Positions 1 through 64,000 of a stretch of 64,000 nt of DNA are shown here, in pieces (the stretch's first letter is position 1; each line of letters begins with the position of its first letter). The stretch covers positions 397,593-461,592 of the forward strand of contig NW_005434640.1 of the NCBI RefSeq assembly GCF_000315625.1, written 5' to 3'. The notes below the pieces were generated by a model, which saw nothing but the letters and a program-made list of their open reading frames with translations, did no database searches and was not told where the DNA came from. The DNA is from Guillardia theta CCMP2712. Its lineage: Eukaryota; Protista; Cryptophyta. Made by a program: the position numbers and the translations under genes.

Positions 1-331
1 GGACAAGGCTCGTCGGGGGGAGGAGGAGGAGCGCGAGGAGGACAAGCGGCGACAAAACCCAAACTGGCGGCGATATAGATGACCTTGACATTCATTGATT
101 CGAAGGAAAACCTCTTCCTCTCTTTGATTCTCTTAGTCTCAATATCCTGTCCCCTCCCACCCTCCCTCGCTCTTCTCACCCCGCGCAGCCCTCCTTTCCC
201 TGGGCCCTCTCCTCCCCTTTCTGTTTCAGCAAAGATCCTCTTGCCATCTGTTCGCCTCCCACCTGACCAAGGAACCATCCCTCCCCCTCCCAGCGCTCAT
301 CCCCCCGCCTTCATCCTCCCTCTGACTCCCT

Positions 332-3300
332 TCAGAGCTCTTCGTGCATCTCGACAGGGAACCTCTTGGCGCCGTGCTCCTCCTTGTGCTCCTTCCCCTC
401 CAGCAGCTGCGCGATCCACTTGAGGAGGAGGCTGAGGGAGAGGGCGAAGAGAAAGAGGATGAAGCAGATAGTCCAGCCCGTGGCGTCCAGCGGTACCGTC
501 CGGCAGGGAGGTATCCCCAGCTGAACGCAGGAGATCTGGAGGAGGAGGAGGACGAGGCCGGAGCCTAGCAAGCGCTTGAGCGACACCTGCTTCAGGTCCC
601 CCGTGTGATAGCTGAGCACCGTCCCCAGCAGCGTCCCAAGCTGGAGGAGCATGAAGGCGTTGAAGATGAGGGAGAAGAGGTAGTTACCGCTCTGTGACTT
701 GCCCTGCCCGTTGGGCATGAGAGGGACGCATGCTCGGCTGCCCTGCTCATCTGCTGTGCAGTCGGTGATCCAGGAGGCTCCTGTGAAGGAGAGGAGGGAG
801 AGGAGGAGGCACTGGCTGCCCGCCTGCACCAGCAGCCTCCCCTTACACTTCCCCGAGAGTAGCGAGACGTTCCTGCGGTAGGGAGACCGCGGGGCCTCGT
901 GGGAGCGAAAGTGGTAAGGGAGGCGATCGACGGATGCGACGCAGAGGAGGGAAAGCACGTCGACAACCACCTTCATCCAGAGCATCTGCTCGGGGAGGAA
1001 GATCTCGACCCCACCGAGAGCTGCCAGGAAGCAGGCGAATGGGGCGACGATGTTGAAGTTGGTGCGGTACTCGAGGTAGGCATGCAGGTTCTGGTGGAAC
1101 CTCCTTCCCCTGTAGAGGACGGAGGCGACGGAGCTCAGGCTATCGTTGAGGCTGATCAGGTCCGCCTCCTGTCTCACCACCTCGTCCCCCTGATGCCTCA
1201 TCGCGATCGTCACGTCCGCCTGCTCCCGCACCCTCAGGTCTTCAAGGTGCTGGCACGAGGCTCCCACCACCTCCCCGCGCTCCTGCAGGCACCTCACAAG
1301 CTCCGCCTTCTCCTCCGAGCTCGCTCCTGTCATGACGCGCACCGATGGAGCGATCGCCGCTCGCTCCTGATCCGACAGCCTCCTCCACTCTGCAGCCGTC
1401 ACGATGCTGCCGTCCTGCAGCAGGGAGCACGTCTCCGCCGCAAGCTTCCCGCCATCCACCTGCTCCCCCGTGAAGACGCGGACCTTGACGCCTGCCTCCT
1501 CGCAGCTCCTCACCGCCTCCTCGATGCCTGACCGCATCTGACTGCGCAGCCCGAGTAGGCCAACGAAGGTCAAGTCGGACGAGAGCAAGCAGCTGTGCTC
1601 GTCGAGTCCGATAAGCCATGAGTCAAGGTCTATCACCCGGTCGTCGTCGTCGTCCTCCTCCTCCTCCTCCTCCAGATCCAGCTCATCTTCCTCCTCCTCC
1701 TCCCGCACGATGGGCTTGACAGAGAAGGCTTCAGGAGAGGGGACGTCCCGGTATGCAAGTGCGATGCTGTTGATCGACGCGCTGTGCAGGGACAGCATGA
1801 CGTTCTTCAGCGCTGACCTCTGCTCTTCCTTCAGTACCTCCCTGCTTCCGTCCGGCAGGAGGTAGAATCTACAGCAGTCCAGCACAATCTCTGCTGCTCC
1901 AGAAGCATAGAACCGTCCTGCCCCCTCCTCTTCTCCTCTCAAGAGGACGCATGCTCTCTTGGAAAACGAGCTGAAAGGCCACACGCGCACGACTCTCCTC
2001 CTGCACTCCTTGCGGACGGCATTGCAGTCGCAGCCAAGTTGCTCGAGCGCGAGCTGAACGCCCGTATCAACTGACCCTGCCGAGGAGCTGGTGCTCCACT
2101 GGACTTTGGACAGCGACTCGGCTCGTGAACCCCTGAGGGGAGAGACTCTCGTGTTGAGCACAAAACCCTCGCAGAGCAGCTGGGATGCGAAGTCGTCCAG
2201 GTGCTCCGAGAGCCAGCATCTTCCGTTCAGGTAGCGGGTGGCACTAGAAGGGGCCCCTGCACCGGCACCGGCAGCAGCAGCACCACCACCAGCCTCTACT
2301 CCCGCTGCTGCTTCTGCTCCTCTTCCTGACTCGCCTCCTGTCCCACATCCGCCAGCTTCTTGAACGTCTGGCACAATTTCCGACTCGCTGCTCAGCTGTG
2401 CCTGCCCAGGATGTTGTCCCTTAGGGAGAAGAGAGTCAAGAGGAGCTGCCGCCTGTTCGAGGACGCAGGACCCATCCGTGTTCCCTTGTTCTACCACCCC
2501 AGGACCCTCCGAGGAAGCCTGAGAACGAGAGGCGAGCGACAGCCTCTGGTGCAGTCTAGACTCTCGATACCCCAGCCCGCAGATATGAGCCATAACGAGC
2601 GTCTTGGGGCCCGAGGTCAGCAGCCCGTTCTTGTCGATGCAGATGCTGGTGATACTCCCCATCACCTCGAGCGACTTCATGCTGCGGATCAGGATCCTCT
2701 CCTTCCTCGACTGCCTGATCGAAGAGGCCAGGAGGGCAGAGAAGATGGCGTTGAGGCCGTGGGGAGCCAGGAGGACGACGATGGCTGCCGATGCCATCAC
2801 CGCCTCCACTAGCAGCCTCAGCTCTGTGGAGGAGAAGTGTAGGATGTGCGGCTCCCAGTCCAGCCCCTCCTCCTTGCACTGCGTCGAGTTGTTCAGCCCC
2901 GGGTACCCTAGAGCACAGTTCTCCACCGGCCCATCGAAGCAAGAGGGAGAAGCAAGCATGATAAGGAAGTATGCTCCCCTCAGGAAAAAGATCACGACTG
3001 CAACCACTCCCCCCACCCGCGCCATCCTGCTCGCAAGGCCCTCGAGCCGCAGCCTAAGAATCGAGTCCCCGGCCAGCTGCCTCCCCAGCCCTTGCCCCAC
3101 CAGGCTCTCCCAGCAGGAGAAGGTCCCCACTGCCGTCACGAGGAAGCGTCCGTGCCCCCCGATCACCGCGCTCCCAGCTGCAAGGAAGGGCGACTTGATC
3201 GGGCACTTGGAGACGCTCTTCCCCTCCTGAGTCTCCTGCGACCTCCTGTGGCTCCCGTCGAACTTCAAGTGGCTCTCGTCCACCAACAAGCTGGACGAAT

Positions 3301-4351
3301 CGATCAGAATGCCGTCGGCCGGCACGATGTCGCCCGCATGTACACAGACGATGTCGCCCACGAGGAGGTCTTGGTGCTTGATCCGCACGTGCTTCTCCTT
3401 CTTGATCACCGTCGTCTCTACATCGCGCCTGCTCCAGTCCAGCATGGAGCACAAGCTCTCCTGGCGCCAGCACTCGTAAGCTGCCTTGAGAAACGCCATG
3501 GCTGCACAGCCGAGGAGGACGTTGACCCCCTCGCTCCACGCGTAGCACTGCTGCGCAGAGCCCTTGGCCTTGCTAAGACGAGCAGACAGCTCTATCTTGT
3601 ACGGCCCTGGCATGTAGATCGGGATGCCGAGCGTCCACAGAGGCCGAGCTGGGCACTTCAGGTCGTAGAGGTCGCCGACTGCCGGGTCGATGTAGACGAA
3701 CCTGCACTCGAGCACCCCAAGAGCGAAGCAGATGATCGAGCTTGCCACCAGCACTACCATCGCATCCTCCATAAACATGTAGAGGAAGAAGCTCGACAAG
3801 CCTGATCCCTCCCCCGGGCGCTGTCGAACCTTGTTGACCCCGTATAGCAGCGCTCTCTTGCCATCGCAGAGGCGGGGCAGCCCCTTCTCGCTCTTCAGCC
3901 AGGACAGGTTTGTGTAGCCGTTCCGCTCGTCCTCCATGAAATCTTTCAGGTTCCTGTCCTCCTCCTTCAACGTGGTTTCAATGCTCGCAGCGATGCCCTG
4001 AACACCGCCCATAACCCGCAGTATCTCAACTTTCCTCATCCTCGAGAGTTCCGCCAGGTCTGTACGCGTTATCCTCCGTCCATTCCCCGTCAGCCTGTAC
4101 CTGTCCTCCAATCCGCCACTCGAGAAGTCAAGAGCGTTCAGGTATCCCCCATCATCGTAGTCGTCGATGAATCTCTGTGCTTCCTCCTCAGTGAAAGAGA
4201 GGTCCACAGAGTCTTCAAAGACGTCGAGGTAACCATTCTCCTGCTCCATCGCTCCTCCTCTTCCTCCGCCATCTCGAGGATCGTACCCATCTCCTCCCTC
4301 CTCCTCCTCCTCCTCCTCCATGAGCCGCCTCCTCAAGTCCTCCCTCCACAT
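332..4351 (-). CDS. P-type ATPase, P2B/PMCA-like, intronless, catalytic motifs degenerate (probable pseudo-pump)
   Basis: Single ORF (first ATG 4351) with PMCA architecture: YGVNK, LLVGDIV..GDIVPADG, VTAVG, SLEVMGSITSICIDKNGLLT (cf. DKTGTLT), PFSS.SKR, SGAAE, IALAYRD, AGVKVRVFTGE, ADLISLNDSL, GRRFHQN, QMLW, SLIFNAFMLLQL; ~10 hydrophobic segments. Confidence 0.9.
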   Translation of the reverse strand: MWREDLRRRLMEEEEEEEGGDGYDPRDGGGRGGAMEQENGYLDVFEDSVDLSFTEEEAQRFIDDYDDGGYLNALDFSSGGLEDRYRLTGNGRRITRTDLAELSRMRKVEILRVMGGVQGIAASIETTLKEEDRNLKDFMEDERNGYTNLSWLKSEKGLPRLCDGKRALLYGVNKVRQRPGEGSGLSSFFLYMFMEDAMVVLVASSIICFALGVLECRFVYIDPAVGDLYDLKCPARPLWTLGIPIYMPGPYKIELSARLSKAKGSAQQCYAWSEGVNVLLGCAAMAFLKAAYECWRQESLCSMLDWSRRDVETTVIKKEKHVRIKHQDLLVGDIVCVHAGDIVPADGILIDSSSLLVDESHLKFDGSHRRSQETQEGKSVSKCPIKSPFLAAGSAVIGGHGRFLVTAVGTFSCWESLVGQGLGRQLAGDSILRLRLEGLASRMARVGGVVAVVIFFLRGAYFLIMLASPSCFDGPVENCALGYPGLNNSTQCKEEGLDWEPHILHFSSTELRLLVEAVMASAAIVVLLAPHGLNAIFSALLASSIRQSRKERILIRSMKSLEVMGSITSICIDKNGLLTSGPKTLVMAHICGLGYRESRLHQRLSLASRSQASSEGPGVVEQGNTDGSCVLEQAAAPLDSLLPKGQHPGQAQLSSESEIVPDVQEAGGCGTGGESGRGAEAAAGVEAGGGAAAAGAGAGAPSSATRYLNGRCWLSEHLDDFASQLLCEGFVLNTRVSPLRGSRAESLSKVQWSTSSSAGSVDTGVQLALEQLGCDCNAVRKECRRRVVRVWPFSSFSKRACVLLRGEEEGAGRFYASGAAEIVLDCCRFYLLPDGSREVLKEEQRSALKNVMLSLHSASINSIALAYRDVPSPEAFSVKPIVREEEEEDELDLEEEEEEDDDDDRVIDLDSWLIGLDEHSCLLSSDLTFVGLLGLRSQMRSGIEEAVRSCEEAGVKVRVFTGEQVDGGKLAAETCSLLQDGSIVTAAEWRRLSDQERAAIAPSVRVMTGASSEEKAELVRCLQERGEVVGASCQHLEDLRVREQADVTIAMRHQGDEVVRQEADLISLNDSLSSVASVLYRGRRFHQNLHAYLEYRTNFNIVAPFACFLAALGGVEIFLPEQMLWMKVVVDVLSLLCVASVDRLPYHFRSHEAPRSPYRRNVSLLSGKCKGRLLVQAGSQCLLLSLLSFTGASWITDCTADEQGSRACVPLMPNGQGKSQSGNYLFSLIFNAFMLLQLGTLLGTVLSYHTGDLKQVSLKRLLGSGLVLLLLQISCVQLGIPPCRTVPLDATGWTICFILFLFALSLSLLLKWIAQLLEGKEHKEEHGAKRFPVEMHEEL

Positions 4352-4654
4352 CCTTGCGACATCCCGACAAGCCTCACGGTACCCCACCCCACCCCACTCA
4401 TGTCATTGTACCCCTACCCACCTCCATTTTTAAGTACCGGTATGTTCATATTTTAAATGACCCCCTTGTGGTAGATGCTGAAACAACGAGGCCATATAAT
4501 AACCCCTACAAATGGCTGCTGACTACCCCACGTACCCCTGATTTCACCTAATAGTACCCCCTTTCCAGGCAGACCCCTTGCAAACATCCGGAGTGCTCCT
4601 TGTTGGGTATGTGGGTGATGAGATGTCGGGCTGTATGAGGGGCTCAAGGGCGAC

Positions 4655-7600
4655 ATGAGATGGCGGTCTGGGTGGTGGCTGGCGATGTTGGTGGCGATGG
4701 TGAGGATGGAGGCAGATGTCAGGTAGGAGGAGGAGGAGGAGGAGGAGGAGGAGGAGGAGGAGGAGGAGGAGGAGGAGGAGGAGGAGGAGGAGGAGGAGGA
4801 GGAGAAGGAGGAGGAGGAGGAGGAGGAGGAGGAGGAGGAGGAGGAGGATGATAAAGGGCAGGGGGAAGCTTTATCTCAGAATCTCAACCTCCTCAAGCTC
4901 GGTGACTGCAACAATTTACTGGTTTCGTCCTCTGANNNNNNNNNNNNNNNNNNNNNNNNNNNNNNNNNNNNNNNNNNNNNNNNNNNNNNNNNNNNNNNNN
5001 NNNNNNNNNNNNNNNNNNNNNNNNNNNNNNNNNNNGGAGGAGGAGGAGGAGGAGGAGGAGGAGGAGGTAGTGGTGGTAGGGTAGTGGAGGAGGTAGTGGT
5101 GGTGATAATTGAGGTGATGATGGTGATGATGTAGGTGGAAGAGAAGGTTTCAAAGGAGCTTGATGTAGTCGTGGCAGGGTAGAGGAGGTGGTGGTGGTAG
5201 AAGCGAGGACAGGGCTAGGAACAGGGATGGAGAGGACGAGGACGAGGACGAGGACGAAGATCAGATCGAAGAGGACGAAAAGGATAGCCATTGCTGGAGG
5301 CAGAGGCAGAGGTAGAGACGGTGAATGAGAAAAGTTAGTGGTGGCGGTGATGGAAATCAATGATATGTTGGTAATTGGGGAGGGAAAGGCAGACCAAGTG
5401 AGGAAAGGAACTCTAGGGCTCTTACAAGCACTGACGACAACTCAGCATGTGTGCGTATGCGGAGCTGCAGCAGTCTCCTCACTTCAGTTTCCTTCCGAAG
5501 CTTCACGTCGCTGGGCCAAGCAAGCACGTAGCGAGACCTTCGAACACGGAGAGCTCTAGCAGGTTCAGCTGGCCTCGTGCTCGTCCCTTGCTAGAAGCTA
5601 AGAGGCTGTCGAACTGCAGGAACCCCTGGACGCTGCCTTCTTCCTCCCTCCTCTCCCTACACCATCTCCTCTGCTCATGGAGAGATAGCCCACAGACAAG
5701 GTGGTGAAGCATGCTCCTGTGCCCTGCCTGCTCCTCCTCACTCCTGGCCTGCAACAGCGCCTGGGGTGTCATGCTGGTGGCATGCACCGCTGGCGTTTGG
5801 ACTTCAAAGGGACATCGACTCCTCTCACCCTTCCTCCCCATCCGACTCCACGGGAGGAGGAGGAGACTGTACACGGGGAGAGCGGTGCCTTACGACTCGG
5901 GGAATGTGAGGAGGGAAAATGTTGAGAGTTGCTGAGGCCTGATGCTCTTGCAGGAGGAGAGGGCCCAGTATGAGAGCTTGCCCTCTGTTGCTACTTGGAA
6001 TCAGCCGTCCAACATGCTACAGGTGTTGCATCTCTCCTACCCTGCTAGTCGTTGTTTTTCCATGTAATGCTCCTCTCTCCTCTCTCCTCCCCTTCTCCTC
6101 TCTCCTCCTCCCCTCTCCCTCCTCTCTCCTTCACTGCGCTCGTAGGGCCGAAAGCTTGAGCTCCTACTTGAAGCTACTCTTCCTGCCATGGATGGTCCAG
6201 AGACTTTCTACGGCCTGGGATGCAACGAGACCGAGTTTAAGCTCTTTCTTGATTATATCGCAGGAAGAAATTTGTAGGCTACTTCTTCCAGCCTCCTCCT
6301 CCTCTCCCTCTCCCTCTCCCTCTCCCTCCTCCTCCTCCTCCTCTCCCTTGTCGTGCCCTTAGGCACTCCTCATCTCCTCATCCCTCTTTGTCCTCGTCCC
6401 CGCAACCCTACATCTCCACCTCTTTGTGCTTGTTCTCTGCTTCTTTACCTCTATCCCCATTCCTCTTTCCTCGCCATCCTCCTGTCCTCCATCCTGAGTT
6501 TCTCACGGCATATCTTGATCGCAATCAAACGTTGCAGGACAGAAGAGCAAGTTAACATCTCGAGCAAGTACGTCGACACCGGCGACGACAACGTGCGATC
6601 GATGCTGCGAATGCACTGGAACAGTTGTCACCTCCTGCTCAAGAACAAGGTAGAACGCTTGTCCCAACCGTCTGATGATGATGATGATGATGATGATGAT
6701 GCCCATTCTTCTCCTCCTCCTCCTGTGGGGTTTCCCTGCTTATCATCCTCACTTACATCCTCGTCATCGCCATCGTCATCGCCTGTGCCGTTGCCATTCT
6801 GCTGATGGGACGATTTGCTTCAGAGTTCCAAGAATGTCATGGCAGCCGATACACGGCTGGTTGCGGAAGTCAAAGGTTACCTTAAGGTTTGGCGAGGGAT
6901 GGCGAGGAGGAGGAGAGGGAGGAGGGAGGAGGAGAGGGAGGAGGGAGGAGGAGAGGGAAGAGGAGAGGGCGGAGGGTGAGAGAGGGAAGGTGGAAGTGAA
7001 CTAACGCGCCTTGCAGTTGATGGAATCGTTCGAGACGGAACCGATGCGAGGTCTGACTCCCCTACCCTTTCATGTTCACGTGGTGCGTTTGCCCTGATTC
7101 CTTTCAGGATCGGCTCTACTCCAGTGGCTTCAAGAACAATGCGGAGAATCGCTGATACAGGTAGCAGAGGAGGGATAGAGAGATAAGAGGAGGAGGAAGG
7201 AGGAAGGAGATCTGACTGGGATCGATCAGAGATGCCAAGCAGGCAGCAACTTGTCACTGGAAGAAACTCAAAGCGCCCTCAAAGAACTTCTGAATTGGTG
7301 AAGGGGAAGAGAAGCCGGGGGGGTTGTGAGGTTGGAGCAGGTTTAAGAAAGAGTTTCCCTACTACGACCAGGGTTGCTTTCACTGCGGCAACAAGGAGGG
7401 TCAAAGACTTGGTGAGAGGAGGAGGAGGAGGAGGAGGAGGAGAGAAGCAAAGAGGAGGGGGGTTGTGATGGCTGTCAAGGTTCGGTGAAGGCGAGCGAGC
7501 AAGAAGAAGAATTTCTCGCACGGCGGAGTGAAATCCTCTTTTGCCCCAGCTGCTCCAGGTGATGTTTCGTTCTGTGATTTCAGCTCTCCGACGCTCCCAC

Positions 7601-8191
7601 CACTTTTTTAGTCTCTTCATCCTCGTCCTCCTCTTCCTCCCACCTCCTTGTCTTCTTCCAAAATCTCTATCACCATTCCTTCACCTCCGCCCCTTCTACC
7701 CCTTCCCTCGTCCTCCTCCTCCTCTCTTCCTCCTCTTCCTCCATCCATCCTTGTGCCTGCTGATTCAAGACTCAGATATAGCCGATTCGTGCGATACAAC
7801 ACGGTGAACAAGGTCTGAACAGCAAGAGGCTCGAAGAAAGAGGGGAGGGAAGCAGATGGGAAGAGGAGGACAAGGAAGGGGAAGGCGGGGCAGGAAGGGC
7901 AGCAACGGAAGGAAGGGGAAAGGGGGAGAGAACAGATGGAGGAGGGAAGAAGGGAGGGATTTTGATGGTCGGCAGGTGATAGAGACGAAGAAAGGAAGGT
8001 GCGGCGAATACAGCATGTTCATGTATCATGTCATGCAGTCCCTGGGATATGAAACAAGGTGAAGCCTCCTCCTCCTCCTCCTCCANNNNNNNNNNNNNNN
8101 NNNNNNNNNNNNNNNNNNNNNNNNNNNNNNNNNNNNNNNNNNNNNNNNNNNNNNNNNNNNNNNNNNNNNNNNNNNNNNNNNNNNNGAGGAG

Positions 8192-8223
<32 letters not shown>

Positions 8224-10117
8224 GGAGGAGGAGGAGCGGGAGCAGAGGAAGAGGAGGAAGAGGAAGAGGAGGAGGAGGAGGAGGAGGAGGAGGAGGAGGA
8301 GGAGGACGAGGGCGGAACTCGAACTGGTTCAGGTTCTCCTCCTCCCCCGCGCAAGCGTACCAGACTGAGGCTTGGACCTCTCCCCCCCTCCTTCTTCTGC
8401 CTCTCCCAGGATGCGGAGGCAGGGGAGGTCGTGATCCTTACCCTACGAGGTCGAGGCCTCACCTTCCCCTCCCCCTCCCCTCTCTCCTCTTCCCTCTTCC
8501 CTCTTCACTCCCCCTCACCTTGTCGGCAGCTTTCTGAAACAACACCTAGAGGCAAGTCAAGCAACATGTCCCCTCTCCTCCTTCTCTCACCTCTGCCGTC
8601 TCCTTTTCTTTCGTAGCTCTCAGTGCCTCTTCCAACATCAGCACGCGATCCTCCGACGCCTTGAGCTTCGCCACCAGCCGCCTCTCCTCCCCCTGCGCTA
8701 GTTTTCTCTCCCTCTCGCTCGTCTCCTTCGCTTCTGTCAGCCTCGCAACTGCTCCTGCTCCTCGTGTCACTCAATCGCCTCCCACGGCACTTCCTCCTCG
8801 TATCCCTACCCACCACCACACAACCCTCCTCCTCTCCACCCCCTTCCTCATTCTCCTCCTCTTTCTCCTCCTTCCCCTCCTCCTGTTCGCTCGATTTCTC
8901 TCCACCTTGTAGCAGGCGAATCGCGTTCGAGCTCTGCAGCTGGACTTCAGCTCGTTCACTGCTGAACTTCTCCTCCCGGGTCGCTTCAGCCCAGCAGTCC
9001 CAGGAAGCTCGGAGGAGGAGGAGGAGAAGCTTTCGCTCCCTTCCTCGCAGACAGAGCTTTCTCCTCCTCCCTCGCCTCCACTCGCTCCACAGCGGCAGGA
9101 GGAAACGAAAACGAGCCATTCGAGAGAGAAGGACATGAGGCAGCACCAGCAACTTCCTACTCCTCCCCCTCTCCTCCTCCTTCTCCTCCTCAGCCACCAG
9201 CCAGCTCAGCACAGAAGCGGATGAGAGGAGAGTCACGCGCAGCTTCTCCTCCTCCCTCGCCTGCTGCAGGTTGAAGTAGTCGAGCTCGAGACTTGCCAGC
9301 ATGCGATTAGTCAGCTCCTGCTCCTCCTCCACCCCTCGTCGCGCCTGCATGGTCGTCAGTCCCTTCTTTCTACTATCACACAAAAACACCTCCCTCCCTC
9401 CCTCCCTCCCTCCCTCCCTCCCTCCCTCCCTCCCTCCCTCCCTCCCCCGCTCCCCTCCTTCCCTCCCCCGCTCCCCTCCCTCCCTCCCTCCCCCGCTCCC
9501 CCCCTCCCATTCCCCGTCCCCCAACTGTTTTGGTGGCTGCTTCCTTCCTTCCGCTGACTATCCTGGCAGAAGATGTACCTCTCCTGGGGCAAGAAGCTCA
9601 CCTACATCATCGCCTTCGTCCGGTCCAACGAGCCTCCAGCTCTCTCCCTCCTGCTGACACCGAGCAGGGGCCGGTGCGAGGACGTGACGACCGACTACGT
9701 AGACGACATGGAGGAGGTGAATGAGGACTCGAAGCTCTCCCTTGTGCTCCCTTTCCGCTCCTCTCCTTGCCTTCTTCCCTCCCCGTCGCGTCTTCTCTTT
9801 CCCCCTCTCCCCTCGCGTCTTCGCCCTCCCTCCTTTCACATTTTTCTGGTGCAGGTGCGGAAACGGCGAGACCTTACCGACGAAGACTTGAAGGCGAGCC
9901 TAGAGACAGCCCAGGTGCTGCTCCCCGCCCCCGCTCACTCGTTCCTCCTTCCTCTTCCTTCCTTTCCCCCTGCCTTCCTCCCCTTCTATGGTTCCTCCCT
10001 CCTCCCGACCCTTGTCCCTTGCCCTCCTGTCTCCCTTCATACTCCTCGCCTCCTCTTGCTGCTCCAACCATGAAAGCGCAGAAGGAGTTCCAGCAAGAGC
10101 AAGCGAGCGCGTCCTAG
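4655..10117 (+). CDS. PNG1: Peptide:N-glycanase (transglutaminase-like core) with N-terminal signal/transit-like extension; multi-exon, partly in gap
   Basis: Phase-consistent exons give LKELLNWFKKEFPYYDQGCFHCG (7280-7390), EEEFLARRSEILFCPSC (~7500), SRFVRYNTVNK (~7785), VIETKKGRCGEYS..LGYETR (7977-8058) and MYLSWGKKLTYIIAF..CEDVTTDY (9573-9700), matching the PNGase Zn CxxC pairs, catalytic GRCGE and WGKKLxYxIAF. The His/Asp exon was not seen. 5' exons (4655-4722 joined to 5446) are less certain. Confidence 0.85.
4724..4848. repeat. (GGA)n microsatellite; similar GGA/CCT tracts at 17626-17730, 18657-18730, 51084-51162
   Basis: Direct trinucleotide repeat; several tracts flank N-gaps. Confidence 0.97.
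8310..9350 (-). CDS. Hypothetical coiled-coil protein, spliced, antisense inside the PNGase locus
   Basis: ATG 9350 MQARRGVEEEQELTNRMLASLELDYFNL.., followed by GT-AG bounded exons (RLTEAKETSERERKLAQGEERRLVAKLKASEDRVLMLEEAL). 3' end uncertain. Confidence 0.5.
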
Positions 10118-10610
10118 GCACAGGAGATGCCGCATGCTCTCTCGCTCACAAGAGAAGACGAGCAGCAGGGGCAGCAACAACAAACAAGCGCGGTGATCTT
10201 GATTGGGAGAGGCAGAAGCGAAGCGCGTCGAAAGGAAGGATGAGATCGAAGACGAGGCGTAGCATCGTCGTGGAGCCGTGGGCAAGCAGGAGGAAGAGGA
10301 AGACGGGAGCCAGTAGGAGGAGTCTTCTCCTCCATGGATGAGGAAGGGAGATGATGGGAAAAGAACAGGGGAAGGGAGTGATGGAGACCAGAAGAAACAG
10401 TTTCAAAGACAGACAGGTTCTAGTCGAATGTAAAAGAGAAATTGAGAAGCCGGAAGTTAAGGGGCAAGCAACAAGGAAGGGAGCGAGGTGGGAGAGAAGG
10501 ATGGAATGATGAGTAGAAGCAATGAGAGAAGAGAAGGAGGAGGAAATACTCCAGGTAGGGGGGGGGGGGGGAGATTCATGGAGGAGGAGGAGGAGGAGGA
10601 GCAGCAGCAG

Positions 10611-10873
10611 CTATGGCCTCCGGCGCTTCTCGTCGTAGAGTCGCAAGAACTCTTGACGCTGAGCAGGAGACAAGGCATTTAGGAAGCTGCTCCTTCTCTC
10701 AGCGCTCGAGCTCTCAAACTTATCGAGCACCCTTATGATCTCCTCGTGCTGCCTCTGATGCACCTCGTCTGCCCTCTGGCTCATCAACTTAGCTCTGATC
10801 TTCTCCTGCTGCATCCTATCCAGCACCGTCTCTCCTTCTACTGCCATGGTCGTCTCGGCCTCGAAGCTTGCCC
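10611..10873 (-). CDS. Terminal exon of a small hypothetical helical protein
   Basis: Coding-like ..MAVEGETVLDRMQQEKIRAKLMSQRADEVHQ..LSPAQRQEFLRLYDEKRRRP*, with an AG acceptor near 10874. Upstream exons unresolved. Confidence 0.45.
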
Positions 10874-11670
10874 TGTGAAGGAGTCAAGTCGTGAGCGAGT
10901 TTTTTGCACGCGTGTTTCCGTGGTGCTCGGCCTGCTGATGTTGTATGTGATGTCTTGTAGGAATACGCCTCATGGTTTGAACCTAGTAGCTCCCCCTTAT
11001 CTCTCAACATCCTCCCCCATCGTTTTGAATCTGTCTAACTTCACTCATGCTCGTCTTGACCCTTGTGCTCTCTCTTTAACTTCTTCTCTTTCTCGCCTGA
11101 ATCCCTACTATTTGTGTTCTTCTCGTTATCCCCAGTTTCTCATTTGGAGCTCAACTCTAGGCACGGTGATCTCCTCCTCCTCCCCCTGAATCTTCTCCTA
11201 TCCTCGTATCCTCCTCCATGACCCTCATCTCCTTCTCCTCTTCCTCCTCTCCTCCTCCTCCCCTCACCTCGTTGGGTTGCAGCATGGAGCGTTCCCCATA
11301 GCAGCCAGTCAAAATGGCCCGGCACGAACACCCTGCACATCCCTCTGACAACAAGGATGACCCTACCCCTGATAAGGACAATATCCTCACAAATAAGCTG
11401 TATCCTCCCTCAAGGTCCATTATGACCCCTCTGATATTATGATATTTCATGGCTATTGGAGGGGATAAATGAAATTGCGAGTGAGTTGTACCCCTCCATT
11501 GTTCAAGGTACCCCTACTCATATGCACCCCTACCCCACAAAATGTGTTTCAATTCGGCTGTTCGCCAAAACTCCGACGGGTCAGCGTAAGAAAGCTTGCA
11601 AGAGAAGAAGAGAAGAGAGAGAAGAGAAGAGAGAGAAGAGGAGAAGAGAGAGAGAGAGGAAGAGAAGAGA

Positions 11671-11746
11671 GCAGCAGGGCAGCAGGGCAGCAGGGCAGCA
11701 GGGCAGCAGGGCAGCAGGGCAGCAGGGCAGCAGGGCAGCAGGGCAG
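11671..11746. repeat. 8-bp tandem repeat (GCAGCAGG) x ~9
   Basis: Direct repeat visible in sequence. Confidence 0.95.
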
Positions 11747-12353
11747 GAGAGGGGAGCAGGCGAGCTAAAGAAAAAAGCAGAGGAGTGGACAGAAGAACAC
11801 AATTCTAGGATCAAATGGCAGGAGCCGAACACATCACGTAGGGTGTCAGTGAAGCAGACGGCCATTGCAGCAGCTTTCTCTACAACTTCAAACACCACCA
11901 CGATCACCACCATCACCAATGCCGCCGCAGCCGCTGCTACTGCTGCCGTACTGTTGGTACTAGTTTGCGAAGATGAAATACACTCGCTCCTCTTCTCACT
12001 TCTGTTCTGGTCGTCTCAATCATATGTCGTAGCATGAGACAACTACAAAGTGCCAAGTTTGAGGCGAAAAGGAATCGATGATACAGCAGTGCCCTTGCAG
12101 CAAGTTGTCACTTCCACTGACTTGATCGTGTCATCGCTTCTCTTCCCTCCTTGGCAACTTGAGGCGGAAGAGGAAATAGGGTCGAGCAGGCGATAAAATA
12201 TGACGATACTGGCGATCACACCCCGCATATCTCTTGACCATCATCACAGCTGCTGACAGGAGGGGCATTGATAGGCGGGTTGTCAGGGAGCGAAGGTGTC
12301 AAGCTTTCCTTCATTCCAAGTCCTCAAGACATACAGGGGAACGTCTCCTGCCT

Positions 12354-13324
12354 TCACTGTGCCAGCTTCTTTGCTTTTTGCATCGCGTTGTACGCGTCCG
12401 AGGTCTTGGGGGGCTCGAGCAGCTCCTCCCCGGCTGCAATCCTCCTCCTCTGCTCGATGACCTGCAGAACGATGAGAACAATCGGTGAAAACGCGTTCCC
12501 GCATGCTCCTATCACACCATCTGCTTGAGCTTTACGCCCAACGCCGAGTCGAGCTTCACGTCGGCTGTGTTGACAAGGTAGTTGTCTAGCCCTCCATGCT
12601 TGTCGATGGTCTTGAGAACCGATGTGGTGATGCGCAGCTTGATCATAGTGTCAAAGCAATCGCTCCATAACCTCTTCTGCTGAACGTTGGGCATCCAAGT
12701 TCGACGAGTCCTACGAGATAGTCAGGCTTATGACTCGCACCCTACCCTCCCTTACTTGCGCTCGGAGAACGAGACGTTGTTTCCAAACCCGATCTTTTTC
12801 CCGCCGAACAGCCCTCTATCTGCCCTGTCTGGTCGGCTGAAGATGCATCCCCGTCAGAGCAGGAGTCTCCGACCAAAATATGGAGGGAATGGCGGAACCC
12901 TCCAAGGGCGCAAGGCATGATCAACCAGGGGGGAGAGGAGAGGCGGGGGGCAAAGGGGAGGGGAGGGAGAAAAGGGGAGGGGGTTGGCAAGGTGAGGGGA
13001 AGAGAGGAGGGAAGGAGGGAAGGCAAAGCGAGGTGAGGGATGAGATGGGGAGAGGAGGAGAGGGGATGGGGAGGAGGAGGAGAGGGGATGGGGAGGAGGA
13101 GGAGAGGGGATGGGGAGGAGGAGAGTGGATGGGGGGAGGAGGGAGGGGAGGCGAGGGGAGGCGAGGGGAGGGAGAGGAGGAGAAGGGAGGGAGAGTAGGC
13201 GAGGGAATGGGTGGAGGGGAGGGAGAGGTGAATGTGAGGGAGGTGACCTTGCTCGTTGGAAGGCAGACAGGAGCAGCGACGGCGCCGTCGCCCCCCTCCT
13301 CAGAAACGACGCTCCCGGATCCAT
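12354..13324 (-). CDS. Mitochondrial ribosomal protein L28 (bL28m), spliced
   Basis: Exons give RADRGLFGGKKIGFGNNVSFSERK|TRRTWMPNVQQKRLWSD..IKLRITTSVLKTIDKHGGLDNYL; N-terminus is an Arg/Ser/Leu-rich presequence. Confidence 0.93.
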
Positions 13325-13813
13325 GCAGCCGCTCTCTGACGGTTACAGAACCGTTGTAAATACGTTGAAACGTTCTTCATTGCCCGCCTCCCCTCTCGTA
13401 CCCCTGACAGCACCCCACCCCCTGTCCCTCATTGCGTTAAAATTGTTGATGCCACTACCCCCTAAAATACATACAGGACTACAATTCGGCACATCTTAGT
13501 CTCTCAAGGGTGGGTGATATGTTATGGAAATAGGGGTAGGGGTGATCAGAAAGGTGTAAAACAGTCACCGGTGCTCCTGATTTTTGTACGGAATGGGGGT
13601 GGGGGTAGCTCAGGAAAAGGGGGTGTGCCGTGCTAGGCAGTGTTGAATGGGTGACTGGGGCAGGGATTTCATTTTGTGGGTGGGGTAGTACAAATTAAAA
13701 CACATGTGGGGTACTAGAAAAGGTAAATGTAGGGGTACTCTGAAGTCACTTCTCATTTTGTGGGGTACATGTAGTGTGTAGGGGGTGGGGGTACAGGGTA
13801 GCGGTGCGCAGCT

Positions 13814-15716
13814 ATGGCAGGTCGGCAGGGCATGAAGGCAATCTGGCTCCTGCTGAGCCTTCCATGCGCAGTGAGCGCAGCAGCAATGGCATCAGGAGCA
13901 GGAGTAATGGCCTCATCAGGAGCGTCATGCTCTGAGTCAGTGAATGCTGCCCCGCAGCTTCAGTGGAAGCCAAGGAACAAGGCATGCTATGCCCCAAACT
14001 TGCCCCTGTCGTGCTCCAACCCACGCGCGCCTCTGAAAGTTTGTGGGGTGCCGAGGGCGCGCTATGCCGCAGCTTCGAATGTGTGCATGACGCATTCCGA
14101 CGGCAGAATGCAGAGGAGAGATGTTCTTGCTGGAGCCTTTGCCCTCAATGTTGCAGGGTGTTTCGTGCCCGACGTCTTTGCCGAACAAGCGCAAGACTTG
14201 ATCAGCGACGCTTCGAACATGCCCTTGTCTCGCAATCAGCTCGATGCAGGCGCCTCGTACATTCTGTCACAAGAGCAGGCCTTGATTGGGGAGGAGGACC
14301 TGCGAGACGACATGATCTTCACTTTTAGAGGCGAGCAGATGGTGAAGACGAACAGCGAGGGAGCTCTCCGATACCTCTCGCGGCGCAATGCAGTCTTCTT
14401 CGGCGAATCTCACGATTCGTTCAAGGACAAGAAGCTTGCAACGAGGATCTTGAAGGAACTCCACGAGCGCAGGGGCCGCGTGGTCGTCGGACTGGAGATG
14501 GTACAGCAACCGTTCCAGCAAGTCCTCGACTGGTGGGAGGACGTGGGTTGTGCTGTGGGTGCTGAGAGCTGTCGCAGGTATGTGTTCTCAGCCGTGCCCA
14601 GCAAAGGTTCGGACTCGCTGCTGTTCGAGAAGACCGAGTGGAACGACCGATGGGGGTGGAACTTCAAAGCATACCTCCCGGTCTTGCAGTACTGCCAGCT
14701 GCACAAGTGAGACGGTTGTGGTGCTGTCTCCTGCACTGATGTGCCGGTAGGATTCCTCTGCTAGCTCTCAACGTCGAGGCCGAGACTACCAGCAAGGTGC
14801 AGCAGCAAGGTGCTCCTCCTCCCTCCTACGAGCAGCAGGCTTCGATCCCTCACCCCACTCACACAGGTCTGGTCTCACTTTCCAGCGAGGAGCGGAGGAG
14901 GTTGATCATCGACCCGAATGGTTTCGTGCAAGAGAGCCTCTCCAAGACCTTCCCCTCGTGCGACTCCCCGTCCCCCTTCCCCGTCCGCGTCCTTATCTTA
15001 CCCCATCGCCCCTTCCCCGTCCTCCTCTTCCTCTCCTCCTGCCTCGTGACAGCTCGGACAGGTACGTCAGGTCCGTGCTGAAGCCCAGCTTCGACGCGCA
15101 TGTCAACATGGGGATCTACAACAACGATGCCAAGACCTTCCAGAACTTCGTGGCCAACAGGATCTTGTGGGACGAGACCATGGCGTCGGCAGCGGCCAAG
15201 TGAGGAGCAACATGATGGGCAGGCGCCTGCTGACTTCGGCCGCAGGTTTCTCCTCAAGAACCCTGACGTGCAGCTGGTGGGGCTGGTGGGAGGGGATCAC
15301 GTCAAAACGAATCACGGCATCCCCGCCAAGATCGATCGCATCCTCCGCAACCTGGGCTTCTCGAACCCTCACACAGGTACGTGAGAGGGTTCAGAGCAAG
15401 GGAGGGAACGAAGTGAGAGGGAGGGAAGGAGGGAGGGAGAGTGGGAGGGAAAGGAAGATAGGGAACGATTGTTGGATGGTCATAGAGCAGAAGAGGAGGA
15501 GGAGCACACAGGGAGTGACAAGTTTGCGCAGCTTCGGTAGCGTTGAACCCCAACTGGAGGATTTTCTCCAACAGCCGCAAGCTGGTCGAGCTCGAACATC
15601 TCGAGGTGGCGCAGCAGAAGGAGAGCGCGAGCTCTGAGGCGGAGTGGGAGGGGTACGGATGGAACAGCCAGCAGTCTAGGAACCATCCCTTCAGCGACAT
15701 CGTGTGGTTCTCCTGA
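13814..15716 (+). CDS. ChaN/DUF399 (Tiki/EreA-like haem-uptake superfamily) protein, probably plastid/thylakoid-lumen targeted
   Basis: VFFGESHD, VVVGLEMVQQPFQQVLD, WGWNFKAYLPV, IPLLALNV, LWDETMA, GLVGGDHVK..GIP, ADIVWFS*; hydrophobic N-terminus and QRRDVLAG..VFA motif. Confidence 0.85.
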
Positions 15717-15858
15717 GGGTCCTCGCTCGAGACATGCCTGTATACTCTGTAAACTATTCTGCTCCACTGCCCTCTCCTCCTCTCCTCCTTGTTCCTCCTT
15801 CAGCCGCTCTCCTTCTCTCCCCCCCTCAAGCTCCGGTAGCTCTCCTTCCCGCCAAGCC

Positions 15859-18800
15859 TCACATGTACTGCAAGCCTTGCGACTGCTGCTGATAGGGCAG
15901 CATGGAAGAGGTTGTCTGCTCGCTGCGTCAGGTACTCCTCGCCTCCTCCTCTCCTCCTCTCACCACAGGACGAGGTGCCATGCTCGCTAGAGTCGGCAAC
16001 ATCCCCCCCGAAAACGAACCAGCTGGCAACGAACCAGGGAAGGAGGCACGAGACTGCTGGGCCTGACAAGAGTTGCCGTCACTTGCCGCCTCCTCCTCTC
16101 CCCTCTTGTCTCTCACTGCGTTCGACTGCGACTGAGACTGCGTCCGGTTCCCTGCTCCCCCATACCTCAAGCACGCAAGCTGGTCGGGGACCTTCAAGTC
16201 TGTCAGCAGTTGCAAGGGGAGCGATGGAGAGAGGAGGGAAGGAGCAGGGGAGCGGGAAGAGGAAGAGGAGGATGTCAGATCTCACCTCCAACGGCCTCCA
16301 GCAGCCGAAGATGGGGCAGAAGTACTTCTTCTTCTCTCCGTCCTCTGCCTTGGACTCGACCACCATGGGCATCTTGGGCTGCTCCCATGTCGTCATGTTG
16401 GACCCTCTGTTCCAGTAGTAGAGCTTCTGCGTCCTCTCGTCCAGCACGACCTGCCAGCCGTTTGGCAGCGCGCAGAATTCGTCGAAGGAAGAGACCCAGT
16501 TGGTCTTGTGCTTCCTCTGCTCTATCAGGTGTTGCAGGGCCAGCGGCACCACCTGGGGAGGGTCCATGCAGATCCTCTCGGAGGCAGCAGCCGAGTCAGC
16601 CGACGCTTCGTCCCTCTTCTCCTGCGAATCCTGCGAGCCCCCAGCGTCTTGGGGCTGGAGGTTCTTGCTGTGACAGGCGTCCAGCGTCTCCTTGAGGTCC
16701 GTCTCGAACATCTGCATCGCATCGCTCGCCCACTTGAAGATTGTGCTTCCCTCCTCGTTGTACATGAGCGCGTTCTTGAACGTGAGCCGCATGTCGGCTG
16801 CGACGTCTCCCATGGTCTCGTAAAAGTTCCCCGTCTCAAGCCTGTGCCTGATCGTCCCCAAGTCCATCGGCTCGCGGATCACGTCGAGGTAGTCTGAGCA
16901 GCCGTCCTCCAGCGGCCGCACCGGCGAGAGGAGCATGCGGCAGTGAGGACGGTTAGTGGACTTGTCCACAAGCTCTTTGGCAGCCTCGAGGTACTGGGGG
17001 ACGGAGAGCGGGACATCCTCGCCTGTCTCCCCGTAGCTCTGGTTCACCGCTGACTTGACTTTCATCATCGACGTATCGACAATCCTCTGCAGGTTCTGCA
17101 CCATGTCGTACTCGCGCGAGCCGTACTTGAAGTTGGTCACGGCGTTGCGGAGGGCGAGGCGGATGTCAGAGTCGACCTGCAGAGAGCTGCTGTAGATCCC
17201 CAGCTCCATGGAGTAGCGGACGAGCGTCAGGTCCATCGGGTTCACAACCCTCCTCGCGTTGTCCTCGTCTGCGAGGAAGTCGCCGCCCTCGGACATGAAA
17301 CTTCCATTTTTGTCCTTGGTCAGCGTCTCGAGCAGCCGCGAGATGAAGTTGAGCTTGCGAGGAATCTTGCTGTAGTAGAACCTCTGCGACTTCTTGAGCC
17401 TGAGCGGCGGAGGTCCCTCCTGCTTCTCCTTGGATAAGGCGTCAACATCCATGTCCTCCGAGCCTGAGATCGCAGCAAGTGAGCACGAAAGGACTTGAGA
17501 TGTCTCCTCCTCCTCCTCCTCCTCCNNNNNNNNNNNNNNNNNNNNNNNNNNNNNNNNNNNNNNNNNNNNNNNNNNNNNNNNNNNNNNNNNNNNNNNNNNN
17601 NNNNNNNNNNNNNNNNNNNNNNNNNCCTCCTCCTCCTCCTCCTCCTCCTCCTCCTCCTCCTCCTCCTCCTCCTCCTCCTCCTCCTCCTCCTCCTCCTCCT
17701 CCTCCTCCTCCTCCTCCTCCTCCTCCTCCTCCCCCTCCCCCTCACCCTCACCCTCACCCTTACCTGGCGGTTTGACTTCGAGGCAGAAGAACCAGCGGAA
17801 CCTCTGCTCCAGCTCCGCTAGCAGCGTGCAGCTGAACTTCGTCTCCAGCGTGTGCATCGAGAGGTCTGGCTCGCAGTGCGAGATGGAGGGGGCGGTCGGG
17901 AAGTTGGGCTTCTGCCTGGGAGGCAGCTGGAGGATGGTGCCTTGGAGCAACCTCGCGTTCATGTGCAGGGCAGGGTAGTTGTGCTTGTTGAGAGCAGTAA
18001 GAGCTTCTGCCGAGACCTGCGCGCGAGCAGCAGAGATCAGAGAACAGTGAGGCGGAGAGGGGACGAAGGAGAAGACGCAGGAGGGAGGGAGACGAGAGGA
18101 AGAGATATCGGGGGCGGTGGATGTACCCCGAGCTTCTTGGCGATGAGGCGAGGAGTCTCGTCGTCCTCAGCCACGTACTCGAGCATCTCCTCATAGTCGT
18201 CGTGATCCTCCTGCTCGAAAGCGTCCAAGGAGAACACGTCCCTCCTAGCCGACTCCTCCGCCTGCTGCGGCTCAGCCTCCCCATCCATCTCCTTCCCGTT
18301 CTCTCCATCATCGAAGTTGTCCTCATCCGCGTCGGCAGCTCGCTGGTCAGCTGAAGCTCTCTCTGCCTCCGCCCTCTTGCCGCTGGCCTCCGTCTCAACC
18401 GGGACGGCAGTGAGATCAGCGTGTCCGCGGGATTTCGGAAAATACTTGGAGAAGATCTTACGAACTTCGATCAGAACCTTGGCAACCAAGTCAGACAAGT
18501 CAACTGAGCGAAGGGGCGGGCAAAACCTCGGCAGGGTTCTCGTACTTGCCGTCCTTGACTTGTTTGATGATCTCCTGCATCTTGCTGTAGCTGTTCTTCT
18601 CTGACTTCTTTTGATTGCTGAAGATCAGCCAGGCACTGCTCATACACTTGCGTTACTCTCCTCCTCCTCCTCCTCCTCCTCCTCCTCCTCCTCCTCCTCC
18701 TCCTCCTCCTCCTCCTCCTCCTCCTCCTCCCAACACCCCTCACTCCTCCAACCTCTTTTCCCCCTAATTATTCGTTTCCCTCCTTTCCCTCCCTCTCTCC

Positions 18801-21800
18801 CCCTCCTCCATTCTCCCTAGAAGATCCACCTGGGCAGTTGAACCACCTCTTCCAGCATCGAGACACACAGCTCCTTCCAGTCCGCCACCCGCTGAAGCTG
18901 AAACGAGGCCTGCAAGAGCGTCAGCGTGCGGCTGTGCCCAACATCCCCCGGCTGACCGTCTGCTGGAGGTCATCCCGAAACTCTGAGGAAGGCAGCGAGT
19001 GATCGCGGAAGATGAAGGAGTGCTGGATGGTCTGAAGGATCTCGTGCGAGAGCTCATGCTCCAGGCTTCCCGACTCAGCTCCACTCAGCAGGTTCGGGAT
19101 GATGGTCAACACTGAGCGACTGGACGAGGCGTCAGGAGGAGCAGGCGGAAACTGGAGACTGACATGTCGGCGACGACTTCGTCGGAGTTGGAGTAGTATC
19201 CATGCTTGAGCAGCACGACGATGGTGTACAGGTCGATCGGGTCGCTCTCCAGCATCAGCAGCCTGCCGGACCGTCAGAGGAGCTCAGATGGCGAGACGAG
19301 CAGACTTCTTGATCCTCGTCGACTCGCCGAGAGGGAAGGTGAAGAAGGGCCAGGCAGCCGGGAGTTTGAAAACTCTGTTGAGAGTGTGGAGGCACTCAAT
19401 CAGCCAGACCTCCGGGTCTTCTTCGTTGGGTCCCTTGCCGACCTGAATTTCCCTCCGATCAGCGGGGATGTTTCATCCCTCAGGGGCGAGAGGAGGAGCG
19501 GGCGCGTACCTTGGTGAACTCGTCGATGTCGGACAAGTGAGACAAGCTGGTCTCCTGAAGCCGAGACACTTCCTCCATGAAGTCTTTCAAGAACATCTTC
19601 CATATCGGTTTCTGGAGGGAACATGTCAAATCTCGACCAGGTTGTCAAATCGGGAGATACGTTTGAGTTTGGAACGCGGCCATCGCTCTTGAAGCAGTTC
19701 AACGCCTGTACGAGAGGAGCGATCAACTTCATACAGGTACCGCGATGATTAAACGGATTTCAACAAGCCATGGGTATGAACTTTGAGCATTTCGTTCTCC
19801 TTACCTTCCAAAACCGAATCATGAACTTTGCCGGGTGTTTGAAACAGTCAGATTCGATCTCATCTGACAACTTCTCCAGACTCCTCTGTGAGATCCCGTA
19901 CTTTCCATCCTCCGAGTTGAAGATGTGATCCTGTACTCTGGACAGGAGCTTTTGCAACCCGTGCTTCCAAGGAAGCTCCTTTGGGAGCAAGTCAGCTCAC
20001 TCCTCCTCTTCACAACCACCCACCTGCTTTGTCATCTTGTAGAATTTCCGCGGAAGCTCGAGGAGCGTCTCGTCGCCTTCGCCCATGAAGACTGACTTGA
20101 GGGTTTTCTTGTAATTGCTGCCACGTCCTGACGAGCTCCAGGCTGACTGCAGGGCCTTGTATTTCTGCCGACCTTGTCACAACTTGTGGACAAGGAGGAG
20201 TCCTGGAAGTCACCTGGCTGAACTCAGACTTGAGAAACTTGGCTCTGTTCATGAGCTCGAGGTTTTCAATCCCCTCGTTTTTGTCTTCACTCGAATTAAT
20301 GAGCTCAATCACGGTGTCGAAAACGCTGTCCACATCCTGCACCAACATGTCGGCGGTCTCGTACTCCCCCGCGTCCAGTCGCCCGATGATTTGATCTAAG
20401 TCAACGTTCTCAGCTCCCATCTGCTATTTTGTCAAACGAGCCGTGCAGGAGCAGGCGGAAATATCCACCTTGGAAACGTAGGCCTCAAGAGCATTCCAGG
20501 CGTTTGCCTGCTTTTTGACATCTTCAATCAGCTTCTTGCAGTCCTCAGGCCAGCTGTTCTCCTTGGCAATGAACTCTCTCTGCATTCCAACTCCAAACTT
20601 GGAGTTGGCATCGTCTAGAATCGGCAGGAACTTCAAAGAGTCTTTTCTATCCAGGATGTGCATGAGGTTCTGCGTAACATTCTTGGGTGAGCGAGTCGTG
20701 ACAGTGCAGCGATGGGAGGATGTTGCCTGCCATTCGGTGTTGAAGATCTCTTGCATCTCTTTTGCCATCCCATGCAGCTGATGCTCCTCTTCGTAATGAG
20801 CCATCGCGTTGGAAAACACCGATCGAATGTCCCTCAAGAAGTCCTTGGGGTCAAGGTCAAGCGAAGAAACAACTCCTCTCTTTCACCTTCCGTCCTCCTC
20901 GCGTGTAATCGCCATTGGACAGCTTCTCCATCACAGTCCTGATATCCACATTCCTTTTGGCCTGGTTGGCGGCGTTTTGATCCGAGAACTGGTTCAATCG
21001 TGACCATCAAGATCGTTCGCCTGAGCATGTCTTACCTGCAGAGGCCCCATGAACGCCCACGCGTTCTCGTGCTGCAGAAAGGTGGTTAGGGAACCTTCGG
21101 CTGGAGGTGAAGAAGACACCTGGATCAACTTCTGCATCACTTCATACGCGCCTCCCTTCCATCCCGACTCCTACTCGAAAATCAGAACTCCTTGAGAGCA
21201 ACAAGACCTTCCTCGCTCACCTGAACTGCACGCATGTAGACTGGATTGAGAGCTGACGACGACTTGGACCCTTCCTTGCTCTTTGAATTCGAAGACGTGG
21301 GCGGAGTGGCGGTAATCTCCTTCCTACTCGGCGTTGCTCCCGCAGCGTTCGACTTGCGGTTCATTCCGCCCATAGTGAAGTCAGCGTCATCCATCCGATC
21401 TCCTTCATCATTGTTGTAGAGGTCGCCTTGAATCTTGGCCCAGTTTTCCTCGAAGAAATTACTGATCCTTTGAGCAGCCGCGTTGACCTGTCAGGTAAGT
21501 AGCGTCAAAGTCAAAACCTCAAGCTCGATCCTCTCAACCTCTTCTGATTCTCGATGCAGCGATACCGCGTTAGAGATGATCTTGCGAACATCCGCTGCGA
21601 AGTCGTCGGGCTTCAAGTAATCTCCGTCCTTTACCAAGTGTTAGAGACAAGTTTCTTTTCCTACCTCCAAAGCCCCTCCCCCCCGCCGCTTCTCCCTCTT
21701 TGTCTCTTTCTGTCATTACAGCCAAATAAAAGATACAAACCTCGAGTTTGTTACGAATCTTTCCGAGATCCTAGTAGGAGGCTAGTTATGAACACAGAAT

Positions 21801-22159
21801 CTCTTTGCGTCTTAACGCACCAAAGGTTCTTTCACCACGTTGTAGTAATCAGAAGTGCCCATGGTGGAAGTCTCCGCCTCCTGAGAGGAGGGTCAGCTCA
21901 GACCTTGTGTTTGCGCGTGCGCCTAACCTGTTGGAATGGCCAGACATCCTTGTGCCTTAGCAAGCGACTCAAAACTTTTGATCCCAGCTCCACATTCCAC
22001 TTGGCGCTTTCCACCGCAGCATAGCCCTGTCACAAGAACGCATCAGGACGCCATCTACGCGCGAGAGCCACTCACCGTTGACAGTCGCTGACGCTTTGAT
22101 GCCGGGGACATTGAGTTGATCTCGCTCTGCCGGGAAGACATCTGCTTCCGATTGGACAT
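15859..22159 (-). CDS. Large multi-bromodomain protein with LysM-like and WW domains, multi-exon
   Basis: ATG 22159 (MSNRKQMSS..). Bromodomain signatures: LLRHKDVWPFQ..DYYNVVKEP..DFAADVRKIISNA; HENAWAFMGP..DIRSVFSNAMAHY; VDLDQIIGRLDAGEY..QDVDSVF; DPIDLYTIVVLLKHGYY; NPMDLTLVRYSMELGIY..DIRLALRNA; DYLDVIREPMDLGTIRHRL..DMRLTFKNALMYN. WW: LPNGWQVVLDERTQKLYYWNRGSNMTTWEQP. Stop placement tentative. Confidence 0.88.
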
Positions 22160-23282
22160 GCAAGTTGTCCAGGAATCCACGTGTTTCGGGCAAATTCTTG
22201 TTACATGTGCGCGGGTAGCCTTCGCAAGAACACAAAGAGATTAATCTATGTTCAGTAAGATAAAAGAAGTATTCAATTTTCTGTGATCGTTGTGTTAAAT
22301 ATTCTCCTCAGAGTGTTAAAGATCTTTAAATCGCCTCCTCCCTGTCTGTACTGCCGTGTCCATTGGAAAGGTCCCACGCCTAGGATGGGAGACTGAGACT
22401 GATCTCACTTGATCTCTCCCCCATACTATCCTTCCATGCATGCTCTTCTCCCTCGTCCCATCATTCTTCGCTCTCTCTCTCCCTCTCTTCCTCTTCCCCG
22501 CCCACAATTCCGTTATTTATCCGTTATCAATATCGTTATTTTATGATCATGCTGTAACGGAAGCCGGTTCACGGGCCCGCCGGTTTGACGCCACTGGAAC
22601 ACATCGAGAATGACCAAGAGAAGTTTTACTCAATACTGAAATTTAGCTTAACTTTGAGTAAAGAGTGACTGAAGTTCCCTATGGGTGGGGTGGTCATTTG
22701 TCAGGGTACGAGAGGGTACGGTAATGAGGGCTCGGTATAAAAGGGGGTGGTTTCCAAAGGAAAAGGGGGGTGGAGGAATCGGAGGAGTTGAAGAGGTGGG
22801 GTGGGCAAGTTCCATGGCTAGAGCGAAAATGTGTAACAATAAGAGCTTTGGCATGAAGTGCAGGAGAAGGGGGGGAGGAAGAGGAAAGAGGAGGTAGAGG
22901 AGGAGGAGAGACAAGAAGAGAGAGGGGCTGAGAGGATGAGGAAGACAAGGGGAGGAAAGGAGTAGGAGGAAGAGAAGTGGAGGAATGGTACAATGGGTGG
23001 ACACGAGCCAGTCCAGCCAAGGAATACAAGAAGTCCCCAGGAGTGACACAACTTTAGAAGGTACAAGTGAGGCAGGTAGCACAGATAGTGATGCCACGAT
23101 CAAGTTCGATCCTCCGTGATGAAGGACTGACACTGAAGAGCAGGCTCACAAGGAAAACAAGTCTGGCGGGTATTTCAAGAGCAAGCATGCCACTCGGCGA
23201 TTCTCTACAGTGCAGTACTATTTTTTAGCCATCTCAACATCTTTCAGCTTCTTCTTCTAGTCGTTCAAAGATTCTCACCGCC

Positions 23283-24037
23283 ATGACGTCGAAAGCAGGT
23301 TTATTCACCCCTCCCTCATCCAGCTTGGAGCTGATGTTTCCTCCGCAAGCTGCCGGCAAGCGAGCTAGGGGGATCAACTTCGATCAGGTGTGCAGGCTGC
23401 ATGGATGCTTCATGGTCTTCTACGGGCTCGTCGTCTTCCTCTCCTGCGTTGCAGAGCAGTACGAGTCGTTGAGCTGGCTGACCAACGCGGGCCTGCGGCT
23501 GAACCTCCTCTACTCCTCGGCCAGCGGCAAAGACCCTCACGTGAACGCAGTCTACAGGATATTGGCGCTGTGCATGGCAGCCATCGGAATGTACGAGCTG
23601 AAAATCCCTGAGCTGGACGAGAGATACAAGGTTCTAGCTCCTCCCTCGCCTCCCTTGTCCTGACCTCAGGTCGCAGAACTACTTCAGCAAGGCTTTCGTC
23701 CTCTACTTGCTACCATGCGGCTTGTGCTTCTTCTACGACGCCTCTCAGGTGGCTCATGGTTCCTCCCTTCTCCTCTCACTTGTGGGCAGCCGTACGCTGG
23801 TCCAATGGCGATCGCCACCGCTATCGTGCCGACCTTCTTTGGGCTGGCAGGAGCTTACACCCTCATCAACAAGTGAGTTTGAAATGAGCTCTCCGTTAGC
23901 CACTTTCATCATCATCCTTGCCTAGATGAAGGATTGCGACCCTTGTTCGAGTCGAACGCTGCTGATACTTGATCGTCCCCAGCTGCAGGAGAAGAGCGTT
24001 CAACATCGACGAGGAGAAGCTGGCTAGCGTGAACTAG
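23283..24037 (+). CDS. Small multi-pass (~4 TM) membrane protein, unknown function
   Basis: Phase-consistent exons with hydrophobic helices (HGCFMVFYGLVVFLSC, YRILALCMAAIGMY, AFVLYLLPCGLCFF, AIVPTFFGLAGAYTLI) ending ..EEKLASVN*. Confidence 0.7.
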
Positions 24038-24119
24038 TCGCTGCTTTCAAGCACTCTCCTCTACCCACATGTACATATCACACCGCAAGAGACGAACCTT
24101 AATCTAATCAAAAGTTTTC

Positions 24120-25602
24120 ATCTCATCTCTCCCAGTAGTAGTTCCATGGATTCTGTCGTATCCCGGCAGTTCGAGGACGAGACTTCGCCTGCCCCACCCG
24201 ACAACCGTCAGCCGTCAACGTCCACCGCCCGTTCCCCCGAGACCTGATCATTCGAGATGGCTCCTGCTCCTCCTGCTGCCCCATCATGATACCATCGACC
24301 GATCTGCCCGCTCTCGGTCTGGAACAGCGAGCTGCTTCTCGGATAGGAGGAGAAAGTTTCGGAACTTCTGTGATAGGGGTGAATCTGGGAAGAGAGGAGG
24401 AGGAAAGGAAGGAGGAGGGTAGGGGGAAGGAAAACCTGCTGACTCGTGAACTGTGAGGTCGATGTCGTGGTTGCGGGGCGTAGATGGAATCATGCCTGGA
24501 GGAGATGAGCGAATCCCGACGCGCCTCTCATCATACCGGAACTCGAGGGTGGTGTAAGGAACTTTGATGGTGGAGGAGGTGACCACTGGGATCGTCTTGC
24601 TCCTCCGCTGCTCTTCTCCTGCTCCACGGGCAAGGTAGAGGCAGCGGGATAGGACGTGAGTTCCTTCATGCCCCGCGCTACTTCCCGCCTACCTGCCGTC
24701 CATCCTATAGCAAGCGAGTCCCATCGGCTCGATCCCTGGGCACAAGTCAGCGAGTCGCTGCTTGCCCTCCGCTCACCTTCCCCGTCCTGTGAGGAGGAGT
24801 GGGCAGGCCGTCCATGTCCAGGGGATGCACTCGACTGCGAAGTTTGTGAGCGAGGGAGCGACATGGCGGCGAGAGACCTTGAGGAGGCCGCGGAGCTCGG
24901 CTCTTCAGAGGTCCCGAGAGACAAGCCGAGGTCAGGAGGGAAACAAGGCAAGAGCTACAAGACCTGGCGCTCGTTTCAAGTCCAGCTTCGGAACCGCAGT
25001 TCGCTTCACTGGCTGCCCCCTCATCCTCCTCTCCTCTATCACCCTGGCGCTCTTCGCGCTCGACTGGAGGGGCTGAGGCCTGGGGAAAGGATTCTTCTGT
25101 GCTGGGAACGTGCCGGTGAGATCAGCAATTCTGAGCTTCGCCAGGGACTGCCAGCTGCTGGGCTGACAGAGGTCGGCGATCTTGCGGTGGAGGGAGTGGC
25201 TGATGGATGTCGATGTGCGAGCCGTGGAAAGAAACTCCTCGTTCCTACCAGAATGAAGTAAAGGGCGAAGCGAGGAAGGAGAGTACGTGAAGGAGGGAGG
25301 AGGGAGGAGGGAGAATCGGAAAATGTGAATGAGCGATCAGGGAAGGAGGAGAGAGGAAGAAGCAGATGGATAAAGAGAAGGATTCGAGGAGAAGGATTCG
25401 AGGAGAAGGAGAGGAGAGGAGACAATAAAATGGCGAGAAGTATCGAGAGGAGAGGAGAGGAGAGGAGAGGAGAGGAGATGAGGGGAGGGGAGGGGAGGGG
25501 AGAGGAGAGGAGAATGAGGTAGGAGCGGACGTGAGGAGACTGGTAGGAGGGGAGGCACCATGCTGACCTGGAGCGGTATTCCATCTTCGCCGCCTGTACC
25601 AT
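24120..25602 (-). CDS. Hypothetical low-complexity protein, spliced; 5' end confused by gap and duplication
   Basis: Coding-like segments between GT-AG introns (IKVPYTTLEFRYDERR, IPSTPRNHDIDLTVHE, KFRNFLLLSEKQLAVP). No recognisable domain. Confidence 0.35.
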
Positions 25603-26589
25603 GATAACGGCTGTAAGACTTNNNNNNNNNNNNNNNNNNNNNNNNNNNNNNNNNNNNNNNNNNNNNNNNNNNNNNNNNNNNNNNNNNNNNNNNNNNNNNN
25701 NNNNNNNNNNNNNNNNNNNNNNNNNNNNNNNNNNNNNNNNNNNNNNNNNNNNNNNNNNNNNNNNNNNNNNNNNNNNNNNNNNNNNNNNNNNNNNNNNNNN
25801 NNNNNNNNNNNNNNNNNNNNNNNNNNNNNNNNNNNNNNNNNNNNNNNNNNNNNNNNNNNNNNNNNNNNNNNNNNNNNNNNNNNNNNNNNNNNNNNNNNNN
25901 NNNNNNNNNNNNNNNNNNNNNNNNNNNNNNNNNNNNNNNNNNNNNNNNNNNNNNNNNNNNNNNNNNNNNNNNNNNNNNNNNNNNNNNNNNNNNNNNNNNN
26001 NNNNNNNNNNNNNNNNNNNNNNNNNNNNNNNNNNNNNNNNNNNNNNNNNNNNNNNNNNNNNNNNNNNNNNNNNNNNNNNNNNNNNNNNNNNNNNNNNNNN
26101 NNNNNNNNNNNNNNNNNNNNNNNNNNNNNNNNNNNNNNNNNNNNNNNNNNNNNNNNNNNNNNNNNNNNNNNNNNNNNNNNNNNNNNNNNNNNNNNNNNNN
26201 NNNNNNNNNNNNNNNNNNNNNNNNNNNNNNNNNNNNNNNNNNNNNNNNNNNGAAGGAGGAGAGAGGAAGAAGCAGCTTCATCAGAAGATGGTAAAAGATG
26301 CACTTGCCCTCGAACAAACCTGAACACCAACACTGGTTAAACGTCTCCCAACCCATCCTCTCGCTAGGAGAGGAGAGGAGAGGAGATGAGGGGAGGGGAG
26401 GGGAGGGGAGAGGAGAGGAGAATGAGGTAGGAGCGGACGTGAGGAGACTGGTAGGAGGGGAGGCACCATGCTGACCTGGAGCGGTATTCCATCTTCGCCG
26501 CCTGTACCATGATAACGGCTGTAAGACTTCGAGGTTGATTTTTTCCTAAAATTAGGACCCCTCCCCTCCGACACACTTATAAGCGCGGC

Positions 26590-28410
26590 ATGTCCATGTT
26601 GATCGCCCTTCTCGCGGCGCTGCCTGTGCTGCAGGCGTTCCAACTGCCGTCCTCTCTCCTCTCCCCTCGTCTTCGTCCCTTCCCCTCCTCCTCCCCTCCT
26701 CTCTCTCGCGTCACCCCGCGGAGCATGACGCCGCTGGTGATGAGCGCGCAGTTCGACCGCCGAACGTTTGGCAAGGTGGCAGGAGGAGCAGCGGCACTTG
26801 TCCTTGGCAAGAAAGTGCTCGATGGCGGGGACTACACGGGGACGCCAGACCTAACGGGTCAGGTGGCCGTCGTGACGGGAGCCAACACGGGGCTGGGCAA
26901 GGAGACCTGCATCAGGTAAGGAGGGTAACTCGAAGTTGAGATCTCATGCAAGAGCAGGCTTGCGAAGCTCGGAGCGGAGGTCGTGCTGGCGAGCAGGAGC
27001 AAGGAGCGAGGAGAGAAGGCTGAGAAGGAGATCAGAGCATTGACTGGCAGCGACAAGCTCTCTACCATGGAGCTCGACCTGGCGTCTTTGAAGAGCATCG
27101 AGCTGTTCGCCTCAGAGCTCAGGAGCAGGCACGACAAGATTGATCTGCTGGTGAACAATGCAGGAGTGATGGCGATCCCGACGCGCGAGGAGACCAAGGA
27201 CGGGCTGGAGAGGCAGATCGGGATCAACCACTTCGGGTGAGGAGATGCACTGAGTGAGCCCGGGGGGTCCGACTGACACCAGCCCAGCCACTTCCACCTT
27301 ACAAACCTCCTCCTCCCTCAGATCAAGAAGGCCTCAGAAAAATCCGGAGATGCTCGCATCATCAACCTCTCCTCCGACGCCCACCTCATCGCCTTCAACG
27401 GGATGAACTTTGACGACTTGCAGTCCAAGAGCAGCTACGATCCCTGGAAGGTCAGCTCCCTCTGCGCGCTACTGCTCCCGCCGCGTGACCTCAGCTGACC
27501 TCCTACTCTCAGGCCTACGGACAGTCGAAGCTCGCCAACATCCTCTTCACCAAGGAGCTGCAGAGGAGGCTCGGGGCTGACTCTCCTGTCTCCGCCGCTG
27601 CCGTGCACCCTGGCGTTGTGCGCACAGAGCTGGGGTATTGCTGCTGATTCGGAGAGGAGGAATCTGCAAGCTGACACTCTCGGTGGTCCAGGAGAAACTT
27701 CTTCCTTCCACCCGAGCTCTGCAGCTCTCTTGGCTCTGTGGACTGCAAAGGACAAGTTGTCTTTCCCCACCTCTTTTCAGTCCCGCCCCCCCCCCCTCTC
27801 CCCTAACCCTCCAGGCTTGTTTTCCTCCGCATCCCACTACCACCCCCTTCTGTGTCAACCTCATTCCCCTTCTCAGGCCCTGCCCTGCCTAACTCAACCC
27901 CTTCACATCCTCCCCTCCTACCAACCCCCTTCATTTCTCTTTCGCTCTCTACCGGTCTCTCCCTCTGCCATCATACCTTCTCACCACCTTCGCTGCTCGT
28001 GACTCTCCCCTGCAGCTTCCTCCTGCTGCCCTCGTTGCCGGTGCCGTCTTGCTCCCGTTGGCCGTGTACACGAGCAGAGACCCAGCTCAGGGAGCACAGA
28101 CGCAGGTGGAGGAAGGAGGTGGACAGGGTGGATGGGTGACACTGCGGATCAGGTTCGCTGTTCGGTAGACCCCGAGCTGAAGGGAAAGCTGGGAGGCAGG
28201 TGGGAGAGCCCTCAGACCCATACAATGGCGGAAGCTGACTGCTGCTGCTACAGATACTTCCGCGACTGCCATGAGGCTGCTCCTTCGCCGGCTGCTCAGG
28301 TAAGATGCTGGAAGCCTCTGCCTTGAGCTTACCTGGCCTAGGACGCATCCGCTGCCCTCAAGCTCTGGGAAATCAGCGAGGAACTGACAGGGAGCAAGTT
28401 CAACGTCTGA
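26590..28410 (+). CDS. Short-chain dehydrogenase/reductase (RDH11/12, Tic32-like), plastid-targeted
   Basis: [49 protein letters not shown] (YxxxK), [10 protein letters not shown]; leader [16 protein letters not shown]|FQLPSS followed by Ser/Pro/Arg-rich transit peptide. Confidence 0.93.
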
Positions 28411-28579
28411 GCTGAACCAGATGAGAGTGTGACTTCTGTCGGTTTGTCAACGATTCGTCAGTAAAGACCACTCTACACTGGATTGGTGCTGCTTCACTAT
28501 TATACAAATATCTCTCAACCTCAGCTGCTGGGGGCATGCCGTTCTGCAGCGAACTTCCTTCGGAATGCGTGAATAACCT

Positions 28580-29017
28580 TCACACATGCAGCACACCAAA
28601 CTTCCTCGAGTTAACTGCAGCAGGAACTGTTTCTTCCTGGAGCCATCTTAGAGGGTAGTAACGGGTCTCAAGCTCCTTGCTCGACCGTATGACATGCGCG
28701 TGCTTGCGCACCGCAGGGTGCGGCTGCTCTCTATGGTACAACTTGTGGACCCAGTTGGACGAAGGATGAGGCCCTCCGATGTTGTCCGACCTGATCTCGT
28801 CGTTATGCGCTGCGTTCCACCTGTGCCCCAGTCCCTCCCGCTCCTTCTCTTCCTCCAGAAGCTTGTGGTCTCCGATCTCAGCTGTCTGCATGTCGTCTGC
28901 TTGCAGCAGGGTCTGTCTCCTTGCAAGAGTTCCCGACCTCGACATGGCTACTACATGGATCGCCGCCATGATCCCCAGCACCGCGGCCGCTACCGCTGGC
29001 CACCTCTTACCCCGCAT
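28580..29017 (-). CDS. Hypothetical 145-aa secreted or signal-anchored protein, intronless
   Basis: ATG-initiated ORF with N-terminal hydrophobic helix (AVAAAVLGIMAAIHVVAM) and His-rich hydrophilic tail. Confidence 0.6.
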   Translation of the reverse strand: MRGKRWPAVAAAVLGIMAAIHVVAMSRSGTLARRQTLLQADDMQTAEIGDHKLLEEEKEREGLGHRWNAAHNDEIRSDNIGGPHPSSNWVHKLYHREQPHPAVRKHAHVIRSSKELETRYYPLRWLQEETVPAAVNSRKFGVLHV

Positions 29018-29167
29018 TGAAAGGTCAATTGAGCCTCATCCCCGCTCATGTTAATGTTGTGTACTGGTACCGGTACTCTGACCGGTACTTCACAATCTAG
29101 GATGTAGGGGTGGGTAGACTGAGTAAAGTCGGGGGTCTGATCACTAAAATGCTAGACAACTGAAGGG

Positions 29168-31690
29168 ATGGCTCGGGGCCATGGCGGAGGAGCAGAGGGA
29201 GGGAGGAGAAGAGAAGAGGGAGGGAGGAGAAGAGCGGAGGGAGGGAGGAGAGGTTCATTGGACTATCCAAGTTCGACCTGCTCAAGTGCGTCGAGAACTA
29301 CTCTCCTCTACCTCCTCTCCCTTGCACTCCTTCCCGGCTCGCAGGCATCGTTCTCCTTCGAACTCTCGCTCATGGCGGGGGGCATGAAGTGGTCATGCAT
29401 GTCTAGCGTCACCATCGACCTCGAGCTGTCAGTGCCTCACCCAATGTGGGCGGACAGGAGGAGCACGTTGTCCCTGCGAGCAAGAGGTATGCCGACAGGA
29501 ATGTATGCTTCACGGTGGACGGTGGAGAGAAGAGTGGATGATGCGAACGAGCTCAAGTATGAATCTCAAGAAATGTTGCGAGCCGACGACCTCCAGGAGC
29601 TCCATACCAACCTGACTGTGCCTGCTCTCCCCCACGGCCTGTATGCTGCATCCTTCTTGATCAGCAAAGGTGACGAGATGCTGCTTCATTGTGACGTGGG
29701 CCCCTGGCGGGCAGTGCTCGATCCTTCAGTGGGGGTCTGCTGTAAGATGCCGAGCTACCGCAGAGAAGATCCGTGCGAGTCTCTGACGAGTTGGATGCAG
29801 TGCATGAAGCTTGAGAGGCTGCTCAGCTGCGAGGCTTTCCTGGAGCTGCATCGACATGGTCGCCTCCATGAGAGCCTGACTGCGTCTGGATTCTCCGACG
29901 TGCAAGCCGAGGGGATCCTGCAATGCTACAGGGAGACCCGCACGGGCCTTGTTTTCGCGCTGCTCGACCCCCCGCTGATCCCGCTGACGTCAAGGGTTAC
30001 ATGTATCATGGAGTCGATCTCCAGAGCGAGAGCGAGCTTCGCACATGACTACCTTAGAGCCGCGCTCTTCCTCTCTGCGAACTTCACCCACCTGCTACAG
30101 GAGCCGTCGTTCCTCGCCCAGATACAAGAGCTGGATGTCGATGTGATCCAGACGTATCAAGATTTTCACAGCAAGGCATCTTTCTTGCTCGATGCCATCC
30201 TTGAAAGCCCCTATGAGCAAACGATCTTGATCGAGAGCTGCCAAGTTTGCAGCCTTCAGACAGACTTGCTGTGGCTGCTCAGGTACAAGGATCTGCTCCT
30301 TCCTCCCATCGGATCATCAGTCGGTGATAAGAACCTGGACAGCTCCTGCTCAGCAGACGCACATGTTGATAAGGAATCCTTGGTTTCCCAACTGATTGTG
30401 CTCAAGAAGTCTGCACCTGTGCAAGAACTTCTACGTCAACTATCGACCGACTTGTTGGAGAGGAGGGAGGAAGGCCCTTTATCATCGCTGCTGGGTGAGG
30501 TTGCCAGCAAACATAGCACTCTGAACATCGCCTGGTTGAATGCTGAGACACAATGTCATTCGCAACATTTCGCAAGCAGCGGCACTTCGGATCGCCCGCG
30601 GGAGGATGCAGGCAAGGAGGGCAAGGAGCCTAGCGCTCGATCCCGTCTGTGCGAGCTCTTGCTGGAGCTCCCGGCGACGAGGGAGGAGCTACCGACTCTG
30701 TCCGCCATCCGGCTTACAACAGGGCGGGAGTGGGACTACTCTGAGTCCTCGCTCAACATGGCCATGAGAGTCTGCTACCATCTCTTCCGAGTCGCCTTGA
30801 AGCAAGACCCTCCAACCTCGAGCTCCTCCGAAGCCATCGTGAGCGGCCTTGGGCCCGTTGACGATGCCAACGGCGCACAACCTGCTGTGGATCCCGACAA
30901 CATCTTCTGCTGGTTTGACATGCCCTTCCTCGCGCACCTGCTTTTGAATCGCCTGCTGTTCGCGAGAAGGGAGGGCATGGACAGCCTCGTCTACCTCGCC
31001 AACCGGAGGGACTTCGGGAAGCGCAAGGGAAACTTCCTCAAGCTGCCGGCCATGAGGAAAGCGCTGGAGCTCTACGACACGGCTGTCTGGGTGGACTTGG
31101 ACGGCTACATGCCCTCGAGCGTCAGGAACCTGACCAGGCCTCGCTTCACTCAGCTCTTCCTCGCCCCAGAACAAGCGCTGGCCCTCAACGTTTGTCCTCA
31201 GCCGCCTCACTACCTCCTCTCGGGCTTCATGATCATGCGGTCTAACCGCTTCAACCAGGAACTGCTGTGGCGAGTCTCCTCCTACACGCAGGACGGCGAA
31301 CTGCCTTGCGACCAGCAGGCGATACAGCACGTCCTCCTCGAGTACGCGAACGCGTCAGGGCGCCTGGCCTACGACCGGCGCTGCATCCTGCACTACGATG
31401 AGTTCTGCTACGCCAAGGTGCTGGCGGCGAACGGGATTCCAGAAGGAAGCTCTCCTCTCCCTCAAGTCTCCACCAGCCCCTTCTGTGGAGCTGCAGGCCA
31501 GACCTTGCAGCTAATGTGCGGCTGCAGCAGTCAAGAGTTCCCGTACCTGGACACGTGCCAGGAGCGGGAGACGATGCTGGTTCACTTCGGCAGGATGCGC
31601 TTCCGGTCACGGTTCTCTGAGCTCATGGACGACAACATCCAGAGACTCTTCGACCAGCCTCCCCTTGACTCCTCCCCTGCTGCTCGCTGA
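29168..31690 (+). CDS. Glycosyltransferase-like protein (GT-A fold, GT34/GT77-like C-terminal domain), intronless 840 aa
   Basis: N-terminal hydrophobic segment; C-terminal NFLKLPAMRKALELYDTAVWVDLDGY (DxD), LLSGFMIMRSN, CDQQAIQHVL. Confidence 0.7.
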   Translation: MARGHGGGAEGGRRREEGGRRRAEGGRRGSLDYPSSTCSSASRTTLLYLLSLALLPGSQASFSFELSLMAGGMKWSCMSSVTIDLELSVPHPMWADRRSTLSLRARGMPTGMYASRWTVERRVDDANELKYESQEMLRADDLQELHTNLTVPALPHGLYAASFLISKGDEMLLHCDVGPWRAVLDPSVGVCCKMPSYRREDPCESLTSWMQCMKLERLLSCEAFLELHRHGRLHESLTASGFSDVQAEGILQCYRETRTGLVFALLDPPLIPLTSRVTCIMESISRARASFAHDYLRAALFLSANFTHLLQEPSFLAQIQELDVDVIQTYQDFHSKASFLLDAILESPYEQTILIESCQVCSLQTDLLWLLRYKDLLLPPIGSSVGDKNLDSSCSADAHVDKESLVSQLIVLKKSAPVQELLRQLSTDLLERREEGPLSSLLGEVASKHSTLNIAWLNAETQCHSQHFASSGTSDRPREDAGKEGKEPSARSRLCELLLELPATREELPTLSAIRLTTGREWDYSESSLNMAMRVCYHLFRVALKQDPPTSSSSEAIVSGLGPVDDANGAQPAVDPDNIFCWFDMPFLAHLLLNRLLFARREGMDSLVYLANRRDFGKRKGNFLKLPAMRKALELYDTAVWVDLDGYMPSSVRNLTRPRFTQLFLAPEQALALNVCPQPPHYLLSGFMIMRSNRFNQELLWRVSSYTQDGELPCDQQAIQHVLLEYANASGRLAYDRRCILHYDEFCYAKVLAANGIPEGSSPLPQVSTSPFCGAAGQTLQLMCGCSSQEFPYLDTCQERETMLVHFGRMRFRSRFSELMDDNIQRLFDQPPLDSSPAAR

Positions 31691-32635
31691 TGCTCCCAAG
31701 AGTGTGAGGCAGCCCTGAGTCAGGCTACCTCGAGCGCTCTCCCAGTGCGCCGCTTCCTATCGCCCTCTCGGTCTGTCCTCCAAAAGTCGGGGGGCCGAGT
31801 CCTGCGATGATCAAGTTTCATCTCATTGAGATTTACTTGTATCTCAGAAGTATGTCGAGCTAGGATTATCTTAGAGTCCAACTTCTAGTACACGTGCCAC
31901 GGCAGTGCGGCCAGTAAAGGTGGCAGGCAGTGACTCACGGTGACAACAGGCCCGTCGACCATACCGTGCCGCTGGTTTTACTTGGGGCTGGCGTGCCCAT
32001 AGAGGATCGCAAGTTCAAGTAAGTCCTTTTATCTAGTTCAATAGTACTCCCCGGGCTCACTTCCTTAACTAAGTAAGTTCCCGGTCCGAGCCCGGCCCGG
32101 CGGCCCTTTCAAAGAGTCCGGGCCGCGGGCGGCGCCCGGACTGACCGTTTGATGTCCCTCGTCCCCGCTCTGACCATCGTTTTCCGCGCGAGCGCCATGC
32201 GGCGGGAAGGAGGAACCAGGTGAGGGAGGATGAGAAGAGACACCAATGGCCGCCTTCCTCCTTCGCACTTCTCATTCTCATCCCCATCCTCTCTGCTCCT
32301 CTCTTTCTTCCTCTCTCCTTTCTCCTCCTGTTCCCCTCTGTGCTCTTCTTTCATGAACATGCTCTCTCCCTGTGTCTTCTGCAATCTTCCGCCTATTGTT
32401 CGCCTCCTCTCTCTCCATGGCTCGTTGCACGACTCCTCTCTCTTCTCCTCTCTCATTTGTCTCGCCGCTTCCTTGCTTCCCTCATGTCTTACACACTGCC
32501 ACCTTTTTCTTCGATTTATTCACAACTTGTCTTCCTTTGATTCGACGTTCTCACAAACCTTGTGTTTCCGCAGCTTTGTATGAATCATATCCTCCCCTGC
32601 AGTTTGTAAGGTAGAGAGGCTGAACATCTCGGAGA

Positions 32636-35600
32636 ATGGAGCAAGCTGTATCGTTGCTCCATGCCGCTAAGGCGGCGAATCTTTCCGAGAAGGTTTCCGC
32701 CCTCACTGTCCTCTTCAGGCTCTTTTGATACCTGTTCCTCTGAGCAGGAGTCAAAGTTCGACAATCTTCTTACCTATGTTCGAGGAGTGCGAGCAGCGCC
32801 TGCGCTGTTTGAGGAGCTCCTTCCCCTTGTCCTGGAAATGCAGTCTGAAGGTTAGCCTTTCCCCCACGCCACAGGCGCACCCTGACCCGTTGCTGCTAGA
32901 CAATCCCCATGTCCGGTCATTCGTCGTGCAGTTCATAGAGGAGAGCTGCAAGCGATTGCCACAGTGAGTTCATCCTGATCCAGAGGTCGCCGTGATGGAG
33001 GTCGACAGGCTTCTTCCTCAAGCTGTCACGGCGCTACTCGAGTTTTCACGCAGTGAGGATGTCAATGTCTTGACCAAGGTAGAGCCTGCTGCCTTGACGA
33101 TGTCAGTGCTTTCTGACCTTCTTTGCTCTCAGGCCATGAAAGCTGTAGCCGTGCTCTTTCGAAAGACGCTGGTTTTTGTCTGCAGGTTTGACCTCACGAC
33201 TTGAATGTGGGCAAGCTGACTCGATCTCGCAAGCGAGGAGTATGAAGTTGACAACGAAGACGCGATCGCTACTTGGAACTGCATCAAGGAATCATTCGCT
33301 GGCATGAGAGTGTGAGTGATGCCTCTTCCTGTCCTGTTAGTCAATGCACCTGAGTGGACCTCTCCGAATCCCCCCCTTTTTTTTTTACAAAGCTGATCAA
33401 TTTTGATTTTGTCAGACACGTTTCCCACGCAAGCGCCAAAGTCAGGTGATTTCATATCTTTCAACCTCCATTTGAGCACAGGAAACTGATTCGCTCTTAT
33501 CCATGGCATGAGCAGGAACTCAACAGTGTTACTAATTCAGTGCATTGCAATCGCGTTGGGAGTTTCCGAACAAAACGACAATCCTGACGTGAGTTTGTAG
33601 ACTTAGAATGCATTCGAGTGGTGTGAGGGACTCAACAAATGACAGATACAAGGAGAGGATGAGAATGATGAGGAATCCTGGACTATTAATTGTATCCCTC
33701 CATGCCATCCCGTTCTTGATTTCGCGGAACTCAAGGCTCTGGGACAAGTAAGTCCTTGGCAGCGAAGGAAGAGACGTGACGAGGTTGCGCACAGGACTGT
33801 GTAAATCAACTTTTGAGTCTCCTAGACCCCAAAACATCTGTGAGAACTTGTCTGGTCAGCCATCTATGTGCCTTACTCTTTCGCAGACTCCCTTTCAAAC
33901 TATGCTCTGTGCCATCAACTGCCTTGGGCGTATCGCACGCAATCAGCCAGTCTTCTTAGGAGAGATCGAGCCTGTCAGACCATCCAGCATTCTTTTGATC
34001 TCTTCCTGACTTCCTATCCAGGTTCTTTCCGCTGCGTGCCGGAACATCACAAACGTGGATGCTTGGCAGGTAGACGGGTGATGGTGTAGACCCATCATAC
34101 TGATCCTGTTGTCTTTCCTCCAGCTTTCGAGCCTCAAGAGTACCGTCAAGTCAACCATGCTCGCGCTCCTCAAACTCCCTCGGTCAGACGTCGAGACTTG
34201 CTGGACGCACCCGGAACTGAAGGGAAGGTGGCAGATGCTCGGCTTACGCGGCTGTTCTCGTGGATCGGCTCATTTCTCTTGGGGCCTCCACTCAGGTTCT
34301 TCGCCGGCGTCTGCCATGTCTGCCATGGACGCGCTAAGCTGCATGTCAGGCTGAAGCAGCGCGACGAATCATGGAGAAAGAGAAGCAGAAGACGCGGCAC
34401 TCGGCACCTGGGAGGTTGGTCGACTATCGGCATCTCATTCTCATTCACCGTCTGATTCACGCAGGAATGTTGTCAAGCGGCAGGCTGATCCCCGTCTGCA
34501 AGATGCCAGTGCAAACAAGCGAGCGAGGAATGCTCCAGGTGACTTGAATGTGAAGATCACTTGCGAATGACCGCGACCTTAGCCCCTCTCATTGAGCTTG
34601 AGAGAATACCTCAAGGCAAACCCCCCGAAGAATGGCCGCCCGAGCTTGTGAGCCTCTTATCTCTTGGTCTCCTTGTCCTGACGTTGCTCATCGAACCTCA
34701 GGTCACCGAGCTTGTGCTGGCTGCGATGGTCCTGCGCTCCTCCTCCTGTGCCAGTCTTGTCTCATCCTTGGCAGGTTAACTTCCCTCCTGCTCTGCCGCC
34801 TCACCTGATCGACGTTGCCGACACTCCCCTGGGGTGACGCGAGATAAGCCCCCCCCTTTGAGACTCACGCGAGTTGCAGCATGTGGCCAGAGCGGTTGGC
34901 GTTTCCCGGTGCTCATGCGAAGCCGATGAACGAGGCGTCGCGGGTGAGAAGGCGGTAAGCGAGGCGATGAGGCTGACGTGGTGCAGGATGCGGAGGCTGC
35001 GGAGGATGCAAGCGCAGCGAGCGTGTCGAGCATCCGGTCGAAGGCGCTGCAGAGGTTGAGCTGTCGCCTGCCGAGGCCTCGCGTGACCGCCTGGTGCAGC
35101 GCTCGACCGCTCAAGAAGGAGACGATCCAGCAGCTGATGCAGGAAGCCGTCCTCCGAGTCCTTCACGGGTACTGGGCTGACTTGCTGCCGACGCCTCTCA
35201 TTCAAGTCTGTTCAGGGAGTCAGCGGCGTGGAGCATAAGAAACAGTTGGCTTGCTCGCCTGACCTCTCTCGTGTCTCACGGTCGTGGATGGCAGATGTTC
35301 TCGCGAAGCTGATCGCTATGGGGGACGTTTGCGAGGTGCTGGCACTGACTCACTGCCTTCGCATCCTGCCTGATCGACCGTTGCAGGGGCTCGAAGAAGA
35401 AATCGTCAAGTACCTCTTAGCGGCGTATGCAGGCAGCTCAAGCAGCTCCTGCTTGCTCTCGCGCTGACTCCTACGGGGACAGAACGGCACGAGCTCGCAA
35501 TCCAGATCTTACATGAAGTTTACTTGTCGGATAGCGCATCTGTGATTGAGGCAAGAAGATGGAGAGAGCAGGGAGGGTGAAGGAGAAGGAAGAGGGGATG

Positions 35601-38298
35601 GAGGATGGGGCAGGGAGGGTGCCGGATGTCATGGACCTCACAACCTGTGCAGCAGAAGGGTCCGCGAGAGCGATACTGGAAGCTGCTGCACGCCGTCATC
35701 GAGGGTCTGCTGAATCACAGCGATGGAGCGAACGCTCAGGGAGCGGGGGAGACTCGCTTCCTGACCAAGTTGCTCGCTGAAGTTCCGGCGGTGGGGCCCT
35801 TGAGGAGGTGCTGCGATCAGGCTGACGAGCCGGCAGATCCAAGAGCAGACGATGAGCATCGTGAGCGCCCTCTGCGACAACGACAACGTCAAACTCAGAC
35901 AGGTCCACCAAGTCCCGCCGGCTTGTTCAGCTGACGCCTTGTAGGTCGGACTCTCCTGCCTCAGAGCTCTGATCATCAACAGACCAGCGTGTAGGAGGGA
36001 GTGCCTGCAAAAACTCTTGGGTGAGGCCTCGGACTGAGACCTCCGTCTCTTGACGCTTGTTGCAGCATACACTATATGGGAGGATGATAGCTTCCGATCC
36101 ACAGCCATTCGGTCTTCCTTGCCCCCCCCACATCACTTCCGCCCCTTCAGGCTTCTCCCTCTCCCTCTCCCTCTCCCTCTCCCTCTCCCTCTCCCTCTCC
36201 CTCTCCCTCTTTCCCCCCTTCTCCTCTTCCTCCTTCATCTCTTTTCTTTTGCATTGTTATTCTTGTCTCGTCTCACACTTCGTTTGCAGTCTTATCGCCA
36301 ACAAACTTTTTAGCGTCTCCTTTCTCACGGCAGACATTCAGAGCTTCGCCGTCGCGAACATGCGGAAGGCGTGCAAGGCGAGCGCGACGATCGGGGCGGG
36401 CGAGGAGTGACGAGGCATGCAGATCGATGAGGGCGAAGACGTGGCGATGAAGGAAGCTAACGGGGCAGGGGAAGGAGACGAGTCGAAAGCCGCCATTCAC
36501 CGTCACCTTCTCCACTTGTTCCTTGCTCTCTGTGCTCAGGTAGATGAGCAGGAGAGAAGAGAAGAGAAGAGAAGGGGAGGGAAGAGGAGGGGAAGAGAGG
36601 AGAGGAGCGAGACTCTTGTGACAAGCTGGCAGAATCACGAACTCCTACACGACCTCATTGACACCTACGTCAAGGTTGGACCCTCCTCCCTCCTCCTCTC
36701 TTCCTTTTTCTTCTTCTCTCTTCCTCCTCCTCCTCCTCCTCCTCCTCCTCCTCCCCGGTGCCGCTTGTGCTCAGTCACACGCGCCAGGCGACGAGTGCAG
36801 TCAGGACAGCCGTGCAGGGGTGCGTCGGAGACATGATCAAGGTTTGCCTGCCCTCTCCTCCTCGCGTGTGACTTGTGACGTGGCTTCGAAGGCGATCGGG
36901 CCGGAGTCTCCTGTCCTCCTGCAAGGTGAAGCAGCGGGCGTGAAGTCTCCTGGTGCTGACCCTTGTTTCAGTCATCAGCAACTTCCCTCCCGGCGCTGAG
37001 ATCCTCATGCTCGCCTTCGTGCGGACGCTGACAGACGTGAAGTGAGCGGGTGGGACGTGAATGAGCTGAGAGCCTGGCAGGGGGGTAACGTGGGGCAGCA
37101 CACCAAGCTGATTGAATCAGTCAAGACCTTGTACTCACGAACAGGGTGAAACTGCCTCCTCCTCCTCCTCCTCCTCCTCCTCCTCCTTGCGTCCTTTTCC
37201 TTTTCCTTTTTATTTCTCTTTCCCTTTCCCCGCTCTCCGTGTACTCGATTTCGATTCACGAGTCTCGTACCTCCAGGGATGCTCGGTTCATGATCTACAT
37301 CTGGCAAGCTCTCTCTCGCAATGAGATCGAGTCACTTCTTCCCAAGATCGTATCTCTTCCTCAGGTCCTCCTCCTCCTCCTCCTCCTCCTCCTCCTCCTC
37401 CTCCTCCTCCTTCTCCTCGCCTCCTCCTCTGTCATGTGTTGATTCTCATAAGCTCTGGTGTTAACAAAGCTGGCNNNNNNNNNNNNNNNNNNNNNNNNNN
37501 NNNNNNNNNNNNNNNNNNNNNNNNNNNNNNNNNNNNNNNNNNNNNNNNNNNNNNNNNNNNNNNNNNNNNNNNNNCGAAGGATACAAGGAAAACGACGTTG
37601 GGAGTTTTTTTTATGGTGTTCGCAGGCATCTGTTTGTGACCTTGTCTTTCGAGGCGCAATTTTTACGTACATGGTTACAGTTCTGCATAACTATGTTAGC
37701 CAAGAATTCAAGCAAAATAGGAAGCCATTCTGGGAGCGACTATGAAAGATTCATCTTGTTCTTTGCCTAATGTCAAACGTACAGGCCCCTCCTTTCCGGC
37801 GAGTCCTTCATACTCCCTCCCTTCCCCCCTCCCCCCCTCTTCCTCTCACTCTCCTCCCGCTAGGTGATGGGCATTCTCTCTCGCCTCATCTCCAAGCAAG
37901 TGTGGACGATGCCGACGCTCTGGGAGGGCTTCGTCAAGTGCTGCCGCCAGACGCTTCCTCGTTCCCTCCCGGTCCTCGTGCAGCTTCCTCCTCAACAGGT
38001 CCCATGCTCCTCCTCCCCTCGCTCTCTGACTCTTCTCTTCCTCTCTCCAGCTCGTCAAGGCTGTTCAGGCATGCAAAGACCTCGGCCCACCCATGGCACA
38101 GGTATTTCCTCCTCCTCCTCCTGAGCCCTTGACGTTTTTTTTCAGCACGTGCAGGAGCGACTAGCGAAGGGTTACCCGGTCCCTCAGCAGATCCTGACGC
38201 TGCTCGAGCCCTGGCTGGGGTCACGAGGCTACAAGCAGGAGGAGGGACGGGAGAAGGAGCGTGCGACGGACGAGATGCAGGAAGATGCGGACAGATGA
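32636..38298 (+). CDS. SYMPK: Symplekin (pre-mRNA 3'-processing scaffold, Pta1 homologue), very many exons
   Basis: [138 protein letters not shown] (symplekin C-terminal domain). Confidence 0.9.
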
Positions 38299-38547
38299 GG
38301 GAGGAGGGAGCTGCTCTTGTCCTTCTCCTGTTGCTCTCAGCCCCTCGAGCTGCAGATTATCGTCTCCTGCCTTCTCTTGTATTCTTTCCGAATGAATCGC
38401 CTCAGCCTTCCTCTCATCTTGTCACCTTCCTCGTTCTCCCCCATCTCTCTCTCTCTCTCTCTCTCCTCCTCCTTCTCCTCCTCCTCCTCCTCTCCTTCGC
38501 CCTTCCCTTCTGCTCGTTCCTGCGCCTTCTACTACGATCTGCCAGGC

Positions 38548-38705
38548 GGTTCAACTCGCAGGAGGGGTACATGCAGCCTTGTTTCTCGCGCTTTTGAGGG
38601 GTGGGGTCTTTTTGCTGGGAGGGCCGCCGGTTCAACTCGCAGGAGGGGTACATGCAGCCTTGTTTCTCGAGCTTTTGAGGGGTGGGGTCTTTTGCTGGGA
38701 GGGCC
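38548..38705. repeat. Near-perfect tandem duplication of an ~80-bp unit
   Basis: CGGTTCAACTCGCAGGAGGGGTACATGCAGCCTTGTTTCTCG..GCTGGGAGGGCC occurs twice, starting ~38548 and ~38628. Confidence 0.95.
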
Positions 38706-38779
38706 TTCAGCTAGGAGTTTCCGCCTGTTGCCCTTCCGACCTTCGCCCTCCTCACGGCAGCCGGGCTGAAGTCGCTGCC

Positions 38780-39003
38780 CCTCCTCTACCTCTCCTCTAC
38801 TCTACTCTACTCTCCCCTCCCTTCCCCTACTCTACTCTACTCTACTCTTCTCTCCTCTCCTCTACTCTCCTCTCCTCTCCTCTCCTCTCCTCTCCTCTCC
38901 TCTCCTCTCCTCTCCTCTCCTCTCCTCTCCTCTCCTCTACTCTACTCTACTCTACTCTACTCTACTCTACTCTACTCTACTCTACTCTACTCTACTCTAC
39001 TCT
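38780..39003. repeat. (CTCTC)n/(CTCTA)n pentamer microsatellite
   Basis: Direct repeat. Confidence 0.95.
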
Positions 39004-39156
39004 CCTTCCCTGCCCCTCCTTGCTCCTCCTCTGAGTCTCCCTCTCGTCCCTCCCCTCCCTTCGCCTGGTTATTTTGTAGCTTCCGAGGCTGATCAGTCTC
39101 TTCCTTTGCCTGCCTCGTTCGGCGTGACTCAGTGAGTCGCTTCGTACTGCAATGCG

Positions 39157-40251
39157 TTGCGATCTCTCTTTCCCCGTCCTTTTCCTCCTTTCTTGTGGCT
39201 TCTCCTCCTTGTCTACTGCCTTCTCAGGCCCCTGGCACATGGTATGCAGGTTGTCCTGGCAGGAAGGCATGTTTTCAACTTCTCCGGATTCTTCAACCCA
39301 GCTTTGGTGTTCTCGTTCCAGCAGCCTGGCGTGCTGTATGAATCGAGATCTAATGATGGTACTGCCGTGACCTTACGAGACAACACTGGGATCCTTGAGA
39401 CTTACCTACAGTCATACCCCCGCACTGGATCATCGAATGACTTCCAGTATGCTTATGTTCCATCCTTCAGGTGCTCGGCGCCTTACACGTACTACACCTG
39501 CCTCAATGCCAACTACGACTCGACCGCCAGCTGGCAGCTCGTTTACTCCGACGTGCTCAACAAAGACTACAGCATCGACTTTTCCAACACCTCCTTGCAG
39601 TACAGCTTCCAGACCCCCCAGCTGTGCGAGTGGCGGACAGGAGCAGTAGACGCGTCGGTGAGCAGAGGAGTGTACGACGGAGTGAGGTCGAGCAGGGTGG
39701 AGGAGATCATCGCGGCGCTGCAATCAGCTAGCAAGAGCTACACTTTCTACAACAGCTCAGAGACAGGTTGGACAACCTATGCGATTGCGGTAAAGGGATC
39801 AGGGACGGTACCTTGCTTCGACTGCGCGTGTAGGGAAGCAATGTCAGTAGTCCCTGCCGGTGACAACGGGAGGTGCTCGATGCAGATGTGCAACGTGAGC
39901 GGGTGCGCGCGGAGCTTGGCAGATACACCGGTGCCGTCATGTGCGATGGACAAGGTCAACCTGCCAGGGATGGCGGTGGGGAGTGGGGGAGCCAGCTACC
40001 AGGGAACCACTTGGAGCTGGCAAGGAGTGTGGAAGTCCCCTGGAAGCCCTCCGAATCCATCAGGACTGACAGCAGGGAGCTCCCGAGTTCACCGAAGCCA
40101 CAGGCTGCTGATACTAGCAGCCTGTGTCAGCGCAGCCTTTACAGGCTTTGACGTATGCGAGTCAATGCGTTCAACGCTGTGCGGCGTGATCGGACTGGCA
40201 GCCGCTGCCAGTGCTGAGCCGGGATCACGGACTCACAGAACTACCCGGTGA
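39157..40251 (+). CDS. Hypothetical Cys/Tyr/Ser-rich, probably extracellular protein with hydrophobic C-terminus
   Basis: 364-codon ORF with coding-like composition, several N-x-S/T sites, >10 Cys, C-terminal LLILAACVSAAF. True start uncertain. Confidence 0.6.
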   Translation: MRSLFPRPFPPFLWLLLLVYCLLRPLAHGMQVVLAGRHVFNFSGFFNPALVFSFQQPGVLYESRSNDGTAVTLRDNTGILETYLQSYPRTGSSNDFQYAYVPSFRCSAPYTYYTCLNANYDSTASWQLVYSDVLNKDYSIDFSNTSLQYSFQTPQLCEWRTGAVDASVSRGVYDGVRSSRVEEIIAALQSASKSYTFYNSSETGWTTYAIAVKGSGTVPCFDCACREAMSVVPAGDNGRCSMQMCNVSGCARSLADTPVPSCAMDKVNLPGMAVGSGGASYQGTTWSWQGVWKSPGSPPNPSGLTAGSSRVHRSHRLLILAACVSAAFTGFDVCESMRSTLCGVIGLAAAASAEPGSRTHRTTR

Positions 40252-41268
40252 CCCTCAACCTCCGCCGGCAATCATTGATGATGATGATGAACTCTTGTAC
40301 TGTCATCGTAATAGAATCGGATCAGTACTCTACATCGGCCGCCGTGATCATCGCCCTCAGTCACGTCCCCCGGGCCCCGTCCTCCGCGGGGGCCCGAGTA
40401 CCGTACGGTCGGACCCGGTTGGACTGAGTCTCAGTGAGGACTCCGGGACGGGGGCCGTCATGGGGCCCTCAGGCGCGGCGGACTCGGGAGGTGGCTGCGG
40501 CGGCAGAAATCATCATCGCCCGCTGGCACCTCAGTTTTACTCAAAGTTAAGTTAAAGATCAGTACGAGGACAATCAGGAGAGTCGACTCAGGCTGGCCCG
40601 GCAACTTGAGTTTCACTGAGTTCATGCCGTCAGGCCCGGGCCGCCCGGCCGGCCCCTCATTCCGACCCCTGCTGTGCCCTCCCTCCCTCTATATCACTCT
40701 TATATCTGGTTGAACCAGGGAAAAGGTTCATAATTCTTTGATGCTTCAACTCGTAAGCTATTTAATATCTGAAATGTATGGTACTTCACATCTGAAAGAC
40801 GTTTCTTGAAGTTCATCTTGTGTAGCGCCGCCACCGGGTGAACAGATCTCTACAAAGGTGCATTCGTTACAATTCCATCAGCCACATATTCGTTGCCTCC
40901 AACAATTACTTTGTTTGGGTCCCGCGCACATCTACTGTGGTCATTTATTACCCCCCTNNNNNNNNNNNNNNNNNNNNNNNNNNNNNNNNNNNNNNNNNNN
41001 NNNNNNNNNNNNNNNNNNNNNNNNNNNNNNNNNNNNNNNNNNNNNNNNNNNNNNNNNGGCCCCTCCACTTCCGACCCCTCGCCTCGTCGCCCTCCCTCCC
41101 CTCCCTCCCCTCCCTCCCTCCCTCCCTCCCTCCCTCCCTCCTCCCTCCTCCCTCCCCTCCCTCCTCCCTCCCCTCCTCTCCCTCTCCCCTCCCTCTCCCC
41201 TCCTCCTCCTCCCGTCCCTCATACCCTCTTCCCACGCCTCCTCTGTCTTCCGGCTCGCTCCTACAACA

Positions 41269-41295
41269 ATGTCGTCGCCTCTCGGGGTATTCATG

Positions 41296-41326
<31 letters not shown>

Positions 41327-43216
41327 GTCTGATTTTCTTCCTTCTCCAGTGGAAGCTCCGAGCTGCCGCCTGGGCGTACGGCTGCGCCTTCTATGCAGTG
41401 ACAGCAGCAAGACTCTCACACGAGACGCATCTTCAGGTGTCCCCTCGTCCCGCTTCCGCTCCCCGTCCTCGTCCCTCCGCTCTACTCGACCCGGTTCCCA
41501 CCTTCCCTCCTCTCTCCCCTTCACCATCTCCTCTTTGCTATCCCCTACTCATGCTGGCGGCAGGCGTTCTACATCAAGGCGCTCAAGCTTGACCCCAAGG
41601 CAGTCGGAAGGTCCCGAGCAGCAACAGCTGGAGCATGACGTTCTGACGCGTTGGCAGCGTTTGGTCTTTCTACTTTATCTGGGTCGGAGCTTGCGAGCCG
41701 GTGTTCGGGGCTGCTATCGACATCCTTCAGGTTCGAGGGAGGGATGAAAGGGGCGAGGAGGAGAATTGTAGAGGAGAGGAGGAGAGGAGGAGAATGGAGC
41801 GAAAGTGGCTGGAGCCTTCTGATTTTCTGCCATGAGAACAGAGCTTCAATGTACGACCATCCAACTTGCTCCTCCTCGTCACCCCCGCCTGGTGTGCTCC
41901 CACTTACAATGTCCCCTCCTCCCTCCTTTCTTCCCTTCTTCCTCTTCCCTTCTTCCTCTTCCTTCTCCCTCCTCCAATATTTCTCTCTTTCCTCACAGGC
42001 TGGAGCAGGTCGCTCCTCTTCTACCGATTGTGGACCCCCGACGAGTCGACACGGCACCTCTACCTGACTCTTTTTGCCTTCGGAGCCGTGCAGGCCTTCA
42101 TGCTCATGCTCGTCACCACCATCTTTCAGTCCTTCTTCCCTCCCGGTGAGAGGAGGAACGCTGCTTCCAGGCCCCGCCAGGTCCTCGCCATCCTCGGCCT
42201 CCTCACCGGCATGGTCCTCCCGCCCTTCCTCTCGCGCGACTGGATTCAGACGGACACTCTGGCTTCCTCTCTCTCTATTGCCATCTTTGCCGCTGCGATG
42301 CTGGGCAGCCTCGCCCTGAGCGTCTTGGAGGGGTCAGTCTCAGCTGGAGAAGTGACGAGGAGGAGCGAGAAGACGAACGTTCTCAAGGTGGCGAGCGAGA
42401 TCGCAAGCATCTGCCTCCATCCTACCTTCCGTTTTGTCCTTCTCTTCAGCGTCCTCAGTCAGCTCGGCAACGCGCTCTTCGCCACCAGCATCAACATGTA
42501 CATGCTCTACGTCGCCAGCATGGGCTCGCCCATCTCTCCTGCCCTGTGCGGCGTCTCCTTCCTGCAGCCCGTGAGCTTCTTCGACGGTTGTCTCTTGCCT
42601 TCCCTTTCCGTCCGTTGGCAGCGTACGCTGGTCCCCGTCTGCTTCTACGTCGCTTGTCTCGCAGCAGGAGGAAAGCTCATGCAGGCGGCTCGCGACATCG
42701 GAGCAGAGAAGACGCTTGCCCGAGAGTTTCGCATCTACGGCTCAGCCCTGGCGCTCACGCCCGTCACATCATCCGCTTGGCTCCACATGCACGGGGGGAA
42801 CGGCTTCTTTGTCCTTCTCCTCTGCATGTTGGTGGTGGGTTCTGCTGGGGCTGGACTGAGCCTCCTCCCTGACCTTGTCATTGCCGCCGCGGTGGATGAG
42901 GTGAGGAGGTGAGGAGGCGGCGCTGCTGCAGTGACAAGTCGAGCAGGACGCCAAGGCTAAGGGCAGGAATCGATCCGGTGCCTTTTACGGGGCCAAGCAG
43001 GTGGGTATCAGAGCTGGTTCAGCCGCTGCCTCGCTGCTCTCCGGTCTTGTCCTTGCAGCCCTGCAGTTCCAGCCCAACGAGACTCAGCAGCCTCCCCAGC
43101 TGGTGGCTGGACTGACGGCCATGTGCTGGTTCGTCCCTGCCGTCTTATACCACATGGCAGCCGGGGTGACCTCATACTACTTGAGTCTAGTGGAGCACAA
43201 GGAGAAGAAAGCTTGA
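41269..43216 (+). CDS. MFS transporter, GPH (MelB/MFSD2-like) family
   Basis: AFYIKALKLDPKAVGSVWSFYFIWVGACEPVFGAAID, ERRNAASRPRQ, LPDLVIAAAVDE..GRNRSGAFYG, LVLAALQFQPNETQQPP..GL..CWFVPA; ~12 TM. Confidence 0.85.
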
Positions 43217-43382
43217 GGAGAAGACGATAGAGCAGGTGACGCGAGATGGCCTGAGATATTTACTGTGGCAAGTAACAAACGATTCAAGTGTATTTCTGAC
43301 AGTATTAAGAGTTATGTACCATAGCAAGTTGCAAGCACGGCACTTTGTTTGTACATATTCTACACGTCGGCAGTGGCAGCCA

Positions 43383-44933
43383 TCACGAGCGAAAGGTTGA
43401 ATCGCCTGCTAGGTACGCGACGTCTGAGGGCAAGATGGCGTTGCCGACAGAGGCTGCGCTGGGCGACAACCAGCTGAAATTGTCGAACTCAAACTTTGGG
43501 GTGCAGGGAGGAGTCGCGCGGTGGAACACACCGTTACTCCACGAGCTCTTCCCGCTAAAGATCGAGGTCTGCGGGCTCTTGGGAGTGAAGATACTTGCGC
43601 CCTCCAAGAATGCGGTGTTGTCGTTGCCTGCTGCGAAGAAATCCTTGAACCGAGCAGAGTTGGGCGAAGACAACGGGAATCCTTGCTTCGTTCCACCAGG
43701 CGTCGTTGCCAGCTTGGGGGAGTCCGAGAAGACTGGTCTCCCTCCGTCAAAGTCAACCCCGTTGGCACTCTGCAGGTTGCCGCTGACGCCCCAGGTCGGC
43801 GTCAGGTTGAGCTGGGGAGTTGAGCTCATGTAGTAGTTGAGCGAAGAGCTCTCTCTCTCGAGCACCAGGTCAGCGGCAGGGTTATCTAACGATGATAGCG
43901 GCTTGTTCTCCTTGTTAACCTCAACCTTGTCTTCAAGCTTCACTTCTTGTGCAACTGGTGCGCGGCTTCTGCTGTCATGTAACGGTATTTCTGTGACGGC
44001 ACACGCAACTCTCATTGACGTTGGGTTTCGCACTTCGACACTGATGGGAGGGCGTCTCGAAGCCAGAGACTGAGATTTCTCTGCCTTTTGTTCCGCAGAG
44101 GGAGCTGAAGTCCGACTGAAGCTCAGTTGAGGAGGTCTAGATGCTCTACTCGTGTCAAGACTTGCTTTGCTTGTCCTGTCGAAGTGAGTCTTGCCGGCCA
44201 TGTTCGAAACCGAGAACCCTGCGGGGATAGCAGGAGCCATTCTTGCAACACTCGAGGCACTGCCTCCACTAGGGTAAAACGGTTTGGAGGGATCGTTGCC
44301 ATTCAGACAGCCTTCGCATACACAGTTGGTAGAGCACTTGAGACCAGCGCCAAAGCATTCACAGTATTTCTTCTGGCACTTGCTTCTCCTGCACCTGCAC
44401 CCGCGCACAGTCTTCAACGTTCCATTGGGAGTGTGAACCTCCTGGTTCTCAAGCTCCAAGCTTGTGCCCTTGAAGGCCTACAGAAACATTTCAGCATGCG
44501 AGAAACCATACACAATAAAAATACCATTGGGTCATTCAATCGAACCAAGCGCACTGCCATCATTCGAGCTTGCTCATGCTTTCCATCATTATGGCAGTCC
44601 ACACAAACACAGTCATTGGTACAACGAACATCGTTCCGAAAGCATGCGCAGTATTGCTTTAGACACTTAGTCCTTCCGCATCGACATCCCTTCTCCTTCT
44701 CTGACTTCTTCTGAGCATTGTCAGTCGGGTTCATGTCACTTGCGTCGGCAAACTTTCCTCTGGAATCAACTACAGTAGGAGGATTGGCACTCCCACTCGC
44801 ACGAACCCTCTTGTCTCTGTGATTCAGTTAGTAAGTGGCGGCACATGAGCGTCAGACACTACCTCTCCATGTCGTTGCGACCTGACGCGCTCTCGGGCCT
44901 GCGCTTGCCGGCCTGCAGGTTCTTGTCGGACAT
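43383..44933 (-). CDS. CRC/CXC-domain protein (tesmin/TSO1/LIN54-like)
   Basis: Two CXC domains: GCRCGRTKCLKQYCACF..CTNDCVCVDCHN and RGCRCRRSKCQKKYCECF..CSTNCVCEGCLN, joined by an R..DP.AFK linker. Confidence 0.93.
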
Positions 44934-45289
44934 GGCATAGGAGCCTGAGAACGACATTGGAAGCTTGTCTGTCACTCCAGGGCTCGCAGCGAGGGATCCA
45001 AGATCGCTCACGTCGCTGCAACCTCAACGCAATCGCAATAAAAAGCAAACGAGGGTACCAACAGCGATTGAAGTCTCGATGAAGAGTGAGGAAGATGCAG
45101 GAAAGAAGAGGAGAGAAGCAGTTGAGCAGAAGAAGAGCAGAGAGCAGGTGTGCAGGGAGTCAGAGAGCAAGGGGGCAAGCCGGGGGGGCGGGGGCAGCAG
45201 GAGGGGAAGGGAAGCGGGGGAGGGAGCGCAAGGGGAACAGGAGGACTGAGGCGGTTGGGAGGGAAGGCGGGATGAGGTCACCGGAGCAC

Positions 45290-46555
45290 AGGGGGTAGGG
45301 GTAGTCATGACATGGGGTGGGTAGTAGTAGATAGGGTGGCTCTAGTGTGGTGTATTAGGGTGTAATGGGGGGGTCCTAGTAAGGTAGGGTGATTTGTTCA
45401 AGGGCTGCGCACGGGTGGTAACAGATTTAGTGGTAGTGGAGTTAGGGAAAGTAGGGGTGATATGAGGTATTTATGGGGGTAGTAGGAGGCCTCAAATACA
45501 GGTGGTAGGGTACGATACCCCGAGGGTGGGGGACTAAAAAATTAAAATGGGGGGTACTTAGAAAGTGTAAAGAATTGCAGGAACCGGTCATTTCCCCTTG
45601 ATTAGTACCCCTACTTGCTGTAGGTCTCGAGAATGTTGAAAGGGTCCTACCCCACGAGGTGTTATTGGTCATTGGTCGTATCTCGTGAGATTCAAGGGGT
45701 GGGGTAGTGACAGAGGGTGCATGGGTGGGTAGTGCAGGGAGTACGACGGGTCGGAAGGAGAACAGACCCCAGGGGTGGTGTACAATGATAATGAATTATT
45801 AGATCAATGGGGTTGAGGTAGGGGTGGGCTCAGGAGGGGTATTTATAAGAACAACCCCACCCCATGCTCCCCCTTTATTCCCTTCCGGGAAGCTACGAGA
45901 CCTCACTACCCCACCCTGGCGAAAGACAGGGTGTTTGGGCAGGAGAGTAAGCAGCAGGGGTAGGGTGAGCGGGGGGCGATACATGGATACAGGTCCTAGT
46001 AGCACAAGGGCTCTAGGGGGGTAGTGAGGCCAACGGTGGGGGGTCAGGGGGTCCTCGGGCAACGAAATCACAGGGGATGGTAGGGTACCCCACCCAAGAT
46101 GGGAGGGGAGGTATTTTTGGAGAATATGTTCTAAATATGGAGATATTATTCTAATTATAGCCTCACGAACTGCTATTTTGAGGTTTTGTTTAGAAAAATA
46201 TTTTTAAAAAACCCCTTCGGCCCCTCGTTTCCAGCAACCCGTGGAGATAGCATTCTAGGACTACCCCTACCTACAGATTTCCTCATAAGCACCCACCCAG
46301 ATATCACCTCACAGATGTAGAATCTCAACAGGGAGCACCGCGAGCATTCCAAGAAACCTTTAAAATATTTAAAAAGATATTTATTATTATATCTATATAA
46401 ATTCACTATTTTGTACCCTATTGATTTCTTATTATCCAAAACAAATATATTTTGTACCCATTCTTTTGTAAAACTTCTGTAGCATTTTTTGATGAAAACA
46501 GTTTTAGGGTCCAAAAGTGAAAACGGCCAGAAATACGATTACCACCCCTACCCCC
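45290..46555. promoter_or_regulatory. Long GGGGTA/TACCCC-rich intergenic block between divergent genes (putative bidirectional promoter or degenerate repeat)
   Basis: Dense GGGGTA, GGTAG, GTACCC words, lower GC, no credible ORF. Same type of sequence at 4378-4620, 11335-11550, 13390-13800, 22680-22810, 29060-29165. Confidence 0.45.
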
Positions 46556-46933
46556 CATCTTCCGTTCCATGGTACGGTACTTGTACTGAGGCAGGCTTGT
46601 AGCTTACGGCGCCACGCTTCAGGTTTCAGGCCCGTAACACTCTGAGGCAGGCTGGGCCCGAAGCTTCGGGATCACTGAGGGGACCCGGCCCCTTGACCGG
46701 AAGTCTCTGCTACCTGGCGCGGACCCACCGGAGGGATACTCCGGCGGTGATCACGGGCTTGCCTCGGGCTGCGAAGGGTCATGGTGGCAGGGAAGATATA
46801 GGGAAGGGGAGGGAGGAAGGGAGGAGAGAGGAAGCGATAGCTAGGCTTGCGGTAGCAGACGAGGAAGAACAACAGTTGTCAGTGCATTCAAGCGTTCTCA
46901 GGACCGCAAGTCTCTTGTTGGTCGTCAGCCCTC

Positions 46934-49900
46934 ATGGCGAGGAAAACTTCAACAGCCGTTCTCCTCGTCTCCACCATCATCTTCGGCGTGATCTGTGGAG
47001 CATTCCTGGTGCAGCAAACCATCAGGCCCATTCGTTCTTCAGAGCTGACTCCATCATCTCCATCCCGTCATGGCCTCTCCCCAGCTTCTGCAAAGCGAGG
47101 GCGGCCAATGGTGGCGTCCAGGCAAGCCGTGCATGCGACGAACAAGAAGTATACAATGCACAACGTGATGAAGAAGTTGTTCTCACGGTCCTCATCTGTG
47201 AGTGTGTTCTTCCCCCTGATCAATGTGCAGGGCACCCGCGAGCTATAAGTTCAGAACTGAATACTACGAGGAAAGCATCAAGTCCGCTGTAGGGTTATCC
47301 TCTTGTGGTGGTTCAAGCTCAAGACTTTAGCAGATGCCCAGCTTGAACGAGACGGCGAGCGCGTCCTCAGAGAATAAAACCTCTGATACTATGGACCTGG
47401 ACCTGGACCTGGACGACAACGTGGCGATGTGGTCGGCTGAGCCATACAAAGATGAAGACGGCGACATTGAGCTAGAAGACATTCTGTTCTATGACCTCCC
47501 CCTCTTCTGCTTGTTCTTGGGTATTCTTCTGTACGTTGAAGTGAGTGGAACCTGCTCGAACCTCGTCCTCCACTGACTCCTGGCCTTCAGGTCACAGCAT
47601 GCCTGTGGCGTCGTGGACGCGATTTTCTTGTAAACACATCGATGTGGAAGGAGAGCGGATCGCAGGCGAGGGGGCAGGCAGCGAAGGAGAGTCAGGTGAG
47701 AATGCGTGTGCTCCTCACCCTCCTGGCTGATGCTCTTGGAAGCTGATGATATTCCGCCCTTACGCCACCTGGTTCGCCGTCATCGGCCTGTGGTTGGTGA
47801 TCAAGAGCGCCATCGACGTGTTCGGCAAGGTGATGACTTGACAAGAGGACGCGAGCCCAGCGCTGACTGCTGCTCATGCAGTGTTACTGGAACTGGTACT
47901 GCTGGATGGACCTCGACTGCAACCTCCGCATCCTGACACCTGCTGTGGCGGAATGCACGTTGGACGTGATGATTCCTGCCTGTGTCTTCACTTCCATCCT
48001 CGTCTGCGGAGTCCTCGCGTGTGTGTGGTGCTTCACGAGGCCATGGTCGAGCCTGGTGCTGTTCGGTACCTTCATCACGGGCATCTATGCAATCTCGACG
48101 ACAAGCCTGTTCGTCTATGCTCTTTGGGTCTTCACCGCCATCGGATTCAACTACTTCTATTTCTATGTGAGTCTCCCTCCGCTCCTCTGCTCTGCTTCAC
48201 TTCCCCTCCTCTCCTCTCTGTTGGCAACTCACTCACTCACTCACATCTCTCCACTCACACACCCAGTCTCCCTTCATCTTCTCTTCATCAACCTTGTCAT
48301 AGTTGTGGTTGACTCCCACCAGATTCTTCCATACGTGGCGGAATCCCCGTCCTGGTGTGAAGACCTCGGATCTCTTGCTCTCTCCAACCCGCCTGACTGT
48401 GAGATGAGAGATGGCGACAGGCAGCAGGTTTGCCTTCCCTCTTCCCCTCCAGAGCCACTGCCCCCTCACTTGCCTGAGTAGAACTGGGAGGCTTGTGCGG
48501 AGCCAGTTGAGGATCCGACCAGGTGAGAATTTGAGGGGAGGGGGAGAAGTTCATGAGTGATGCAGGGAGGAGATGTCAGTGTTGAGCTGGACAGAAACCG
48601 CCGGGTGGTACGTGGCAGATTTCTTCCAGAAGAACATGCGAGACTGGAGGATCTTGTGGAATGGTGAGCAACTCCCTGCTCCCCCTCCCTTCTCCTGCCC
48701 CTCCCCTCGCTCCTACTGAACCGACTTGTGGGATCTTTTCATGATGTTTGAGGTTGAGCAGGTCTGGTGATGAGATGCTTCGTCCTCCTCTTCTGCTCTC
48801 AGAACATCCGAGTGTTCGGCAAGGAGAACGTTCAGCACATTGGATCGCACGACAAGGTGAGGGGAGGCATTGACAGACAGGATGAGGGTGGAGGAGGGAT
48901 AGAGCAGCAGGAGGGGAGAGGAGGGAGCTGAGTGACAGGGCAGCAGGAGGGGCAGGTGGACTGATGGCCGTGTAGGTTTTGCTCGCTGCCAACCATCGGA
49001 CCTTCTACGACTTCTTCGTCATCACCGTCAGCGGCATTTGGGCCAACAGCGGAGCCTCGTTCTTCTCTTTCTACCCGGTACCTCCTCCTCTTGTCTGCTG
49101 AGCGAGGAGTGAGGGCGAGGCAGGTCCGCTCCTCCTTCTTCTACACCAACCCGGGAGGCATCTTACTCAACATGATCGCCTCGGCCATGGCGATGATCCC
49201 GCCGGTCCTCAACACCCCGAGCGACAAGCAGAAGGAGGCCACGAAGCCTTCCACCGACGCGAAGAGGTGGAACGACTTTGTGATCCGCAGGATCGTCAGC
49301 GAGCTCAGAACTCCCGGCACCGTCTGTGGGATCCATCCCGAGGTCTTTCCATGCTACCACACATCCCGTCTTCGTCCTCTTCCTCGTCCTCACCCTCCTC
49401 GTTGGCTACGTCGAGGCTCCTCTTCTTGTCCCTTTTTCGTCTGTTTTGCTTCTCATGTCTACTCACCTCGAGCTCAGGGCACACGGAACACGTCCCCTGA
49501 CCCCTACGACATCCTCCCGACCAAACCAGGTAGGGCATGAGTGGAGGAGGGAAATGAGGACAAGAGGAGGAGCTGAGAAGAGGACAGGGATCGGGCGAGT
49601 GTCACTAGAGGCGGAGGAGACGCATGTCATCCCCGTGTTCATCAAGGGGATCGAGAGCGACTTGCTGGAAGCCTTCCGCAAGAACTGGTGGAGCAAGGAG
49701 ACGACCGACATTTGTATCGGCCCTCACGTGGACGTGAGCGACCTGCAGAAGGTAGGGAGGAGGAGGAGGAGAAGGGACAAGGTAAGGGAGATTAACTGAT
49801 ATGTTGCCACAGAGATTGAAAGAGGGAGGCAATGCTGATGAGCTGAGCGTTGAAGCCGGTGATGATCAGGAGGGTGGCGGGGGTGGGCTGGGGGGTCCGG

Positions 49901-50193
49901 AGAAGAATCACCGTTGGCTTCGGCTGAATCAGTTGCTATTGCAGGAGAGAGAATTACAGACGCGATCAAGAAGCTCGCCGCGGCACACAAGGAGATGGTG
50001 AGAGGAGGTGGAGGAGGAGGTGGTGGTGGTGGAGCCTGGTTGGGGGTTTAGGGTAAAGGGGGGGTGAAGGAGGCTGACCCTGAGTCTTGCAGGAGGAGAA
50101 GGAGGCGAGGGAGAGCGACAAGGTGTGTAAGAGCTTGGGCGAGTGAGCTGACTGACAATGTGGCAGCCGTACCAGGGGGCAGGGCAAGTCTGA
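46934..50193 (+). CDS. PlsC/tafazzin-like phospholipid acyltransferase with a large N-terminal multi-TM region
   Basis: VLLAANHRTFYD (HxxxxD), GIHPE|GTRN, ILPTKPG|IGRV, VIPVFIKG. Upstream exons encode several hydrophobic helices. Confidence 0.85.
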
Positions 50194-50357
50194 GGATGTA
50201 GAGGTCTGAAGTTAGACATGTCATGTTCGTATCTTTGAGACCGCAGTGAAGTCAAGCGAACAGAAGGGAAGAGAGGGAGGGCGGGAGTAGCGAAGCATGA
50301 GGAGAGGAAGAGGGAGGGGAGGGAAGAGAAACCGTGACAAGTCAATGCACCTTTGGT

Positions 50358-51565
50358 CTAGAGCTCCTCTTTGCTCGCTTGGCCTTCCGAGTTCTCCTGC
50401 AGGCGCGTGAGGTCAGCGAGCAGGAGGGAGGGGAACCTTGACGTTGAGGATGGTCAGCATCTGAGAAACGAGTGAGGAGGAGCAGGCGCAGCAGGACTTC
50501 TCACCGCCTCCTCCTGCTCTTTCCTCTTCCCCACCACTGCCAGCGCCTTCCGCATGCTCTTGACGATCTTTGACGTGTCAGCCTCCCCTCGCTCCCAGCA
50601 GGCCCTACCGTCTCCTCGGAGCTGTGGAAGTACTTGTACTTGGCGTTCCCTCCCTCACCTGCTCTCCTGCTCACCATCACTCGAGCACGCGCATCCCTCA
50701 CACTCGATCTCCGTCAACAGTTCCCCGTGCTCCCCGTCGTAGAAGTAGATGCGGGGGATGTAGGAGCCGTCCACGTGCCAGGCCGCGTCCTGTAGAGACA
50801 GTCAGCGGCGGCAGCAGCAGCAGCAGTTGTACCGTGGGCTCCTCCTGATCCTGCGGCGAGTGAGCTGGGGAGGAGAAGGAGAGCAGCAAACCTCAACATT
50901 GATCATCACAAACTCTTTGGCGAGCTGCTCGATGCTCGTGCTTCCCGACACGACAGGCTTCAGCGCCTTCCATGTCGTCACCTCAAAGGATTCAGCCCCT
51001 CTGCCTCACCCTGCAGGCCCCGCACCAGCTCTTGTGGATCAAGATCATGGCCTGTGGAAGGTCAAGGGGGCAAAGCGGCAGGTGGAGGAGGAGGAGGAGG
51101 AGGAGGAGGAGGAGGAGGAGGAGGAGGAGGAGGAGGAGGAGGAGGAGGAGGAGGAGGAGGAGGCACAGGTTTCGCTCGCGCTTCTGCTTCCTTGAGCCCT
51201 CCCTCGAAGCTGAACCACTCGAACTGCTCGCCGAATCCTCTTCCATCCACCCTCGAAACTTCACTCGACAGTCAGTCAGTCAGTTCGCTGCATCAATTCA
51301 ACTCACCGTTGGCACCTCCGCATACGGGATCCACCACTAGAGCATGAAACTGATCAGACCTCTCCTTCTCCTCCCTCTCCTCCCTCTCCTCCCTCTCCTC
51401 CCTCTCCTCTCCTCTCCTCCCTCTCCTGCCTGTCCTTCCTGTCCTGCCTGTCCTGCCTGTCCTGCCTGTCCTGCCTGTCCTCTCCTGCATCCCCTCTCCT
51501 CCCTCCCTCCCTTCCTTACCCAGCAGCAGCAGCAGCAGCAGCAGCATCAGCGTGCTCGGGTGCAT
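50358..51565 (-). CDS. TXNDC12: Thioredoxin domain-containing protein 12 (ERp18/AGR family), ER-resident
   Basis: GRGFGEQFEW..LIHKSWCGAC|KALKP..FVMINVE..DGSYIPRIYF..KYKYFH; poly-Leu signal peptide; C-terminal KEEL*. Confidence 0.93.
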
Positions 51566-51596
51566 TTTGCAAGGCCACGTTACCCTCATACCGACA

Positions 51597-52863
51597 ATGA
51601 GGCGCAATGGAATCGCAGCGGGGGCGGCATGCTTGCTGCTGGCGGCGAGGTGAGAGAGAGGGAGGGGGGCGAGCGAAGCCTGAGCGATGAAGCAAGACGG
51701 AGAGAGAGAGAGAAGGAGGGAGGGAGGGAGAGGGAGGGAGGGAGAGGAGGGGACGGGGGGGGGGGGGGGAGGAGAAGAATGAGCATGAAGTCCTGGGATG
51801 ACTGCCGTGTCAGTGCTGGGGGTGTCGGGAGACGTGGAGGGACGTCGATGCTGTCGCATGCCGTGTGGTGGAAGTCGAGCGACGCGCTTGTGAGACGCGC
51901 GTCTTTCCTCGTACACGTCGCTGCTGCTTGACGGACGACGAAGAGAATAACGGCATGGCAGACATGCAGGAGGCTGAAGGAGGCGCGAGAGTGTCTCCTC
52001 GAGTCCCTTCGCCTCTCGGAACAAGAAGATCAACCGCATGCTAAGGTCTCGTCTGCCCTTGGCTCCTCCCTACACTCTCCCCCACCCTCCCTCTCTTTCA
52101 ACTCTTTTGGTTCATGTTTTGCTAGTTTGAGGCTCTATTTGCCTTCGCCACCTTCCTGCATAAGGAGGAGAGGTAAGAAATCGATCCTGTCTCTGCTGCT
52201 GGTGCTGGTGCTGGTGCTGGTGCTGGTGCTGGTGCTGGTGCTGGTGCTGGTGCTGGTGCTGCTCTTCCTCTTCAATCTCCCTCCTCTGGCTCCAAGCGCC
52301 TCACGTCCTGGCAGCGACCTCGAGCTGGCAGAGAAAATCTACCAGCAGCTGCTGGACGCGGAGGGGGAGAAGGTGAGGCTGCGATGGCAGCGGGTCAGAC
52401 GCGTGACAGCCGGGCAGGTGGAGGTGCTGAACAGCTACGCGCTCCTCATGCACACCGGGACTAACCAGCGATGGGAAGATGCAGAGGAGCTGTACGAGAG
52501 GTGAGGAAGAGAGGGGAAGAGAAGGGAGGGGAGGGGAGGGGAGGGGAGGGGAATGGTCAGAGGAGGGACAAGGAGCAGGGGAGGTGGTAGAAGAGGAGGA
52601 GGGTGACGGCGAAAGAAGCTGATGGCAGCGAGAAGAGCGCTCGAGCTGGACCCTCACCACGCCCCAACGTTGAGCAACTACGCGATGCTGCAAGGAGAGC
52701 GGACGGACGGGCGAGGGAGTTACAAGTCGACCATGTTCTTGTAAGAGAGGAGGCGAAAGAGCTGGCTTCCCGTCACTTGCCATGCAGGTACGAACGAGCG
52801 ATGGCGAACAGCCCCAAGGAGGTGAAGGAGACGCAGGAGAAGTACGAGATTGACGCGCTCTGA
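51597..52863 (+). CDS. Small TPR-repeat protein, possibly with signal peptide
   Basis: FAFATFLH..DLELAEKIYQQLL, VLNSYALLMH..EDAEELYE, ALELDPHHAPTLSNYAML, YERAMANSP. Start exon tentative. Confidence 0.7.
52194..52262. repeat. (CTGGTG)n hexamer repeat inside a TPR-gene intron
   Basis: Direct repeat. Confidence 0.93.
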
Positions 52864-52900
52864 GTTACAAGCGCGAGAAGCAGCTCGAAGCTCGTCGCCC

Positions 52901-55165
52901 TCAAGCGTAATCCTTGTAGACCTGCCCGGCAATGACCAGACGCTGAATCTATCGAGCAAGTCATGGACAAAGGATTAGCGAACCAGAGCATCTCCCTCCT
53001 TCCTCTCCCCTTCTCTCCCTCCGCCTCCTTCGCCCCCCAAGTGTTTCTCCGTCATCGCTCCTTTCTCTCCATCTATCCCAGCAACAGCCTCCCTGCCTCA
53101 CCTCGCTTGTTCCTTCATAAATCTCTGTGATCCTAGCGTCTCGGTAGTGTCGCTCCACCGGGTAATCCGTCACGTATCCTGCTCGCCCTTCACTCGCAGC
53201 TTCTTCTTTCGCATCTCACCGTATCCTCCCAGCACTTGAATCGCTTGATGCGAGCAGAAAGTTGCCGCTTCCGACGCCGCGAGTCTAACATGAAGGTGAG
53301 AACAAGTGCGCCAAGAGCTCACATTTGAGAATCCGCATTCTACATGCACGTGCGAATGCGAATGCTCTCCCTCCACATGCAGAAGCTTCACTCACTTTGC
53401 CATGGCCGCAGCCTTGATGAAGTTCTCCTTGTCATCTTTCATCTGAGCTGCTCGCCAGCTGGAGGCTTGTCAGACATGTTTGTCATCGGGAGGAGATGGG
53501 AACGTGAGGAGGCGGGCGGACTCAATCTTCATGGCCTGACAAGATGACAGTCAGCAGCGCATGACAAGCCTCATGGCGCAGAACCATGTCAGCGATCTTG
53601 AACTGGATGGCCTGCAGCTTTGAGATGGGACTGCCGAACGCCGTGCGCGTTTCCGAGTATCTTCACTCTATCATCTCCTTCACGAGTCCCTCACTCTCTA
53701 CCTCACTGCAGCATCTAGCGAAGCCTGCGCTATCCCGACTCCCTGCCGACGGTCAGTGCCGGCATGCACACCTACAAGGTCACCTGGCTTGCAATTCCGA
53801 TCCTGCCACCGTCTAGGGTCATCATGGCGATCTTGAAGCCCATGCCTGCCGTCCGCGTCAGCCTCCTCCTCTGCTCGCCTCGTTCCCTACCAAGATCGCC
53901 GAGGAGATGAGAGCGAGGGATGCGACAGTCCTCGAAGATGAGGCTGATGCGAGTGAGCGGCGAGCCTCGAGCTCCTCTATCACCTGCAGGTGCCCGACGC
54001 TCGGATCCCAAGCTTATCCTCGGGCTGAAGTTCCAAGTGAGAAGAGGAGGAGTAGGAAGCAAAGAGCTCTTACCTTTCCCGTGGTAAAGCCGGGAGTGCC
54101 TTTCTCTACCAAGAACGCGGAGATTCCTGTCATGTACTTGTCATGCTCCTGACAAGAGCTGCCGCTTCACCTTTGTGTTTGGCTGACTTGTCGGAGGTCG
54201 CGAAGACGATGGCAGCATCTGCAGTCGGCCCGTTGGTGATCCAGTTCTTAGTGCCATTCAAGACCTGGCCAATCGACATGAGAATCACGGGACCACTCCA
54301 TCCGTTTCAATCCGTTACAAAGTGATCGCCATCAGCCACAGCCACCGTCGACGCAGCCCCTGAGCTCGTTTAGTCAATTTCTACGTGAGCCCTTCGCCTC
54401 ACCTGCATCCGATCCGTTGCCGGGTTCACTCAGAGCAAAGCAGCCTACAGGAGGCAACAGTCAGTCCCGAGCTCAAGTCCAGCTCAGGTGCTGACCAAGC
54501 TTGTTGCCGGACGCAAAGTCAGTCAGCCATTTTTCTTTCTGCTCGGCTGTCCCGAACATCTTGATCGGGTCACTGCGAGCCGTCAGACAGCAGTCGGGAT
54601 GTAGCAGGCCAACCAACCAGTAAAGCGAGTTGTTGGCGGACATGACCACACCGCAGCTGGCGCATCCGCGAGAGATTTCTTCGAGAGAAATGGCGTAGGA
54701 CATGGTATCCATCCCCGAGCCCCCGAATTCCGTTGGCTGACTCACTCCCATCAAGCCCATCTCTCCCATCTTCTTGATGACTTCCACTGGAAGCTTGTGC
54801 CTACGACAAGCCTCACTCGCAAGCCCCTGACTCATTTCATGCAGTACTCTTTGTCCCACGATCCCGCGTTAGGGGCTAGTTCCTCATCAGCGAACTGGCG
54901 GCACATGCTTTGGAGCATCTTTGACATGGACAGAGATGGTGAGGATTGAGAATGAATGAAGGGTAAGGAGATCAGCCCATAATCGATAGTAACGCGCGTC
55001 CTCACTCACCTTATGCTCATCGCTGACCTGGCTATAAGTTGTGATACTTCGACACACATGATGCCGCAGTAAAGTCTTGGCACTGATGGAAGACCTGCCG
55101 GAGAGGGTCAGCCTCCTCCACTATCCATTCGTCACCTGCCTCTGAAGGCTCTGCCTCAAGAACAT
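52901..55165 (-). CDS. ACADS: Short-chain acyl-CoA dehydrogenase, mitochondrial
   Basis: [112 protein letters not shown]. Confidence 0.96.
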
Positions 55166-56454
55166 CCTGCGTATGCAACACAAGTCAGAGTCACGTAGGC
55201 ACAGAAGCATCCATGCAATCAAACATGATCGAACACCTTTCCCGGCAATCATTTGCCTTTCCTGCATGCTCGAGTCGCTTCTTCCCAAAATCTATCCCCT
55301 GCCTCCGTTACTGTCTCTCTGGCTCTTCTCCTGCCCCTGCTCTAGTCTCGTTTCTCATGTAGCTGTCGCTGTGTCTGTCTCTCCCTCTCCCTCCCTCTCC
55401 CTCCCTCTCCCTCTACCTGTACCTCTATNNNNNNNNNNNNNNNNNNNNNNNNNNNNNNNNNNNNNNNNNNNNNNNNNNNNNNNNNNNNNNNNNNNNNNNN
55501 NNNNNNNNNNNNNNNNNNNNNNNNNNNNNNNNNNNNNNNNNNNNNNNNNNNNNNNNNNNNNNNNNNNNNNNNNNNNNNNNNNNNNNNNNNNNNNNNNNNN
55601 NNNNNNNNNNNNNNNNNNNNNNNNNNNNNNNNNNNNNNNNNNNNNNNNNNNNNNNNNNNNNNNNNNNNNNNNNNNNNNNNNNNNNNNNNNNNNNNNNNNN
55701 NNNNNNNNNNNNNNNNNNNNNNNNNNNNNNNNNNNNNNNNNNNNNNNNNNNNNNNNNNNNNNNNNNNNNNNNNNNNNNNNNNNNNNNNNNNNNNNNNNNN
55801 NNNNNNNNNNNNNNNNNNNNNNNNNNNNNNTCCTCCTACGTCCTCCCTCCTCCCTCCCCTCCTCCCTCCCCTCCTCCCTCCCTCCCTCCTCCCTCCCCTC
55901 CTCCCTCCTCCCTCCTCCCTCCCTCGTCCCGTCCCCCGTCCCCGTCCCCCGGTCCCCTCCTTCCTTACCCTCCTCTCCCTCCTTGTCCCTCTCCATGTCC
56001 CTCTCTCTCTCCCTCTATCTCTCCCTCTCCCTCCCTCCCTCCTCGCTTTCCCTCTCCCTCTCCCTCTCCCTCTCCCTCTCCCTCTCCCCTCTCCCCTCTC
56101 CCTCCCTCCCTTTCCCTCCCATGCCTTCGCCCTCTTTCTGTCTCTCTCTGCCTTGGTCTCCCTCCCTCACGTCGCATAGATGCGCCCCAGGCGCATGGCC
56201 AATCGGAAAGGCCTGGGCACCCTCATCCCCTCACTGTCCCCAGGCACCAGGGAGGCTGGGTGGGTACGGACTCCCAGACGGACTCCCTTGAGTCAAAACT
56301 AGGGTTGGCCCGTCTCTCAAATCAGTTCTCGTACAGATTTTAAGTTAACTTCGAGTAAAAGTTCTACCGCAGCGAAACTGCGCATGTGCGTGGTGGGGGA
56401 GGTGCTGCATGGTGGGGGAGGAAGCATGAGGGAGGCGACGAGGAGGCGAGAGAC

Positions 56455-58952
56455 ATGCGAAGACAGGCAGCTTCTCTGATCTTCTTGCTCCTCCTGTGGG
56501 GGCTGCGAGAAGCGGTTGCGAACAGAGAGTCGGTAAAGACCGTGATGGCGGCAATAGCGGCGGATGAGAGGTTTGAGAGGAGGAAGGACGCCTTGCTGGA
56601 GGCCATCTCCTGCGGGGCAGACCGGAGCAAGAAGGGATCTTTCGATGCTCCGATACAAGAGATGCTCGAGGAGCTGAACCAGCACCCTGACTACGTCTCC
56701 ACTTCTTCCTGTTCTGGCAGGGTCGCCATCTTCTGGGAGCCTGTCACGGAAACAGGGAAGGGAGTGGAGGAGGGGGAGGGGCTCGAAGAGCCTGAGGACC
56801 AGAAAGAGCAGAAGAAACGATGCAAGGGAGGGCAGTGGCTCCTCTGCAAGCACGCTCACGTTACAATCGAAGATGTCCAACAGGCTCTGGCGCTTCGTCC
56901 CGCGGAGAAAGGAACCGCCTACTTCAAGCACGAGCCCTTCATCTTACACGTGCAGTGTAAGTCGCTGGAAGCTGCTACTCGACTCATGGAGGCGGCGAGG
57001 GACGCAGGGTTCAGAGAGTCCGGCATCTCCGTTGGGTGAGGAAAGGGCTTGCTTTCTCGAGTGACGGGGGTGGCAGGAGGAAGCATGTGATAGTGGGCGT
57101 GAGAACCTCGGCTCTAAGGATGGAAGCTCCCATCCTCGTGGACGGAGAGCTGGTAGTCTCAGGCGAGTACCTCGCTATATTGGCAGGCATTGCCAATGAG
57201 AAGTTCACAAAGAACAAAGAGAAATCAGACAACTTGCACCGAATTCTGCGAAAAAGCATTCTGAGCCCACCGACCGGTTGTGAAGAGAATGACAAGAGAG
57301 CACAAGATGATGATGACGATGATGGTTGGACGATAGCTTGCAACCCCAACATTTGCGAGGAGATTCGCAAGATACTGTGCAAGAGCGGGGATCTTGAGAC
57401 GGTGAGGGAAGGGTTGAATGAATAAGAAGCAATCGTTCACCTGGCAGCAGAGGTACAGGAACAGCAAGCTTGAAGATGGCAAGGTTGCGGTTCCTCTTAG
57501 AAGAGAGGCGTTGGAGAAGTTGAAAGAGTCGACTGATGGTTTGGAGTTGCTTCTGATTGCTGTAGCGCTTACTCTCGATCTCAGTTGATGATGAGTTGAA
57601 CTTCATTCGATCTCAGATCAAACATGGAAACTGCTGTCTCGTCAAGGTTGTGCTTGTTCCCCTCTGGCCTTGTCGACTGCTCTTCTACTTCTCAACTCTC
57701 ACACGTGACAACAGGTCGACAACCTCCCGGTCGCCGGGAAGCAGATCAAGAGGTCGCCGCATGCCCTCCTCGTTGAAGCTGTCAAGCAGCTTCTCACAGC
57801 CAATGGCCATGCGATGCCGGAGGGAAAGGTGAGCGCTGTTCCGCTGCCTGCTCGCTCCCTCACTGCTCCTTCAGACCCTCGAGCAGGCTGGCGTCCCTCG
57901 ACACTGGGAGGAATTTGGAGACCTTATCCTTCTACCCGAAGGAAGCTTCCAGGTGCATGCCCAGCCCTAGTCCAGCTGAGCAGCGAAGTGACGTGTGGTC
58001 AGAGCTCGCCCTGGGATCTCATCGCCCCCGACGCCTTGTGGTCTGCGGTGGCTCGCGCGCTCTCCGCCAAGCGAGTCGCGGTCAAGGTGCTGCGGCTGCA
58101 CGTGAAGCTGAAGGGTTGAGGTTGAGGCAGGCGGAAGTTGACGAAGGAAGGATGCGGCAGAGCCACGTGACCCTCAAGTTCCCTCCGGGCGGCGACAGCT
58201 GGGTACAAGTCACGCAGAACGGCATCACCTACTCGCTCGACATCTGCAGGGTCATGTTCAGGCGAGACTGCTTCCTGCTTGCAGCTCCTCTCCAGCTCCT
58301 GACCTCCCGATAGCCGCGGGAACGTCAATGAGAGGGCGAGGATGGGAACTATCGCGGCTGCCGGAGAGACGGTGGTGGACCTGTATGCCGGCATCGGCTA
58401 CTTCACCCTCCCGCTGCTGGTGCAGGCCAAGTGCTCGAAGCTCTTCGCTTGTGAGATCAACCCGGACTCCGTCGAGGTCCCTCGCGCTCCTCCTCCTTCC
58501 CTTCTCACTTGCTTTCGGCAGGCCCTGCAGAGGAACCTCCTCGCCAATCGCGTCGCCGATCGCTGCCACGTGCTCCTCGGCGACAACCGCGAGACAACCT
58601 CCCTCCTCGACCGCTCGGCTCACCGCGTCCTCCTCGGCCTCCTCCCCTCCAGCGAGCAGGGCTGGCCCGTCGCGGTTTCGCATGCTCGTGAGAGGCTCAA
58701 CTCACGCTGCTTCAGGTTCGCTGCCTCCGCGACGATGGCGGTTGGCTGCACGTGCATGAGAACGTGGCGGAGGCCGACGAAGCCACGTGGCTGCGGCAGC
58801 TGGAGGAGGAGCTGGAGAAGATCGCGCGACGTCAGGGGAGAGGAGAGTGGCGAGCGAGAGTCGAGCACGTGGAGCACGTGAAGACCTACGCGCCGCGGGT
58901 GTGGCATCTGGTCGCTGACGTGGAGATGCGCCCGAGGGAGGAGGGAAGCTGA
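56455..58952 (+). CDS. tRNA wybutosine-synthesis TYW3-TYW2 fusion protein, with possible N-terminal signal peptide
   Basis: TYW3: DRSKKGSFDAPI, STSSCSGRV, EPFILHVQC, AGFRESGI. TYW2/Trm5 family: QNGITYSLDICRVMF.RGNVNERARM, VVDLYAGIGYFTLP, CEINP, RVLLGLLPSSE, HVHENV, HVKTYAPRVWHLVAD. Linker exons are phase-consistent. Confidence 0.9.
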
Positions 58953-58980
58953 TGAAAGTCGATGACGGACGAGATGGTGA

Positions 58981-61726
58981 TCAAGGGTTCGAGCTGAGCC
59001 TCGTGAAGGGTTCGAGCTGAGTTTCAGCTCCTTCCCCTCCCTCTCGCGTCTGCCTGCTCCTCCTCGAACGAAAGGCTGCCAGCTTCTCTTGCGCGTGCAA
59101 GTCTTGAAACAACTGCTCGTTGCTGTCCGCCCCGCCCCCGCCTCCTCTACTTCCGCCAGCACTTTCTGCACTCAAGATGACCTCAAGGCAAGGGAAAGAC
59201 GTCAAACCTGCGAGCCTCTGAACCCTCTCTGACTGTCGCGAGACAAACGCTCGAGACAAGCGGCGAAAGATGCTGAGCATGGCCTGTTAGGAAAAAGGAA
59301 TGAGGAGTGCAAGAAACTTCGGAGGAGCATGGAAGGAGAGGAGGAATAGAGAAGAAGGAGAGGAGGAGGAGGAGAGGAGGAGGAGTGGAGGAGGAGGTCG
59401 GGGGCAGGTTTAGACCCTGAGAGGAAGAACGATTAGAGGGATGACGATCCATAGGAACCAGGTGAGCGACTTGACGAACATCCAGTGAATATTCTGCAAG
59501 CGAGTCAGCGAGAGCGACGCTTGCGTGTCCTCACGTCATTCAGTAGCGAGCTCCCATGCTTCATCTGGTACACCTCGATCCTCCCCCTCAGCGCTTGCAG
59601 CCTCTTCCCGGACTCGATGAGGCTCTTGGCCATCGTCAGCGACTTCCAGCCTCCTCCTCCTCCTCTACCTTGTTGAGCTCGTCGCTCTTGTCTTGCACCT
59701 CCTTCAGCTCTCTCGTGCTCATCTTCGCCTCTTCTAGCGACGTTCTTCAGACTTGTCAGTAGCGGTCGGTGACGTCAGCTGTCACCTCGTCAGGCCGGAG
59801 AGGAAGGAGAGGTTGTCGGTGAGATCAGTTTCCGTCTTGATCGACAAGTTCTCCACATGCTTCAACCTCCGATGAGCTGGTGAGATGGTCAAGTCAGACT
59901 CGGCTGGCAAGGCAGCCAGACAGCTGCAGGGCTTTTCCTCCTCCTCAGCCACCACCTCCTGCTCTTGTTCCTGTTCCTCCTGTTCCTTCTCCTGCTCCAC
60001 TCACCATTCTCAACCTCATTGTAAGCAAGCAGAACTCTCATCAGCACGTCCCGCACGTCAGAGGCCTCCACGTCCTCCAGCTGATTCTTGCGGAGGATGA
60101 GAAGTTGAGAGAGGAATTTGTGCGAGGTGGTTCGCAACTCAAGGAGCTGAAGGCAGTCAGGCGTTAGATCACATCTCAAGCCATTGCTCACCTCCTCCCC
60201 TTCATCTTCTCCCACCATCATACTGCAGCCCATCGTTATGTCGTTCCTTCCTGGTCCTTCCACCATCCTCCTGGCCCATTTGTAGGTGCCCCTCCCTCCC
60301 TCCCCTCCCTCCCTCCCTCCCTCCCTCCCTCCCTCCCTCCCTCCCTCCCTCCCTCCCCCCTCCCTCCCCCCTCCACTTCCCTTCCCTCCAACCTCGTGGA
60401 GTCAGAAGTGAGTTTCTTGCTCGTCGCTTTCTCTGCACTAGCTATGACGCTCGTCGCGAGGCTGCTCATCGCTCCTTCATGCTGGCGAGCGGAACGCATC
60501 TCGGCCATGAGCTTCGCCACTTGACCTTCCAGGGACTTGCAAGCATGAGAATCAGCGAGGGAGAGGAGGGTGAGAGCAGAGGAAGGGACATCACATCGAG
60601 GACGAGCTTCATCTCTACTACTTCCATCGCTTCTCCCTCCTCATTCAGCTCGAAGTTTCTAGGAGAGTTCGCGTCGATCAGAGACTCGAATGAGTCTGAC
60701 AAGAACCTGAGGACGAGTCAGCTTCTGCTACGCCACCAGCTTCGCTGCCTCGAGATTTCTTCTCCTCGCTCCTTCTCAAAGTCAAAGTCCAACGCCAAGT
60801 CTTCTGCTCATCGTCACTTCACCCCCTCACTTCCTCAAGCTTTGCCTGCTGGTTCATATTTGCGCGCGGCGTTGAAGTCGAGGGAGTCATCGTCATCGGG
60901 AGAGCTGAGGCTGACAGCAGTCAACCACAGCAAGCAGCGAGTCAAGCTCTTCTCACCCGCGACTTAACTCCTCCTCTCTCCTCCACAGGTTCTCTAGCAA
61001 GTGCTTGTGCTCCGCCAACAGCTCTTTGTTCTGCACCCTAGCACAGATGGTACAGGAAGGATAGCACGTGCCATCGGGCCTCCGATGATGTTTCAGTTCG
61101 AGGTCGTCGAGGCTCGAGTAAGAGCTGAGCATCTTCATCGAGTCCTCTGACTTGTCGTCTGCTAGGTACACCTTCAACAGCCTCATGCTCGGCCCCTCCA
61201 GCGCATCTTCAAAGTCTTGAGCGTCATCCCTCCCCATGAAGATGTCAACTCCCTTCTGCACATCCGACACGATCGTCTCCACCTTGCCGAGGATATTGTG
61301 ATACATGGAGGAAAGAAAGCCATTTGTCTTCTTGCTCGAATCAGTCTTGGTGTTCAACCCTCGGCTGCCAACTGACCGGAGGCTCGAGCTGGAGTCCCCG
61401 ACATGGTGGCTTCTCCTTGCCGCCTTTGATTCAGAGGTCCTCTCGCTGATCGTCTGCATGGCGACGTCGATCTCTCGCTCGCTCCTGCTTCCGAGCACGA
61501 GCTCTCCCATCCCCTTCTCACCCTCAAACAGCACGCGGAGCACGAAGCGAGGCGGCTCTTCCTCCTTCTCCACTCCTCGGATCCGCGACCAGGGCACGCG
61601 CAAGTCTGCCTCCTGCAGCGTCTCCTGGGCATCTCCCGGGTTCCAGCATGACAGCGTCTCCCCCATCCCGCATATCGCTCCAGCCCATCGCCCCCCCACT
61701 CGCCGTTGGCCCACGAACCAGAACAT
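58981..61726 (-). CDS. Hypothetical protein: PH/GRAM-like N-terminal region plus coiled-coil, multi-exon
   Basis: Long first exon (LRVPWSRIRGVEKEE..FVLRVLF..ELVLGS.SE.EID..MQTI) and many short GT-AG bounded coiled-coil exons. Confidence 0.6.
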
Positions 61727-62164
61727 GGCCAAGCAGGTTCGCCGTGCGCCGGGCGGACTCCGGGTTCAATGTGCGGCCCGGCCGGGCGGGCCGCGATGAT
61801 CGGATCGGACTCAGTGGTTTTCATGCCCTGAGTCAGCTCCGAGCGGCCGTCGGTCCTGCTCTGGGGGCGGCCCCCGGCCCGGCCTACTTGAACCCTCGGA
61901 GGGCCCCGGGCTGAGCCCCAAGCGCTGTTGATCGGACTCCAGTTTACTCGGCGGAAGTTCCCATCCGGTGGCAGCCGCACTGCAGTCACCCGTGTCATTG
62001 AGAGTTTTACTCGCAGAAGGTTCAAAGTAGTGCCTCACAGAGGCGAGTCAAGCAGAACTTTCAAAAGCAGGAACAAGCAAGACCCTCATGGACTGGCATA
62101 CATAACAAGCAAGACCCTCATGGACATACATACATAGCGACAAATACTACTGAGTTTTACTCGC

Positions 62165-63715
62165 ATAAGGTAAAAAGTGCCTCAAGCAGAAGAAAGCAGC
62201 AACAAGCCGATGACGAGCGATGTGCCACGTCCGCCCGGCCAGTTACCAGATGAAGCTGAGGGTATCAGGATGCAGAGCACCGTCTGTGGAGATGGCACTA
62301 CCGTACGCCGAGGGATTGGCCTCGAGGAGGAGTAGTGATGGCATACCCAGCCAAGGTACGCTCAAATCCTGCTCCTGCTGCTTGTTGCTTGATTGCTTGA
62401 CCCTTAGGCTGCTTGTCTGCGCGGCTTCGCGCTTGGGCTGGCGATGCCGGGTCTGCTGACGGTTGCCAGCAGTGCTGGTTCTTTTCTGGCTTGTGTTTCA
62501 AGTGTATGTGTTTGTGCAGCTTCTCGCCAGTAAATCGGACCTCTCGCTGTGCGCTGTGTGCATGCCGGTTTAGCTTGTTCCTGCTTTGTTTTGCTTGAGG
62601 CACTTTTTACCTTCTGCCAGTAAATCCTATAGAGCAATTAAGCGGCAACAAGCAGCAGGAGCATGCAGGAGGAATAAAATCCCTTACTAGTTAAACGCAA
62701 TACCCGGAGGCAGCTGACAGACGGATTTACGGGCAGAAGGTAAAAAGTGCCTCAAGCAAAACAAAGCAGGAACAAGCTAAACCTCCTGGCACACAGCGCA
62801 CAGCGAGAAGCTGCACAATCAGGTAATGGATTTACTGGCAGAAGGTAAAAAGTGCCTCAAGCAAAACAAAGCAGGAACAAGCTAAACCTCCAGGCACACA
62901 GCGCACAGCGAGAAGCTGCACAAACACACACAAAACACAAGCCCGAAAAGAACCAGCACCGTGACTGCTGGCACCCAGACGCGGCGCAGCGCCAGCCCAG
63001 GCGCGCAATCAAGCAACAAGCAGCAGGAGCATGCAGGAGGAATAAAATCCCTTAGAAGCGATACCCGGAGGCAGCCGACTGACCACTGTCAGTCGAGACG
63101 TCCGCTGCCGCCACAAAGCGGGCGGCCGCGGACGGAGAAAGGGCAGCCGCCGACAGTATTTACTGGCAGAACGCGAGACATAGGATTTACTGGCAGAAGG
63201 TAAAAAGTGCCTCAAGCAAAACAAAGCAGGAACAAGCTGAACCGGCAGGCACACAGTCCACAGCGAGAAGCTGCACAATCACACACAAAACACAAGCCCG
63301 AAAGGAACCAGCACTGCTGGCACCCAGACGCGGCAGCCGCCCGCCAGCCCAAGCGCGAAGCCGCGCAGACAAGCAGCCTAAGGGTCAAGCAATCAAGCAA
63401 CAAGCAGCAGGAGCATGCAGGAGGAATAAAATCCCTTAGACGCGATACAGAAGGTAAAAAGTGCCTCAAGCAAAACAAAGCAGGAACAAGCTAAACCTCC
63501 AGGCACACAGCGCACAGCGAGAAGCTGCACAATCACACACAAAACACAAGCCCGAAAAGAACCAGCACTGCTGGCACCCAGACGCGGCAGCGCCAGCCCA
63601 AGCGCGAAGCCGCGCAGACAAGCAGCCGAAGGGTCAGGCAATCAAGCAACAAGCAGCAGGAGCATGCAGGAGGAAGAAAATCCCTTAGACGCGATACCCG
63701 GAGGCAGCCGACTGA
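62165..63715. repeat. Array of a ~250-bp repeat (AGAAGGTAAAAAGTGCCTCAAGCAAAACAAAGCAGG...), with direct, truncated and one inverted copy
   Basis: Near-full copies at ~62840-63070, 63195-63448, 63449-63700; partial copies at ~62166, 62645, 62735; reverse-complement copy at ~62370-62630. Confidence 0.95.
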
Positions 63716-63740
63716 CCACGACAAGGAGCCGGCGTGGCCC

Positions 63741-63854
63741 GGGGGTCCGCCTGGGGCAGCGGACGGAGGGAGGCTGGACACAGGAACACGGTACGGAGTA
63801 GGGGGTCCGCCTGGGGCAGCGGACGGAGGGAGGCTGGACACAGGAACACGGTAC
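63741..63854. repeat. 60-bp-period tandem duplication
   Basis: GGGGGTCCGCCTGGGGCAGCGGACGGAGGGAGGCTGGACACAGGAACACGGTAC at 63741 and 63801. Confidence 0.97.
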
Positions 63855-64000
63855 CGCTCGAGGTAGTCCTCCTCGCTAGCCTCCGAGTCAGCGGTAGCCG
63901 AGTCAGCGGTAGCCGCCCGTGACGGCGGCGACGCCGCAGCAATGCCCAAGGACCGGCGTGACCCGACCGATGCCGGGAGGAAGCAGGCGAGCTCGGACCA

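Follow-up and report, generated by a model that had tools for sequence, protein, structure and literature searches.

The DKTGT signature and its companion motifs serve both to define P-type ATPases and to inventory them, so proteins in which these motifs are rewritten, like the pseudo-pump described here, are filtered out by design. Published P-type ATPase inventories discard sequences without DKTGT (PMC10763278). A P-type ATPase scaffold gone degenerate has been described in guanylyl cyclase beta of Plasmodium, where the P4-ATPase-like domain is regarded as non-catalytic and most of its signature residues are unidentifiable (PMC6592433). In that alveolate protein a P4 (flippase-type) module is joined to a cyclase, whereas the protein studied here shares the degenerate state as a stand-alone P2B derivative with a conserved outer domain of its own and no fused enzyme. 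In the searchable literature we found no description of a stand-alone family of this kind. A second comparison comes from active pumps in which a positive side chain, at the canonical ion site or close to it, faces a conserved acidic residue, as with Arg655/Asp684 of AHA2, the TM5 Lys of P1B-2, P3A and P4A pumps, the His of P1B-4 pumps and Lys586 of KdpB (PMC10654040). In active pumps the use of such built-in positive side chains is well established (PMC10654040). These pumps retain all of their catalytic machinery, and the charge helps them to complete the cycle.

The window is a stretch of 64,000 nucleotides of the Guillardia theta CCMP2712 genome. A single minus-strand ORF of 1351 aa, counted from a GTG start, covers 332..4387, and its first in-frame ATG at 4351 gives 1339 aa plus the stop at 332-334 (Table 1), the same coordinates as in the earlier note. 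With this base composition, a run of 1339 codons without a stop would arise by chance with a probability of about 4e-20. The public annotation at this locus consists of a 286-aa fragment only.

Table 1. Features of the pseudo-pump gene, given as positions in the window and residues of the 1339-aa protein
Feature	Positions	Strand	Basis
Full CDS of PMCA-like pseudo-pump	332..4351	-	1339 aa + stop; frame open up to GTG 4387; Pfam, PDB phmmer, NCBIfam
Extracytoplasmic loop 1 (M1-M2), residues 216-272; 3-Cys insertion C..CPxxPLW..C.AW	3536..3706	-	alignments
Actuator (A) domain, residues 311-457	2981..3421	-	Pfam E1-E2_ATPase match
Degenerate DES..TGES segment, residues 358-382; clade-specific acidic insertion	3206..3280	-	alignments
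Extracytoplasmic loop 2 (M3-M4), residues 471-499; CFD..C..GYPGLNNST.C..G..W	2855..2941	-	alignments
M4 PHGL, residues 530-533, for PEGL; Ca2+-ligand Glu to His531	2753..2764	-	alignments
Phospho-site DKNGLLT, residues 573-579, for DKTGTLT; Asp573 kept	2615..2635	-	alignments
Low-complexity N-domain insertion, residues 601-712	2216..2551	-	predicted disordered; present in transcript-like contigs
SGAAE, residues 817-821, for KGAxE; nucleotide-site Lys gone	1889..1903	-	alignments
SINSIALAYRD, residues 859-869; SERCA R560-equivalent Arg is Asn861	1745..1777	-	alignments
Acidic insertion, residues 877-924	1580..1723	-	partly GAG-type repeat
P-domain segment, residues 937-964; SQMR for DPxR, TGEQ for TGDN	1460..1543	-	alignments
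SCQHLED, residues 1032-1038, for TGDGTND	1238..1258	-	alignments
M5 YLEYRTNFN, residues 1092-1100; Arg1096 for second Gln of QFQ	1052..1078	-	alignments
C-terminal membrane domain M5-M10, residues 1117-1313	413..1003	-	Pfam Cation_ATPase_C
M6 WMKVVVD, residues 1125-1131; Ca2+-ligand Asn to Lys1127, Asp1131 kept	959..979	-	alignments
Extracytoplasmic loop 4 (M7-M8), residues 1195-1226; DCT..C.P..PNGQG..GNYL, 2 Cys	674..769	-	alignments
3' untranslated region	185..331	-	transcript-like contigs end at 185-256

The window protein matches three Pfam models: E1-E2_ATPase (PF00122, 48.1 bits, cut-off 28.1), Cation_ATPase of the N domain (PF13246, 24.4 bits, cut-off 21.7) and Cation_ATPase_C (PF00689, 33.5 bits, cut-off 27.3). 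The earlier claim of a full-length, intronless P2B-scaffold ORF is borne out. The HAD Hydrolase model (PF00702) gave no match at E <= 0.1, and neither PF12515 nor any other terminal Pfam model identified a calmodulin-binding or autoinhibitory domain, such regions being short and poorly modelled, so that a missing match says little. Among NCBIfam models, the general P-type model TIGR01494 scores 111.8 bits (cut-off 62.3) and the best family model is the PMCA equivalog TIGR01517, at 293.5 bits under its cut-off of 507.05. The top solved relatives in phmmer against the PDB are ACA8 (8.7e-66) and PMCA1 and PMCA2 (1e-57), with SERCA and SPCA weaker at about 1e-28 to 1e-30. An AlphaFold model (pLDDT 80, pTM 0.79), in which the membrane domain is modelled with confidence and the ecto-loops with low to moderate confidence, has PMCA E1 states as its best Foldseek matches (TM 0.74-0.77). 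The P2B pumps (animal PMCA1-4, plant ACA8) give the best sequence (1e-57 to 1e-66), family and structural matches. The protein belongs to the P-type superfamily by homology and fold (A, N and C-terminal membrane models, Foldseek), PMCA/ACA (P2B) is its nearest family, and its tree position lies inside the P2B radiation. The gene encodes a complete P2B (PMCA/ACA-type) scaffold with ten helices and A, N and P domains.

Every motif change listed in the earlier note is present, and three losses are additional to that list, namely those of DPxR, of the R560-equivalent Arg and of the M5 Gln. Within the P-domain segment, SQMR lies at the N-terminal end (937-940) and TGEQ at the C-terminal end (961-964). 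In SCQHLED the Mg2+-site Asp (SERCA D703) has become Gln, the Asn has become Glu and the final Asp is kept. The loss of TGES stands as well, with an ambiguous counterpart: HMMER places TGES opposite TQEG, past an 11-residue insertion, whereas MAFFT L-INS-i pairs LTGES with LKFDG, as the earlier note had it. This segment, acidic insertion included, is unconserved between members of the clade described below. The protein thus shows neither the DKTGT signature, nor PF00702 with TGD and GDGxND, nor an A-domain TGES with its conserved Glu. At the P2B Ca2+ site, which we take from established PMCA/SERCA knowledge to consist of the M4 Glu and the M6 Asn and Asp, it has His531, Lys1127 and Asp1131. 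In comparison with PMCA/ACA, TGES, the KGAxE Lys, DPxR, the Thr residues of DKTGT and GDGxND are altered, the M4 Glu is His, the M6 Asn is Lys, M5 has a new Arg, and the protein has gained large, Cys-rich outer loops plus a pair of low-complexity insertions; like the one-Ca2+ site of PMCA, it still has a single M6 Asp. On this sequence evidence we infer that an ATP-driven transport cycle is probably no longer possible. Asp573, Lys574, Lys1015 of SPxDK, TGE and the last Asp of GDGxND are still kept, and given Asp573, Lys1015, TGE and that final Asp some nucleotide or phosphate chemistry could still be possible.

From marine-protist transcriptomes and environmental assemblies, an exhaustive HMMER search recovered a monophyletic clade that shares the same derived states and spans five or more deeply diverged lineages. 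Its members form a tier of E-values from 1e-182 to 1e-103, against 1e-68 for canonical pumps, and the clade is supported by an SH-aLRT of 100 on a stem of 1.94 substitutions per site. PEGL in M4 has become P(H/N)GL, DKTGT has become (D/E)K(N/Q)(G/S) (with DKNG, DKNS, EKNS and EKQG among the relatives), TGD has become TGE and GDGxND ends in ED. The KGAxE Lys and the R560-equivalent Arg are gone, along with TGES, DPxR, the Thr following the phospho-Asp and most of GDGxND. The new M5 Arg and the M6 change from Asn to Lys each occur in five of five lineages. In two of the five the phospho-acceptor Asp is Glu (EKN or EKQ) in an otherwise identical architecture, and in two lineages the D703 position is Gln or Arg. 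PF00702 is unmatched by every clade member, whereas canonical pumps match it. Two independent close pairs within the clade are under purifying selection, with dN/dS of 0.28-0.37 (p = 8e-5) and 0.16-0.17 (p = 9e-8). Our searches found no close orthologue of the window gene, and thus the dN/dS was computed on its relatives and not on the window copy. With values from these relatives, the clade combines lost catalytic residues with purifying selection across lineages, as a pseudoenzyme does.

One could argue that the protein goes on pumping at the expense of ATP by an unusual chemistry, for example with protons or another substrate, in which the M5 Arg and M6 Lys serve as counter-ions to the M6 Asp. 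In plant and fungal H+-ATPases the ion site works through a pairing of an M6 Asp with an M5 Arg (P3A Asp684, Arg655), Lys or His counter-ions are built into known active pumps (PMC10654040), the nucleotide-site Lys is missing from active P1B and P6 pumps as well, and Asp573, Lys574, TGE, Lys1015 and the last GDGxND Asp are retained. However, we consider such a pump improbable given that TGES is absent and its segment unconserved, the Thr beside the phospho-site is Asn or Gln, the R560-equivalent and DPxR are lost, D703 is Gln or Arg in two lineages, and the phospho-acceptor is Glu in two of five lineages of the same architecture. To our knowledge, TGES is required for dephosphorylation in all pumps. 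Additionally, PF00702 is unmatched, the score for the PMCA equivalog (293) stays under the cut-off of 507, and conservation of the P-domain is relaxed.

Assembled contigs from three studies, whose runs are presumed to be RNA, run collinear to the gene without joints and with 0 mismatches. They stop at the gene borders, as an unspliced transcript would, the upstream intergenic bin has a depth of zero, and a separate contig begins at the next gene. The GAG-type repeat of the acidic insertion interrupts short-read assemblies at 1634-1710. A 6% sample of the sole raw run that is certainly RNA yielded only 8 reads, read depth over the gene is below that of neighbouring genes, and relatives are present in MMETSP transcriptomes. 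By these gene-bounded, transcript-like contigs from presumed RNA runs, the window gene is expressed.

Birth as a retrocopy, which had been suggested earlier, is not supported. The genome has no A-run past the stop that could be a poly(A) remnant, and no direct repeats flank the intronless gene as target-site duplications besides GAG-type low complexity. Introns are present in relatives of other lineages; the closest full-length relative is intronless too, and the degenerate state is older than the window lineage.

If the gene were instead a decaying pseudogene or a recent retro-pseudogene, its frame would be open by chance, and the numerous catalytic substitutions, the short public annotation, the depth under that of neighbouring genes and the missing introns compared to relatives in some lineages would all fit. 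This reading is already largely refuted and we regard it as very improbable, since the substitutions are conserved in five or more lineages that diverged deeply and have intact frames, relatives show dN/dS of 0.16-0.37, and the 1339-codon frame has the small chance given above. All clade-invariant residues are kept, the 8 loop Cys among them, coverage is transcript-like in three studies, and neither a poly(A) tail nor a target-site duplication is present. The maintained non-pumping role proposed before is supported by the substitutions common to these lineages, the purifying selection in pairs and the collinear contigs; a clade with the same rewritten sites, together with transcription, argues against decay and for a pseudo-pump that is being maintained.

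The Cys-rich extracytoplasmic insertions reported earlier were found again, with 3 + 3 + 2 Cys in loops 1, 2 and 4. Loop 2, which carries an N-x-T sequon besides its 3 Cys, belongs to the clade's best conserved segments, and loop 4 is the most conserved of all. This becomes apparent when pairwise identities are compared: ecto-loops 2 and 4 reach 0.48-0.49 in the clade versus 0.10-0.12 in canonical pumps, whereas the P-domain and M4-M6 fall to 0.35-0.48 from 0.57-0.63. Constraint thus appears to have shifted toward the outer loops, which, among the roles proposed earlier (scaffold, leak channel, receptor, regulator), would favour a receptor or scaffold-type role.

The same comparison bears on passive conductance, in which the gates of the pump scaffold would not close in alternation and would leak ions or protons. 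Palytoxin holds both gates of the Na,K-ATPase open and so creates a leak, and the palytoxin-opened channel structure 9vj0, which is among our structural matches, shows that the fold is able to conduct. The full membrane domain is kept and confidently modelled, and the ion-pathway residues are rewritten rather than randomised and are conserved across the clade. However, cations would be opposed at the narrowest point of the pathway, where positive side chains number two or three, conservation peaks in the outer loops and not in the pathway helices, and no data here support an open pore, so we hold a leak to be unlikely.

A catalytically canonical, uncharacterised protist P2B pump (P0045, an MMETSP transcript; P0194, a JGI contig) shares all three loop insertions with the clade, that of loop 1 included, with the same Cys spacing and flanks (CPxxxLW, CFD, DCT, GNY). 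Unlike the clade, P0045 keeps TGES, PEGL, DKTGTLT, KGASE, DPLR, TGDN, GDGTND and WVNLVMD, and unlike the window protein it matches Pfam Hydrolase and Cation_ATPase_N. In the tree, the other 35 P2B pumps form a group with 86% support, and both P0045/P0194 and the clade lie outside it; sisterhood of P0045 and the clade is not rejected by the AU test (p = 0.45), and the tree alone leaves the sister position unsettled. Judged by its motifs and loops, P0045 is likely the active sister of the clade and presumably a working pump. An active sister with the same outer loops makes a ready comparison pair for the pseudo-pump.

The explanation we lean towards, and think reasonably probable, is an expressed and maintained P2B pseudo-pump in which positive side chains of the protein itself fill the ion site and the outer domain carries the function. 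The canonical ion pocket would be held permanently by Lys1127 and Arg1096, with His531, paired to Asp1131, and this self-occupation would lock the membrane domain in a single cation-bound-like conformation. Lys1127 and Arg1096 facing Asp1131 would be the analogue of the counter-ion sites of active pumps, and since the catalytic machinery is dismantled here the charge would be a permanent occupant. The selected function may have relocated to a disulfide-rich extracytoplasmic domain made of the M1-M2, M3-M4 and M7-M8 loops, now the best conserved parts, which may serve as a scaffold, a receptor or a binding module, and the protein possibly acts beside, or regulates, the intact sister pump that shares these loops. 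That a PMCA derivative is conserved and expressed although its cycle is dismantled would mean that the pump scaffold can be reused for a non-pumping task, and the protein would offer a natural frozen-state model for the coupling of ion site and headpiece.

An improbable further possibility is a transmembrane switch or receptor rather than an inert scaffold, again with an ion site self-occupied by Lys and Arg, in which proteins that keep Asp573 could still be phosphorylated from ATP. Without TGES, self-dephosphorylation would be impossible, so phosphorylation could act as a slow conformational latch that couples headpiece and disulfide-rich outer domain across the membrane in one direction or the other, with the headpiece on the cytoplasmic side, and the Glu at the phospho-position would hard-wire this latch in a phospho-mimic state in two lineages. 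If true, the E1/E2 machinery would here be put to use in signalling.

Degenerate P2B paralogues that are independent of the clade were also seen in two fungi, a hint that pseudo-pumps may be recurrent and overlooked.

The long minus-strand gene of the window encodes a protein whose P2B (PMCA/ACA-type) Ca2+-ATPase scaffold is complete but in which, judging from the alignments, most of the residues needed to bind ATP, transfer the phosphoryl group and dephosphorylate have been replaced, and we think it probable that this protein does not pump Ca2+. The gene is a single open frame that can be read from a GTG, and the shorter 1339-residue frame proposed in the earlier note was found with both its ATG and its stop. 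At the local composition (61% G+C) the chance of a stop-free run as long as this frame is about 4e-20. NCBI's public gene model here, P0042, covers only a 286-aa fragment, thus the deposited annotation under-calls the gene and name-based database searches would miss it. The exact GTG-start translation is also absent from the protein collection. Pfam recognised the actuator, nucleotide-binding and C-terminal membrane domains of cation P-type ATPases, and its HAD model (Hydrolase), which describes the phosphorylation domain of working pumps, had no match in the protein. The best sequence matches among solved structures were plant ACA8 (8.7e-66) and mammalian PMCA1 and PMCA2 (~1e-57), with SPCA and SERCA far behind (~1e-28 to 1e-30). 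In NCBIfam the PMCA-type model came top with 293 bits, far from its equivalog cut-off of 507 bits, and the cut-off of the generic P-type model was passed.

Coordinates of the features discussed (window unless another sequence is named)
Feature	Sequence	Position	Remark
Open frame from GTG	window, minus strand	332..4387	
First in-frame ATG	window, minus strand	4351	
Stop	window, minus strand	332-334	
Public gene model P0042	window	~1238-2092	
Contigs of three public runs on the gene	window	185/256-1633 and 1711-4285	no mismatch, gap or joint
Upstream intergenic bin	window	4397-4553	depth zero in those runs
Contig of the neighbouring gene	window	starts at 4647	
Joint in reads of RNA run X16	window	557 and 2327	opposite strands
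GAG/CCT-type trinucleotide repeat	window	4716-4860	~140 nt, perfect
N run (assembly gap)	window	4945-5035	91 nt
Intron in a relative's gene	L007	1680-3057	~1.4 kb
Interruption in the P0043 gene	L011	~3314-3353	short, with frame change

The motif substitutions that had been listed from the sequence (PHGL, DKNGLLT, SGAAE, TGEQ, SCQHLED and WMKVVVD) were all seen in the alignments, as were the three Cys-rich outer loops, which hold 3, 3 and 2 Cys. Beyond that list, DPxR has become SQMR, the Arg equivalent to SERCA R560 is Asn861, and the second Gln of the M5 QFQ is Arg1096. The loss of TGES is certain, but the counterpart assigned to it is ambiguous, with HMMER giving TQEG after an insertion and MAFFT placing LTGES on LKFDG. 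Since the aligners disagree and the segment varies among relatives, there is no basis for calling a catalytic Glu retained there.

Relatives carrying the same substitutions do exist, in a protist clade of five lineages. Word-index protein searches did not recover this clade, all their hits being canonical pumps at 23-29% identity; it emerged only from an exhaustive HMMER search across 1.8 billion representatives. There it made up a distinct upper tier consisting of P0041 (1387 aa, 40% identity to the window protein, E 6e-182), P0043 (2e-166), P0044 (full-length form P0192, 1253 aa), P0055 and P0091 (longer form P0210), together with the catalytically canonical pump P0045 (1e-103); ordinary P2B pumps start below this tier, at ~1e-68. 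Members of the clade were found in an MMETSP transcriptome, in JGI and ENA metagenomes and in Logan assemblies. Two metagenome scans gave no relatives, and the ESM Atlas look-alikes were generic cation-ATPase clusters only. The clade is a small one of five lineages, several of them known only as fragments or split gene models. A maximum-likelihood tree built from 46 proteins unites the window protein with five relatives (SH-aLRT 100) within the P2B radiation, on a very long stem of 1.94 substitutions per site that invites long-branch artefacts.

Motif states in the five lineages of the clade, read from alignments and from further exons in the contigs L011 and L008
Canonical motif or residue	State in the clade
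M4 PEGL	PHGL in 4 lineages, PNGL in 1
DKTGT	DKNG, DKNG, DKNS, EKNS, EKQG
KGAxE Lys	Ser, Ala, Ser, Thr or Met
SERCA R560-equivalent	Asn, Asn, Asn, Thr or His
DPxR	lost, variable
TGD	TGE in 4 lineages, SGS in 1
SPxDK Lys	kept
TGDGTND	x-C-(Q/D/R)-x-x-E-D
Second Gln of M5 QFQ	Arg in 5/5
Ca2+-ligand Asn of M6	Lys in 5/5; next Asp kept wherever readable

These aligned states show that the motif changes characterise the clade and are not a peculiarity of the window gene. Pfam Hydrolase matches no clade protein and essentially all canonical hits. The residue at the phospho-acceptor position must be phosphorylated in every P-type ATPase, and in two of the five lineages this position holds Glu. That the window protein is an unusual but active pump is therefore improbable in our view, given this Glu, the absence of TGES and the replacement of several phosphoryl-transfer residues, even if its combination of Asp, Arg and Lys in the membrane recalls the site of proton pumps. 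As aligned, the Ca2+ ligands have become His and Lys with an Arg added nearby, and these states are ancient and conserved. Built-in Lys, Arg or His counter-ions are described for P1B, P3A and P4 pumps and KdpB, as well as the Arg655-Asp684 pair of AHA2 (PMC10654040). Reasoning from established pump mechanics, Lys1127 and Arg1096, with His531, would fill the canonical pocket and pair with Asp1131, and this would fix the membrane domain in a single cation-bound-like state with no ion present. As the cycle has been lost, selection would act mainly on the outer domain, which could serve for binding or as a receptor, or else as a scaffold, and might work together with an active sister pump that shares this domain. 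Taken as a whole, a non-pumping protein with a self-occupied ion site and its function in the outer domain is the reading we favor, with somewhat less assurance than the loss of pumping by itself. A phospho-latch receptor seems a doubtful alternative.

The AlphaFold2 model of residues 116-1315, built on an 88-sequence alignment, had a mean pLDDT of 80 and a pTM of 0.79, with low confidence in two low-complexity insertions and in parts of outer loops 1 and 2. The top Foldseek matches were the E1 states of mouse PMCA-neuroplastin and human PMCA1 (E down to 3e-50, target-normalised TM 0.74-0.77), compared to a TM of 0.52-0.56 for E2 states. Given the fold of the model and these PMCA matches, the window protein is predicted to retain the whole pump architecture, though the E1-like pose may be an effect of the predictor. 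In canonical pumps the phosphorylation domain and M4-M6 are the most conserved regions (mean pairwise identity 0.57-0.63) and the outer loops the least (0.10-0.21). This order is reversed in the clade, where outer loops 4 and 2 come top (0.49 and 0.48), high values are also seen for the sequence surrounding the altered phosphorylation motif (0.48) and for the M2 stalk (0.45), and M4 and M5-M6 are down to 0.35-0.40. A passive leak would make use of a fold that is able to conduct, but the positive charges in the pathway and the weak conservation of its helices make this unlikely. The N-x-T sequon of outer loop 2 is kept in most clade members, which fits a luminal or extracellular, glycosylated and disulfide-bonded module.

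Maintenance of the gene was assessed on relatives and not on the window copy, as two metagenome scans gave no close orthologue of the latter. The dN/dS was below neutral in two close pairs of the clade (0.16-0.37 overall), with 0.28-0.37 over 490 codons (p = 8e-5 vs neutrality) in the first and 0.16-0.17 over 431 codons (p = 9e-8), including the degenerate phosphorylation and nucleotide domains, in the second. The window protein itself keeps all clade-invariant residues in an intact frame, and the possibility that its gene is a decaying pseudogene is essentially excluded.

Additionally, all or part of the gene's stretch is present in 15 public runs from six studies. In three of them, from three studies, the contigs break within the gene only at an internal GAG-type repeat. 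Another GAG repeat, at 4286-4329, hides the start codon in these data. A genomic assembly would continue through the upstream spacer, where the depth is zero, so the coverage looks like that of an unspliced mRNA of modest abundance, in runs whose records carry no RNA statement. The neighbouring gene lies on a different, deeper contig (depth ~300 vs ~25). Evidence of expression came from gene-bounded contigs, but not from the one certain raw RNA run, X16, in which a 6% sample gave only 8 reads and was too thin to inform. Six X16 reads, from two start points, join two distant positions of the gene, most likely a mapping artefact because both ends lie in GAG/CTC-rich low-complexity coding sequence. 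The pseudo-pump gene and its neighbour stand head to head about 300 nt apart. The spacer toward the divergent gene holds a perfect GAG/CCT-type repeat adjoined by an assembly gap, and this repeat accounts for the spurious long "ORFs" of poly-Arg and poly-Glu there.

An origin as a retrocopy, which the earlier note had considered possible, is unnecessary and unsupported, since neither a poly(A) remnant nor a target-site duplication was found at the locus and the relatives are mixed for introns, with introns present in some lineages and absent in the closest full-length one. This relative, P0041, is also an intronless frame of 1387 codons (L002 and L001, the latter a 23-kb JGI contig). Its contig is eukaryotic, with an RRM-domain gene and ankyrin and ARM-repeat genes as neighbors and no apparent synteny with the window. 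Introns split the genes on L007, L008 and L009, the last two having several exons, and the P0043 gene is read through an interruption by the gene caller; several of the clade's database "proteins" are therefore truncated gene models.

The order of events can be approached through P0045, the same length as P0194, which keeps every catalytic motif and matches Hydrolase and Cation_ATPase_N. It has the three loop insertions of the clade with Cys positions and flanks alike (CPxxxLW, CFD, DCT, GNY), and no other canonical hit carries correctly placed Cys insertions. In the tree the other 35 pumps form a group with 86% support that includes neither P0045 nor the degenerate clade. The tree by itself leaves their sisterhood unsettled, and the AU test is a failure to reject their union only (delta lnL 2.2, p = 0.45). 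Given the intact motifs, the same loops and this result, the sequences suggest that the Cys-rich outer domain most likely predates the loss, being already present in a working pump, and that the catalytic cycle was most likely dismantled later, once, on the clade stem.

The nearest described case is the degenerate P4-ATPase-like domain of Plasmodium guanylyl cyclase beta (PMC6592433), which differs in belonging to another subfamily and in being fused to a cyclase. Our literature search for pseudo or non-catalytic P-type ATPases found only such apicomplexan cyclase-fused P4-like domains and no description of a stand-alone P2B pseudo-pump, and the idea is missing from a recent, wide-ranging review of the superfamily. 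Sequences that lack DKTGT are explicitly removed from standard inventories (PMC10763278). As the nearest case is of a different, fused kind and the searched literature holds no stand-alone P2B example, the clade is classed, from its sequences, as a pseudoenzyme family derived from P2B pumps. Catalysis seems to have been lost independently more than once in P2B pumps. Two fungal paralogues, P0179 (Berkeleyomyces rouxiae) and P0190 (Lasiosphaeria ovina, named NCA-3), have different degenerate motifs, with the phospho-Asp changed to Gly (CTGKSGSLT, CTGKTSILT), PEGL to PSSL and GDGxND to GSSLND or GGNVDD, and P0179 sits on a long branch adjoining a canonical fungal pump.
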